Part shown: one piece after another, positions 1 to 64,000 of the stretch | Layout of the letters: the number at the start of each line of letters is the position of its first letter | Numbering within the stretch: position 1 is the first letter of the stretch | Source of the DNA: Tricharina praecox | Lineage: Eukaryota | Assembly: GCF_024521635.1 (NCBI RefSeq) | Contig: NW_026250410.1 | Coordinates: 1 to 64,000 of the forward strand | Length of the DNA: 64,000 nucleotides | Direction of reading: 5' to 3' | Notes under the pieces: generated by a model | Seen by the model: the letters and a program-made list of their open reading frames with translations, nothing else | What the model was told of the DNA's origin: nothing | The model's database searches: none | Made by a program: the position numbers and the translations under genes

Positions 1-995
1 GTGTTGTCCGAGTTGCCCATGATGCCGGGAACAGCGACGGCGACACTGGCAAGGAAGACGATCGACATGACAGCGAAGGCGAACGGCCACTGGAGGGCGA
101 TGACTTTGGTGAAGAATTGTCTGTTCAAAATCAGCACGATGCATCTAGGCAAGGGGAAACAATAGACAGAGTTAGTGCTCACCCAACACCCAAGCCGGCG
201 GCGAGGAAAGCAGTGGCGAAGCCGACGTAGTAGTCCTTGAAAGCGAGCAGGAAGAAGCCAGCGAACGCGGCAATTCCCCAGACGGCAACGTTGGCCAACA
301 CGCGGCAGACGAGTCCGTGGCAGTGGAGCATGACCGATCCGTTCCAGAGGATCATGAAGAACGAGAAGGTCAAGGGCATGGCAGCAACAGGGAGATGGAT
401 CAAGCGAGGAGCCGTCGGGTTGCGGAAGTAGACGGCGACGAGCTGGAAGAAGTTGACGATCAGGACGATCTCCGAGAGGATGGTGTGGCCGCGGGTCCAG
501 AGCATGACCCACACGAACTGGAGCAGGTTGTAGCTAGATCAAGTCAGCATGCGAGGTTCGATGGAGCGGTGAACGGAGAGAAATCACTTACGTGATGAAG
601 TGGCTTCCGACGGAGGCGGCAGAGTTGACGGCAGTCTCGTCGCTCCTGAACAGGTGCCAGACGTAGACGACCTGCAACAGCCACAGTGCAATCCAGTAGA
701 TGCCGACGAACACATGGCTCAACGTGAACGGAGTGTTGTAGTAACCGAAGAGGTTGTGGTGTCCCGTATGTCCGTCGGTAGGGACGTGGTTCATGTAGTA
801 GAGGGTCGTGACGAACTGGAGGATCCACGACACGAGAGACAAGATCCTGTAGGCCGTGATGTTCCTGCGAGTGCCCTCGACATCACGGGCGAACGGGTTG
901 GCTACGGAGCAGGACAGTTACGGTCAGCAATCGATGACGACTGAGAAAAGAGGTGATTGGAAGCAGTGAGGAGGATGCAACATACAGAATGCCAT
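1..995 (-). CDS. DUF1774-type fungal multi-pass membrane protein, 4 exons, 3' end beyond window
   Basis: Exons 995-986, 901-592, 533-183 and 120-<1, joined by GT..AG introns (GCTGAC branch sites in introns 1-2), give a continuous frame MAFSNPFARDVEGTRRNITAYRILSLVSW...TPFTLSHVFVGIYW...VGSHFITYNLLQFVW...KDYYVGF...GQFFTKVIALQWPFAF. Family recognised from recalled motifs. Confidence 0.8.
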
Positions 996-3006
996 GATGA
1001 TAGCGGGTCTTGTTTACTGTGATGTGGATGTGGCGGAATAGATGGGGAACTTATCGGTGGTGGAGGACTGAGAGCAAAAGAAAGAAGGAATCGGGGGCTT
1101 TTCAACGGAATGCAGAAGCAGCAGCAGCAGCTGGTTTTGACGACGGATTTCAAGGAGTGCCGCCCCCCTCCAGCGGCGGTCACGTGAACATGACGTAGCG
1201 GTGGGTCCTTTTCTTAGGCTTCGCACTGCTTCATGCGGCTTCGAAGCGATCCCCGCAATAACAATCGATGACCACCCCCGACGGTGCTGGCTAGCCACCA
1301 ATCAGGTCGCGTTGTAGGGGCGGAAATGTCATGCGACCGTTGCATTGATGGAAATCAGTTCCGCAAGTGCGCAGAAGAGGTAGCAGTTTCAGGAATCGGC
1401 TTCCACCGGCAGTCGCACTCGCATGCGCGGCTGCTGCTGCTGGGGGTGAATGGCCTTGAATTCAATCCTGCGATTTCGAGCCATCGTTGTTGAGGCAGGA
1501 GCTCCATATTGTTTTCCTGCGCCGGAAGTGGCGTCGTGACGATGTCGCATCCTCCGATCATTCGGCTTCGCCTCCGTCGACATTTACCAAGAAGGTAAGT
1601 ACCCGTTCATCCACAGTTACCGTAATGTGTCGCCCTCAATTGAAGCATTGACTCCATCTTCTTTTTTTCTTCATCTTCTTCAGCCTTCCGTTCGCCGGCT
1701 GTTTCCTCCTCCCGTTATCGTCGCCTTTCCGTCTTGCAACCGTCGCCTGCCCCCGCACGACGCGTGTCGCCCGCACCACCACTACCACAACCACACCCGC
1801 GATTTCCATCGTCAAGCTCAAACCGGGGTCACTGTCGGTGACGTTTCAACCCGGCAGCATGCATCCCACCAGCACCACACTACGGTTGCTATCTGCCCCA
1901 ACCGTGTCACTTCGGAATATGATTCATACGAGCGAGAGAAAGAAGGAAAGAGCAACGCAGAGACAAACACGTGCTGATTTTCGTTCCGGCGGCGAGTACG
2001 ATCAACTGCGTGCTCGTACATACCATTCTCACACACAGCCAACGTGGCGCGACGTTGCCGCATCCGGTGCTGTTGCGGTGCCGCTCTAGTATAGTATTGT
2101 TGGGCTGAGGCTGAAATGTCGGCGGTTGACGATGCTTACCCTACGGTACTCTTCCAAGGGTGTCGACACTTTGGTTGGCTGACTCTTCGCTTCTCAAGCT
2201 CTCATTCCTCCCGCTCGGCATGCTGCAAAGCTGTTTGCTCGAAATATGCACAACCCGCTGCTCAGCAGGGCAAAACTTCCCACGCGACAAGCTTGGGGGA
2301 AGATCTCCACTTCCATCGTCTCGCTACATGCATTTATTCTTCGTGTGTTGGTAGCTATTGTTGCTTGGCGCGTCGCGCTTTGGCCTCTAACTATTGGCTT
2401 TCTTTCTTTTGCCCCCAAAGTGGCATCACTCCCGATTGGTTTATTTATCCGCATTTGAGTCTCCATTCAGCATAGCCTCGTTGCATCGCTCGTCGCTCCT
2501 CCAAACAACACCACCACCACCCGCTTTTCCCTCTTCGCTCTTCGCTCCCTTTTCTCACTCTTCGCCCATCGCCAGCCCTCACTCGCCGCACCCGAGAAAA
2601 TCCTGAAGGGCGGCCGGCAGCATCCAACATACGCCCAAACCGTATCCAACCCAACCCAACCCATCCTCTCCCACCACCCCCCCACCCACGCACCACCACC
2701 ACGACAGCTGCCATCTTCTTCTTAGGCTTCAACCCACGATTCGCCCTCACTCATTTTTCCTTTCGTCGCCGCAAAAACGTCATACTTTCAATTCAGCATT
2801 CTCGCATCGTCGTCGTATCGCATCGCATTATTCCCCTTTCGTCAGTCACATCACCGGTTTCAGCCTCGCTTACCCTACACCGACAAACATAAACATCAAC
2901 AACATCAACAACAACAATAACAACAATAACAACAGCAACAGCAACAGCAGCAGCAGCAGTAGCAACAGCCCCCCCTTCGCACCCCACAGCCGACTGCGTG
3001 GCCGGT

Positions 3007-4185
3007 ATGGCCTTCGCGCCGTCGCTGCCGACACTGCCCAGCTACCCACGGCACATAGCGCCGTCGCGGTCAGAATCGCCATACGGCGACAGCCACATCT
3101 ACAGCTATGCGGCACCCACACACAAGAAGTCGCGGCAGGGCGCGTCGACCTACCGGCGATCACAGCCTCGCTACTCGGCGCCACTAACCCCCGACGCATC
3201 CGACACCGACGACGGGCTGATGGCGCACAGCATCTACAGCGACCGGGACTACCGCAGCTCACTGGTTGCGTCGAGCGGGGGGTTAGGGGGGTCGAGGAAG
3301 CGCGGGCGGGCAGACGTCGACTCGGCGTCAGAGCGGGGGGGCGACTGGCGGGAGCAGGAGCAGGATTGCGACGAGCGCCGCGGCGCCGGCGGGAAACGGA
3401 GGATCATAGACGTGGTGGGCGGGACGCTCGGCGGCGTGTTGCGCGGCGCTTGGGAGATGTTCCGGCCGCGCATCCCATTCTATGGTAGTGCGCCGGCGCC
3501 GAATCCGGTGCCTGCGCCGCCGGTGGTGGTAGAGGAGCGACGGTGGCTCGGCTCGTGGGATCACGAGCGTGGGGCTGCGCATTGGATGGGGGATGATGAG
3601 GCTGACCGCGGGGAAACGGCGACGTTTGCGGGCGGGTGGGCGCACCAGCAGCACCAGCAGCACCAGCAGCAGTGGCCGGCAAGTCCTCCGTCCACGGCTG
3701 GGTCCGGGTACAGTGGGGCGAGCATGGCGGGGAGCGTCGGGAACCAACAGTCGTACTTTGAGCGCGAGCGCGAGCACGAATACACCACCACTGCCGCCGC
3801 AAGCAGCAGCTACAGCAGCAGCACAGCGCCACTAGAAACGGGCATGAGCGCGCAGTGGATCATGGTGTCGCCATCAACATCATCAACGCGCAGCACGCGC
3901 TCCGCCTCGATCAGCTCACGGCGGCCGCGGCTAGTAGCGAGCAAGAAGCGCGGGCTCAAGCCGCCCACGCCGCGCTCGCCGGGCAGCAGCTCGACACAGT
4001 CCCCGGGAAAGCGGCATCGCAAGATGGGCTCGGGCGGATCGCTCGGCGACGACGAGATAGACGACGACATGCGTCGGTTCAATGAGCGCCTTAAGGCTAT
4101 GATCCGCGAGGGCAAGGAGGCCCTCGGCGCGACTGTCGAGGTCGTCTATGATGAGGACGACGACATAGGCATGGACGGGTTCTAG
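3007..4185 (+). CDS. Intronless Ser/Gly/Arg-rich hypothetical protein with C-terminal helical motif (MRRFNERLKAMIREGKEALGATVEV)
   Basis: ~390-codon GC-rich ORF with first ATG at 3007, flanked by UTR-like low-complexity sequence. The C-terminal motif resembles one I recall from uncharacterised ascomycete proteins. Confidence 0.7.
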   Translation: MAFAPSLPTLPSYPRHIAPSRSESPYGDSHIYSYAAPTHKKSRQGASTYRRSQPRYSAPLTPDASDTDDGLMAHSIYSDRDYRSSLVASSGGLGGSRKRGRADVDSASERGGDWREQEQDCDERRGAGGKRRIIDVVGGTLGGVLRGAWEMFRPRIPFYGSAPAPNPVPAPPVVVEERRWLGSWDHERGAAHWMGDDEADRGETATFAGGWAHQQHQQHQQQWPASPPSTAGSGYSGASMAGSVGNQQSYFEREREHEYTTTAAASSSYSSSTAPLETGMSAQWIMVSPSTSSTRSTRSASISSRRPRLVASKKRGLKPPTPRSPGSSSTQSPGKRHRKMGSGGSLGDDEIDDDMRRFNERLKAMIREGKEALGATVEVVYDEDDDIGMDGF

Positions 4186-4696
4186 GAGGATCTGGATGAT
4201 GCTACTGCTGCTACTGCTACTATTGCTACAATCTGTTGACCAGATGGAAGGTGGAAGGGAGCGAGGGAGGGAGGGGGTAATGGGCGGCTGACTGTTGCTT
4301 GCTTCGTTGCTTACTTGCTGTGCTGGTTTAGACTTGATTTGACTTTGACTGCCGCGCGTTTTGCAACCTTGGAATACCCGTTTTACGACATGCGATGCTT
4401 TTTGTTTTTTTGTTTTTTTTTGTTTTTCGCTCGGTGGCTTTCTTATTCTACTCCTTCTACTCCTTCTTCTTCTTCGACTTCGACTTCGAAGACTCATACA
4501 TTTCTTCTCATCTCCATCTCAACAAATCACACTCACTAAACTCTCTCTCATTATCGACTTTTTCATTTCTCATCTCTCCTTGTCTTTACTTTACTTTGGG
4601 CTCCTGGTGTTTTTTTTCGCGATACTCCATCGCCTGCTTTCAGATTTCCTTCTACTCGACTAAATCGTCACACACACTCACTAAAATAACTACAAT

Positions 4697-4770
4697 CACT
4701 ACACTTGTCACTACACTTGTCACTACACTTGTCACTACACTCACTGCACTCACTACACTATCTACACTCA
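4697..4770. repeat. 12-bp minisatellite (CACTACACTTGT)n, degenerating to the right
   Basis: Three exact units then degenerate CACTACACT units. Confidence 0.85.
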
Positions 4771-5826
4771 ACTGAGTACACTACTCTCACTAGTTTCCTT
4801 AAAATGGGGTTTATATATCATCGGGGATCAATTTGTTAACGCCCGGGTTTGGGTTCGGTTTTCTTTGGGGTTCAGAATGTCTTTGCTTCCTGTCGTCCGT
4901 CTGTCTATCCTGTGTTGTCTGTCCTGGATTTTCGTCTATCCTGTCTGTCTGTTAATCCTGTATGTTCGTCTGTCTGTATCTCTGTCTGTCTGTATCTCTG
5001 TCTGTTTGATCGTCTGATCGTCCTGTATTGTCTGTCTATCCTGTCTATCTGTCTGCCTGTATGTTCGTCTACCTGTTTGTTCGTCTATTATGTATTGTCT
5101 GTCTTGTCTGTATTTTTCTTTTCATGTGCTTATTTTATCTCTCGTGGTGGGGGAAACTTAGGGGGAGAGGGATGGGAGTTGGGATTGGGGGGATTGGGGA
5201 GAAGTGGATCAGTACCTCAGAAGTAGGTATTCGTGATATCAATATCGTTAACCACTATTGTTTGGTCCGATCCACTCGGGGTGCGTACATATGAGAAAGG
5301 AGGGAATGTACGAAGGAAAGAAGGGGGATAAGCACTGGGGTTCTGGGGTTCTGGGAAGTGAAGTTACGAGGGTAGGGCAGGGCAGCTGAGCAGTCCCCTA
5401 TGGTGCTGTGTTCGGTGCTTCATGTATAGACTCCCTTTGCTCTGCTCTAATAGGAGTAGGAGTAGATGAGTCGGTGACTTGCCGGAAATACAGGGGAGAA
5501 CTCCACCTATGCGCATGGATGGGAGCATGGATAGGGAGCATGGGGTGCGCAGGCAGGAAGTCAGCTGTGTGTACGTAGAGTAGCATCGGCTGTGGTAGCT
5601 CGACACGAGGGCACGTGACGCCATCCGCCTGACGGGGTGTCGAAGGAATGTACAATACGGATACTCTAATTAACCGGTAAGATTTGCACAAACGGACGTG
5701 GGTTTAAGGTTCAAGGTTCGACTTCAATTCCACGATAGGGCTAGGCCGCCACATCGCACATCACATACTACGGCTGGCCCCGGAAGCCGCCCACGATCCG
5801 CTGTCCCCGCGATCTCCTCCCACCAC

Positions 5827-6581
5827 CTAGACCCTCTTCTTCCCCGCGTCCAGTTCCTGCTGCTGCCTCATCTCGACCGCCGGCACCATGTTCCAGTACG
5901 CCTCGCACAGCAGCCAGCCGGGAATAACGACCCACAGCCCGTTAAAGAACGCCAGATAGAGCCACCTGCCGCCTTGATATTAGCCCTCCCTTCCCACAGC
6001 GCTCCACGGACGAGGAAAACCCACTTATACATCCAATTATGCGTCATGAGGTTATGATTCCCGGCGATCCACTCCGGCGCGAAAGTCATCCAACCACCAT
6101 AGATCTCGGCGGTAGCCAACACCGCGATCCAGAACCATCGTCTCCCCTCCCCGCGCCTCACCATGCCAGCGACCCACAGCGCCGCCGGGCCCGCAAGCAG
6201 CACGGTCACCAGCTCGATGCACACGATGCCCACGTCCGCCTCACCCCACCGCCGGTCCGCCTTCGCGTACTCATTCCACAGCTTGCCCAGCGGAGCGGTC
6301 GAGAACTTCGTGCCGTAGCTGATGGCCGCGTCGCCGTACAGTGTGGGTACGGCGCTGGAGCGCACCGTGGAGGAGGTCGTCAGCGAGTAGTATAGGAAAC
6401 TACCCTCGAGCACGAAGTGCGTCAAAGAGTCGAAGATGTGCCAGATGTAGATGACGCGGGTTTTGGTAGTCGAGGTCGACGGTAGTAGTGCGAGCGAGAG
6501 ACCGTATGCCCCCACGAGCAGGAGCACCGTCAGCAACAGCGAGAAGACCGTCGTGGCCGAGATGAGCGTGGGTTCGTCCAT
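5827..6581 (-). CDS. Emopamil-binding protein family (EXPERA domain; EBP/EBP-like, related to sterol delta8-delta7 isomerase)
   Basis: Exons 6581-6025 and 5965-5827 (intron GTGGGT...GCTAAT...CAG). Motifs WHIFDSLTHFVLEGSF, LWNEYAKADRRW, ELVT, AEIYGGWMTFAPEW and MYKWLYLAFFNGLWVVIP. Confidence 0.9.
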
Positions 6582-7517
6582 TGCGGTGATGGCCGTTGGG
6601 GGGATTGAGGTGTCGAGGGTAGTGAGGGGGAGGCGTGGTGATGCCGCGTTTTGTAGTGTAGATAGATACCTGGTCAGGGGTTGGTGCGATCGCCAGGGTC
6701 GACGTGTTCGGTTGGCGTGTGGCACGTCCCTGCACCTGCTATGCATCGAGCATCACTCGGTTATGCGAAGGATTCGCTCGATAACTTTTGGTGACAGAAC
6801 TAACGGGTGCGGGCAGGCGGATCCTGGATGTCACAGAGGAAGTCGCGACCAATGAGGTGTCGCAGTGGGAGCTGAGGAAGCGAGAAGAGAGGCAGGCAGA
6901 GAAAAGGCGAGATGTGGAGCACGGGGGCAGGGATGCCGCGAAGGTCCGCCTGACGAAAATCGGGTTGAGCAGTGGACGTGGGAGCGACATGTGTATAGAA
7001 ATGTTGCCATGATCTATCGAAGATAGCTCGGAAAGCAAGACGTGTGACGGACAGGTCAGACAGAACAAAGATAACATGTGACGACAGAAACAATCTAACG
7101 TTTACCGACCGCATCGGGTCTCATCCGGGACCTACCTCCATAACACATTATGTAGGTCCCACCAGGTCTCAACAAGGTCCCCACTCTCCAGCGCTCACTG
7201 ACGACGCCAAGCCGTCTCGTCCTCCGCACCCCTCAATTGGCACGAGGACAACGTTCGAGCAGGAAGCCTGTCACTTATACTTCGAATGAACACACATCGT
7301 TGCGTACACTGACGCTTTATTCTTTTCGGGTGGATCGCGGGCGATATGACTCAGCCAAGTCCCGGAAGTTTCGGCTTTTCAACGTCTACCACGCGTACTA
7401 TTTATGTTCGTCACTAGTCACGTGTGCCATGATCATCAAACAGGCCATCATTTCAATTGGTATCGTCGGGGCGTAAGCATATCATCTCATCGTACAGTAG
7501 TAGCCTCTCATCCTCTC

Positions 7518-9447
7518 TCATTTCCAGCCCCCAGGCACAACGGGATCCCAGCTCTCAGCCAAAAACATCGACTCCTGCCGGAACTCACTGTGCGAAATCG
7601 CATCCCACGGACGAGCATCAGCTTCACATTCCACCTCGTCCTCCACCTTGCCGGTCTCAAAGTACTTCCCTACCACGGCCGCCGAACAGGCACTGGGCGT
7701 GCTGATCGAGCAATGGCCCTCGCTGTGCTGGATCAGCAGTCCAGCGCCAGGGAAGCGCTTCCTCATAGCCTCCGCATTCCTCAGCGGCGTGACAGGGTCT
7801 AGCGAGGTGCTGGCGAAGAGCAAGGGGTAGGAAGTGTTCTTGCCCCATGTGTGGCCGCCCCATCCACTCTCGCCGTCTCGTCGCCACGGCACGAGGCCTT
7901 GGGCGGGGGTCTTGCGGCCAACACACGACATCTGAATCCGTGCCCAGTTCCCTCCGATGAGCGCACTCTGCCCCTGTAGCTCCTTGACATACCCACGGAA
8001 CTCGTCGAGAGTCGCGTTGTTCCCGCCGCCGTCCTGGCATAGAATCGCGGAGTCCGCCTCGGTCCCGGTATTCGGCAGTGGATCGGAGACACAATTGCAC
8101 TCGAAGTTGAGGTGGATAATCTCCACGACTTTGGAGGCGTCACCATTCTCGAGAGAAGCGAGAGCGTGTGCCGCAACGGGGAAGCGTATGAGGGGAGTGT
8201 ACAGCGACCAGAAGATGACGGTAAGGATGTCAGACTCCGTGACCCAATCCGGCGCGTGGTCGCCGTAGACTGGCGCTGGTTCTTGACGGACCTTCTCTCG
8301 TAGACGTGTCACTCGTGCTTCGACACCCGCAGCAGTCGGTTCGGAGAGTGCACAGGTGCCGTTGGCGAGGGAGCAGTAGTTGTAGAAACTTGCAATGACT
8401 TTGTCCGCGTCCTGGAGGTTCGTCCGCCAGCCACCGGCGTAGTAATCGTCAATGTCGACTACGCCATCGACCACGACTCGTTCGACGCGCGAAGGGAACA
8501 TGCTCGCGAATGTCTGCCCGAGGACGGTACCGTACGAGAATCCCCAGTAGCGGAGTCCCCGCTTGGAGGGGTCCTTGTCCACGGATTTCCACGACGCTTC
8601 GACGATGGATAACATATCACGAGCGACATTCGGGGTACCGGCGAAGTCTCCACCCGTCCCACCTTTATCGCAGACGCTCCCTAGCGACATCGACCTCGCA
8701 TATTCGATTGCCACTATCTGACCATTTCCACTTCCCATAACCCAGCCTCCAGCCCGCAGATACCACTGCATCCTCGCGGCATCGCTAGGAAAGCAGCTTG
8801 TGGCCGGGGTAGTGTTGTTCACCCCACGGGGATCAAATCCGATGACTGAATGCGTGTTCCCAACGATGCGCTGTAGCATCTTCCCCGCCTGAGTGACAAA
8901 TGCCACGCCGCTTCCGCCGGGCCCGCCGGGGTTGAGGAGTACAGGACCGGACCAGGCGTCCGAGGTCTCGGGAACGGACGCAGGAACCTTGGTGAGTGCT
9001 ATGGCGGCGCGGCGAGGGTCCGAGGAGTTGGTGTAGTCGAGTGGAACATCGAGACGCGCACAGGCGAGGCCGTCGAAGCATGGGTGCCAGATGAGGTCCG
9101 ACGTGGGTGTGATCTGTGTGCTATGTTAGCAAGCTCCAAGCTCCATCTCACACTGGTCGAGCGGAAGTGTGTACATCAGTCCATCTAAACTTCCCCGTAG
9201 CGGCGGTTACGGAGGGTGTGGTCGTCGAGATTTGTACCAGCCCCGTGTGGAATCCCCACAGCACATACATCGCAACCACACAAATGCCTGTAACAAGGAC
9301 CGCCTGCTTCATTGCGTACAGTAGCTGCAGCTTCCGAGCGCGACGTGCGGAGCGAGCGGAGCAACCGGAGCAAGTGCAGAAAGCGGCGGTAGGATTGGCC
9401 TTAGGTAGGAGCACCTTTTCATCGTCGCATATTGGTATCGACGACAT
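7518..9447 (-). CDS. Alpha/beta hydrolase with TAP-like (tripeptidyl aminopeptidase-type) C-terminus, N-terminal membrane anchor
   Basis: Exons 9447-9175 and 9113-7518 (intron GTACAC...GCTAAC...CAG). Motifs CARLDVPLDY, LLNPGGPGGSG, GFDPRGV, nucleophile GFSYGT, DPVTPLRNA and catalytic His in SEGHCS. Confidence 0.9.
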
Positions 9448-10619
9448 TGTTGGAAACGATAGAGATGATGGGATTGCGTGTTATGTAGGAACTGCAGTCG
9501 GTTTTAAGAGTCGCCCTGGGCCGACTATCCGGCTTGGCGTACAGGGTTGTCCGTGCGTGTCGGATGGCGCTAGATGGAACCGAGCCAATCGTGGAGAGCG
9601 GGAGCTTGTTTTGACGACGCTGTGGCGCGTGGGGTGTGGGGTGTGGGGATTCCATGGGTCCGTGATTCCACGCCCATCTGATAAAGATGATTATTGGAAA
9701 TAGTGATTCTAAGGCTTTCGAAACGGATGCCCACTGATCGTCGGCTTCTGCTCACGACGCAAGAACTATCGACGGCCAAAGTTCTGAATCGCGGGAAAGG
9801 GGAGGGCCGGGGTACGTACCATGAACGAACGGGAACCGCTTCGAAGAGGGAACATCTTCTCCTCTTCTGCTATTCCTGTCGAGATTAACCCCAGGGAAGC
9901 TGTTGTGAATAGAGGATGTAGATTTGCGCATCGGCTGTCCACTTTTTTCGCGGCAACGTCGGGCCACCTTGGTTCCTTGGAGATTGCGGAAACTTGTGAA
10001 GAGGAGGACATGAATGATACGAGTGAGCGAGCATCATATGGAGATATGTGAAAGAGAACAACGGTGTTGGAGTAGTACCTCCTCGCTTGGAAGGATGATG
10101 TAGAAGCCGAGTGGATATGTTGTCCAAGAAGGAGCAACTTGAAAACCTTCTGGGGACATTCCTTAGAAACTGTACCATTGGCAGGACGGAGAGTGGAAGG
10201 AAGGGTGGGGAAGGCAGATGAACGGGTGGGAAAGCCAGAACGACAGAGGCTCCGGGTCAAGGGCAGCCGTTGTCCAAGAAGAGTGATGTACAGCAGAGTC
10301 AGCGATCAAGAGAGCCCCAGGCTTGAATGGACGATGGGTAAACAGGGAAGATTGATTCTTTCTGGGTGAGTGGTCACGTGGATGGTACCGCGATAGGCAC
10401 ATATCACTCGTAGCTCATGGTTTGTACTCGCCAAGACTAAGGCCCTTTACACATGGCTCAGATCCGGAGAAGGTGTTAAGCACCGGATGGAACCATTGCC
10501 CCCCGAATGCAGTCTCTGCTGGTGCATTGAATGTTGAGGTCTGCTTAGGTAAGTATTTTCACCGGGCGGCAGCGGCAGCGAGGCAAACCTCTCCGTCTTC
10601 ATTCTCAACCATTTACGAA

Positions 10620-10745
10620 CACATCACACAACACAGCCATCAACACGGCCATCAAGACAGCCATCAATACAGCCATCAACACATCCAACAACACAGCTAA
10701 CAACACAGCCAACAACACAGCAATAAACACAGCAAAGAATAACAC
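10620..10745. repeat. Degenerate 12-bp tandem repeat (CAACACAGCCAT-like)
   Basis: About 10 imperfect units just upstream of the ATG at 10751. Confidence 0.75.
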
Positions 10746-10750
10746 TAACA

Positions 10751-11667
10751 ATGGCTTCTTCAGATAGTAACAAGACGGTGGTCTCTGAGCTTTCCGGTAC
10801 CCTGCCTGCTTCATCTCAGGTTCACGAAGGCTCTGTAGTTGTCGGTCAGCAAGACATCCCACCTCCGGGCAGCAAGGTTACCCATCATGTGGCTACCGAG
10901 ACCAACCAAGCCAGCATCATCAGCGAGCCGGGTGATCTCACAGGTTCCATCCCAATCTCCATTACTGCTTCAATCCTAACTCACTCACTGATACAATAGG
11001 TGGAACTGAAAAAGACGGACTAACGGCATCAACGTCGTCCCATGGCTCGAAATTCCACAACGAAGGAAACCCTCGCTCGACTGTTCCCGCCAGAGGAGTT
11101 CGTCTTCATCCTACAATCATTACTGGTATCAGTGTTCCTCAAATTGCGTTTAACTTGACGATTGAATTACTAACACTGATTTTTCTCAGTCATCTCCGGA
11201 AGCGTATCGATACTCCGCCGCCCTGGATCCACTCCCGCAGCTGCTCCTATGTCCTACGGCTAGTCTCTTAATCACACACCTCTCTAGTTTCTAACTAACA
11301 TGCTTCAGCCGCTGCCGCCGCTCCGAACCCTACCGGACCTGATCCACGACGTCAGTCTCAAGGTGGTGCCACCCGCCCCACCACCCGGTGTCTCCCTGCG
11401 AACATCAATGGCCGTCCTCTCACCTCAGCATCTCTCCAGCGACTCCCAATTGCTAGAGGAGAGGCTCTTCGCCGCTGGTTGGCCCAGGATAAAGATGATG
11501 AAGTGACGGCCCCCCCAATTCTCGCTCTCCCGGCTCCCACTCTCCCAACTCCCCCAACTCCCACTCTCCCGGTGCCACCTGCCGCCAGTCGTGGACGTAA
11601 TGGCCGACGGGGCCGACGGTCTGGTGGAACCGGCGGACGCAACACGAACCGAGTACAGATGGAATAA
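10751..11667 (+). CDS. Possible multi-exon hypothetical Pro/Ser-rich protein
   Basis: ATG 10751. Intron 10944-10999 (GT...CTAAC...TAG) keeps the frame open; further CTAAC+CAG acceptors at ~11189 and ~11308. Later exon boundaries unresolved, no recognisable domain. Confidence 0.35.
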
Positions 11668-12779
11668 CTAGAGGCTACAGTTGGTATAGGGCGATTAGAT
11701 GGGGTGATGTTCTGTCCGGCCGTGTTTGTTCTTTCAATTTGGCTGCTGTATTGTTCTTTCCGCCACCGAGTCCCAGTGTACGATTTGGTACTGGGTGCAG
11801 CGGATGTGGTTTGATTTGTTTTTTTTGTTGCAACTCAGCCTGGGTTACATTGCTGTTGCTTCTCTGATAGGTATCGTTGAGAATTGAGAACAATTTAGGC
11901 ACCAGAACTGATCGCACTGTGTGAGCTTCCAGGCGTGGACGGTGCCCGCTAACACCCTAATTTCCTACAGCCCACCGTTACCACCCATGTCTTTGGCCAG
12001 AGCTGCTGCTACCGTTGAATATTAGGACTGTCCTTGAGGTCAGTGTTGAAGGATCCCACGTTACAAGTTACGTCCTACCATGGATACGGAAGTTCACGAT
12101 AATCTATCAAGTATTCCGGCATTAGACATACCCCATTACCAGACTACTAACAAAGCATGGTTTCGAGCGACTCAGACACAGGCGTGATGATGACTGCCGG
12201 TGATGATGGTCTGCCGCGTAAGCCCGTGCAGGCCCATGGAGCGGGTGCTCTTTGTCATAGCTACCCCGGAGCTGGCCGTCTTATTATTGTCAGATCGCAG
12301 GGAGAGAACCGGACTCGCCGGCGACACCTCCTGGATCGCAGAAAGCAATATTAATATCATGGACTACTACACTGGGTGCAGTTAAGTAGCTAATCGTTGC
12401 CCCCATTCATGCCTCAGCTCTGAGCTCTCCAACGACTATAGGGACTACGTAATGCACACAGCATACACATCGCGCAGTACCTTTCAATTTTTTTAAACGA
12501 GGCGGAACGGCCAACGCGTTCGAACCGACATCTTCCACAATGAGAACGCATCCGGCTAACAACCACCGTGGGATCAGGGGCGCGGCAATGGGTTCGGTCA
12601 TGGTCCCCATGAATGCGGGATCTATGATAGGCAACTACTACCGGCTATTGCCGCCTTGTTGTTTGCTGTGGGCAATGAAGATACCGGGCTGTAAGTTCTG
12701 TCACCTTTTCAAGCAGCAGATGTTCGGCAGTCGAGCAGCCGTTAATCCCCTTCGCTGAACCTGTCAATTGTGGCGCCCT

Positions 12780-13330
12780 GGAGTGTTGGATTCAACTCAA
12801 AAATGGTCACTTTTTCATCCCCTCGTTCCCGCTACCCACACTCTGGAGTCTGGAGTGGGATCACAAGGCAGATGCAGCCAGTGAGCATCATTACTCTTCG
12901 CCGTCCTTTGCTCTCTGACAGTCTCTGTTCTTCCTACAGCAGGTACGCACTTCGGCTTCTCCTAGGATGTCCTACAGTATTAGCAGGCCCGGTTCGCCGC
13001 AGATACCACATTTCCTCGCCGCGGATACTATTCTCTCTGCGGATAGGAAAGGCTGTCTTCGCCACAAATACCACTCGCTTCTCGCAGCGGATAGCACATT
13101 TTTCTCGTTGTCCTTCGCTGGATACCAGGCCCTGGTATTCCTTCCGCCGGTACGCGCCGTCCTCCAATGCTGTCCAACAGAACCACCAGGTGGTCAAGGG
13201 AAGTATCGGTGGAGAACAATGGAGGTAATGGACGGACGAGGACAAGGAGTGGAAGGGATGGGTAACAGGACGGTCCTAGTGTGTAGAAGTATATGTAGAG
13301 GGAGGAGGTGATAGGCTGTGAAAGGAAGTG
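12780..13330 (+). mobile_element. Possible highly degenerate non-LTR retrotransposon 3' fragment (RNase H end and C-terminal region)
   Basis: Frameshifted fragments PHSGV..EWDHKADAAS (compare RNase H end P.HSG+.GNE.AD.AA), RILFSLRIGK and HFSRCPSLDTRP. Weak, by-eye similarity only. Confidence 0.25.
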
Positions 13331-13584
13331 TTTGTGGAGGAACCACGGAGATGACTCGTACTTGACGATTTGCAGCTCTGGGACGGTTTATCAAACGCAT
13401 GAGTGCTAGGCAACACTGATGATTGTGATGGGTATGAGTATGGGGCGGAGGGGCGAGTGGGGGTGGTAGCGGGGGGATGCGGGGTAGCGGGGAGGGTACG
13501 TGTATATGTGTGTGTGTGTGTTGCTGCCAGTCGGGAGTGGCCTGTCGACGGCGTGCCACATCAATACCGGGCCAGCAGAGAGAT

Positions 13585-15192
13585 GACTCGGGTTCCCTTG
13601 CGGTTGCTCCGTAATATGTACATGCGGCGTGCCAGAGCGACGGTAACCTTAGTCGGCCGTAGAGTTTGGGAGATGTTGGGAAGCAGAATTGACAGTGGCT
13701 CGATCCCGCCATGTTACTCCCGCTATATGCGGTGTCGACACGGAGATAAATGACGGCGGCCCGGAGAAGGAGCATAATGCTACGATACCTATATCCCCAA
13801 TAGCTAGCGACATAGATAAGTTAGTATAATACTTAATTGGAAGCTTTACCGTGCGCTTCTATTTATATCGAAAGGCTTGTGCTGTGCCTGGTTGCCTCTT
13901 TGCTAGACAGTCGGTCAAGTAGGAGCTTGAACTCCTGATACAGCCAATGCGAGCTAGGGGTAGTGAGTGATGCCCCGCTGCTCCCAGCGATTGCGCAGCT
14001 GGCTATACAGGAAAGCAGGTAGCAAAGACAAGCGACCAGAATATTACATTAAACGAGAATACAACGAGCACGAAAACAGAAAAAAGAGTGGAACAATATG
14101 GGTATATGGATTTTATACCCGCAGGGAACAAGCAAAACAATAAGAAACAAAAGAAAGATATTAAAAATTAAAAATTAAAATTAAACATAAGAAAAGGAAA
14201 GAAAAGAAGAGAAAAGGGGAGGAGCAACCCCTGCACTAATCGATAACGATTGGATCGTTACGGCTTCCTGAGAACAGATGGGCAATCTGTTCCTTCTGCC
14301 TTTCGGAGAAGCGCGGCGGGCACGACGACCGGCGCTTCTCAACCCTTGTGGGCGCGGGAGATGAGCGGCGGAGCGGAACGGAATGGTGGCGGCGGCGGCG
14401 GTCAGGGGTCTGTGGTCCGCGGGCGGAAGCGCCGGGAGTGGCGGGAGCTACCTCGGGCTTGGAGAGGGCGAGGGAGAGGGCGCGCGGCTGCTGCTGCTGC
14501 TAATGTTCCATATGATGGGGGCGGGAGCGGCGGGGGCGGCGGGAGTGACGTCTTCTTCTTCTTCGTCGTCGATTGTAAACGGGCGCGCAGAACTGCCGTC
14601 CGCTAAGATGATCGTAGCCTCGGCCGGCTGCCAGGAGTTGGCGGGCTCGGCTGCTGGCTTGGTGCTCGGAGCGGGCGAGGGAGAGGGCACACGGCTGCTG
14701 CTGCTGCTGCTGCTGATGTTCCATATGGTGGGGCGGAAGCGAAAACTTGTAGCGGCAAGGTGGGTGATCCGGGAGCCCGGAACGCGGCGCTCTCCGTCAG
14801 GACGTCGAATATCACTGCGCCGTTGGTGGTGGCGGCGACGTAACCGTTCACTAGCTTGTAGCGGTACTTCTCGAAGCAGTCCTCCTGCAGGAGGAGGTCC
14901 TTCTTTGAGTACGTACACTTGTACCAGACCGTAAGCTTGTCTGTAGTACAGATGGTGGTGGTGGCGGCGACGGCTAACACCGACTGCACGAGGTCGGCGT
15001 ACTCGTGCTCGGAGGAGAGGAAGCACCGAACACCGTTGACGGCGGCGGCATACGTCCCACCGAGAGCACCGACAACATCCGCCGATGTTGTGGCCTGCGC
15101 GCTGCTGCTGCTGGTCGACATGATGACCATATCATCATCGTCGCTCGCGGCATCTTGCGATGACTCGATGGTCTTGGTAGTGCCCTCGTTCA
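13585..15192 (-). repeat. Dispersed repeat family A, copy 1 (~1.6 kb, carries ORF of unknown function)
   Basis: Reverse complement is colinear with 47854-49496. Encodes ...SADVVGALGGTYAAAVNGVRCFLSSEHEYADLVQSVL...VWYKCTYSKKDLLLQEDCFEKYRYKLVNGYV... Confidence 0.9.
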
Positions 15193-18100
15193 GGACTACG
15201 CAGGTGCTTGAGGACTTGAGGTACGGGGTTCCACGACATGTCGGTAGTTGGTGCTTCCGGCCCAGGTGCTTGGTGGCGCACATCTAGCTGGTGCGTGTCA
15301 ATCAAAGGTTAACGCAGTAGCACAGGAAATAACTCAAACCTAGGAGTGAATCAGAGAACGGGTGAATCGCAGCCTAACCCCTTTCGTATACCACCACCAT
15401 CACCAAACTTAGTCGATGTGAGAATTATACGCTATGTAGACATAGGCTTGCTCATAATGATGGAATACATAGGAACTGGATTTTCCCTATGGTTCTAACG
15501 GTCGCTGAGGAGGAAGCTAGCTCGAAGAGTGGTGTCTATATACCGGAATGCATTGCTGGGGATACGCGACACGGCTTTTTCTTAGAACCATGAACTGTGG
15601 CTTCGCTGCATGAATCGTGGCAGCTCTTAAGTCTGAGTTTCTTTGTCATTTTTGGCGCAATGAGTCATTGCGCCCGTGTTCTCCATCGTCTGGTCCGGAC
15701 GGCCAAAACGGCGGACTGTTGGTCATGCCTCACTCTACCGACACATGTTACCTTATTCAATCGACACAAACTAGGTACTCTTTTGGTGTGGACATGCTTA
15801 ACGCGGCTGATGGGGAGGACGTAGAGTAGATAGTACAGCGCACACATTGCCCAGTGATGCCGACGCTGTTGCGGCGGAAAGTAGCAGTATTCAGACTCGA
15901 ATACCTAAGGTGCACGGTCGAAATCGGGTTTTTGCACAAAGTTTGGCGTCCCGATGTTGTGCCCACAGCCCGTGGCGTATCGGCAAACAATCCATCACAG
16001 CCAATCGAAGCCGACAGCTGCAATCTCATTCCCCGCCACTTCATGCACACACTGCACACATCTCGGTTGTGGTGATCGCGGTTTGCTTTGTCACGAACAC
16101 CGACGCCCAATTTCAACCAGCCTTGCTTCTCCTGCCGCGTGCAGCCACATGACGTAGCATCTCTAACGTTTCGTACATATCCGGGACGCAGAATCAGTGG
16201 TTAGTCGGATATCCGTGCAGCCGCGCATGAAAAGCGGCATTGGAAACACGCAGTCAGTGACTCAGTGCGCGAGGCAGAGCAAAGCCATACGTCGGGTTCT
16301 TTTGGCGGAGGAATGAAGGGTTTTCGGTCCTGTGGCTATAGGATAAGGTTTGGAGGAATAGCGACTCGAGTAACCCCACAGCCATGCCGAATACCGACAA
16401 TTAGCCCCTGGACATCACAATGATGTGTCAACTGCCGGCATTACTGTGCAGACAACCCAACCTACCCCTGCACCTGCAACTCCAGTCTTGGCAGATTCTC
16501 CCGACTTGGGATAGCCAGATCAGGCTCAAGAACTATTGCTTGAATATGTTTTCCCCGCCCTTATATACTGGTGCCTGACTGCCTTGATCCGTGACTGGCG
16601 CTTGGCTTGCATAGAATCTCTAACGCGAGTTTCGGCAGGGTTCAACTTATCCGTCGGACAATCAGAACCAATGTACTTGCCTAAAATCATCGTAAGCCGT
16701 AGTTAAGCGAGTGGCCGTGATGACTGTCCATGACGACGTCTGGTCCCATGTTCGATCCGTGGAAGAAGCTTTTGATCGCTAGCGGGTGTCGTCGAAGCTT
16801 CCTCCCCACGTATCTTTTCTGCGCGTGCATTTTTATGTGCGCACTTATTATGTCTTCGCGCACTTAGAGTAAGTAAGTAGATCCAACGAGCGCGCAAAAC
16901 AGGGGCCGATTGGTCGACGACAGCAACAGCAGTACATCTGCCGGCCCACGTCCCATGGATTCATCAGGTATCGGTCTTGCGGTCGGGGGGACTTGCCTCT
17001 TCTCGTTTTCTCTGATTTCCATCCCCGATCGTGTATCATACGCATGCGAGGAGGTGGATTCATCATTTCAGTGTGCACTATGTGATGAACGCCTTCTCAA
17101 ATGCCTTGTGTAGCCTGATGATTTGATGCTCGCGTTTGGATCGGTGACGCTCCACCGGGAAGAGCTGAAGTCCGCCAGAGGAGCAACGAATACTCCTCCA
17201 TGGGCACTGTCGGGAAACCCATTTATTACAAATAGCGACCTATGGTTCTGCCAAAACGTCCATCCCATTTACCACCATCTCTGATCAGTAACTTCTTTAT
17301 TCACATCACCCCTCGAAGCCCTCAGACTTACCGACTTTCCCAATCTCACCTCATGGCTTCAAAGCGCATGCTACCTGTTGCAGCTGCCGCTCCAGCTCCA
17401 ACTCCAGCTCCATCCCTAGTAGATTCCTCAACAGCCGTTGACACTTCAGATCCCCCGGCTGTCCGTATTCCAATCGCAAACAGGTTTCCATCCATCCAGA
17501 TGGTTACCTCTCCTACCAAAGGCAGGCCAGGATCCACCGCGATCAACATCCCAAGCATCTCCAGCACCGGCGCTCCCTCAGCAGTGATGACAGGTAAGAT
17601 TTCAGGTAGCCTTATGGAGGTGGTGGGAGAGCCTGACTGACACGTATCAGCTCCGACGGCGATTTCGTACACCCTCAATGCGTGGATGGCGCAAGGACCA
17701 CGGGATGACGGGGTGGTGGTTTTTGCGTCTCGCAGGGATATTATGCGTGAGTGAATAGGGAGCAGCAGCCATTGCAGCATGGCTGTGAGGGTGTGGGGAT
17801 TAGAGGTGGTGGTGGTGGTGTGGGGATTAGAGGTGGTGGTGGTGGTGGTGGTGGTTAAAGGGGTTACAGGGCAACAGGGAGGGAAGGGCGGACTGCAGGA
17901 CTTGTTTTCGACAGATTTCACTGTAATTTTAATTATTGGTAAGAATCGATCGAGGCAAAATATGAAGCCGAGGGAAGATGGAAATAGTAGGCCTATCGCG
18001 GTGTTCGACATGTTCGGCGGTTTAGTACTTGCTAATGCACGGCCACGGTGCAGTGAGTCCATGTTCCGCCTCATCACAGTGCGTTGTACGTCCCATCCGT

Positions 18101-19989
18101 CCCATCTGTCGCCACCGACAAAAACCGATTTTCTTTCGAGGGTGTTGGTGTGCCTTTCATGTGGTTACAGTTGTGGGTGGGACACACTGTAGTCAATACT
18201 AATCTGACGCCGAAGTGCGGATTTGCTTTTTGCTTTTGCTTTTTCCTGCTAGGTTCCAACTGCGTTTTCGTTTCGTCCCGGGTCCACTGTATTCATCCCG
18301 TTCTAGAAGTCGCGCACGCGAGGAGCAACTCAATCCGATTGCCTGTTCCATTTCCCGAATCCCAAAATATGCGGCCATACCATTCTATACAGATCATCTC
18401 TCTTTGTTTTTAGCCTCTCGGGATGGAGTATAGTAGTCGTCGGTCGGATCAAAGGGCCTGCAATCTCTTCACTGCTCAGGAACACACTGTAGTCGGTCAG
18501 CGCGGGGGATCAAGGGCTCGGAAAAAGAGTTTCTAGGTGTCCGGAGCGGTCCAAGTATGTTTGAAGGGGAGGGCCCAACGCATAGTATTTAAACGTCTTA
18601 CCGTAGTGTCATTTTTCTTGATCAGCAGTGTCTATGTTCCTTCATCTTCCGGTATAGTAAGAACAGAACGCAGGCGTGGGTTCAAGCACCAATGCGCGAT
18701 GAGTGCGCACCATGGCTATGCGCCACGTGGAGTCGGCACCGGGAACTTGCAGCCACGTCACCGAATGCTGGATATCTTTCCATACATGGACTATTACCAC
18801 ACCATTTCCATCCGTATTGAAGTATCCATCGACGTTGGATAAAAATCCCATATGCAGTGGGTATCGAATGTCTGCGACTGCCATGATGATCACTACGAAT
18901 CACTGGGTAGGTATTTACTGACCATTCACGCTGCGCCATCCTCACCGCCATATCCTAGATACTGAATAGCCGCATTAAGTTAGCATCCGACCGTCCACAG
19001 CCACGGGCTGAGGTGGGGCTGAGGTGAAATCATCACTAGCGACCACCTACCTACGTCAACTGCGACAGTCCCAGAGTAGGGAGGAAACAGACGCTAAAGG
19101 GGTACAAAAGAGTTTAGCCGTCTTGGTGAATCCAAGGAATCCGTTGCGATAGAAACGGTGTATCGATTACGTGGACCGTGGCTCTCATGAGGCAGAGAGA
19201 ACAGTGAAGGGGTAGACAGTACAGAACAGAAATTCTCGTGACACCCGGTACGCCGCCTTTCAGAAAGCCCGGTGAGGGAGCGTGGAGGCAGAGGCAGCTT
19301 GGGGCCACTGGCGGGCGCCGAAGAGAGGAGACCTTACTGAGTCCTGGTGGGACCTGATCCAGATCCGATGTGGTCATCTAAACGTTTACCTGTCTCCGTT
19401 GCCACTAGGTACTTCTGTCTTCCAGTTGTCGGTCTTTGGTCATCATCAGTTCATCAGTCTCATCATTGCTCTCTTTACCAGCCAAATCATCCGTCCTCCT
19501 TACAATTCCTGCAGTACTCTGTAAGCATGCAGTAGTTTCTCGTCTGTCGCGCTGCCACCCGTATCAACCCCGCCTCTCAGCCGCCCCCACCTTGTGCGCA
19601 CTCAACTGCAGACCCCTGTGCCGGAAATCTCTGCAAACCACCCACACCCCCCCCCCAAAAAAAACAGCGCCGAAACATCGTCAAAAGTAGGCAGAAAGTA
19701 GGCAGATGAGGGCCGGTGTAAAGGGTGATAAATAGTCCAGATCCGCCATTTAAATGTCTACACTAGGCATCCTCCGCTTCTCGCGGAACATATATTCACC
19801 CGTCACAGCATCCGCCACCCAGAAAGACCCCCATCGACCACTTTTGCCTCAGCCATACACTCGGACAGACTCCCCGTCGTCCACAACTCGCATTCATTTT
19901 CTTTCCGTCTATCCGTCGCTTTCGAGCCCATAACTTTCCAAGGAAAGATCTCTGTCGATTAGTTAGCTCGCCCGTTGCAGTTGCAAAGA

Positions 19990-20474
19990 ATGTCCGGCAA
20001 GGCCAACAACGATCCCCCGAAGCAGGCGGATCGAGTGCCGGGAAACAGCAAGTCAACCATGGAGCCTCCGGCAGTAGTGCAGCCTACAGAACATGCCGGT
20101 AACCACCCCAGATGTTCACAGCTCGTGGCCCACCCAAGCTTCCCGCGGATCCCCGTGCTGACATGTACGCCCAGCAGCGATTCCACCACTACCACCACCA
20201 CCACCACCACCACCACCACTCACCTTAGCAGCCCTGCAGCGACTCCAAGGACAGCTCCATGGTGTCCCCGAGGAGCAGGGCTGCGCCGATCCCATGTCTC
20301 GCTGGTACCGAGCTCCAGCACGAGACGAACCGTCAGTGGCCTACCGCCATTAGGCGGGCCAGGCGATGTGACCCAGCGCCATAATAGGTAATACTTCCCC
20401 CACCTGTACGACAAAATACGTCCGCTAACACTTCTCGAAGTATGCTCCTCCGCTTACACCACCGCCGTCAGTGA
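19990..20474 (+). CDS. Possible small hypothetical protein (Thr/Pro-rich), one intron
   Basis: ATG 19990, donor GTAATA ~20388, GCTAAC branch and AAG acceptor ~20440. No domain; could be non-coding. Confidence 0.2.
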
Positions 20475-21255
20475 GAGGACTAGCATCGGCCCTATTCTGA
20501 AGCGTGCCACACGGTCATTACTCTACATACTTTCTTTTGCACGAAACCCGGTATCATGTCTTCTTGAACGCCGGTGCATGATAGCATGGGCATCATTACC
20601 ACCTATATATGCGCAACATCTTGCCTATTCTCCCACTTATCTGCGATCCCACCGTTGTCGCTCTTTCTTTCTTTCTTTCTTTTCTTTCTTTTCTTTCTTT
20701 TCCTCATACTCTATTTCAAGTTTAAACTCTGAGCTCTGAATTCGGTCGCCACCACCACCACCACCACCGACATCCACGCCTACATACCAACCTAGTTCTC
20801 GATCTCGTTCATAGCCTACTGTGGGACACATCCTTGACTACCGTTTTTGACCGGTATTTTGATCCTTGGTCGTGGACCTTGGACGGAATTCTTGCCATGG
20901 TGTTATGTCTGGTTGTCGGCCAGGGGTCTGCGTGGTTAGGCTCGCTTGTTTTGCACTGACATTTCTGCTTTGTTTTGATCGTGTTTGCACGTAGCGACGG
21001 TGTTGTGCCGGTCTTTTTAGCTGGTGTCGCCGCATCGGGTCTGGTAGGGTCTGTCCGGGGTCCTCTCGGCTCTCCCTATTTAACCGGGGTGGTCCCCACT
21101 TTTTGTTTCTTCTTTTCTTCTCTTTCTTCCGTTGCCGCTTTCTGAATTTGTTACAATCAGTTGGTCAATTTACTTTGTGTCCTGGACCCGTGTGTCCTCT
21201 CTTTCTAGTGTGTCTTTCTGCTTGCTACCTGGACTCTACAGGTGGTCCTTGTAGT

Positions 21256-21344
21256 GTGTGTCCTTGGACTAGTGTGTCCTTGGACTAGTGTGTCCTTGGA
21301 CTAGTGTGTCCTTGGACTAGTGTATCCTTGAACTAGTGTGTCCT
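21256..21344. repeat. 16-bp minisatellite (CTAGTGTGTCCTTGGA)n, ~5.5 units
   Basis: Directly visible contiguous units with no spacers, so not CRISPR. Confidence 0.9.
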
Positions 21345-23487
21345 CTTCTCGTTGCACTTCTGGCACGCTTGCCGGAACCCTTACTTTTCTGTCCTCTTGG
21401 ATAGACCTCTTCTGACTCTCTCTACACCCGTCTGCTTTCCTGTCCTTCCCCTCTCTTGCCTAGGGCCGTCCTCACCCTAGTGCCTCACTACCTACCGATC
21501 ACCATGCGGCTTCACGAGGCTCTACAAAAAAATGGCGACCGAACTTGAAAATGGCGTACCTACCAAATGGGACAACAAGCAAAACTGAGCTTCATTTTTA
21601 TAAAATACGAAACACGAAACAGGCACTAAGATGTGGATATGCAATCAGAGGCAATTATGACTGGATACGGCTCGATGTGGAGTTGGGTAACGGTGAAGAA
21701 GGATATGTATTTCCACGTGTCACATGCGTGGATACGGTGCTAGAGTAGAGAGCAATAGGTGGACCGATTCATTAGAAGGGTGGACTCCGGGGGAGAACAC
21801 GGCCAGGACCATAACGGCCACGAACCAACAAAAAAACAACAACGTCGATAACCCCGAAGGGTTGTCTCCCGTCTAACGAATTTCTTAACACAACTGAGCA
21901 CGGATATATATGGGGAAGGAGGGCCCGCGGCGGCCAGGTGGGCTGCGAGTATTTCCTTTGTCGGGTTTTTGATTTTTGCTTTGCGTACTACCTTAGGCTG
22001 TGTCTGTCTTGCTTTTGGTTGCTGATTTTCCTTTATATGCCCGCCATAGCATTAGGGCCCTAAGCTGTATGAACAATAAATAAACAAATAACTAAATATA
22101 CAAATACCCACGTCGATGCAAGAGGGTACTAAGTACATAGAAAAGGGCGACGAGGATTCAACAAGTTGCAACCGCTGTACCGTCGGTAGTGTTATTGTCC
22201 GTCCAGTCCGCTCGGTCCATCCCGACCGGACCGGATCATAAACCGCGCGCGATCTCGCCGGTGGGCCGGACCTAGGCCACCGAGCGGGCCGGGCGGACCG
22301 AGCCGGCCACTTTACTACGTACCTAACTACTACCAAGCGCAAGGGTGTGCTTCTCGACTCTCGACCCTCGAGAACGATCCCGGCTAGGTACTGTGTCCAC
22401 GGGGAATCACTCGATGCCGAGGAAGATTGGTTAGAACTGATGATTGAGCTGTGTAGTGTACCTGCTACGCTGCTTTCGACCCGTTTCACTATACTGCCTA
22501 CTGTGAAGTTGGAACCCGCGCTTTCGCCTCGCCGAAGTTGTCCCGACTCCGGATCACGGCGTTTTCCGGAGAGAGCGCCAGTTGCAGCGTACTTCCCCAC
22601 GCTTCGCCCACCCAGTACCATCATCTAGATTCTATACTTTGTCCTGACAGCGGATGGTACTGCGCTCAACAGAATGCCTCTAACTTGCACAGAATCGGGT
22701 AACTATGCCGACAGCACGTCGCAAATCGACACAACGACTCAACGACTCGACAACATAACGACTCGACAACACAGCTCCAGAGTTGGAAACGCTGACCAAG
22801 TCCGGATTCCAAACGATGATAGATCTTCCCACCTAACGGCTGACACGGTTTAGCGATGCAGCTTGTGGATACCTACTCCGTCATCCATGGTTTCCGGAGG
22901 TACATACATTGGAACACACCTGCCTGCACGACATACCGATTCCCGAGAGTGCACGACTACATAGTGATACTTCGCCGTGTGATGGGCCGCCGAGTTACCG
23001 GCCAGCGGCGCTCTCATCCATCCACATACCGTCCGCAACCACCTAGCAGTCGGTGCATGACACCGTCCTGGCCGAGTTCACCTCCGGTTTTGCGAATACT
23101 GGCAGTATCATTTGCTTTCCTGATGGTAGCAGGTCGAGCGGGGGCTATTTGTTACGGGTGGGTAGGTTGTGGATAACTTTTTTAGAATGAGTCCAATTGC
23201 TAGCTTCCGGCTTTGCGTACCTATTCCAGCCACTATCGTCCGCTGCTTGATCTGTTGTTCAATATATCACTCGACGGCTTAGTCATGGTGGAAGGTAACG
23301 ATGGGCCTTAATTGTTTGCTTGCACTCTCGGGTCTTGCGGATAAAGCTGTATCCAGATAATGCACCTACTTACATACGCCGCAGTGCTTCATCATCGTTT
23401 CCAATCCATTCGTGTGCGTGGCCTTGCATCGCGAGTGATGGAGTGTGAAGAGTCGTCAAACTGCGGACGATGCTGCGTCGGAGTCAC

Positions 23488-23742
23488 GAAAAGCAAGAAA
23501 GTCACCACCAGTGATAGTGGCTCACCCAGTCCTTTCGACCTCACCGCCGGCCTGGCTGGGGGTGTTGGAGAAAGGGCCGTCTGCAAAAACGTGACGTTTT
23601 GTTTTTTTGTTTAATCGTTGGTTGCATGCGACCTGTCTAGCTTATGGCAAAGTGATGTTTTATTGTGGAATGCGCGTGGTGGATTTACGTGGTGGTTATG
23701 CCGAGTTATCGCAAGTGCCGATGGTGGAGGGGGTTAAATTCA
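23488..23742 (+). repeat. Dispersed repeat family B, copy 1
   Basis: Shares AAAAGCAAGAAAGTCACCA...GTGAT..TGGCTCAC...GCCGTCTGCAAA...GATGCCGAG..GCAAGTGC.GATG.TGGAGGGGGTTA with 25490-25990, 31725-31870(-) and 49595-50030. Confidence 0.75.
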
Positions 23743-23897
23743 GTTGGTAGCCACCGCGCTATACCACTCCGCAAACTAGTAGTCAGCATAGCACGCTAAT
23801 GCTATCAAATACCTATAGGTACCTGGCGGGTATCCGGGCATTTCATCCTCCGGGCGGAATGGATCAGTCCTCTGGAAAGCCTGCCCGGGACGAGGCG

Positions 23898-23949
23898 GGA
23901 CTACAGTCCACTAGTGGACTGTAGTCCGGACGAACGGTTGACAACCCTG
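23898..23949 (-). mobile_element. Possible DNA-transposon (hAT/MITE-like) terminus containing a perfect 30-bp palindrome
   Basis: Minus strand begins CAGGGTTGTCAACCGTTCGTCC, followed by the self-complementary GGACTACAGTCCACTAGTGGACTGTAGTCC (23898-23927). Confidence 0.35.
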
Positions 23950-25489
23950 ACCTAGACCCACCTCGCAAACAGCAATCGTGACATTGATTTTCCTCATTAT
24001 CTACTTTTGACTTGCATATCCGCCATTGCACAGCGGTAGATTATTCACTCCCAAGCTCAGCTCTCCTCCCCACAATGCGATCTCATCAAACCCATCGTCG
24101 GTTGCATCAACGAGTGAGTATTGATGATCTGATCGTATTCTTACTTCTTGCCTATCCCCGCACCAACGATCCCGTTTCCATTCCAACTGTGTCAAGCGTG
24201 CGAGAGGCGGTGCGTGACGGACATTACTGTAAAGAAGGTATGTGTAAACCCATGCTGCAAGTTTCTCCCCCTGTGTTCCGTACAACTATACAGCCGTTCA
24301 CACTTTATCACTCGTCCGTTATCGCTTGCTGACCTTCGCGAGAGAGAATCATCACAAGTTATAGATGCTCATGCGTTCCTGAAGTATGTGATGTTCTGGA
24401 ACGGGTCATGGAATTTGTCAAATATACTAACATAGATAAGATGATTGGCAGGAAGATATAACTGTTTTGGTACCTGCTTCTTCTTCTACTCCGGGTCGGT
24501 GCCCTTCTATATATACAGATTGTGTCTGCAGACTGCCATTGGGAGATAGACCTGCCGGCGAGACCAGACAGCACAAGTTAGAACTCATCCCCACCTCCGG
24601 ATACAGTTCGCATGACCGAGTCCTTGACCCCTTTAGAACTGAGAGCAGTACTCCTTGAAACTTCACTACCACGTACAGCGGACATGGGGAGAGAACCTTC
24701 ATGCTTCCGACGCCGTAATCTCACACAATTGAAGCTGCTGTCTTACGATTCCGAAGATCTGATCGTAGAGCACACACCCACCGGCCGGTGTTGTGGTATT
24801 GAATACCGCTTGCGGGGGGGGAAATGGTGGGAAACATCTAGGTGTGTGCCGCTTCCTGTCGGATCATGCACTATCACTCGCGCCGTATGCCTTTCTCTCC
24901 CAGAAGCCTTTGTATGAGCTTTCAAGCAGGTATCACTCGAACAATGACCCCGTCGGCCAACTTTCGACCCGCACTAGCGCCCCACAACACCTATAAAACC
25001 CTCCTCTCCCCTCCACACCTCCATCTTTCTTCCCCATCCTAGTGCAAGGGCAGTATAAGCTTCAGTGAGGATGCAATCTGTGAGCTTGTTGTTGCTGGTT
25101 GAAAACTAAACCTTGACCGCTCCTGGCCTGCTTCGGCGGCGCCAGGGAATTTTTGGCCTCTTATGTGCGATGTTTTTCGTTGGCTTCCAGGTTGCAATTT
25201 GCAAACGTGGAGCTGAAGAAAGATATACACTTCGAGCTGCTGCTGTCACGGTCAGAATGGCATGATCACGGAGCACACATCTACCGGATGGCGATGTGGT
25301 ATTGAATACCGCTTACGGGCGAGGAAATCGTGGGAACTTAACATTCACTGGGTGTGCGCTTCTTCGTGTCGGAGTACCTACGGTCAATAGACATCCTTCA
25401 TGTGCTTCGGAAAACATGATCTGATGGAGTTAGTGGTGATGCCCAGTTTTAGGTAGCAAGTGGTGCAGTGGCATCTTCTCTTTTTCATG

Positions 25490-25990
25490 GTGGATGAAGT
25501 TACAATTTCAAAAGCAAGAAAGTCACCAGTAGTTGCCAGTGATCATGGCTTACTCCGAGTTCTCTCGACCCCGCCGACGGCGTGGAGGTGGCGCAGGTGG
25601 GTTGGTAATCGAGCTGTCTGCAAAAGCGTGATGTTTTTGAACGGGAGTTGTGGAACTAGTGATGCCGAGATGTAGCAAGTGCTGATTGTAGGGGGGAGGG
25701 GGGTTATAATTTTAAAATCGAGGAAGTCACCAGCAGAGATCATTGCTCTGTTGGAGCAAATTTCCCAGAAGGTGAGGCGCTACCACACCCCAAGGTCCCG
25801 ATCTGTCACAAGGGTAGCAACCTTGGGGGAGGACGCTCTTTTGCTGCGGTTCAAACCCGGTTTGCTGCTTTACTTTTAGTTTCGTTTTGCTGGAGTAGCT
25901 AGCTGGGTAGGTAGATTGTCGCTTGGAGGGAGGATCATCACGAAATTATGGGAAAATACTCGTTTGTTGGGCACGTGATGTTTTCGAACG
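25490..25990 (+). repeat. Dispersed repeat family B, copy 2 (longest)
   Basis: Colinear with 49595-50030, for example ACAAGGGTAGCAACCTTGGGG(G)AGGACGCTCTTTTG(C/T)TGCGGTTCAA. Confidence 0.85.
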
Positions 25991-26249
25991 TCTGTTGTGA
26001 GGAAGATACAGTACTTCATATGAAAGATAGCAAACTACCTCCATACATAACTTAATCAGTTGAACGCGAATGTCGTGGCGTTCCGTATCCATCCCGACTC
26101 TACACCATGTCGTTATGGAGCATCACGTGTCACGGCAGCGTCAATTATTTGCAACAAACATTTAATTCCACTACCATACATATTGTATGTACCAAAACCG
26201 TAAAGTAAGAGAAGTTACCATCATCAACCCAAAACGTCGTATCGTCCGT

Positions 26250-27515
26250 CTACAACTCCTGCGACCCGGCCACTCCACTCTTCTTCTCCGACCACATCTT
26301 CGTGCTCCCAAGCTCCATCGCCAGGCCCAGAGTCAACTTCGCATGCTGCAGCATATGGTCAAAGCTCAGGTACTCAATCTTATCCTCGGTGGTGTGAATA
26401 TGATTATCGCTATCCTCGAACGCGCTCTCGATGACGAACGCGCTGGGGTAACCCGCCTTGCTAGCGCTGGCATGGTCGGAGCACGCGTATCCGCATGCGG
26501 TGGCGGTCCACGGAATGTCGCAGTACTCGGTGATGACCTTCTTGATGAACTCCGTCAGGCCCTGGTCGACGTAGTCGGTGATGACACCGACAGCCTCGGG
26601 CTTGCCGGCCTTGAGCGTCTTCTCGACGAAGCCGGTCATGTCCTGCTGCAGCATGGCGACGACATCGCGGCCCTCCTTCTCGTAGGAGCTAAAGATCGCT
26701 TGCGACCCCAGCAGTCCGAGCTCTTCGGCAGAGTACCAGTGGAACTCGACCGTCTGCTCCAGCGTCTCGCCGCTGTCGGCAAGGTACTTGATGAACACGC
26801 GGAACGCCTCGAGGATGGTGACAGTGCCCGAGCCATCGTCGTCTGCGCCCGGCGCGCCAAGCAGCGACGGGAGGAACAGGTTGATGCTGTCCTGGTGCGC
26901 GCCGATGACCACCGTCTTGTTCGTGCGTCCCGGAATCCGAGCGATGATGCTGTTCTGCCCCCAGGAATGGGGAAACGGCTTCACCTCGAGGTTTTTGTAG
27001 CCGGCTGCGGTCTCGATGACGCGGTTTTGCAGCCACTCGCTGGATTGCCGTCCGTAGTCGCTCTTTGCGTAGCGCGTGTAGAAGCTGGTGAATTTCTCGA
27101 GGTTGGCCTGGATCGAGGACTTGTCGAGAGTGGAGAGCAACGGCTTGATGGTTTTCTGGAAGGCGGGCGAGTCGGGGAACTTGACGGTCGGCTTCTGTGA
27201 AGTTGCTGCCAGAACCGCGTTCTGGAGGCCGAGAGACGGGTGCTCGGTTATGTCCATGAAGTTGATTCCTTGCTGTGACGCGTCAGTGGGGGATCATCTC
27301 GCGACGAAGCTCGGAGAACGCACGCGTTTCAGCTCAAGCTTTTGGTCTTCGGTTACCCATCGCGTCTCGAATGGTGAGAGCTGGATCTGGCGGAGCTCAG
27401 AATCGGCGGAGGAGGTGGATGACAGTGCCGCGAACTGGTGGTCTTCAGTTGGCAGCACGAGGGCGGAGGAGAGCGCAGCGGCGGCGAGGAGAGAAAAAGG
27501 GATGAAGGACTTCAT
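26250..27515 (-). CDS. lap1: Secreted leucine aminopeptidase, peptidase family M28 (Zn-dependent)
   Basis: Signal peptide [18 protein letters not shown]. Exons 27515-27324 and 27272-26250 give ...[21 protein letters not shown]. Zn motifs [43 protein letters not shown] and IHTTED. Confidence 0.95.
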
Positions 27516-28060
27516 TATGATGTTCGTGATGGGCTGTTGGTGTAGTTGGTGTAGTTGGTGGTGTGAATGAGGAAGGGGACGCGGCGGGCGATGGAGCTCA
27601 GGTCGATGAGCTGTCTTCAGGGTTGGGGAGGTTGGTGTTTCGGAGCTCAGAGCGCGCTAAGGGACGAAGCACGTGGCCAGGTAGCTGGTAACGCCATTCA
27701 GATCATCCGCGCGGGACACTAACTACTAGCGCAGTAGGTACATCGCGTACTAGTAAAGCTGAGCTGAGCTGTGGAGCAGTTGAAAGATGGGAAGAGCTTC
27801 GAGAGCAATCGGTACTTGAGTATCTTATTCATCAAACATAGAACAGCATGAGCTGCACGAACTGGCGAATAAAAACCGATGCCGTTATCATGCACTTGAA
27901 AGTTGGAATGTGCGGGGGCGGCAAGCAGCTTAGCTGACGTCTTGGCATGAATCAAGTGTGGGGCAGCTCCCTTGAAGCTCAAGCTCCCCCCATCCGCATG
28001 TCCCCGCCCACATAAGCCATCTCAACCACAACCCCAACTCCTTTGGAAAAGCAAAGCACG

Positions 28061-29876
28061 ATGCACTTCGCACACCACACACGCGTCCCCCTCATCCAGC
28101 GACGGAACTTCTACCTCATAAATCTCATGAAAGCCTGGCGAATCCAGTACCCCCGGCACCTTCTCTCGCGTCGGCACCCCTGCGTGGATCAGTGTATCGC
28201 CAAAGAAGAAAGTGGAATGGCACTGGGAGTGGGAGGTACGGAATGGACGGGTCACGAAGAATCGGATACGGAGATGGGTTGACGGTGTTGAGGAGGAGAA
28301 ACGGGAACTCTCGAGCAGCAGTAAGGTGGACACGAAGAGCAGCGAACATGATCAAAAGGTGGACGATGAGGAAGGGGAAATCGATTTTATCACTATGAAG
28401 AAGAAGGTTCAGCCTCGAGATACGGGTCCGATGGTGATCGTCGATGAGAGGGGATTCGAGAAGATGGCACCGAAGGTCGGGAGTCAATTGGGGGATGCGT
28501 TCGAGATGCCGCCCCCGCAGCCTCCGCAGTCACCAAAGACGGGGACAAAAGCGGATGATAACGTCGCCTTCGAGATGCCGCCACCAATAGTGCAGCCAGC
28601 GGATATCACCACCAATACTACAATCGCGATGCCCCCTCCGGAGACGGGGCCTACTACCAATCCCAGTGACGTGGAGGCTGCACCTGTGAATCCAGATGTC
28701 ATCGCAAAAGCAGAGCCGATGCCGGGGCCGAAAAGGACGGATACGAGCGGTCGTAACGACGCGTTTCAGGTGCCGCCTCCGCCGCGTGAACCCATCCAGC
28801 CCATAACCCACAGGAAGCCCCTCAATCCTGACATCGGCGTCCCGCAACCCCGTGGAACGAAGACCGGCCTCTCTGTACCGCCGACAAAATTCACATCCAC
28901 CGATGCCGCAGCATGGACCTGGGAGCCCGTCAATGACCCCACGGGCACTAAAGCTGTTGACGAGGCATGGCATTCTAACGAAAGCGTCACCTCCTCTAGA
29001 CGCCCCACGCCCCCCACTCCCACCCCGCGTCTCGACCAATCCACCCTCCCCAACGAAGACATGGACCTCGAGTCCCTGCTCCCCCACCATATCCGTGCGT
29101 CGATGTCCCGCCATACACCAAGCACATACCCTCCAGCCTCCTCTGCCGCCGAAACCAACACCTGGACCGAGTCCTTCGGCACGCCATCCGAGCCCACCAG
29201 CTACACGACCTTAACACTCGAACCGCTCACCTTCACCGCGAGCACCCACGTGCCCCTCTCTCTCCTCCGCGAGCACACCTCGAGCTTTCTCTCGCTCCCC
29301 ACCCCACCCCCCGATGAGAAGGTCTCCTCCACAACACCCGACTCCGAACAGGAGGCGGAGTGGCTCGGCTTCGATCCAACCCCGGCGACCACCGCAGAAT
29401 CAGTCTTCGTCTTCCTCCTGTACCCGTCATCATCGCGCCCGTCCTTTGCCCTCACCACAGTTCCCGCCTCCATACCGACGCCTACGCACGAGCTCCAGCC
29501 AACCGAGGCCCTGGATCTTCTTGTGCACTCGGGATTGTTCCTCCCCTACCTCCGTGCGGCGAGGGAGGCGGGCGGGTTGCTGGTCCATGCTAGTACCCAG
29601 GGCGCCACATGGGCTGTGACGGATCAGGGGATGGGATGGAGCGTTGTCCATAAACTCGAAGCGCTGCCACGGCCGGGGTTTCGTTCGACATCGGTAATCC
29701 AGGAGGAGGTGGTGGTGAAGCGCGAGAGTCCTGAGTACAGTCGGAGCCAGAGTGACAACGGAAACCTTGCGAAGACAAAGGGGAGGCCTGAGAGAAGTCT
29801 AGCCAGGAGGATGTTTTGGGCGGGTGTGTGGGTAGGCGGACTGACGGGGTTGATGGGTTTCTATGGACAGGCTTAA
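28061..29876 (+). CDS. Hypothetical Pro/Thr/Ser-rich protein with C-terminal hydrophobic anchor; start uncertain (apparent frameshift near 28128-28132)
   Basis: Frame open 28131-29876, ending RRMFWAGVWVGGLTGLMGFYGQA. The nearest upstream ATG leader (28061, MHFAHHTRVPLIQRRNF) is one base out of frame; an in-frame ATG lies at 28396. Confidence 0.65.
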
Positions 29877-30643
29877 TTTTTGTTTGAATGGGCATGCATA
29901 CTGGTATGTAATGGAGTCTGTTGTCGCTAAATTCTGTTATCTCTCCTTTTGGTGGTTCTGTGGATTTTCTGCGGCGTGATGGCATAAGATTGGACTTTGA
30001 ATGCCGGTATTCTTGAATTGCTGATCAACTCAGCCGTATTTGGGCACAAATATCACGTAACATTTTACTTTACTGCCAATACGGATTGCCATACTGCATC
30101 GCCTCGCCGCCCCGCGGGCCGCGTGTGATATTGAGCAACTGCAGCCTCCGCAGAGCTATTTCATTCTACGAATTTTCACTGCCGTCGTCCCGTTCCACAT
30201 ACAGGACGCTCAATGGTTAGCAGGTGGAGATCTGTTAGGGCGCGTTGGGATAGTCTCACTCTTCGGTTCCCGTTTTAGAGCAAAATTCAGTTCCCCGCCG
30301 GGACACCGAATACTGCTCAATTTCAGTTTCCAGAAAACCGTGAGGTAAACAGTGTTTGGCAGTTCTTAGATTACTCAGCCATAAGTCTGAATAATAGGCT
30401 TCGCCAGAACTTTAATAGTGGACGCATCATAAAAAGCCCCGCTTTTTTCTCTTCCCCGTCCATCAGTGAACACTGAAGACACCAGCCCAGTACCAACACC
30501 ACGCCGGTACCAGCAACTACATACACCATTCGCAACACCAACTCTCCAGCATCCGCAGCACCAGAGCATCCTCGATACCAGGCGAAACTCCGCATCTGCA
30601 ACACCAGCTCCCTCGCTTCCGCAACGCGACGATTATCGGTGGC

Positions 30644-31144
30644 ATGGATATTGCTACGGGAGAATTTGCGATCTCAGGCAGCGGACTGAAACGAAAGTTG
30701 GACGAGACGGCGGAATCCAGCCCAGCAGAGCGCGATAGTCCGGAGTTGGCTCCTCCTTCTCCAACCGCTCAAGGCCGTGCTAGTAGTCCGTTTGATGAGA
30801 TGTGGGACGCAATTGACAGATATTCCCCGCTGCCAGTACAGATGGAGACCAGGCGAGAACGAAAGAGGAGGAGAAAGGCGTTGGAGATAGCAGCGCTGGC
30901 GAGGGAGATTGCGGCACTTAGGGCGCTGGCTGAGGAGAAGGATAAATCCTGGCGGATGCGGGCGTTGGAACGCTATAACCGGGAGTATTGTACTGGGGAG
31001 GGTGGTCATTCGGGAGGAAGCCTACGGGCTGCGGCCAAAGTTTTCATGAGTATGGCAGTGGCCGAGCTTTTCATGGCCTTTCCTGTGGGAGAGGAAAGGG
31101 ATAAGTGGATTGAAGGGGAGTTGAATGCTGTTCACGCTAGCTAA
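30644..31144 (+). CDS. Hypothetical 166-aa protein resembling the C-terminal part of Myb/SANT-like proteins of PIF/Harbinger elements
   Basis: KRK basic patch, a coiled-coil-like segment and terminal AAAKVFMSMAVAELFMAFPVGEERDKWIEGEL. Resemblance by eye only; no transposase seen nearby. Confidence 0.4.
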   Translation: MDIATGEFAISGSGLKRKLDETAESSPAERDSPELAPPSPTAQGRASSPFDEMWDAIDRYSPLPVQMETRRERKRRRKALEIAALAREIAALRALAEEKDKSWRMRALERYNREYCTGEGGHSGGSLRAAAKVFMSMAVAELFMAFPVGEERDKWIEGELNAVHAS

Positions 31145-31724
31145 TGGAGCTTAAGTGTATTTTTTAAGAAACAAATGTAATGAAATGCGATAAAAATCTG
31201 ATATTATGCTGAACCGCTTCTCAGGTGATACAACAAATAATCTTCCCACATCGCCATAGCAATTCGGTCTCGCATACCAGAGGCCCCCTATCCTCTCGGC
31301 TAAGCGCCGGTGGACCGTGGACATAATCTGTGATGGAGACAGCCTCTGCACGCTCTCTCACCATCCATTATCTACGCAACAGGGACTTAGGCGGATAATC
31401 AACCCTCGCCTTCTATCTCCGATTCGGTGATTGCTCTGTGTGTGCTTTCTTTTCGACCCCGCCACCGGTCTGGAGGAGTGTTGGCTAATGAGTCGTCTGC
31501 AAATGGGTTGACGCTGTTGCGAGTAGGTCGTAGATGGTTACTTGGCCGCCAGGATAGTTACATCAAACTCGGCTCAAACCAACTCAGCTGGTGGGCTGGC
31601 GGGCTCCGGCGCCTCCGGCTGGGGGTTAATGAGGTTGTATGTTGGACTCTGGAGTGGGATCGCAGGGTAGAACTGTATTTGCTACACACGATCTGCACTG
31701 TGGTTTTACATTCGCGTTCGACTG

Positions 31725-31870
31725 ATCATAAAACATCACATCTTTGCAGACGGCGCGATTGTCAAGCCACTCCACGCAGCCGGCAGGGTCAAGAGGACTC
31801 AGAGTAAGCCATGATCACTGCTGGTGACTTTCTTGCTTTTGAAATATTAACCCCGAGGGCCCTCCACCAT
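31725..31870 (-). repeat. Dispersed repeat family B, copy 3 (inverted, partial)
   Basis: Reverse complement reads TTTCAAAAGCAAGAAAGTCACCAGCAGTGATCATGGCTTACTCTGAGTCCTCTTGACCCTGCCG...GCCGTCTGCAAAGATGTGATGTTTT. Confidence 0.8.
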
Positions 31871-32334
31871 TATAGAAAAGCGAAGATGACAACTGTCAGT
31901 CAGTGGTCATTTGGTATCACTCGCTGTTTCTGCTGTCTGGGAGGCGGTTCATCATGGTTTCGCGTTCGGTCGTGGACTGGGGTCGAATCATGCAACCAAA
32001 TTCTTCCATCACCGTAGAGCTTTCTTTACCCCCGCGGAGCTGGCAGGAAAGTTTGGGAAGTTAGATGTTGCCATAGTCTAGTAAGGCCACATGCTACAAT
32101 ACATTGAAGATATCTCTCCGTCTTTCTTCAATCACTGTGTACCTAGTAGGGCATGGCATGGAATCATTGCCATGGCCAGATGACATTGGGCACGCGACAG
32201 AGGCATGGAGCCTTAAAACTAGCGCTTCGAACCCAGGACCACAACTAGCTATCAGCCACTAATCATATGGTATCACTCGCTCATTTCTACCGCCTAGCAG
32301 GTGTTTCTTCATGATATCGCATTCGCTCAAAAAG

Positions 32335-33217
32335 GCAAAGGGAAAGAGGGGAAAGGGGAGATAAGAGGGGTGAGATTTGGAAGAGAGGGAAGTATTTCGT
32401 GGTGAGTGGATAATGCTCACAGCAGCGGCGGCGTATATGTGAGCGTCTTCATCGGCGGGAGCAGAAACGCTAGGCTGCAAAAGGCACGCAAGCTCCATTT
32501 AAAGGATTCGGAAAACCTCCAAACGAAGGGACAGAAGGCAGGTGGGAAGAGCGGACGAGTCGGCTCGTAGGGGAGTGAGGAGATGTGAGAAGGGACGGGC
32601 GGGCAAGCAGGCCCATTTCAGTCTTTACCGTGTATCTACATTTCTAGGACAGGCCGGGGCGGAGGGCAGGGAAAGCCACACCGGGCCGCTGGGTGAAAGC
32701 CGGTATAGATAGTGGCGTGGAAACGGAGGGGTGACCGGGTGGTATTGCCATGATCTAGATAGGTCGCATGCAATTACTGATAAAACAAGACGAAGAAAAA
32801 AGGTGGAGGAGAACTAGGCTTGGGGGTGAGTAATCTACCGCTGTTCGATGGCGTGTGTGAAAATAAAAAGCAGATAATGACGGAAATCGATGTTACGATT
32901 GCCGTTTGCGTTCAGTTTGCGAGGTGGGGCTAGGTGGGTAGGTAATCACTTGTGGAGACCTCAGGATGAATGGGCGCTCCCAGTTCACCAGAGTGAATCA
33001 CCCTTCGTGACTCCGCTAGTGCAAGTGTGAGGTTCCCAAACCTCTACAAAACCCCCACTACTCTCCCAGTCTTTCCTTCTCTCTTCACACTCTCCACTCC
33101 CCACCTTCCTCCGCCCGCTACGACTTTTCTCTCTACGAATCTTTTTGACCTTTAACCACACCGGCTTGTTTATCCCGGCTCTTAGAATGAAATATCATAA
33201 TAACCTCGCCATTCTAG
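32335..33217 (+). repeat. Dispersed repeat family C, copy 1 (with two internal insertions)
   Basis: Colinear with 47218-47732, e.g. CAGTCTTTACCGTGTATCTA, GGATGAATGGGCGCTCCCAG, GCTAGTGCAAGTGTGAGGTTC and ATGAAATATCATAATAACCTCGCCATTCTAG. Confidence 0.85.
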
Positions 33218-34470
33218 CTATAACCACCCCACACCATACCTAGCATTAACGACCTTCTGGGGGCGACTCCTAAGGAGACCGGATACCGGTACCGGTCCCG
33301 CGCCCGCGCTCCCGCCAACCGCCGACCACACCCCACGCCCGCGCCCGAGGAGGACTCCCGCCTCCGCCCTAACTACGATGACGAAGACGATACCTTTGAT
33401 GGTCGTCGCTCCCGCAGCTGCTCGTGCGAGCCCTGCCACAATTATGGTGAGGGCCGCGTAGCTGCGGGGGTCGACCACAGGGTCGTCTTCGTCGGAACGC
33501 CCGACCATGAATGGAAGGGCGAGTAGTAGGGTGGAGCGGGGGCTCCTGTTATTTTCTTTTATTTCTAGCTTTTTCCTATCTTCTTCCTGTGTTGTGTTTT
33601 TTCCTGTGTTGTTTTTTTTTACCAAAATTGAATCCATTTTTAAAGAGCTCTGTGTATTGTACATTCGTAACTTCCCTTCAGAAGGCGTTTGTGCCGCGTC
33701 TTGAGTTTGTACATAGGAGTTGAGTTGCTCGCGGTCTGTCACGTCGGTCATTCCGACGCTATAGGAGCGGGTATAATGGGTGAGGTGGAAACGCTCCTCC
33801 CAGCTGGGCGCCCCTCGGAGGAGGAAAAGCCGAGTTGGAAACGGAGGAGATGGGACACCGATTGACCATAGCTTTTCCACGATTCGAAAGGATCGGATGG
33901 AGCAATTCCATGCGTATTAACTACAGCCGCAGCGGGGCCCAACGAGCGGATTGATATCTACCGGTCAGGACGTCAAATTGGCTGCAGTCACATGAGGATG
34001 CAGGTGTGGTGCACAGTCAACAACTACCGGTACATACGACTATCGCATCGGGAGGATGCGGTACATGCCGACGGGGAAATATACTACGGTTTGGGCGGAG
34101 AAAAGGCGCCGCTCGGCTCTAACTTCTACCCGAGTCGGTCAGGATAGGTATTTACATCATTTGATGGTTTCTGTTGCTGATATGTCCAGTGTTTTGTTCA
34201 AAGTATGTACATACGATCTCACTCACACCGAGTGCGATCGTATGCTCTTGGAAATTGTATAAGCCACAAGCCGCATCCATCACAAGATGTATTGGTATCG
34301 GACGAAAGTCCGAAAGCTTTTGGTTAGACCGAGACTGTAAGCTGGATGTCATCAAGTGGACTTTTGGACAAAATCTAACCATAAGTAAGGTAGGTACACG
34401 ATAGAGAAGCAGTAACTTGCGTGATCATGAATTTCATAATATCATCAGGGCGCCTGGGGGCCAGCCCGCT

Positions 34471-36357
34471 TCACTGCTGTACGACACTACGTAAAGACCC
34501 AAAGACATCGAGCCAAGTCACGACCTGATACGCAGCGGCGGGCAGCTCACGGATGCTAATGAACGACTCAACGACCAGGAACGTTCTAGCGGCGACGAAC
34601 GCGAGACCCAGCACGACGCCGACCGCCATGCAGACAGCATCGAAGCATCTGCGCCACCCAACACCCAGGCGAAACCTTCCTCCTGCTCGCCCATACAAAA
34701 ACTCGAGAACCCCGTCAGTCCGATCGCAGCGACGGCCAACGTCCCCGGGATAGTGCCGACGCAGCTGGAGATTTGCCAGAACAGCTGCTCGACCGCGGTC
34801 GGAAACGTATCGTTTCATATGGTGGCGTGGGTACCGCCGAAGGCGGCGCCGGTCGTGGCGGTGAACACCAGGAGCACCGTGCGGTGCCATAACTTCCACC
34901 GCCGGTTGTACACCATCCACACCAGCTCCAAGTCCTGGCCGTAGCCTTTCGAGAAGGTGCCGTCGCGCCGCTGCGAGTGGTCCCGGCTGAAGAGGCCGGG
35001 AATGCTCATGAGCTGGTTGCGGATCAGACTCCGAGAGATCGCGTACAGGAATTGGTCTTTCCGGGCGGAGAGATCGGAGCGCAGCCGCTGTTGCCATGTG
35101 TGCCGGTCGGGCTGCAGCGAGATCAGGATCAGGTCGATCGGCCGGATCGTCTTCCGCAGTTGCCGTGAGTGAGACTGCGTGAACCGTGGGCCACCTTCGG
35201 TGTTTGCTGATCCGTGGACTGCGCGGTCGAGAGTTAGCTTCGTGTAGGGATTCTTTAACGAAGGAATTCATGCATGAATACCTTTGCTCATCTCCTGCAG
35301 CACAAGTTGCAGTAACTCGGTTGGTACGGCCCGCATTTCGGATAACTGAATCATCAACTCCCTATAAGATTCGATCGTATCGCTCAACTTCTTCATACCC
35401 TCGGCATGATTGACCGGCTCATGAGCACAGATCTCGCAGCGGACAATTCCTTCCTTAATCTCATACAGCGGTGGCAAAAAGTCGCTCCTGTGGAACTGGC
35501 GATCGATCTCGTGTCGGTTGGGTCGTTCCGCCTCGGTTGCAGTGGCAACGATGGAGACAGGCAGAGGGAGTCCATCGGTAGCACACATAAACATGGGGCG
35601 GCCAAGATCCACCGGCTTCTTCCACCACGCCGCATACATGACCATCAAGTTGACCACATACAGCGCAGTGTGCAGCTCCAGCGGAGTAACAGGAAGATTT
35701 CCGATGCTACGGGCCACACATTGCACCAAGACCCAAGCTGCCTGGGAGAGCACAAAGAACTTTGCCAGGGCGTCCTGCTTGCTCCTAGCCTCGATCTCGA
35801 GGAGGGAGAAGCCTCGCACGAGTTCCATCTTGTCGGGTTCTAACAGCTGGTCTAAGCGCATCGGCGGGATGCAGCTCATCTCCATGTCCATTCCGCTGAA
35901 CGGCTTGATGCGGCCACGCGAAACTTGAACCATCGCGATCCCGCCCATGGTTGCGAAGAACGCCTCCAACATTCCGATCTTCCTACCGGTGCCGGTGGTG
36001 TTGACGTAGTGGCGGTATTTCAGCGCCACGAGTGCTTGGTGCAGCGCCACGGCCGAGACCATCTCCGGTGCGATGAGCGCCATGAACGCCCACAGGCATT
36101 TTCCGACAGCGTTGGGCGGCGGCACTAGATCTTCGTTTCCGAGAAGCGATATCGTGTCGACGTTGAGATGGAGAGCTGTCCACACGCAGGTTCCGGTGGT
36201 GACCGCGGAGAGCAGTATGATTCCACCGGATCCGCGCCCGTCCGGTTCCGCTGTCCAGCCGACTCGTTTCGTTGACTGGTGGCGTCTCGGTGGTCGTGGC
36301 CGATGATGTGAGGACGTGTAGGGCGAGTACCAAGTAGACGACTATCGGCGGCAGCAT
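34471..36357 (-). pseudogene. Disrupted member of an uncharacterised fungal multi-pass membrane protein family
   Basis: Family motifs VGWTAEPDGRG, CVWTALHLNV, IAPE, FFATMGG, SKQDALAK, QCVAR..LPVTPLELHT, WWKKP, GGTHATI*NDTFPTAVEQLFWQISS and ARTFLVVESFISIRELPAAAY lie in different frames. Frameshifts near 36265, ~35270-35100 and ~34690, and a TGA in place of the expected Trp at 34817-34815. Confidence 0.8.
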
Positions 36358-39300
36358 GTTGAGCTTATGGATCCTGATAACTGGGGTATTTGTCCGTAAC
36401 GAGAGGCAGGTACCAGCTCCTATATATCCAGGTAGACCTATTCGGACAGAATCAATGTGAGTACTCAAGTATTTTAAGAACTATTTATCTTATAGCGAGG
36501 CAGCCAGCCCTGTCGATTGAGGCGGTGTGGTGCTCGCCACGCAATCCAATGAGCACGAGTTGTTGTGCCGGTACACACGTTGCGCAGAAGAGATTTACCG
36601 TAGAACATGCGTAGGCAAGCCGAAGATTCTTTTCTTCCGGTCCACTTTGGGTGCATGAGGAAATATCGCGTTTGTGCCAACGTGCGATTCCCTTCGAAGC
36701 CGTTGGCTAGTTTTCAGAATTGCATATAGTTCCGCGGTCGATTACGTCCGCAGCTGTAGGCTGCAGCCTCGTCGAATAAACCGTAGAAGCCGGCACCGCA
36801 TGGGTACTGCAGGCTGTAGGCTGTTCTAAATAAAAGAAGACCGTGACGATTCTGGCTTCTTCATTGGCCCGTGAAAACTCACAGCCTTCTCTCGCCGTTC
36901 TGGCGGTACCGGTATCCTCTGTGGGGAATTTAACAAGCTCGTCGGAACCGTGAACGGGCAGCATAGCCACTCTACCGTTGGTGGACTGTGCCCCTTTTGC
37001 CAGGGCTCTTTGCCAATGTCTCTCCAGGCCTGAGGAGAAAGGAAGCGCGCATAGAGGAGAGAGCGGAGATGGGGATTGGCCGTCTATTCGATAGATGATG
37101 ATCCAGAAAGAAGAAGAAGAAGAAGGGAAAGAAGAAACCCCGCCATAGCTGCCAACTTTCTCCCGCTGATAGGAGTCCTCCTTCATTACATCAATCAAGT
37201 CAGGTTCTGCCTTGAACCAGGCGAGTGGGCGATAATGAAGCATGTGTGAGGTCATGGACAAACGTTATGCACCTCCCGAGTCCCGAGTCCCCAGTCCATT
37301 TCTGGAGCGTCCGGGAAGTGGCCACCGACCCTCGGCGTCCATCATTGCAGAACCCAAAGACAAAGGATAAAAAGCTAGGATGAAACCACTGGTAGACCGA
37401 TCGATTGTCTGAGCTGCAAGCAGCCGGCCAACACACACGAGCTCGCCCCGCACCGGACGACGGAGCCCGACCCCACCAGTCCCTGCAAGTTGCAACCATC
37501 ATACGTGGAAGCGAACCCGCGAACCAGCGAGAGGGTTGAAGTTAGCACATGTGTGTGGGGGACACAGTCTGATGGTAACTACCGGCCGTCTGGACGAGTC
37601 GTAGGTTCTCGGGCCAGCTTTCTGCACATTACAATGTGAATTTTCTCCGTGTCCAAGCTCCAACGTCACCACGATTTATCATTGTATCAATCGGTGAAAA
37701 TTTCCGTACGTGGTGAATGCGAACTCATAAACGCTACTCTATCGACTGCCCGTTTGCCCCGCCGAATGGCGGTTGTGGAGTGGTAGAGTAGAGTGGAGTA
37801 CTAGTAGTTAGCTCAATTACGGTACCGGTATGCCGGTCACTGACCGGGGAATCAATGGCGTCATCGGGACGAGTTCGGCGACTGTACCGACATTTCAACT
37901 CATTGAGTGACGAGTCCCAGCGTATTCTATCTATAATCCTAGAAACGGTTAGGCGCGCTATATACTACGGTACCGAGTCCGAGTTCCTTCCATAACTCCC
38001 ATCCTCGCTAATGATTAATCCAACGGCAACCACTCAAATTGATACTCCACAACGTCGTGACGTCGTGACGTCGTGACGCCGTGGTGAAGTTTGGTATGTA
38101 CCGTATTCCGGCTCGCTCAGATCCCTCACACCACGCGGTCCATAACAATGGCATCTCCGCCGCTCGGCGACATCCCCAGGCCTCGCCACAGGTGACAGCC
38201 CCCAAGCGGACCCCAAGCGGACCCCGGTGCCGATCTCCCGTACATACCGTGACATCGGCACCGTAGCTGCCATGGTCTAGGCAATGACTAAGGTCGAATA
38301 CAGACTTTTGGGGAGCGGTGTGATTGGATGCCGAAAGGGCAGGGGCCTGAGGAGCACTCGCAGAGTCTCAGTGGTGACGCAGGGAGGGGCGAAGTAGCAT
38401 ACCTACTTCAGACGATCATGGTACGATACCCTTCGTAAGTCCGTGTCCTATGCTGAGGCATTGACACGTTTACGTTCTGTCAAGGCCTACAGATGGCTCG
38501 TTTTATTGGTTCGCAAAATGTCCTTTCTCGATCCCCCACCGATCTACTAGCGGCTTTTGTTTTGTTTTGTTTCCTTTTTTCTTATGTTCCTTGGTTACGA
38601 TTCTGACCGCTGCTGCCTGGTCTGAATCATTTTCGAGCTGACTGTCGTGGCCACGGTATGGTAGGAATCTGCATAAATTGTGGCATATATAGAGCTCCGG
38701 AATCTGGTTCGGGTATTCTAGGTACAGGCGCGTACAAGTGTGTGGGGCACCGGTAGGTACCACCGGTGTTGCTGTAACCAAGTACATACTGTAGTACCGG
38801 CAATTGCTGCGTCGTCGTCTCTCTTTTCCTCTCGCCGACGTATGTAACGCAGACTTCATTTCCCTGAAGAGCTCAGGATCGCCGCAAAGCCCAAAACATC
38901 GGCTACTGATACACATAAGTGAAAGCGTGCAGCCGGAGCGGGGTAGATACTATATCTACAGGGTACCTGTGTGAGGGACGACCCTGATAGGCGACCCGAG
39001 CCTGCGAGCGGTCCCCACGCATCCGACCGGCGAAGCCGTCGAATGCAGAATAAGGAAGCTCCGCCCCGGACCAATCCACATGATCCCGATCATCACGGAT
39101 TCGGCGACCGGCGGCGGGTATTGTAGAGTACGGTATCACGTAACTGCCGTAAATATATGAGGAGGGGAGGGGCCATGTAGTAGATGGCAATGTCGTCCTG
39201 TCGGGCTGTCCGATACGGTATGTCGCAAGGCTGTTCGGGTGGTTGATGATGGCTCTGCCGGTACTAGCAAATACCATTGTTTTTTTCTTCTTCACGCCGC

Positions 39301-40013
39301 ACTCTCGCCCTCATCCTTCAGCCCTCCCCAACTCACGATCAAGTCCCCTGCTCGGAGGTGTTCCCCCAAGTACATAGTACCCCGTATCCCTGCAATCCGC
39401 GGGTTCATGCAGCGGGACGCCGGGAAGCAACGGGCGTCCGCGCCTCGCCAAGTTCCGCCGCTGTTGCCGTAGCGACCCCGCTTTCCCCGAAGGGCCCTCG
39501 CAAATCCATCACGATGCCACACCGTCGGTAGGTGTCAAATTCCAATCGGCCTTAGCACCCCCTCCCGCACCCCCTCCCGCCCCACCCAATTCTGCGCATC
39601 CATCCCGTGTGTATATCGTAGCTGCTCATGTATGGTACTATGATCTGTATGCGTGGTGCGTGGTGCGTGGTGGCGGGAAGGTCCGAGTAGAAAACCTGTC
39701 TGTCCCCACGTCGCCCCGTCAACTCCACGCTCGCACACTACTCCACCCCCGCGATTTTTTGTTTCCCGTCTGGCGAGAATATAGAGATCGACGCAATAAC
39801 CAACAACATCAACAATAACGACGATAACGATAACGACAACACCTCTCCACGCATCATCTTCCGCCCATTTATCGCAACAGAGTGATATATACCTCTTTGC
39901 CGGGTCCTTTGTCCGTCCTCCGTCCTCCTTGCCCCTCGGGCCGGTGCTGAAAGCTGACTGCCCATAGTAACTCGCAGGCGACCTTAACCACCACCAAAAA
40001 CAATAATAATAAT

Positions 40014-43000
40014 ATGATGGCCCGCTACCCGAACTACCCCAGCCTACCACCACTACCGCAAGCTTCCTCGTCGTCCTCGTCACCACGGCCCGCGCGGCGA
40101 TCCGCACACCCACAGCAATTGGCGAGTCGTCGCGCCGTCAATGCTTACTCGGACGTGGACGACGAGGAGGAGGACGAGGGGCGGGAGGAGGAGGAGGAGG
40201 AGGAGGACCGCGACTTCTCGCTTGTGACTATGATCGGCACGCGGGGTTCGAGGGGCGCGAGGGGCACAAGGGGTTCGAGGGGCTCGAGGGGCGGCGAGGG
40301 TAGCCGATTTGAGGATGTTGAGACTCCGTATGGCAATGGGAATGGCTACGGGAACGGGAATGGCTACGGCAAAAGCAATGGGAATGGCTATAGCAATGGC
40401 AACGGCAACGGCAATGGCGCACCCGGCCCGAGCGGCGGGCGCTCTCACCAGCACCGGTACCGACCGCCCCCGGGGCACTTCCACGACTCGTCGCCTTCGC
40501 GCCCCCCCTCCCCCTCCCACTCGGACCCCTCCCACTCCGACTCCGAATCCGCCAACTCCTTCCTATCCGCCGAGGAGTTTTTCCCCGCCGAAGAGCCGCG
40601 CCGTCGTCGTGCCGCGCCGGCGCCCCCCGACCTAAAGTCCACGCTGAGAGCATCACAGGCTATAAGATGGCAGCGCCAGCAGCAGCAGCAGCAGGAGATG
40701 CAGGAAGTGCCGAGCCCCGCAACACCATCGCAGATGCGCCGCTCCGCAGCGGCACTGTCACAGCAGCGGCCGCTGCGCGTGCCCCTGCCCCTGCCACCGC
40801 CGCCGTCATCCCCCGCGAATGCGAAGCGAACCCCGCAGCCGGCGAAGCGACGGCCGCCACCGCCACCGCAACCATCACCCCCACCACCACCACCACCACC
40901 ACAGGGCTCGAGGCTGTGGGAATCTGAGCGAGAGCGGGAGGAAATGCAACTCTACACCCCTAGGGCGCGGGAATCCGAGAGAGAGCGAGAGGAGATGCAA
41001 CTCTACACCCCTAGGGCGCACGAATCCTCGCGAGAGGAAATGCGTCTGTACACCCCGTCAGCGCGCTCACCGGAGCACGTCCGCTTCCGCCCTCGCTCGC
41101 CCACGCACCAGCCTCGGTCATCCACGCACCAACATCGCTCGTTCACGCACCCCTCACAGCGCACCCCCGCCACGAGCCGCCGCTCAGCCGAGCCCCCACG
41201 CAGCACCGACCGCGACCGCGACCGCAAATCCCAGAGCAGCCACCGGCGTCGCACGCCCGAGTCCTCGTCGGACACGCCGGACGCACCCGATACCCCCGCC
41301 ACGTCGCGCGAGAGCTCGTTCAATCGCTCGCTGAGCTACGACCACGAGCGACACCCGGTACAAGCGCATCCCGCGTCGTCGTCACGTGCTAAGAGTAAGA
41401 GGCCGGCGGAGGTGGATCAGAGTTGGCCTAATATGCCGGCAAGGAACACGTATGGTGGTGGTGGTGGCGGCGAGCGGAGTGGTAAAGGCACGGCGCGTAC
41501 CGCCAGGGGCACGCCGCGAAACGGCTTCTACACTCGGCGCGCGGGCGGTGATGTTGACGGATCACCGGGGCCGCGCTCCGCGTCGGGGTCCGATGGCGAT
41601 GACTGCGATGAGCCCGATGGTCACGTGCATCCAGGGTATCCGGGGTGGCCCTCGGGGCGGGCGGCGCGGAACTCGTATGGTGGTGGCGGCAGTGGTGGTG
41701 GCGGCGGTGGTAGTAGTGTCTCGCCAGATGACCGGGTTGCGGCGCGCGGGGTTGGCACGCCGCGAGATACCCACAATCGTCGCGCTCGGGCCGACAGGAA
41801 TGATAGACGCCCGGTTTCGCCGATGTCGCCAATATCACAGGTATCACCCGCCGAGTCGCTGTCAGAGCGGGACGAACACGAGCCTGGCCCCGCGCACTCG
41901 CACTGGCAGTCGCAGTCGCAGTCGAGGCAGGTGGATAAGGGATGGCCGGAAATACCTGCTGCCTCGGGACGGGCCGCGAGGAACTCATACGGCGGTGGTG
42001 GCGGTGGCTCACCGTGTGGCCGGGGCGCTGCATCGCGTGGCACAGGGGGGAAGCAAGACAGCTCGCACAACCGTCACGCGGCAGGCGGGGACAGGACGCC
42101 GGCATCACTCGTTGCGCCGGTATTCGACTGGGACGAGCACGGAGCTTCGCAGCCGGTGGGTTCGGTGGGTAAGGGATGGCCAGAAACCCCCGTGGCCTCC
42201 GGCGGCGCAAGGAATTCGTACAGCTATAGCGAGGCCTCGCCCAGCGAGCGAGGAGCTGCGGTGCGCGGCGGCAGGGGCAACGGCAAGCCGACAGACAACG
42301 CTTACAACCGCCGGGCTCGGACCGACGGACCGCCGGCACCACCCGACTGGGTCGACCCCGACCCTTCGCCGTCGCCTTCGCAGTCGCAGTCGCAGCCGCC
42401 GAATCCGGGATGGCCGGAAATGCCAGCCGCCTCCGGACGGGCCGCACGGAACACTTACGGCAGCGCCTCACCTGCGTCACGTGGCAACAAGGGGAAGTCG
42501 AAGCCGCAAGATACCACCTACAACCGCCGCTCCACCGTTGACAGGCCGCCGGCTCCGCTCGTGGTGCCGGTATCGGACTGGGACGAGCCCGCTCTCGCAC
42601 TGCCCGTCGATCCGGGATGGCCGGAGACGCCTGTAAAGAACACGTATAACTCAGTCCCAGCCGGTGACAGAGCCGCTCCGGCGCGCAATAACAGCAACAA
42701 CAGCAACAAGGGCAGGCCACGTGGAAACTCCTACACCCGCCGCGGCAGCCCCGAAAAACCTCCAGCCCCTACCCCCGCGTCGCTATCAGACTGGGACGAG
42801 CCCGGACCCGTGGCGGACCTGGGATGGCCAGAGACCCCGGTGGCGCACGGGCGGTCCGCAACGGCCGCGTTGTTGTCGGATTGGGATGAGCCCAGGCCGA
42901 CGGCGGAGCTGGGGTGGCCCGAGCCGCCGGCGGAAGTGGAGGCGGAGGATGAGGTTGCGCCGGATGAGGGGGTTGCGGCGCGCGGTGGCGGTGGCAGGGG

Positions 43001-46000
43001 GAAGGGGAACGGGAAGGGCAAAGACAGGGAGTCGCAGCCGGAGGATGATCCCGGCCATGTGTCCGATCGGGACCCGCTGCTGGAGCTGCAACGCGAGTTT
43101 GATTCACAAACCTCATCTTCGAGGGAGAGGGAGAGGGAGAAACACGAATGTCTGGTAGAGTCGTTCTCGGACGATGAAGAGGCGTTCAAGGAGACGCTTG
43201 CGGATAGTCCCGACAGCCTTGACAGTCCCGACAGCCCCGACGTCGTTGAGAAGAATGCCCGCAAGGAGGGGAAGCGCCAACGCCCAATTATGGTCAAAGT
43301 CGCTGCGGACGAAGATCGCCTTAAAGTTCCAGAAGACGGCGATGACGCAGCGAGTAGCTACAGCTGCACAGAAAGCCTCGAGAATGCGATGGCAGGGCTG
43401 ACGATGGAGACGGGCTATCCCAGCGTCGCCAGCCGCTCGCAGCCCCATCGCTCCTTCGACACGTTCCGGTTCGAGTTGCAGTACGAGGTGACGCGGGTAG
43501 CGCTCGCGCTCAACGTCTCCATGGAGCACCTGGACACCACACTCCCCGAGCTCATCGAGCCGTTCGCGCACGATCTGCACAACGCCAAGACTAAGGGCGA
43601 GCAATCGAAAGTGATGAAGGCGTTCGCGCAGAAGCTCACTGAGGACCCGAAGATGCCTGAGGCACTCGCCGCCACCGTTTGGCAGAAGCTGAAGGAGACG
43701 AAGTGCTGGTCGAATAATATCGAGCTGAGCGGAACGGTGTGGTTCGGCAAGGGCCCAGATGCCGACTTCGGACTCACACTCAATCCAATCTCGCTCCGGA
43801 AAAAGAGCGGGAGGTTTGCGGCTAGGTTCGGGTCCGATCGATTTCTCATGCTGAGGCTGCCCACGGTGCTGTCGAAGGAAAGAGGCGCGCAGGAGAAGCG
43901 CGAGAATCTCCTCGATTGGCTGGATAAGGAGCTGAAGCTCCTCAACAGGACCTGGAGGTGCTTCTACATCCGCGACGGCACCAAGACGAGCAAGGTTGCT
44001 GGCACCATGGTCAAGGAAGACTTCATCCTGGGATACTTCTTCGCCGAGAAAGGAGTTGGGATTGGGAACGTGTCGTATCGGATACGTGAGCTCCTGGGAC
44101 TCCTCGAGGACGAGAATACGTGTGCCGAGCAGCCAGTATGTCGCAAGGAGATGGTCCGCGACGCGTTGGTCGAGTGGCACATGCCGCTCTCGAAGCATCT
44201 CAAGACGTCCTTCTCCAAGGTCTGGTCGCGAATTAGTCTAGGTTCGGCCCACCCCTCCCCCCCCCCCGCCCCCTCCCCGGTCCGTTGCATCTACTAATAT
44301 CACTCAGGATTATCCGTATCGATGCCAACTGTCACTTTCCTTCCCCGCCAGATTTCACCACTCCCGGATATAATGTCGCCCACAGGCAAGGTCATGAACG
44401 ACGGGTGCGCGGTGTGCTCGCCGAAGGTGATGCGAATAATCCGCGAGCGGCTGAACCTGACAGAGACGCCCACGGCGGTGCAGGGGCGTCTGGGCGGTGC
44501 CAAGGGCGTGTGGTTCGTCAATCCCGATGACGACGACTACTCAGAGGAGATATCGATCACGTATACCCCCTCGCAGCTCAAGTACCAGTTCCACGAGCAG
44601 GATGAGGACGACGACAAATGCGACTGGGCGCGCATGACGTTGTTTGTGCTCAGTTACTCGAAGGAGCCCTCGCCAGCCGCCCTCAATATCCAGCTGGTGC
44701 CGATCCTGAGCAGACAGGGCGTGCCATTCGAGGCGTTCAAGGAGCTCATAGAACAGCACCTGGACGAGGACCTGGAGCAGCTGCTGAATGCGGCGTCGAA
44801 CCGCGCGAGCTTGCGGCACTGGCTCGGCAGTCACGGCCTCGAGGAGCGGTACAAGAACTGGGAGATTCCGGTGTTCGATAGTGGCGCGCCGCTCAGCAAC
44901 GAGGAGCAGATCGCGATGCTATTGGATGCTGGCTTCGATCCTATTGGCTGTGGATTCCTCATGCAGAAGCTGAATGCCATCGTCAGTCAGCAGTGCGATA
45001 AACTCCTGGAGAAGCTCCATATAAGAGTCCCCTGCTCCGCCACGGTGTATTGTATTGCTGATCCGACGGGTACCTTGGCGGAGGGTGAGGTGTCGCTGCA
45101 GTTCTCAAAGGGCTTTGTGGATCCGATCACCTTGACGCGGCGGGAGTGCATAGAGGGTGATCTGTTGGTGGCCAGAAACCCGGCTCATCTGCCAACGGAT
45201 ATACGGAAGGTGTGTCTCACAATCTATTATCTCACTCATTCTTTCCCATGACACTTGCTAACGTGCTCTAAAGGTCAAAGCAGTTCTGCCGATGCATTCT
45301 GGCTTGCGACGGTTGAAGGATGTCATAATCTTCTCCACCAAAGGCAACACCCCGCTGGCCGACATGCTCTCGGGCGGCGACTACGACGGCGACAAGCCGT
45401 GGATCTGCTGGGATCGGCGGCTTGTAGCTCCATTCCAGAACAACCGGTCGTTTGCGGCATTCCAGCAATGGAAGCAAGACAAGTACTTCGAGCCGTGCGA
45501 TCCCGAGAAGCGGTTTCTTTACGACCTGCACCCTACCTACCCCTCGCCCCACTTCTACAAGCAGTTCTTCCGGCGCGGCTTTGCCTCCGCGATACAGGAG
45601 GAGCTGCTGGGACTGTGCACGACCGCGCTCAGTCGCTACACATACTTCGAGAAGCCCGGCGAGCTCGACAAGCAGCAGATCCACCTCGCCAAGCTGTGCA
45701 GCGTCCTGGTCGACGCGCCGAAGCAGGGCATCCGCCCCACCAAGGAGACGGTGGACTCGATCTACGCGCTGCTCAACAGCTTCAAGGGCAAGCCGGCGTA
45801 CAAGGACCTCAGCAACGAGGAGGGCAGCCACCCATCAGGCGACGCGGACGAGTGGTACATCCTCGACCGCCTGATCCTGGACGTGGGCCAGCGCAAAGTC
45901 GCGGAGAAGAAGCAGCAGTTCATGGACCTGCAGGAGCGGCAGACGAAGTGGCCGGACGCGCACCTCTCCAAACTGTGGAACGACGTCAACAACGAGTGCC

Positions 46001-46440
46001 ACGCGACAAGCAACAAGTCCCTGCGCCGCCTCCTCACCCGCCTGGACGAGGACCTGCACAACGTCTCGCGCGCGTGGGAGCGCGCTATGCGCACCAACCG
46101 AGCCGGGAACTTCCGCGCCGCGGCGGAGCCCGTCTACGCGCTGTTCAAGTCGATCCGTCCCGCGCCAGACGAGGAGATCAACGCCGACCGCCGCATTAAG
46201 GAGTGGTACGATAATGGCGAGCATCCCTGCTCCGAGTGGCGCCTGCTGAAGGCGTCGAAGCTGTTTGTTATCTCGTGCACCTCGAGGCTCGCTTGGTGGA
46301 TGGCCATGCCGGAGCTGTGCTACCTCAAGGCGAGGGAGTCGACGAGGGAGCGCGGTGGTCAGGCGCCGAGGATCGTGTGCGATGATATGTACCTCATCTT
46401 GAAGCCTGTGGCCCCCGCGCCCAGGGATGAGGACGATTGA
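40014..46440 (+). CDS. qde-1: Eukaryotic RNA-dependent RNA polymerase, QDE-1-like (RNAi/quelling), ~2098 aa with ~1100-aa disordered repeat-rich N-terminal extension
   Basis: Exons 40014-44241, 44308-45209 and 45274-46440; introns GTTCGG..ACTAAT..CAG and GTGTGT..GCTAAC..AAG restore SRISLG|LS and DIRK|VKAV. Motifs RFGSDRF, MNDGC, QGRLGGAKGVW, IADPTGTL, VARNPAHLPTDI, VIIFSTKG and catalytic LSGGDYDGDKPWICWD. The DYDGD context matches QDE-1; orthology is not formally tested. Confidence 0.93.
41410..42935 (+). repeat. Intragenic degenerate repeats encoding 7 x GWP plus 1 x SWP modules
   Basis: Trp codons at ~41424, 41646, 41943, 42177, 42411, 42618, 42825 and 42915; units such as SDWDEP...PGWPETP and KGWPEIPAASGRAARNSYG. 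Confidence 0.9.
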
Positions 46441-47217
46441 GAGACCATAATTGGTGTCTTCTTTCCCTGCTGTGGGTGATTGGGTTTCCAGCAGTAACGT
46501 GCTTTCCAAGCGAATGCGGGGTTCCTCTTTGATTTGTGTGTGTGTGTGTGTGTGTGTGTGTCTGAGAGGCTACCTATGGTATCCTTCCGGCTGGATGTTT
46601 CTTTTTGGGCGACTTCCGGTTTTGCTTATGGCTGAGTGTTTGTTTTGGGAGGTATCTGTTGCACTCACTTAGCTTTATATCCTGGTTGTTTGGAAGATAT
46701 CGATTGCACGTTGCATTTATACCCTGTTTGTTTTGGCGTGGATTTGAGATACCACTTGTGTTATACGATTAATTGCTATCCGGCGGAGGTGAATAAATGG
46801 TTGTGAAAATTTGATTGGCTGTTTCCTCCGGGGGCGATCGAGTTGATCAAGTAATACGTTACACAGCCGCCAGTGGAGCATGTAAATGCTTACAAGAGCC
46901 ATCGCGGATCCAAGTTCTGGGTGGGTGTGGACAGTGGACAGTGGATACTTCGAAGTTCGAGCAAAGACAAGTTTTGTGAGCTCGAGCTCCCTGACAACCC
47001 CACTTGCAATCCGGACTGACTAGATGCACGCTTTCGCACCTCGGTCCAGTACCAGTACGGCCCCCTCCCACGCTACCGGCGGGCCGGCGCACCATCGAAG
47101 ATTGAATCAGGAAACCTCACTCGGTAATCGAGTGAGGTTTCATGCCCGCTCTCATGCCCGCGGGCCCGCACCTCTCCAAGGTGAGATGGAGAGGGATGGA
47201 AGAAGGTTGAGAGGAAG

Positions 47218-47732
47218 CGAAAAGGGAAACAGAAAGGGGAGAAGATAGGAGTATGAATTAGAAGAGAGGGAAGCGTCCCGTCGTGGGTTGATAATGCTTG
47301 CGGCAGCCTGCGGGGGGCGGGCATGCAGGCCCATTCCAGTCTTTACCGTGTATCTATATTTCTGGGACAGGCCGGGGCGGAGGGGAAGAAAAGCCACATC
47401 CGACCCCTCGATCAAAGTCGGGGGGCTAGGTAGCTAGGGAATCACCTGAGGAGAACTCGGGATGAATGGGCGCTCCCAGCGGATTTGCTTCACCAGACTG
47501 AATCGCTCTTCGTGATGCAGCTAGTGCAAGTGTGAGGTTCTGAAACCTCTACAAAACCCATACTGCTCTCCCACTCTTTCCCTCTCTCTTCACCCTCTCC
47601 ACTCTCTAGCTTCGTCCTCACGCGAATACTTTTCTACTTTGAAAATCTTCACCATACGACCTCTTAGTACTCACAACGGTTTGTTTATCCTGGCTCTTAG
47701 CATGAAATATCATAATAACCTCGCCATTCTAG
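47218..47732 (+). repeat. Dispersed repeat family C, copy 2
   Basis: See 32335-33217; lies directly upstream of family A copy 2. Confidence 0.85.
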
Positions 47733-47853
47733 AAGCATCACACATCATGCCGAACTTGAACAAGTCGGAACAGAGTGGTCGAATGGTCGATCACAAGACC
47801 TCCGACCCTCTGGGGGCAACTACTACGGAGACCCCAAAGTCCCTGGCCGAGAA

Positions 47854-49496
47854 GAATGAGGGCACCACCAAGACCATCCTATCTTCGTCAGATGACTCGA
47901 GTGATGATGATGATCTGATCATCATGTCGACTAACAGCAGCAGCGCGCAGATTACAACATCGGCGGATGTTGTCGGTGCTCTCGGTGCGACGTACGCCCC
48001 CGCCGTCAACGGTGTTCGGTGCTTCCTCTCCTCCGAGGACGAGTACGCCGAGCTCTTGCAGTCTGTGCTCGCCGTCGCCGCCACCACCACCTCGACCAGT
48101 ACCACCGGAAAGCTCACGATATGATACAAGTGTACCTTCTCGAAGCAGGACCTCCTCCTCCAAGAGACCTGCTTCGAGAAGTACCGCTACAAGCTAGTGA
48201 ACAAGTACGTCGCCGCCACCACCGACGGCGCAGTTATGCTCGACGTCCTTACGGAGAGCGCCGCGTTCCGGGCTCCCGGATCACCCTCCCCACCGTCACC
48301 AGTCTCCGCACCCGTCCCCACCACCAGGAACATCAGCAGCAGCAGCAGCCGTGCGCCCTCTCCGTCGTCCGCTCCAAGCACAAGCCAGCAACCGAGCCCG
48401 CCAACTGCTTGCAGCCGGCCGAGGCTACGATCAGCTCTGGGGACGGCAGCTCTGTGCACCCGTTGACGATCGACGTCGACGATGAAGAATAAGACGTCGC
48501 TCCCGCCGCTCCCGCCCCCACCATATGGAGCATTAGCCGCAGCAGTAGCGGCCGCACGCCCTCTCCCTCGCCCTCTCCAAGCAACGAGGTCACTCCCGCC
48601 ACTCCCGCCGTTCCCGCCCGGGGGGTGCAGACGCCTGACCGCCGCCGCCGACACCATTCCGTTCCGCTCCTCCGCTCGTCACCCGCGCCCACGAGGGTTG
48701 AGAAACGCCGGTCGTCGTGCCCGCCCCGCTTCTCCGAATAAAAGAAGGAGTAGATTGCCCATCTTTTCTCAGGCAGCCGTGGCGATCCTATCGTCATCGA
48801 TTAGTACTGGGGTTGCTTTTCCTCCTTTTTCTTCTACTCTTTTCTTTTGTTTAATTTTAATATTTACTTTTTAATATCTTTCTTTTGTTTCCGGTTGTTT
48901 TGCTTGTTCCCTGCGGGATAAAATCCACATACCCATATTATTCCTCACTTTTCTTTCTATCTTCGTGCTGGTTGTATTCTCGTTCCATGTAATATTCTGG
49001 TTGATTGCCTTTGCTACCTGCTTACTTACCTAGCCCTGCTGCCCCCGCGACGGTGTATAGCCAGCTACGCACTCCGTGGTAGCAGCGGGGCATCACTCAT
49101 TATCCCTAGCTCGCATTGGCGGTATCAGGACCTCAAGTTCTTACTTGACTGACTACATATCTAGCAAAGACGTAACCAGGCCACAGCACAAACCTTTCGA
49201 TGTGCATAGAAGCGTAAAGCTTCCAATTGAGTATTATACTAACCCGCCTATGTGGCTAGCTACCAGCCTTCAGGGGATATAGGTATCGTAGCATTATGCT
49301 CCTTCTCCGGGCCACCGTCATTCATAACCGTGTCAACACAGCATGTAGCGTATAGCGCGAGCAACATGGCGGGATCGAGCCACCGACCATTCTCCTTCCC
49401 AACATCTCTTAAACTCTACGGCTGACTAGAGGCTACCGCTCGCTCTAGCACGCCGCATGGTACATATTGCCGAGCAACTGCGAGGAAATCCGAGTC
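47854..49496 (+). repeat. Dispersed repeat family A, copy 2; ORF broken by TGA at 48122-48124
   Basis: Inverted relative to 13585-15192. KLTI*YKCTFSKQDLLLQETCFEKYRYKLVNKYV here versus KLTVWYKCTYSKKDLLLQEDCFEKYRYKLVNGYV in copy 1. Confidence 0.9.
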
Positions 49497-49594
49497 CTGT
49501 CCCGACTCTCCAGCTCATGGAATGGTGAAAAATCCGTACGAATTTCAAAAGTTGCACATTTAGGAGGATAGTGTATCTTGAAACATGATTTGAA

Positions 49595-50030
49595 CCATCA
49601 TGGCTCACTCCGAGTCCCGTTGGCCTCGAGCGATCGGTGTTGGCAAAGGAGCCGTCTGCAAAGACGCGATGTTCTGTTTTCGAATGGGTGTTGTGGAATG
49701 AGTGGTGATGCCGAGCTGTCGCAAGTGCTGATGCTGGAGGGGGTTATATTGTCAAACATGAGGATGTCATCAGCAGTGATCATGGCTCAGTTGGAGCGAA
49801 TTTCCCGCAAGGTGGAGGGTCACCAAGCCCAAGGTCCTTAGCTGTTACAAGGGTAGCAACCTTGGGGAGGACGCTCTTTTGTTGCGGTTCAATACCGGGT
49901 TGCTGCTTTCCCCTTTCTTTTGCGGAGGGGTGGCTACATGGTAGGTAGCTGGATTGTTGCTTCGAGGGAGGCTCATCACAGAATCATGAGAACTCATTCG
50001 CTCGCAGAGCACGTGATGTTTTGGAAAGGG
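49595..50030 (+). repeat. Dispersed repeat family B, copy 4
   Basis: Colinear with ~25540-25990. Confidence 0.85.
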
Positions 50031-50680
50031 TCCTCGCAAAAACAGCACAGCACAGCACCCTACGTGACAGTAACCGCAGCAGTTGCTTCGCTCCTATCCA
50101 TCTATCCCGTGCGGCGTTTTGCATGTTTAAAGCACGATCCAATTTCGCGAGCCCGAACTGAAGCGAATGATATCTGATGACTCCTGCGGCGTGACTCAAC
50201 CCTGCCCATTTCCCCTCCTCCCCCACCTTCCCTGCGCGCTCAGCACCAATCCCAGATGTCAACTCCCCAGTGCAGGTAGCAGCTAACTAAGAAGGTGTAC
50301 GCCATGTCGTCTCCACGATGACTTCCATACCTACCTACCTACCTACCTACCCAAGTGGTGAACAAAGCCCCGAAGGCGACGGCGGAACTGCAGCTCCAAC
50401 CCTGAGCCGATTGGGGTGTGATCATCAAGACGCAGCAACCATCACGGATCCAAAGCAACTTACACCACCGACGACGCCACCACATGCGCGGACGCGGCGA
50501 AGCGGCGAAGCGGCGACCACGAACCCCGACCACGTGCAGCAGCCGGCGCTACCGGGCCCCGAGCCGGCGGCGAAACGAACGCCGAGAAAGAGTCCCCCAC
50601 AGCACCTGGCTCAATCATGGCAAGCGCGCTGCGCGAGCGGCAGCAGTGCATGTCGACGATTCGGCTACTAATAGTTACCT

Positions 50681-50830
50681 AGCAGAGCACAGCAGAGCAC
50701 AGCAGAGCACAGCAGAGCACAGCAGAGCACAGCAGAGCACAGCAGAGCACAGCAGAGCACCAGCAGAGCACAGCAGAGCACCAGCAGAGCACAGCAGAGC
50801 ACCAGCAGAGCACCAGCAGAGCACCAGCAG
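50681..50830. repeat. 10/11-bp minisatellite (AGCAGAGCAC[C])n, ~14 units
   Basis: Eight exact 10-mers followed by mixed 10/11-mers. Confidence 0.95.
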
Positions 50831-51672
50831 CCCCCACGAGTCACATCCGGCCTCATCCGCTGCGCATCGTGACTCCACCTTCCCTTCACTTCACGATCCA
50901 CCGCAGCCAGGTAGGTAGGCAGACAGGTAGGCACGCAGGCCTAAGCTCCTCCCCCCAGAGTCCATCGCGCACTTTTGCGATCGGCACAGAAACAGCTATG
51001 TACATAGCTGCCAGAAGCACAACCGGTAGTAGAGTACGTGAGCGGTGCGCAGTGAGCACTACGTACATGCACAAGCCATCACTCTGTGCCATCACTCTGT
51101 GCCATCACTCTGCACCATCACTCGGCACTATATATCGCGGCACTATATATCGCTGCACTATCGCTGTGCAGCGCCGCCGTAGGTAGTAATCTGCCATGGT
51201 CTAGGTACCAAGGTCGAATGCACTGATGATTAAACAAAAAACAAAAAACAAAAACAAAAAAGCGCAGCCGCAGCCGCAGCAGCAGCAGGACATACATACA
51301 TCAGTACTAAGCATCGACCTCTGTGCACAGGGTTAGTACTTCCATAGAGTATTGATGTGCACTCAGCACTCAGCAGTGTGCAGTGTGCATCCATCCGACT
51401 ATTATTAGCTGCCGGGGTTGCATCGGCGGCGCAGCCGCGGCGCGGATCAACGCAAGGCTGCTTGAGAGGGAGAGTCAACTATCAAGCCCCTCCCTTCCTT
51501 CTTTCCCCGCCCCGCCCCGCCCGCCCCCACCTGTTCCCGACCGGAAATCTGACAACCACTTTGGTCCTCGAGGCGAAAGGTGACCAATTGTTTGCCGTGC
51601 TGTGTGGTGGTGCGTGCTGCTGGTTGCTACGTGCTGCTGACTGGTCAACCGTGGTTGGTTGTTTTGCGGACG

Positions 51673-51723
51673 GGGTGTGGTAGGGTGTGGTAGGGTGTGG
51701 TAGGGTGTGGTAGGGTGTGGTAG
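51673..51723 (+). repeat. G-rich 10-bp tandem repeat (TAGGGTGTGG)n, ~5 units
   Basis: Directly visible; five GGG tracts with 7-nt loops. Confidence 0.9.
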
Positions 51724-52481
51724 CACAGTACCGGCAAAAAAAAAATGTCATGCGGGGTGGTGGTGGTGGTGGTGGTGGTGAGTGTCGACTGTCGACTGTC
51801 GACTGTCACCGTGGAATCGGCAGGTGCCAGGCCTGACATAAGGTGTGCGCAGCGAGATCGGTAAGCATCTTGCCTGTTGTTTTTTGCGGTCGTTCGATTA
51901 TGTCAACTATTCGGGGGCTGCGGCTGAGTAGGGTATGTAACCGAAAGAGCGAATGGGAAAGGTAAAGCCCATGTGCTGCGTGAATGAGGCCAGTCGGTCA
52001 GTCATCGGCGATGATTCGAATTTTGAAGTCACTTGCACGAAGAAGAAAGCCCAAAGTTTTTTGTGGAAACAAGATTCGATTCCGATTACTATGAAGGTAA
52101 AAACCACAATCAAATGAATGTCCCAAATCCCGCCCAGCCTCAACTCAACTCAGCCCGCCCCACTACCTCAACAAAAACCGTGCCAGCTTCGTCCCCCGTC
52201 CCCTTTTATCTCGCACAAATCATCAAACATTATACCATCGCCAGAAAATTAAATAGAAGCAGAAAAAGAAAACAAAAAATGCAAAACCGCTATATGATTA
52301 ACCCCCAAACCCCCTATCCCGCCCAGAGTGTCCGATATGCCAAATGCGATGCTGAAGGAAAAAAACCAATAATGACTGTCCATTAGATGCTGTAGCCCTC
52401 CCATCTCCCTTTTTACTTCCACTCCAACTCCTCCTCTTCCTCCATAGTGCTGCTGACTACTCAGATGCGACGGCTGCGCAT

Positions 52482-53399
52482 TTAGTAGTACTCGGCCTTC
52501 TTGGTGGTGCAGTCGGCGGTCTTGGTCACGTAGACGGTCTTGGCGTCGGCGTAACCCTTGGAGGTGACGGTGACGGTGGCAGTCTTGTAGACGGGCTTGG
52601 TGACGTACTCGGTCTTGACCTTGTAGTCGGTGGCAGTGACGGTCTTGTACTTGTAGTCGGTGGCGGTGACGGTCTTGTACTTGTAGTCGGTGGCGGTGAC
52701 GGTCTTGTACTTGTAGTCGGTGACGGTGGCGGTCTTGTAGACGGGCTTGGTCACGTACGCGGTCTTGTACTTGTAGTCGGTGACGGTGGCGGTCTTGTAG
52801 ACGGGCTTGGTCACGTACGCGGTCTTGTACTTGTAGTCGGTGACGGTGGCGGTCTTGTAGACGGGCTTGGTGACGTAGGCGGTCTTGTACTTGTAGTCGG
52901 TCACGGTCTTGTAGACGGGCTTGGTGACGTAGGCGGTCTTGTACTTGTAGTCGGTGACGGTCTTGTACACCGGCTTGGTGACATAGGCGGTCTTGTACTT
53001 GTAGTCGGTGACGGTGGCAGTCTTGTAGACGGGCTTGGTCACGTACTCGGTCTTGACCTTGTACTCGGTGGCGGTCTGGAGGGAATACTGTTAGCTATCT
53101 GATATCGGAATGTTTTGGGGGGTTTGAAGCGCGCTCACCTTGTACTTGTAGTCAGTGACGGTGGCGGTCTTGTACTTGTACGCGGTGACAGTGGCAGTCT
53201 TGTACTTGTAGTCGGTCTTGACCTTGTACTCGGTGGCCGTCTTGTACTTGTAGACGGTGGTGGGCTCGGCGTATCCCTTGACGGTCTTGTAGACAGTCAC
53301 GGTCTTGTCGCTGTTACCGTAGTCTCCGTTGGGAGCGGCGGCGACGGACTGGAAGATGGCGGCAACGGCGGCGGCGGCGATGAACTTGGAGGCAACCAT
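52482..53399 (-). CDS. Secreted Tyr/Lys/Thr/Val-rich tandem-repeat protein (putative cell-wall/adhesive structural protein), ~284 aa
   Basis: Signal peptide MVASKFIAAAAVAAIFQSVAA. Exons 53399-53139 and 53075-52482 (intron GTGAGC..GCTAAC..CAG). Repeats TDYKYKTAYVTKPVYKTATV; strongly C/G-ending codons; TATAAG ~200 bp upstream. Confidence 0.9.
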
Positions 53400-56300
53400 G
53401 TTTGCGGTTTTGGGGGTTGGTATTAAGGAGTTGGGAGTTGGAGCGAGTGTTGTAGAGGAGTGATTATCTAGTGAAAGACTCGGGGTGATGTATGAGGGAT
53501 GAGGAGCGAAGGTGATTAAGAGACTATGAGGATGGAGAAGCTGATACCGAAGCTGGTGAGGAGAAGACAAACTTTGGGGAGCCGTCCAGGTGGTTCTTAT
53601 ACTGGACAATCATTCACGATGGCACACTGACCATCCCCCCACTCCAGTGTCTCCCATCATGCTAGGCTCTCCTCCCCCCGGTAGACCCAGAAGACGAAAA
53701 TAATCCATGCAGTGCTGGCCAGCTCACATTCAATCAGCTGTAAGCCCGATGGATGGATTGGGGTGGGAGGGCTCGGCTGCAAACCACCGACCCGCCACGA
53801 TAGAGGGTGTTTGGAGGGAAAAAGTGCTCATCCTCACTACTACTCTACGCATTGCTGCCTGTGCTGCAGTGTAGCGGTGCAGTACTAGGTAAGTCAAGTC
53901 AGTCCGTGTAGTCGACTCCGCCTAGCGCAAACATTGGGTCTGATCTACGCTAAGCCTCGAGATCCCTGGTAAGGCTCCTACCTACTACCGGTGGAGCCAT
54001 TCGTCGGATGAGGCAAGGGGTGGTGTTGGGTGAATAACTTTGGCGGTGGTGGTGTCCAGGCAGTCACTCAGTTCAGTTATCCACTGTCCAAATGTCCATT
54101 ATTGTCCCAGTCCGACTCGACAGCTGCTGCGGCCGGCAGTCAAGACCCCTTGTTCCCCTCCATAGCCCTGTCCGGATTCTGCACGCCTGACTGGTGCGAT
54201 CGGTAAAAATAATATTCTGACGGCCAACTGGGCAGTGGTGGGTGGGAAGGTAGACACTCTGGATGGTTATCGTCGATACCTCCCTTCCCGTAAGCCGCTG
54301 CAAGGCAAAATGTAAGACAGACAGACACGGTACCTACCTACGGTCGGTGGCCCATGCCGCTGATGAGAGGATATATCTACTCTAACTTAGGTTCCTCCGA
54401 GGTGAATCAGACAATGCTCCAGCCGTCTGGTCGGTCGGTGGGTCGGAACAAGTTCTTCCTCGTCGTCCGTCTGTCTGTCTGACCGTCCGGACCACCTGTG
54501 AGAATAGAGAAAAAAGAAAGAAAGAAAAAAGAAAAAAAGAAGGGAGAAAAAAACACACATGCTCTCGTGTACTCTTCGCACAGCCGCGTGCTATAGTAGT
54601 ATCTACTCTATTTGGTAGTCTCTCTCGACTCTCGAGCCGTGAAGCACCAGCAGTCCTCTGACCGCCGCTCATTTGTCGTCCCTCTCCCTCGCGCGACGCC
54701 GAGCATTGGAGCTCGATCAGATCACTCTCAGGGTTCGATTTAGAGGCCCGCAAGTGCCTCGCCAGGTGCTATGGTGCTCTGCTAGTATACCGAGTAGCAG
54801 TTAGTTGCTCCAGTAGCAGCGGCGGCGGGTGCTCTGTGGGTTTTCGCTCGCTCGTACTGAGCTCTGACGATCGGGTCGGGCCCCTTTCGAATTACGCGCA
54901 GGATTGAAGTCGCCCTGTACGGTGCTCTAGCTTGTAGGTACTTGGGTGGGTATGTAGGCACCGCGAACGTTCCTAGAGTATCCGGCTAACTAACTGACCA
55001 GTAGTCTCGATACCCAGGTACTCTATGAGTATCTCCATAGGGCCATAGGCAACTAATAGTACTAGTGTTCTGCTTCGCTCATCCGGTGCTCAATCCCGGG
55101 CCCTCCGGGGTGGGGGGGGAAGGGTTGTTCGATGTCGAGATTCGCCAATTACCGAACAAGCCCCCCCTCAACGGCCAAGTCGTCCCAAGTGCGGAAGCGA
55201 CGTGGGAAACTCTCCAGCCACTCGCAGCCGGGCACTAACCCTGTTAGACCGTTAGTGCCCACCTACTATCGGCTCGACTTATTTTTAGGCGCAGCTTGAT
55301 GTGGCGATGATTCCCAATTTCTAACTGGGGTGCAGTGGGCACTCAGAAAGTCGAGAACAGAACTGCTCTGCAATTCCCGGCATCCGCACTGGCCGACTCC
55401 AAACTAAACTATGAACAGTAAACACTGGGTGAAAAATTACGCGAGCCAGATCTGGAATGGGTCGGCCAGTCTGGACTCTGGACCACCACCGGTCTAACAC
55501 CAGAATAGACGACAGCAGTGTTCGTGCCCAATATTCCACAGCGAACAAGTTAGTTATGTGGTGGAATACCCTGCAAGGAACCGTATAGCACTCTGCGTGA
55601 ATGAACGTCCAGGGATGCTTTTGCTGGAAAGAGTGGATGGATGTGTGGCTAAATTCGCTGGGCGAGGGAGCCTGAACAGGCACTGGACAGCCAGCAGTTC
55701 CCCTCTGCTCACGGCACGTGGGGATATCGCTGTATCGGGGTAACTATCGGGGGACTCAGGGTGAGCACTGAGCCCCCAGCCCAGCCTATGGTATGGATAT
55801 GGGGTCATTAGTTCCAATTTGGGGTTTGGGGGTGTGAGATCTTGGGAAAACGGACAGCACACCGTGGCTGATGCCACACGGCTCTAGTAGGTACTCTACT
55901 CTATTTTCTGCCGGCTGAAATGATGGGATCTAAGCTGAGCATGTATGTAGATATGTATGTATGTGGTGTAGGTACCTACTTCTTACCTACATGCCTTCTA
56001 GTTGGCTGGTGCGGTCATCGTCTTGTCATCGTCTTGTCAGCGGTCAGCGGTACTCAGCGGAGAGAGACCACCATCGTCAGATCATAGTTATCAATAACCA
56101 GCCTCCGTTCCCGTCGGCTGATTGGTGGACATTGCGACGATGGCATGTGTCATGTCAGCCACTGCACCGGCCGTCAGAAACGGAATTGCAAAGCCACGAC
56201 GAACGAACGGTGGCGGGATAAATGGGGTATAGGTATACTACCAACCATACTATAACTACCTAATACATTCCTGGTTGCCTGATATCCACACACACAACGG

Positions 56301-59300
56301 CTTCTGAGATTGCGAAAGATGACAAACACACTGGCCCCCACCACCGAAATCACGCAGATGGTTATAGGCAGACTCTCATATCGATGCAGCGGGCTTCTGG
56401 AACTGGAAGAAGGCTGGGCTCGCGGGGGGAAGCTTGTTTGTTTCCCGGTCATCACCGGGGAAAGGGGGGCCTTGGTGCAAAGGACCATGCGCAGAGAGAG
56501 AGAGAAAGGGAGAGAGGGAGAAGGCGAGAGAAGCCGTCAAGCCATAGGTAACATAGATACCGCTACAGAACAGGCAAATGGATTGGATTCGGGGGATGAA
56601 CCTCCCCGTCCAGAGTCCAGAGTTCGTACCCGCTGGAGGTGGAGCAGGAAGCACATGTAAACTCTGGAGTAGGCATCTCGATTCCGCTCGGATCACTGGC
56701 GGTCACTGATTGGGCCACAAAGCATACAGACGGGGATCCGATGCGATTTGTTCGGATCACCGCGGGGCGCTCGAGCGACCTCCTTGACGAATCAGGCACT
56801 CTCCCGCCCCCCCTCTCCCTATGGCATGTCCTCGAGCTGATCGGATCTCCCAGTTCAGCATCGATATCCCCCCTCGCTGCTTGTTGCTGCTGCTGCTGCT
56901 GCTGCATCCGGGGGAGCCGCGAAGAAACTTCAACAGAGTCGTCGTGCAGTGGTCCAGTGGATTCTTTTCGTCGCGCGCAGACAGGAGGCGCTGATTCGCT
57001 GGAAACAAGCGGATGAACGCCATCCATTGAGTTGTGTTCATAGGCATGCCGTCTAGTGCGAACTCTATTCGTAGAATCGCGTCGCTATAGTACCTATCTC
57101 AATCACTGCAGGTACCGTCACGGACGCCATGCCATGCCATGCCAGTCCATGCCCGCCCGTGGCCCGTCCGTGGGGTCAGTTCTTCGAAGCCTGGAGGCAA
57201 TGCGCAATGTCGGTTGGAAGACACGGCATTGATTGCAGCATCGATTGATTCTGCACGGCACTGCACAAGCAGGCAAGCAACCAAGCGTGATGATGAGAAA
57301 TGATTTTCTACAGCCGAAACTAAACTGGTTATCAGGTGCGTAGGTATCATATCTATCAACGTTGCCGCTTATCCCCCCGGGGTGCAGACAGACAGAGGAA
57401 AGACAGGGTGGGGCGGATGATGGCCGGAGAGGGTCTTTGAAAGGGTTGCTTTCTACTCTAGAACCACTATGCGATCGTTATCGAATTGTGGCGGAACGCG
57501 CAAAAAGGGGTTCGATAATTTCGTTCTGCACTCCCACTATGTATCCGCCCCCCTTCCCCTGAGCGTGGAGGCCACGCCCCTTCCCCGCCACGCCATATGG
57601 ACTGAAGTTCGCGTCTAACGCGTTTGCACGTGGGGTGGGGGGCCTGGGGGGGCCCGGGGGGAGAAACATGCTCACCGAGGATAACTCCGAGAACCGGTTC
57701 GTAGGCATCCGCACTTTGCCTCCTATCGGGTACAGTAGTGCACCCATGATGCCTGTCCTGGCGCGCGCTGCTGGTGGTGATGGATGAGTGGGGCGAGGAT
57801 CGTGGCGCGATGTACAGACCCACATACTCTAGAGTTGCCACTCACCTAGGCGCAGGGTGATCATGAACATCGAGGCTACGTGTACATACATACATATCAT
57901 ATCATGCGTCGCCTCGCCTCGCCACTCAAGATGCCATGTACAAGAACTTGGCCTGCTTAGTTACCCACGATAACACCGATGAATTTGCTGGGAGAACTGT
58001 TTCATGTAGGTACAGTAGGTACATAGTACCTATTCCACCGGTACATACCCCGCCGTGAGCCCTAGGTATCTACTACCTAGTACATCCCCTCAGCTATACT
58101 AGAGATCATAGTAGAGCCACATCCCCGCCGCTGCCACCTAGCGGCGTAGTAGGTAAGGCCGGCAGCTTTCCCTGTCTGCTGTTAGTTAAGGCCAGCGAGC
58201 GAGCGCGGCGTTGTCGGCAGCAGCCTTCTCGTAAGGTGCTATACATATGCCTACTCTAGTTACTTCTTTCTAATTAGTAGTTAGTACTCTTATGGGGGGG
58301 GGATTTATTGCTCAGAACCCCCAGTTGATGCGAGCCGAATGCTGCAATCTTAGCCGCGATTCCGACGGCCAGGCAGCAGTCTACTCTATGAGTTATCTGG
58401 GAGTAGTTGGTACCTACTTGCCTACGAACATAGTTACCAAGCAACCGGTCACTCTACATATCTGCTCTACAGACTCTACTCCATCGCCTCATGGCATGGC
58501 ATGGCAAGGCGTGTAGAGCAGATACCGGCGAACCGACACTTTCGAATGGGGAATGTATAGGACGGCACGCCCGGACGGCCGAGTCGAAGGATGGATGATG
58601 GATTGACAACGCAAAAGACATTCCATTCCAATCCGTTCAGTTGCAACTTGCTGCCGCTTTTTTTCGTGGGTAGGTTGATGATTCGTCGCAGCATTTGTTT
58701 TTTTTCCCTTTGCCTTTTCCTTTTCTCGAGAACCGTCTCTCCCGATGATCAACACCGCATGATGTTGAGGATTCTTCAGGTGATGTGATTCGGATCGCCC
58801 GGAGGTCGCTCTGCGTACAGCGGCACGGCTCGGGGGATACATACATATGCTGCTACATATGCTGCTACATACATACATACATACGCACGGAACAGAACAG
58901 AACAGAACCAGGCCTTTGGATCGTGCAGCTACAGAAGGACGGACGGGCGGGCGGATGGCGGATGGCGGATAGATAGGCAATGGGCATCCATCCATCGCGT
59001 GCATGTCGAAGCAACTACATACCTGACTATGGCGATATCTACAGTGTACAGTACACAGAGGACCGGCAAATACAGGTTTCTCAATCAATGGGGACTCGGG
59101 AGGGAGGTGCGATCACCGCCGAGTGAGCTAGCTAACTACTATTCTGGATATTGCAGAACAGCAATGGATTATGGATACGTGGGTACATGATGTACAAGTT
59201 GTTTTTTCTTTTGGCCGCCACAAAAAATACGTCACGCATTGTACAGCAACATATCCTTGTATCCATGCATCGCGACGAGCTGGTTTGTTTTGTTTTTTTG

Positions 59301-62300
59301 TTGTTGTTTTTGTTTTTTTCTTTGTTTTTTTTTGCCCATATGGCGTGCTGGTGCCCAAGTCAGTACATACTTGATCTGGATACTCCAGGCCTTTCGCGGC
59401 ATACACTTCAGAAAACATCGCGGGGAATCCCGCGCGGCCAGTCTGTCGTCGAAGATAGGTTGAGTATCTGGTTCGGCGGATACTGGATAGGTTTCTCATG
59501 GAACATTGAACGTCCAGCACGCGGGTTGAACTGAACTGAACTGAACGCCTCTTGACTCTCGACGTGGACTACTGATGTCCCTCTACCTGCCTACACCTAC
59601 ACCGAGACAGATACAAGACAGAAACAGAGACCTCTTCGCTACCCGCCTTCCATAGGGAAGCCAGAGCGTGTCGAAGATCTCTCTGAGTGTGATCGGGGGA
59701 GCCGGCTGCAGAATGTATGTGAGTATGTGAGTATGTATGTATGTGAGCACGGCTCGCACGTCGACCGCGGCTCGTCCCAATGGCCAATCTACACATGCTC
59801 TCTTCTCTCCAGCCATCAATCGCGCGGTGATGCGAGTGGAACGGCTATCGCATCATTGGTGCCATCCAAAAGTCACGCGCTGGGGGTTCAGTTCGGTGCT
59901 GTTCTACAGATGGGGTGGGAATAGGAAGTCGCGAATATAATTCTTCAGCCTCCGGCCGGTCTGACAGCCCGCGGCCACTCACCACCACTGACGGACAAAC
60001 TCGCTCGCAGCCCAGCTCAGCCAGACAGACAGACAGCCAGACAGCCGTAAGGGTAAGACACTAGTATCTACCTTAGCTACCTACCGTCATACGTGCAGAT
60101 TCAGAACATTCGGCCGGTATTTTTAGACGTGCTGCTGTTGTGTCACCCACCCACTGAGCGTTCATGCCATGCAGGCTGATGAAAAACAGTTCAACCTCCT
60201 CAGTAGGTAGGTAGGTATTCACTCTGCACTGCAGCATGTATGTAGGTATGTAGTGTATGTAGTGTATGTATGTAGTGTATGTACTCCACGGAGGAATACA
60301 TTTGCCGGCGCCGCGGTCAAGAGAGAGAGCGAGCGAGCGAAAAAATGCGAGTACGGCAGCATTCGTTGGGAAGATGGGGGGAGCGTTTTGTCCATATAAG
60401 TCTACCCGCCCCCCGACGAATACAAACCATAAGTCTCAGACAATTATGTAGTGTACGTACGGGGCAAGAAAGAAAAAAAGTAATCAAATAAAACCAGAAA
60501 AAAGAAAAAGCAAGAAAAAGACAGAACGGATATAACGCCGTGTCCACGTCTCTCTCCGAACAACGTAAACTTTTCTGAGATTTCAACAAAAGACCCGTCT
60601 GTAGAGTTACCTTGCTCAGCAGTCGAGTAGCTCCAGGAAGGCGGGGGTTGGCGGTAATTGCCGAGCTTTTGCAGGCGCGGATTTGCGATGCCATGGTTGG
60701 GTCGGTGTAAACGAATATGTAGTGTACATACATACATCCATTCCTGCCTCGCCATGCAATGCAAGAAGAGTTGCGAGCAGGAAAACTGGAGCTGAAAGAA
60801 ATCCTTAGATGCGCATGTACCGACTTTGTAATAAAGTTTCTTACGAATCATGTTTCCCCCCCGCGACCCCCCGCAGGAATCGACGCGGTGTATGTATGTA
60901 GTTGTAGTAACCCTCCACTGCTTCCCGCGGTGGCTGCAGGACTCGCCACGGACGATCACTCGGGCTGCGTTCCCGTCCTCTACTGCCGGCCAGATCCAGA
61001 TGTAACCACGCAAGGAAGCAAGCAAGGCTAGCGCAGCCTCCCTCGGCGACGAGGACTCCTCCCGTCATCAGCCCGAGGAAGACCCTGGCCATTCCCGGAG
61101 CTCCTCCTCCTCCTCAGTGGGCTGACTGCAGCTGGACGCATCTGCTCATACGGTACATAGATCGATAAGAAACCTTTTCCAGTCATGGCGATCGTGAATG
61201 CACACATTTCTCCTGTGCTCCCTCCGCGCGCGGATTCGGCCGCATGCGTCTGCGAATCCACCGTGAGCGCACCCATTAGCAATCACCGATAACTAACGGA
61301 CGGACGGTGCCGGTTAATCTTGTCCCCCCCGAGGGAGTTGTGGATTCGGTGCTATGTTGCAGTGCGTGGTCACTGCTGCTGCTGCTGCTGCTGCTGACAC
61401 TCTACCGCCTTACTATTCACAGGATCTTGCTTGTGCATCGAAGGGCTGAGACGGAGAGACTGAGAGAGACCGATTATGCGCAGAGTATGAGTATGTAGCA
61501 GCACAACGTTTCGATTCGGCCAGTGAAATGTATGTGCGTGCAGTACATGTGATCTCACTCGCGCTAGCCGACTCCCCTCAAGTCAGCTCACAGAAGTTGA
61601 GATGACGTCCATTCGGCGATGGGCGAAACTGAGCGCACTTTCAGCCGTACTGTCTTGGCTTGGATACAAACAGTCGAGGATTACCTGATACGGTTTGCCC
61701 TGATGGTGGTGCTGGTATACATGTATCCTGCTTGTATCTCCCGAGTACCTACCTATCCACAAAGATTCCCTGAGAATCGAGTGGGTTCGCTGCAACTTGC
61801 ACTTCTGACCCGCACTGTTACATTCCGACCAACCGACGTGCAGCTCCATTTTGAGTTTTCGCCCCGCACTTTATCGCGGGAGTACACTTGCTATATCTCT
61901 AGCTCGCCGTCGCCCTGTTGCATCGTGGTAGGATCATCGGATTCGCAGCCGGAACCATCGATTCCCACCATGGTACTACCACCACTCAGGTCCCAAGCAC
62001 ATCCTCTTACTCGCCAGCATGTCCGAATGATTTCCGGTGATCCCGATCCAGATACAATTCCGTCACTTTCCCGCACGAGCAAAAAAAAACCTCCTCGCCC
62101 TTGCTGAATCTACATACTTCCGATCCATCTGCTGTCGGCTTGTTGTTTATCTTTTCCATTCCACTCTGCTCTACTCTGCTCCACTTGTATACACACATGT
62201 AAGCTGTTCCTGTTTTCGGTACCAATATTCTGATCCAGGCTGTCGCTAATTATAGCTGTAGGCTGAGCTAGCCTCTAGGAAGTGGAACCTTACTACTTAG

Positions 62301-63503
62301 CGGCTCGTCAAAACGCCAGCATTCCCAGACCCACGCATAGGAGTGCAAACGTCGCCTCCTGATCCCGTCCTGACAATCTGTCAGTCAGTCAGGCGTCCAC
62401 AATCATTCCTTGTATCGTTACAATGCTTACGGACGTCGGACAGCATATACACATATATACATAGCCGAAAGCGTCCTGCTGATCATCCCGGGAGTCGGAA
62501 GGGAAGAGAAGCGAGTCGCGACACGATGGGGCCTGGAGGCTGAAGCCGGATGCCAAAAAGGGCATTTATCAGCCACCAATTCTCGGCTCGTGATCACGCC
62601 TAACCTCGTGTTGGATATCCATCGGGCTTGATCGATCATCGGACAATAGAATGTGGCAGATCGTGGATTCTAAAATATCTCCGGTATGCAAGCCTTGCCT
62701 GGGGGCTGGCAGTGGCGTTGGGTAGACGCCATTTCGACACTTCCTCGCGTGTCGCGGCGTCTGGGATGTTCGGACGCCGCCCACGGCCACTTGTGTCATC
62801 ACTCGCTCCTTTGGGATTCCGTCGGTCGGCGCGGACTTGGATTGCGTTTACTCAACGGCTAATAACCGAATTTCTCCGGTAAAAAAAAAGTAGACACGGA
62901 ATTCAGAGTTTACCTACCTACGTTGTCCCGTTCCGAACAGTGATATACCGGTATCGGGCTGATGGCTTGCGGGATGACTGGTTCGTCCCAGACGCTCAGC
63001 ATATAGTAATATCCACAAGCGTAGAATTCCTTCCATCCCCGACCCAATCATGTACTCTACATACAAGCTACGGAAATTCCCACTTTCCGACAGTACCCAT
63101 CACAATGTCTCACTCCGCCAAGCCTCCGTGGCGCCGGCCTCATGTGGCGCAGTGGTGCAGGAATCTCCAGTATCTAACTAAGTACGATGTTATGCCGTTA
63201 CACGCATTGATCTGTGCCTCCCCGTCCGTGCTGATGCTGCATATATCCTGGCCGGAATGCTTAACTCAACCCCAGGTCTCGGTCTCGGTTTCCCGCGCCT
63301 CGGTGAGTAATGTTGTGCTAGCGGCTATCCGCGAGCGGCTATTGGGGCCCGAGAATGTCAGTTGGAAATTGGTGATACTACTGTACGTAGCTAAGTATAT
63401 ATAACCAGCCTTTGTCCCTCAATCTACGTCGTCATCATCATCATCATCGGCCAACTCTTCCTTCCTTCTTTCTTTCCTTCCTTCCATACACACAGCCATC
63501 ATA

Positions 63504-63973
63504 ATGCACGCCACACTGTCTTTCCTCCTCCTCAGCCTCTGCACCGTTTCCACAACCCTCGCGGCCCCGGTGGCCAGCACAGGCCGACGGAGCGATGCCA
63601 CCACCATCATCTGCGACACGCACGCAGGCTCCCCACTCCTCACAGACGCGCTCCTTGCCACGGGCACGCTGGCTGCCCGGACGAAGTGCGCAAAGCCGGC
63701 AGCGCCGTATTCCACCACAATGCTGAGTCTGTTCTCGGCGAACCTGAGCCTTGTGTGAGTCGCTGCATCACGAGTGTTTACGTACATAGAACACTGCTCA
63801 CTGACCGTGCGAACAGCGGCGACGAAGAGTGTGCCATTGACTGCGCCCAGGCCGCGGAGATGCTGGCGCGCGTGGCGGAACAGTGCCAGACTATTGTCGA
63901 TGGCGAACTTAGGACCGGGGGCCGCGTAGAATACACGCAGGGCACGTTCCTGAGATTGGCGTATGATAATTGA
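63504..63973 (+). CDS. Small secreted cysteine-containing protein (effector-like), 135 aa
   Basis: Signal peptide MHATLSFLLLSLCTVSTTLA, possible RR processing site. Exons 63504-63754 and 63817-63973 (GTGAGT..CTGAC..CAG). Five Cys in the mature part; TATATATAA at ~63396. Confidence 0.8.
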
Positions 63974-64000
63974 GGGTAGATCGGTGGTGGTTGGCGGCGC

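Follow-up and report, generated by a model that had tools for sequence, protein, structure and literature searches.

A QDE-1-type RNA-dependent RNA polymerase with a tandem array of tryptophan motifs in its N-terminal extension, a possible Argonaute-docking platform

The 64-kb stretch of DNA analyzed here (the window) contains a gene for what we classify, by domain and structure matches, as a QDE-1-type RNA-dependent RNA polymerase (RdRP) of 2098 residues, whose N-terminal extension of ~1110 residues carries a tandem array of tryptophan-centered motifs. Judging from sequence, we put at roughly 0.35 the probability that this tail is a multivalent short-motif platform that docks a fungal Argonaute and thereby couples target recognition to dsRNA synthesis. 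Argonaute, at about that same value, is the leading candidate partner, and we infer both its role and the coupling. How cellular RdRPs reach Argonaute-marked RNAs is partly understood, and in filamentous fungi the question is essentially open.

The gene, its transcript and the polymerase core

The assignment of the protein to the QDE-1 type, already made in the original prediction, is borne out by two kinds of match. First, Pfam family PF05183 is recognized in the products of exons 2 and 3 (219.8 and 111.6 bits, with a cut-off of 23.8), which jointly cover profile positions 138-562 of 582. Second, the best solved structures are those of QDE-1 (5fsw, E 1e-42; 2j7n, 3.2e-39; 7y7p, 3.3e-39), and no other PDB chain is matched at E up to 0.001. 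The slab region also aligns to QDE-1 (E 6.8e-4), with residue 1211 at position 99 of chain 5fsw_A, and residues 1100-1427 are 65% identical to the nearest relative, P0001. The DYDGD motif, which we take to be the catalytic aspartate loop of cellular RdRPs, is common to the relatives that reach this region, at least 7 of the 15 fetched (P0003, P0004, P0006 and P0007 in a first set of six, and all nine of a second set).

The gene had been expected to form one mRNA over 40014-46440, and this expectation holds. An mRNA-like contig of 6840 nt from run X1 covers the whole gene, spanning 39800-46700 minus the three GT..AG introns of Table 1. It is collinear over 40218-44239, its record coordinates continuing across a masked repeat at 40147-40217. 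Run X2, from a second study, shares all three joints. The kind of run is unrecorded, and we read these contigs as mRNA-derived because they lack exactly the three GT..AG segments. The spliced contigs of the two studies have no splicing within the Trp array, and the transcripts starting or splicing downstream of ~43000 that would have counted against the original prediction are not seen in them, the contigs being compatible with additional shorter isoforms. The coding sequence is 6297 nt by frame check. Relatives have the N-terminus and collinear anchors in the frame of the RdRP core, which, with the single transcript, shows that translation of the polymerase includes the array. The minus strand and the other frames also contain long ORFs, which were set aside as a by-product of the ~69% G+C content, since the transcript is collinear and the conserved anchors to either side are in the plus-strand frame.

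Some further observations concern the same data. One X2 contig has a 216-nt in-frame skip. The metatranscriptome runs X4 and X5 yield no more than a few pieces of 150 nt and, on the C-rich tract 44248-44278, 31-mers, and are uninformative. Among the 20 other long ORFs of the window, Pfam finds no Argonaute; 18 have no Pfam family, and the remaining two encode an EXPERA protein and an alpha/beta hydrolase.

Table 1. Features of the RdRP gene, in window coordinates
Feature	Position	Strand	Basis
Intron in 5' UTR, 57 nt, GT..AG	39911..39967	+	Joint 39910>39968, one contig each of X1 and X2
Uninterrupted ORF, 1427 aa	40014..44297	+	ORF list
Coding exon 1, residues 1-1408 (entire N-terminal extension and RdRP core start)	40014..44239	+	ORF, contig X1
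Conserved N-terminus and low-complexity modules, residues 1-469	40014..41420	+	Translation; anchors in P0001-P0003
Trp-module array, residues 470-975	41421..42938	+	Motif positions, unit alignment
Long units (6)	starts at 41421, 41643, 41940, 42174, 42408, 42615	+	Unit alignment
Short units (2)	starts at 42822, 42912	+	Unit alignment
Predicted helix, residues 1021-1048, with conserved ELQREF	43074..43157	+	AF2, fragment positions 582-609; kept in P0001-P0003
Start of structured RdRP core (slab-domain region), from ~residue 1113	43350..44239	+	5fsw_A alignment; P0001 identity
Intron, 66 nt, GT..AG	44240..44305	+	Joint in X1 and X2; junction peptide as in relatives
Coding exon 2, RdRP domain	44306..45206	+	PF05183, E 9.6e-65; QDE-1 structures, E 1e-42
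Intron, 64 nt, GT..AG	45207..45270	+	Joint in X1 and X2
DYDGD loop	45379..45393	+	Read in translation
Coding exon 3, RdRP domain and C-terminus, including stop codon	45271..46440	+	PF05183, E 5.5e-32; frame check

The tryptophan array, its age and its constraint

Every module string listed in the original prediction is present, so that the eight Trp-centered modules do lie at residues ~470-970 of the uninterrupted first exon; the interval first given for them, 41410-42935, brackets the array and is refined here (Table 1). A [G/S]WP motif occurs eight times (W471, 545, 644, 722, 800, 869, 938 and 968) and a DW[D/V][E/D] motif five times (W706, 779, 856, 927 and 957), with an HW at 631. The eight dipeptides of the first motif are 7 GW and 1 SW, each followed by Pro and then Glu, Asn or Ser, and the G-W-P-E context is kept in 7/8 units. 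Overall, 14 of the 506 residues are Trp (2.8%), in a sequence rich in G, P, S, A and R (Pro 13.4%, Arg 9.5%). None of 20000 composition-preserving shuffles of the array yields eight [GS]WP or five DW[DV][ED], an excess that reflects shared repeat ancestry and not independent events. The proposed pairing of Trp residues 12-13 apart is found approximately in three of five cases (13, 11 and 11 residues from DW to the next GWP) but fails in the other two (16 and 21).

The array is a tandem repeat of six units of 69-99 residues and two of 30, and it is visible only at the protein level. Tandem Repeats Finder detects no long-period repeat across it, the sole array-derived period being 27 nt at 42882-42934 and the other rows being simple repeats of 3-15 nt. 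Nucleotide identity between units is only 52-67%, and in columns with identical residues the codons differ in 210/390 pairs (0.54, versus 0.64 expected at saturation). On these grounds we regard the array as an old tandem amplification of a ~70-residue segment. The motifs look constrained because their columns have been kept though synonymous sites are near saturation. This retention bears on the possibility that the array is a neutral, lineage-specific low-complexity expansion in a tolerant disordered tail, with no specific function. Such an origin would fit the result of a phmmer search with residues 470-975, which returned no match at E up to 0.001 among 1.84 billion representatives (a search of the ESM Atlas likewise gave no usable match), and it would fit the existence of three different expansions in three related lineages, the variation in copy number between L001 and L002, and the existence of short-tailed orthologues that lack GW. 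It does not readily account for motif columns that outlast near-saturated synonymous change, nor for the fact that both differences between the X1 contig and the window within the extension are synonymous, though these are 2 sites only. We consider neutral expansion unlikely.

What has been conserved is broader than the tryptophans. The original prediction held that Trp persists while linkers diverge, and the GWP Trp is indeed present in 8/8 units, but other columns are kept equally, and the DW slot holds Cys (DCDEP) in unit 1 and Arg in unit 2. In total, 17 columns are kept in at least five of the six long units; in these, W is joined by N, Y, R, P, D, A and G. ARN[ST]Y and [YH]NRR recur in the long units, and Pro and Asp columns persist as well as Trp. 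Linkers rich in G, S and P lie between the conserved W, Y and R columns, with G/S runs after each ARN[ST]Y.

The rest of the extension is also of low complexity. Residues 1-469 contain RG repeats, an (N/G/Y) run, poly-Pro, three copies of ESEREREEMQLYTPRA and a SRESSFNRSLS anchor. The anchors MARYP, DRDFS, SAEE[FY]F and SRE[NS]SF are common to P0001-P0003, and MARYP.LP.LP also begins the relatives' proteins. In a single-sequence AF2 model, a result that is weak alone, pLDDT is below 50 in 562/610 residues (mean 39.2) and residues 440-1020 have no secondary structure. The ELQREF helix is the only predicted structured element from the array to the core, and just downstream of it lies FSDDEEAF (residues 1050-1057), conserved in P0001-P0003. 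Thus, the extension is predicted to be intrinsically disordered.

This composition suggests another way in which the array might act, as a low-complexity domain of stickers and spacers, in which aromatic residues (W, Y) and Arg are the stickers, G/S/P-rich stretches are the spacers, and basic blocks (GRAARN, NRR) alternate with acidic ones (DWDEP). Self-association, RNA binding or condensates would then concentrate the polymerase, with no contact between the array and Trp pockets of Argonaute. The regular spacing of aromatic residues and Arg in G/S-rich spacers fits this description, as do the Tyr, Arg and Asn columns that are as conserved as Trp, the G/S runs, the (N/G/Y) and RG repeats elsewhere in the extension, the full disorder predicted for the region, and the amplification of different low-complexity units in the same tail of relatives, one of them devoid of Trp. 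Left unexplained are the G-W-P-E context and the acidic GWG array that arose independently in the sister lineage. We hold this account to be possible but rather doubtful as the whole answer; it is mutually compatible with docking of Argonaute, and the two are not exclusive.

Relatives and a GW expansion in the sister lineage

The sister lineage, comprising P0001, L001 and L002, is known from metagenome loci; a metagenome scan with P0001 confirmed nothing, and a scan with alignment A1 gave L001-L003. L001 and L002 have no flanking genes in common with the window at E <1e-8. In this lineage, one di-Trp module, SDWGP..x..DDDWP..P, with a spacing of 13 residues, follows the same anchor as in the window. 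A separate acidic array of DDDGWG[EKN]P is also present, with three units in L001 and four in L002, plus an AWG, and the lineage's extension has 11 GW/WG in all. Its GWG[EKN]P motif resembles what we take to be the canonical GWG type. We offer tentatively, again from sequence, the idea that an Argonaute-recruiting GW platform was built into the RdRP polypeptide twice among cup-fungus relatives, as eight units of GWPE.P/DWDEP here and as three to four units of DDDGWG.P, with copy number still varying, in the sister lineage.

Farther away, the tryptophans disappear. GW and WG are absent from the extensions of all five more distant orthologues in which the core start could be mapped (P0002, P0003, Pyronema, Wilcoxina and Ascodesmis), and from L003, which has amplified a Trp-free unit of its own. 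Thus, the expectation that Trp would be conserved in orthologues stands for one di-Trp module in the sister lineage but not for the six more distant orthologues. In P0002 and P0003, the Trp slots align to L, F or Y, and the tail elements that are more widely conserved, the SRE[NS]SF.R anchor and the EPGPS[KR]P segment, contain no Trp.

We asked how the repeat unit relates to these elements by comparing a profile of the six long units with 14 N-terminal segments (13 from 12 relatives, together with the window protein's residues 1-469 and 976-1150). The best matches, 5.2 bits to P0003 242-289 and 3.2 bits to P0001 631-660, both overlap the SRE.SF anchor; in 200 shuffles for each, the 95th percentiles were 2.4-2.8 bits and the maxima 6.0-9.1. 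Descent of the repeat unit from the anchor segment is thus a suggestion only.

These patterns bear on the possibility that Argonaute is not what the Trp-acidic and GWP motifs bind, candidate partners then being another RNAi or DNA-repair factor, or the enzyme's own core, with the tail being autoinhibitory. Trp-acidic motifs bind several unrelated domains, and further classes of Trp motif include the kinesin-light-chain, LIR and acidic activation-domain types. A different partner would accord with the wide conservation of SRE[NS]SF.R and EPGPS[KR]P in place of the Trp motifs, with the L/F/Y residues at the Trp slots of P0002 and P0003, and with the report, in the available part of its source, that truncating the N-terminus of Neurospora QDE-1 gives a form more active in vitro than the full-length enzyme (PMC9508822). 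The repeat unit aligns only weakly to the ancestral anchor, however, both scores lying below the shuffle maxima, and we judge such a partner to be quite improbable.

Argonaute as candidate partner and comparison with known systems

To place the array among Argonaute hooks, we re-implemented the composition (dos) score of Karlowski 2010, which uses a plant-trained matrix and a published threshold of 6.99 half-bits. With that matrix, three domains exceed the threshold, at 29.1, 24.5 and 20.8 half-bits. When the extension was shuffled 2000 times, 1% of the shuffles reached the summed score of 74.4, and 2.6% the score of the largest domain. These scores lie at the border between weak and medium, which the available account sets at 25, TNRC6 scoring 90-107; the plant training domains described there have 6.3% Trp, and the matrix disfavors Pro, Arg and Tyr (PMC2910046). 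Of the traits of known hooks, the array has several GW/WG in a region predicted to be disordered (single-sequence AF2), but it departs from the pattern described for classic platforms, in which only Trp and composition persist and linkers are free (PMC2910046), in having 17 conserved columns.

The docking of Argonaute is supported because GW dipeptides stand in a predicted disordered and locally acidic context, because the motifs are retained despite near-saturated synonymous divergence, and because the sister lineage has its own acidic GWG array. It is weakened because Tyr, Arg, Asn, Pro, Asp and Gly columns are as conserved as Trp, because the composition score is weak to medium, because six more distant orthologues lack GW, and because just two of the four units of a large repeat in P0001 keep the Trp of its KGW motif. 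Both docking itself and the idea that paired Trp residues span tandem pockets are further weakened because a 2025 structural survey, as far as its available text goes, calls the Trp-pocket residues of the fungal AGO clade "remarkably variable," pocket 3 alone showing distinct conservation (PMC12477606).

The amplified ~70-residue segment gives units that carry GWPE.P, five of the eight ending in an acidic DW[D/V][E/D]. If Argonaute is the partner, the array would act as a multivalent platform of short linear motifs, and its Trp residues would occupy the Trp pockets of that fungal Argonaute. When guide-loaded and bound to a target RNA, Argonaute could then recruit the polymerase in cis to the RNA it marks, or recruitment could run the other way.

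Our literature search found no description of an RdRP with a GW array among the matches listed. If the proposal is true, the protein would be a natural "Rosetta-stone" fusion, and the coupling of Argonaute to dsRNA synthesis through Trp pockets, which in the plant SGS3-RDR6 system operates in trans, would also exist in filamentous fungi. A polymerase with its own multivalent Trp platform would, if so, be a simple test case for the generality of such coupling. Even if the partner is not Argonaute, this silencing enzyme offers an unusually clear example of a short-motif repeat that is both old and constrained.

Several known systems share features with this one. GW182/TNRC6, a metazoan effector scaffold, likewise has multivalent Trp motifs in a disordered region. 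It differs in its published composition score, given above (PMC2910046), and is not known as an enzyme fusion. Plant NRPE1 and SPT5L are similar in carrying repeated GW in a disordered extension of a polymerase or elongation factor, which evolves fast by repeat expansion, but they score >150 half-bits with ~6% Trp and, in the account available, conserve only Trp and composition (PMC2910046), whereas the array here has 21-29 half-bits per domain, 2.8% Trp and additional conserved Tyr/Arg/Asn motifs. Neurospora crassa QDE-1 (PDB 2j7n, 7y7p) is the same type of polymerase, with PF05183 and the DYDGD loop. As the original prediction had it, that enzyme is ~1400 residues long with a much shorter N-terminus; the accessible text gives 1402 residues, of which an N-terminal 376 are dispensable (PMC9508822), versus 2098 residues and an extension of ~1110 bearing the Trp array.

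In fungal RNAi, GW proteins, Argonaute and RdRPs act together, with Schizosaccharomyces pombe Tas3 in RITS working with RDRC, and Cryptococcus Gwc1/Gwo1 with Rdp1 and Ago1, but in the available descriptions the GW protein is a separate polypeptide that acts in trans (PMC4778953, PMC7763443). A parallel in logic is Arabidopsis SGS3-AGO1-RDR6. According to the portion of the study available, RDR6-dependent amplification requires GW/WG in a disordered region of SGS3, an adjacent acidic patch and the AGO1 pockets, and multivalency is proposed to give cooperativity; RDR6 itself was among the candidates screened for disordered-region Trp, a screen that kept only SGS3, HESO1 and NTP8 (bioRxiv 10.1101/2025.10.18.683247). 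As in our protein, whose disorder is predicted, Trp motifs of the GW/WG kind lie in a disordered region beside acidic residues, and there the Argonaute pockets are linked to an RdRP. In the plant, however, the motifs reside on a separate cofactor, SGS3, in trans, whereas here, with putative binding, they are part of the polymerase polypeptide itself.

The polymerase and its transcript

The Trp array lies in the N-terminal extension of a polymerase predicted to be of the QDE-1 type: at E ≤0.001 the PDB matches are QDE-1 chains only (5fsw, E 1e-42), and a DYDGD motif is read in the translated sequence. The array-bearing ORF encodes 1427 aa without interruption, and two ORFs downstream of it match the Pfam RdRP family PF05183 (E 9.6e-65 and 5.5e-32). 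Because residue 1211 aligns with position 99 of 5fsw, the folded core begins near residue 1113. In the 1402-aa Neurospora QDE-1, an N-terminus of 376 aa can be dispensed with in vitro (PMC9508822); the extension here is about three times longer than that N-terminus.

The original prediction that array and RdRP form one mRNA is borne out by X1 and X2, public sequencing runs from two studies. One X1 contig of 6840 nt spans 39800–46700 and lacks exactly three GT..AG segments, and the X2 contigs are joined at these same three places. The kind of these runs is unrecorded, RNA being a computed guess; we read the contigs as mRNA-derived, as a DNA origin would instead make them an intron-less copy. 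They are compatible with extra, shorter isoforms besides the full-length transcript. Inside 40218–44239, the X1 and X2 contigs contain no canonical GT..AG joint, the sole other joint being a GG..CA skip in one X2 contig. Together the exons make up a CDS of 6297 nt for a protein of 2098 aa, whose exon-junction peptide agrees with relatives; ATG is absent from the final 256 nt of the mature 5′ UTR. The extension shares collinear anchors with relatives found by protein search, all in the core's frame: MARYP.LP.LP at the very N-terminus, DRDFS, SAEE[FY]F, SRE[NS]SF, ELQREF and FSDDEEAF. From one in-frame anchor to the next, genome and mRNA run collinearly, so the array must be translated in this frame. 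The fusion of the Trp array to the RdRP is real.

Long ORFs also occur in other frames, an expected by-product of ~69% G+C. Given the 5′-UTR intron, what was originally called the first exon is the transcript's second. Residues 1–469 carry additional lineage-specific low-complexity modules, including poly-Pro. The C-rich tract in the second intron is matched by very many 31-mer contigs of soil metatranscriptomes, which is low-complexity matching and no evidence of expression. Elsewhere in the window, 18 further long ORFs searched against Pfam matched none of its families, and the Pfam survey of long ORFs found no Argonaute gene in the 64 kb.

Features of the RdRP gene, its neighbors and a related array (window nucleotides unless stated otherwise)
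Feature	Position	Strand	Remarks
Array-bearing ORF	40014–44297	+	
Intron	39911–39967	+	57 nt, 5′ UTR; joint in X1 and X2 contigs
Intron	44240–44305	+	joint in X1 and X2 contigs
Intron	45207–45270	+	joint in X1 and X2 contigs
Residues 1–469	40014–41420		
RG repeats	40236–40300	+	
N/G/Y run	40330–40418	+	
51-nt period repeat	40920–41036	+	2.3 copies, encodes ESEREREEMQLYTPRA
21-nt period repeat	41093–41151	+	
Array	41421–42938		residues 470–975
Long units (six, 69–99 aa)	start residues 470, 544, 643, 721, 799, 868	+	
Short units (two, 30 aa)	start residues 937, 967	+	
Scored domain	residues 544–568		29.1 half-bits
Scored domain	residues 631–684		24.5 half-bits
Scored domain	residues 710–829		20.8 half-bits
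C-rich tract	44248–44278		
DYDGD	45379–45393	+	
EXPERA/EBP ORF	5871–6752	-	PF05241, E 3e-18
Alpha/beta hydrolase ORF, TAP-like C-terminus	7521–9125	-	PF08386, PF00561
DDDGWG.P array of P0001	L001 11330–11470, L002 5130–5320 (approximate)		protein residues ~1100–1160

Anatomy and age of the array

Every Trp module originally quoted is present in the translated first ORF. The 506 residues of the array include 14 Trp, along with 14.6% G, 13.4% P, 11.5% S, 10.7% A and 9.5% R; the Trp residues are placed in [G/S]WP at residues 471, 545, 644, 722, 800, 869, 938 and 968, in DW[D/V][E/D] at 706, 779, 856, 927 and 957, and in a single HW at 631. None of 20,000 shuffles of the array reached the observed eight [GS]WP or five DW[DV][ED], an excess that reflects shared repeat descent, not independent events. 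The long units align through G-W-P-(E)-x-P, A-R-N-[ST]-Y, a G/S run, R then G-x-P, [YH]-[NT]-R-R, D..P-(A)-P and D-W-D-(E), with 17 columns conserved in at least five of six units; in place of the DW Trp, unit 1 has Cys and unit 2 has Arg. The proposal that Trp persists while linkers diverge therefore holds only in part, as Tyr, Asn, Arg, Pro and Asp columns are kept equally. From each DW to the next GWP the spacing is 16, 21, 13, 11 and 11 residues. Single-sequence AF2 of residues 440–1049 gave a mean pLDDT of 39.2, with 562 of 610 residues below 50 and a helix at 1021–1048 as the sole secondary structure. A sticker-and-spacer or RNA-binding tail, making no direct contact with Argonaute pockets, would fit such a disordered chain and its conserved Tyr and Arg columns, and we consider it rather unlikely; it is compatible with a role as an Argonaute platform.

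One X2 contig lacks 216 nt at 41475–41692 (72 codons, in frame, GG..CA ends, 22-nt side), between two TGG-rich runs, and a second X2 contig is intact there. The skip is probably an assembly artefact and less probably a length variant of the array.

The repeats are old. Tandem Repeats Finder detected no long-period DNA repeat across the array, the units are 52–67% identical in nucleotides, and identical-residue columns use different codons in 210 of 390 pairs (0.54, versus 0.64 expected at saturation), the GWP Pro codons comprising CCT, CCC, CCG and CCA. That the motifs were kept through so much divergence is an argument for purifying selection. Run X1 (organism code A) and the window disagree at five CDS sites (40079, 42155, 45008, 46293, 46331), of which four are synonymous; both sites within the extension are synonymous, a sample too small to weigh. 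For X2 (organism code B), no CDS differences are listed.

Tail evolution among relatives

Among named proteins, the nearest come from Pezizales, with identities to exon 2 of 65% (Trichophaea), 62% (Pyronema) and 57% (Wilcoxina). GW/WG counts cover relatives whose core start could be mapped by one pattern, 43 other fetched proteins being left out. The window extension has seven GW/WG (16 Trp in 1150 residues) and that of P0001, from a sister lineage 65% identical over residues 1100–1427, has 11 (20 in 1256). The count is zero in P0002 (3 Trp in 543), P0003 (1 in 519), Pyronema P0016 (1 in 408), Wilcoxina P0017 (2 in 198) and Ascodesmis P0020 (0 in 431). GW is likewise absent from L003, a metagenome RdRP locus of a third lineage.

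The P0001 gene, on metagenome loci L001 and L002, has the three-exon layout of the window. Its protein carries a single di-Trp module, SDWGP...DDDWP..P (13-residue spacing), downstream of the SRENSFNR anchor; a separate amplified unit, different from the window's, with KGW in two of four copies; and, directly before the core, an acidic DDDGWG[EKN]P array of three units plus AWG in L001 and four plus AWG in L002. These loci further differ by one 2-aa indel, four non-synonymous codons (three in or adjoining the GWG array) and one synonymous codon. In L003 (2–1100), a ~110-aa tail unit with a SRENSFDRG anchor and NEPGPSRP occurs three times without GW, so this tail tends in general to expand repeats in a lineage-specific way. 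Neutral expansion would accord with this behavior, but retention of the motifs argues otherwise, and we regard it as unlikely. Large tail expansions are GW-enriched in two of three lineages and not in the other.

Tentatively, the window's unit may descend from an ancestral single-copy anchor segment. In alignment, GWPE.P..SG is placed on P.TP.TSG, [ED]N.[FY]NR on ENSFNR, and SDWDEP-GP on SDWGP-SP, FELHGP-GP or NRNEP-GP of relatives; the unit's profile scores on the segment are a marginal 5.2 and 3.2 bits, and shuffles reach 6.0–9.1. Were this descent correct, P0002 and P0003 would have L/F/Y in the slots that Trp occupies here. For the array itself, phmmer found no relatives among 1.84 billion representatives, and the ESM Atlas gave no usable match.

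Argonaute binding and known systems

What this silencing polymerase carries is a multivalent repeat of short motifs that is old, constrained and disordered. We give its proposed role as an Argonaute platform in cis a probability of roughly one in three. By the domain score, one of two companion scores of Karlowski et al. 2010, re-implemented with the parameters given in their Table 1 and main text (dec 8.6 and a threshold of 6.99 half-bits; PMC2910046), it would be a weak-to-medium candidate Ago hook, their classes being weak below 25, medium 25–150 and strong above 150 half-bits. The domain total is 74.4, reached by 1% of 2000 shuffles of residues 1–1100 (the largest domain by 2.6%); P0001 has five domains of 10–15.6, and published TNRC6 scores are 90–107 (PMC2910046). 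The window score is driven largely by G/S runs; Trp makes up 2.8% of the array versus 6.3% of the matrix training set, and the matrix disfavors Pro, Arg and Tyr (PMC2910046).

A 2025 survey describes the Trp-pocket residues of the fungal AGO clade as "remarkably variable," with pocket 3 alone distinctly conserved (PMC12477606). This variability counts against an Ago hook and weakens the original idea that paired Trp span tandem pockets. We judge a different partner, or autoinhibition, quite improbable.

In a title-level survey of the literature, no paper was found that describes a GW array built into an RdRP. In Cryptococcus, Gwc1 ("GW/WG protein") and Gwo1 ("GW182-like") are listed with Rdp1 and Ago1 (PMC4778953 Table 1; PMC7763443). 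The closest mechanism to an Argonaute platform in cis is that of plant SGS3, AGO1 and RDR6, where a 2025 preprint shows that full RDR6-dependent siRNA amplification needs GW/WG and a conserved acidic patch in the disordered region of SGS3, together with the AGO1 Trp pockets; RDR6 was itself screened there for Trp in disordered regions and was not retained (10.1101/2025.10.18.683247). In that system the motifs reside on the cofactor SGS3, whereas here they reside on the polymerase itself.
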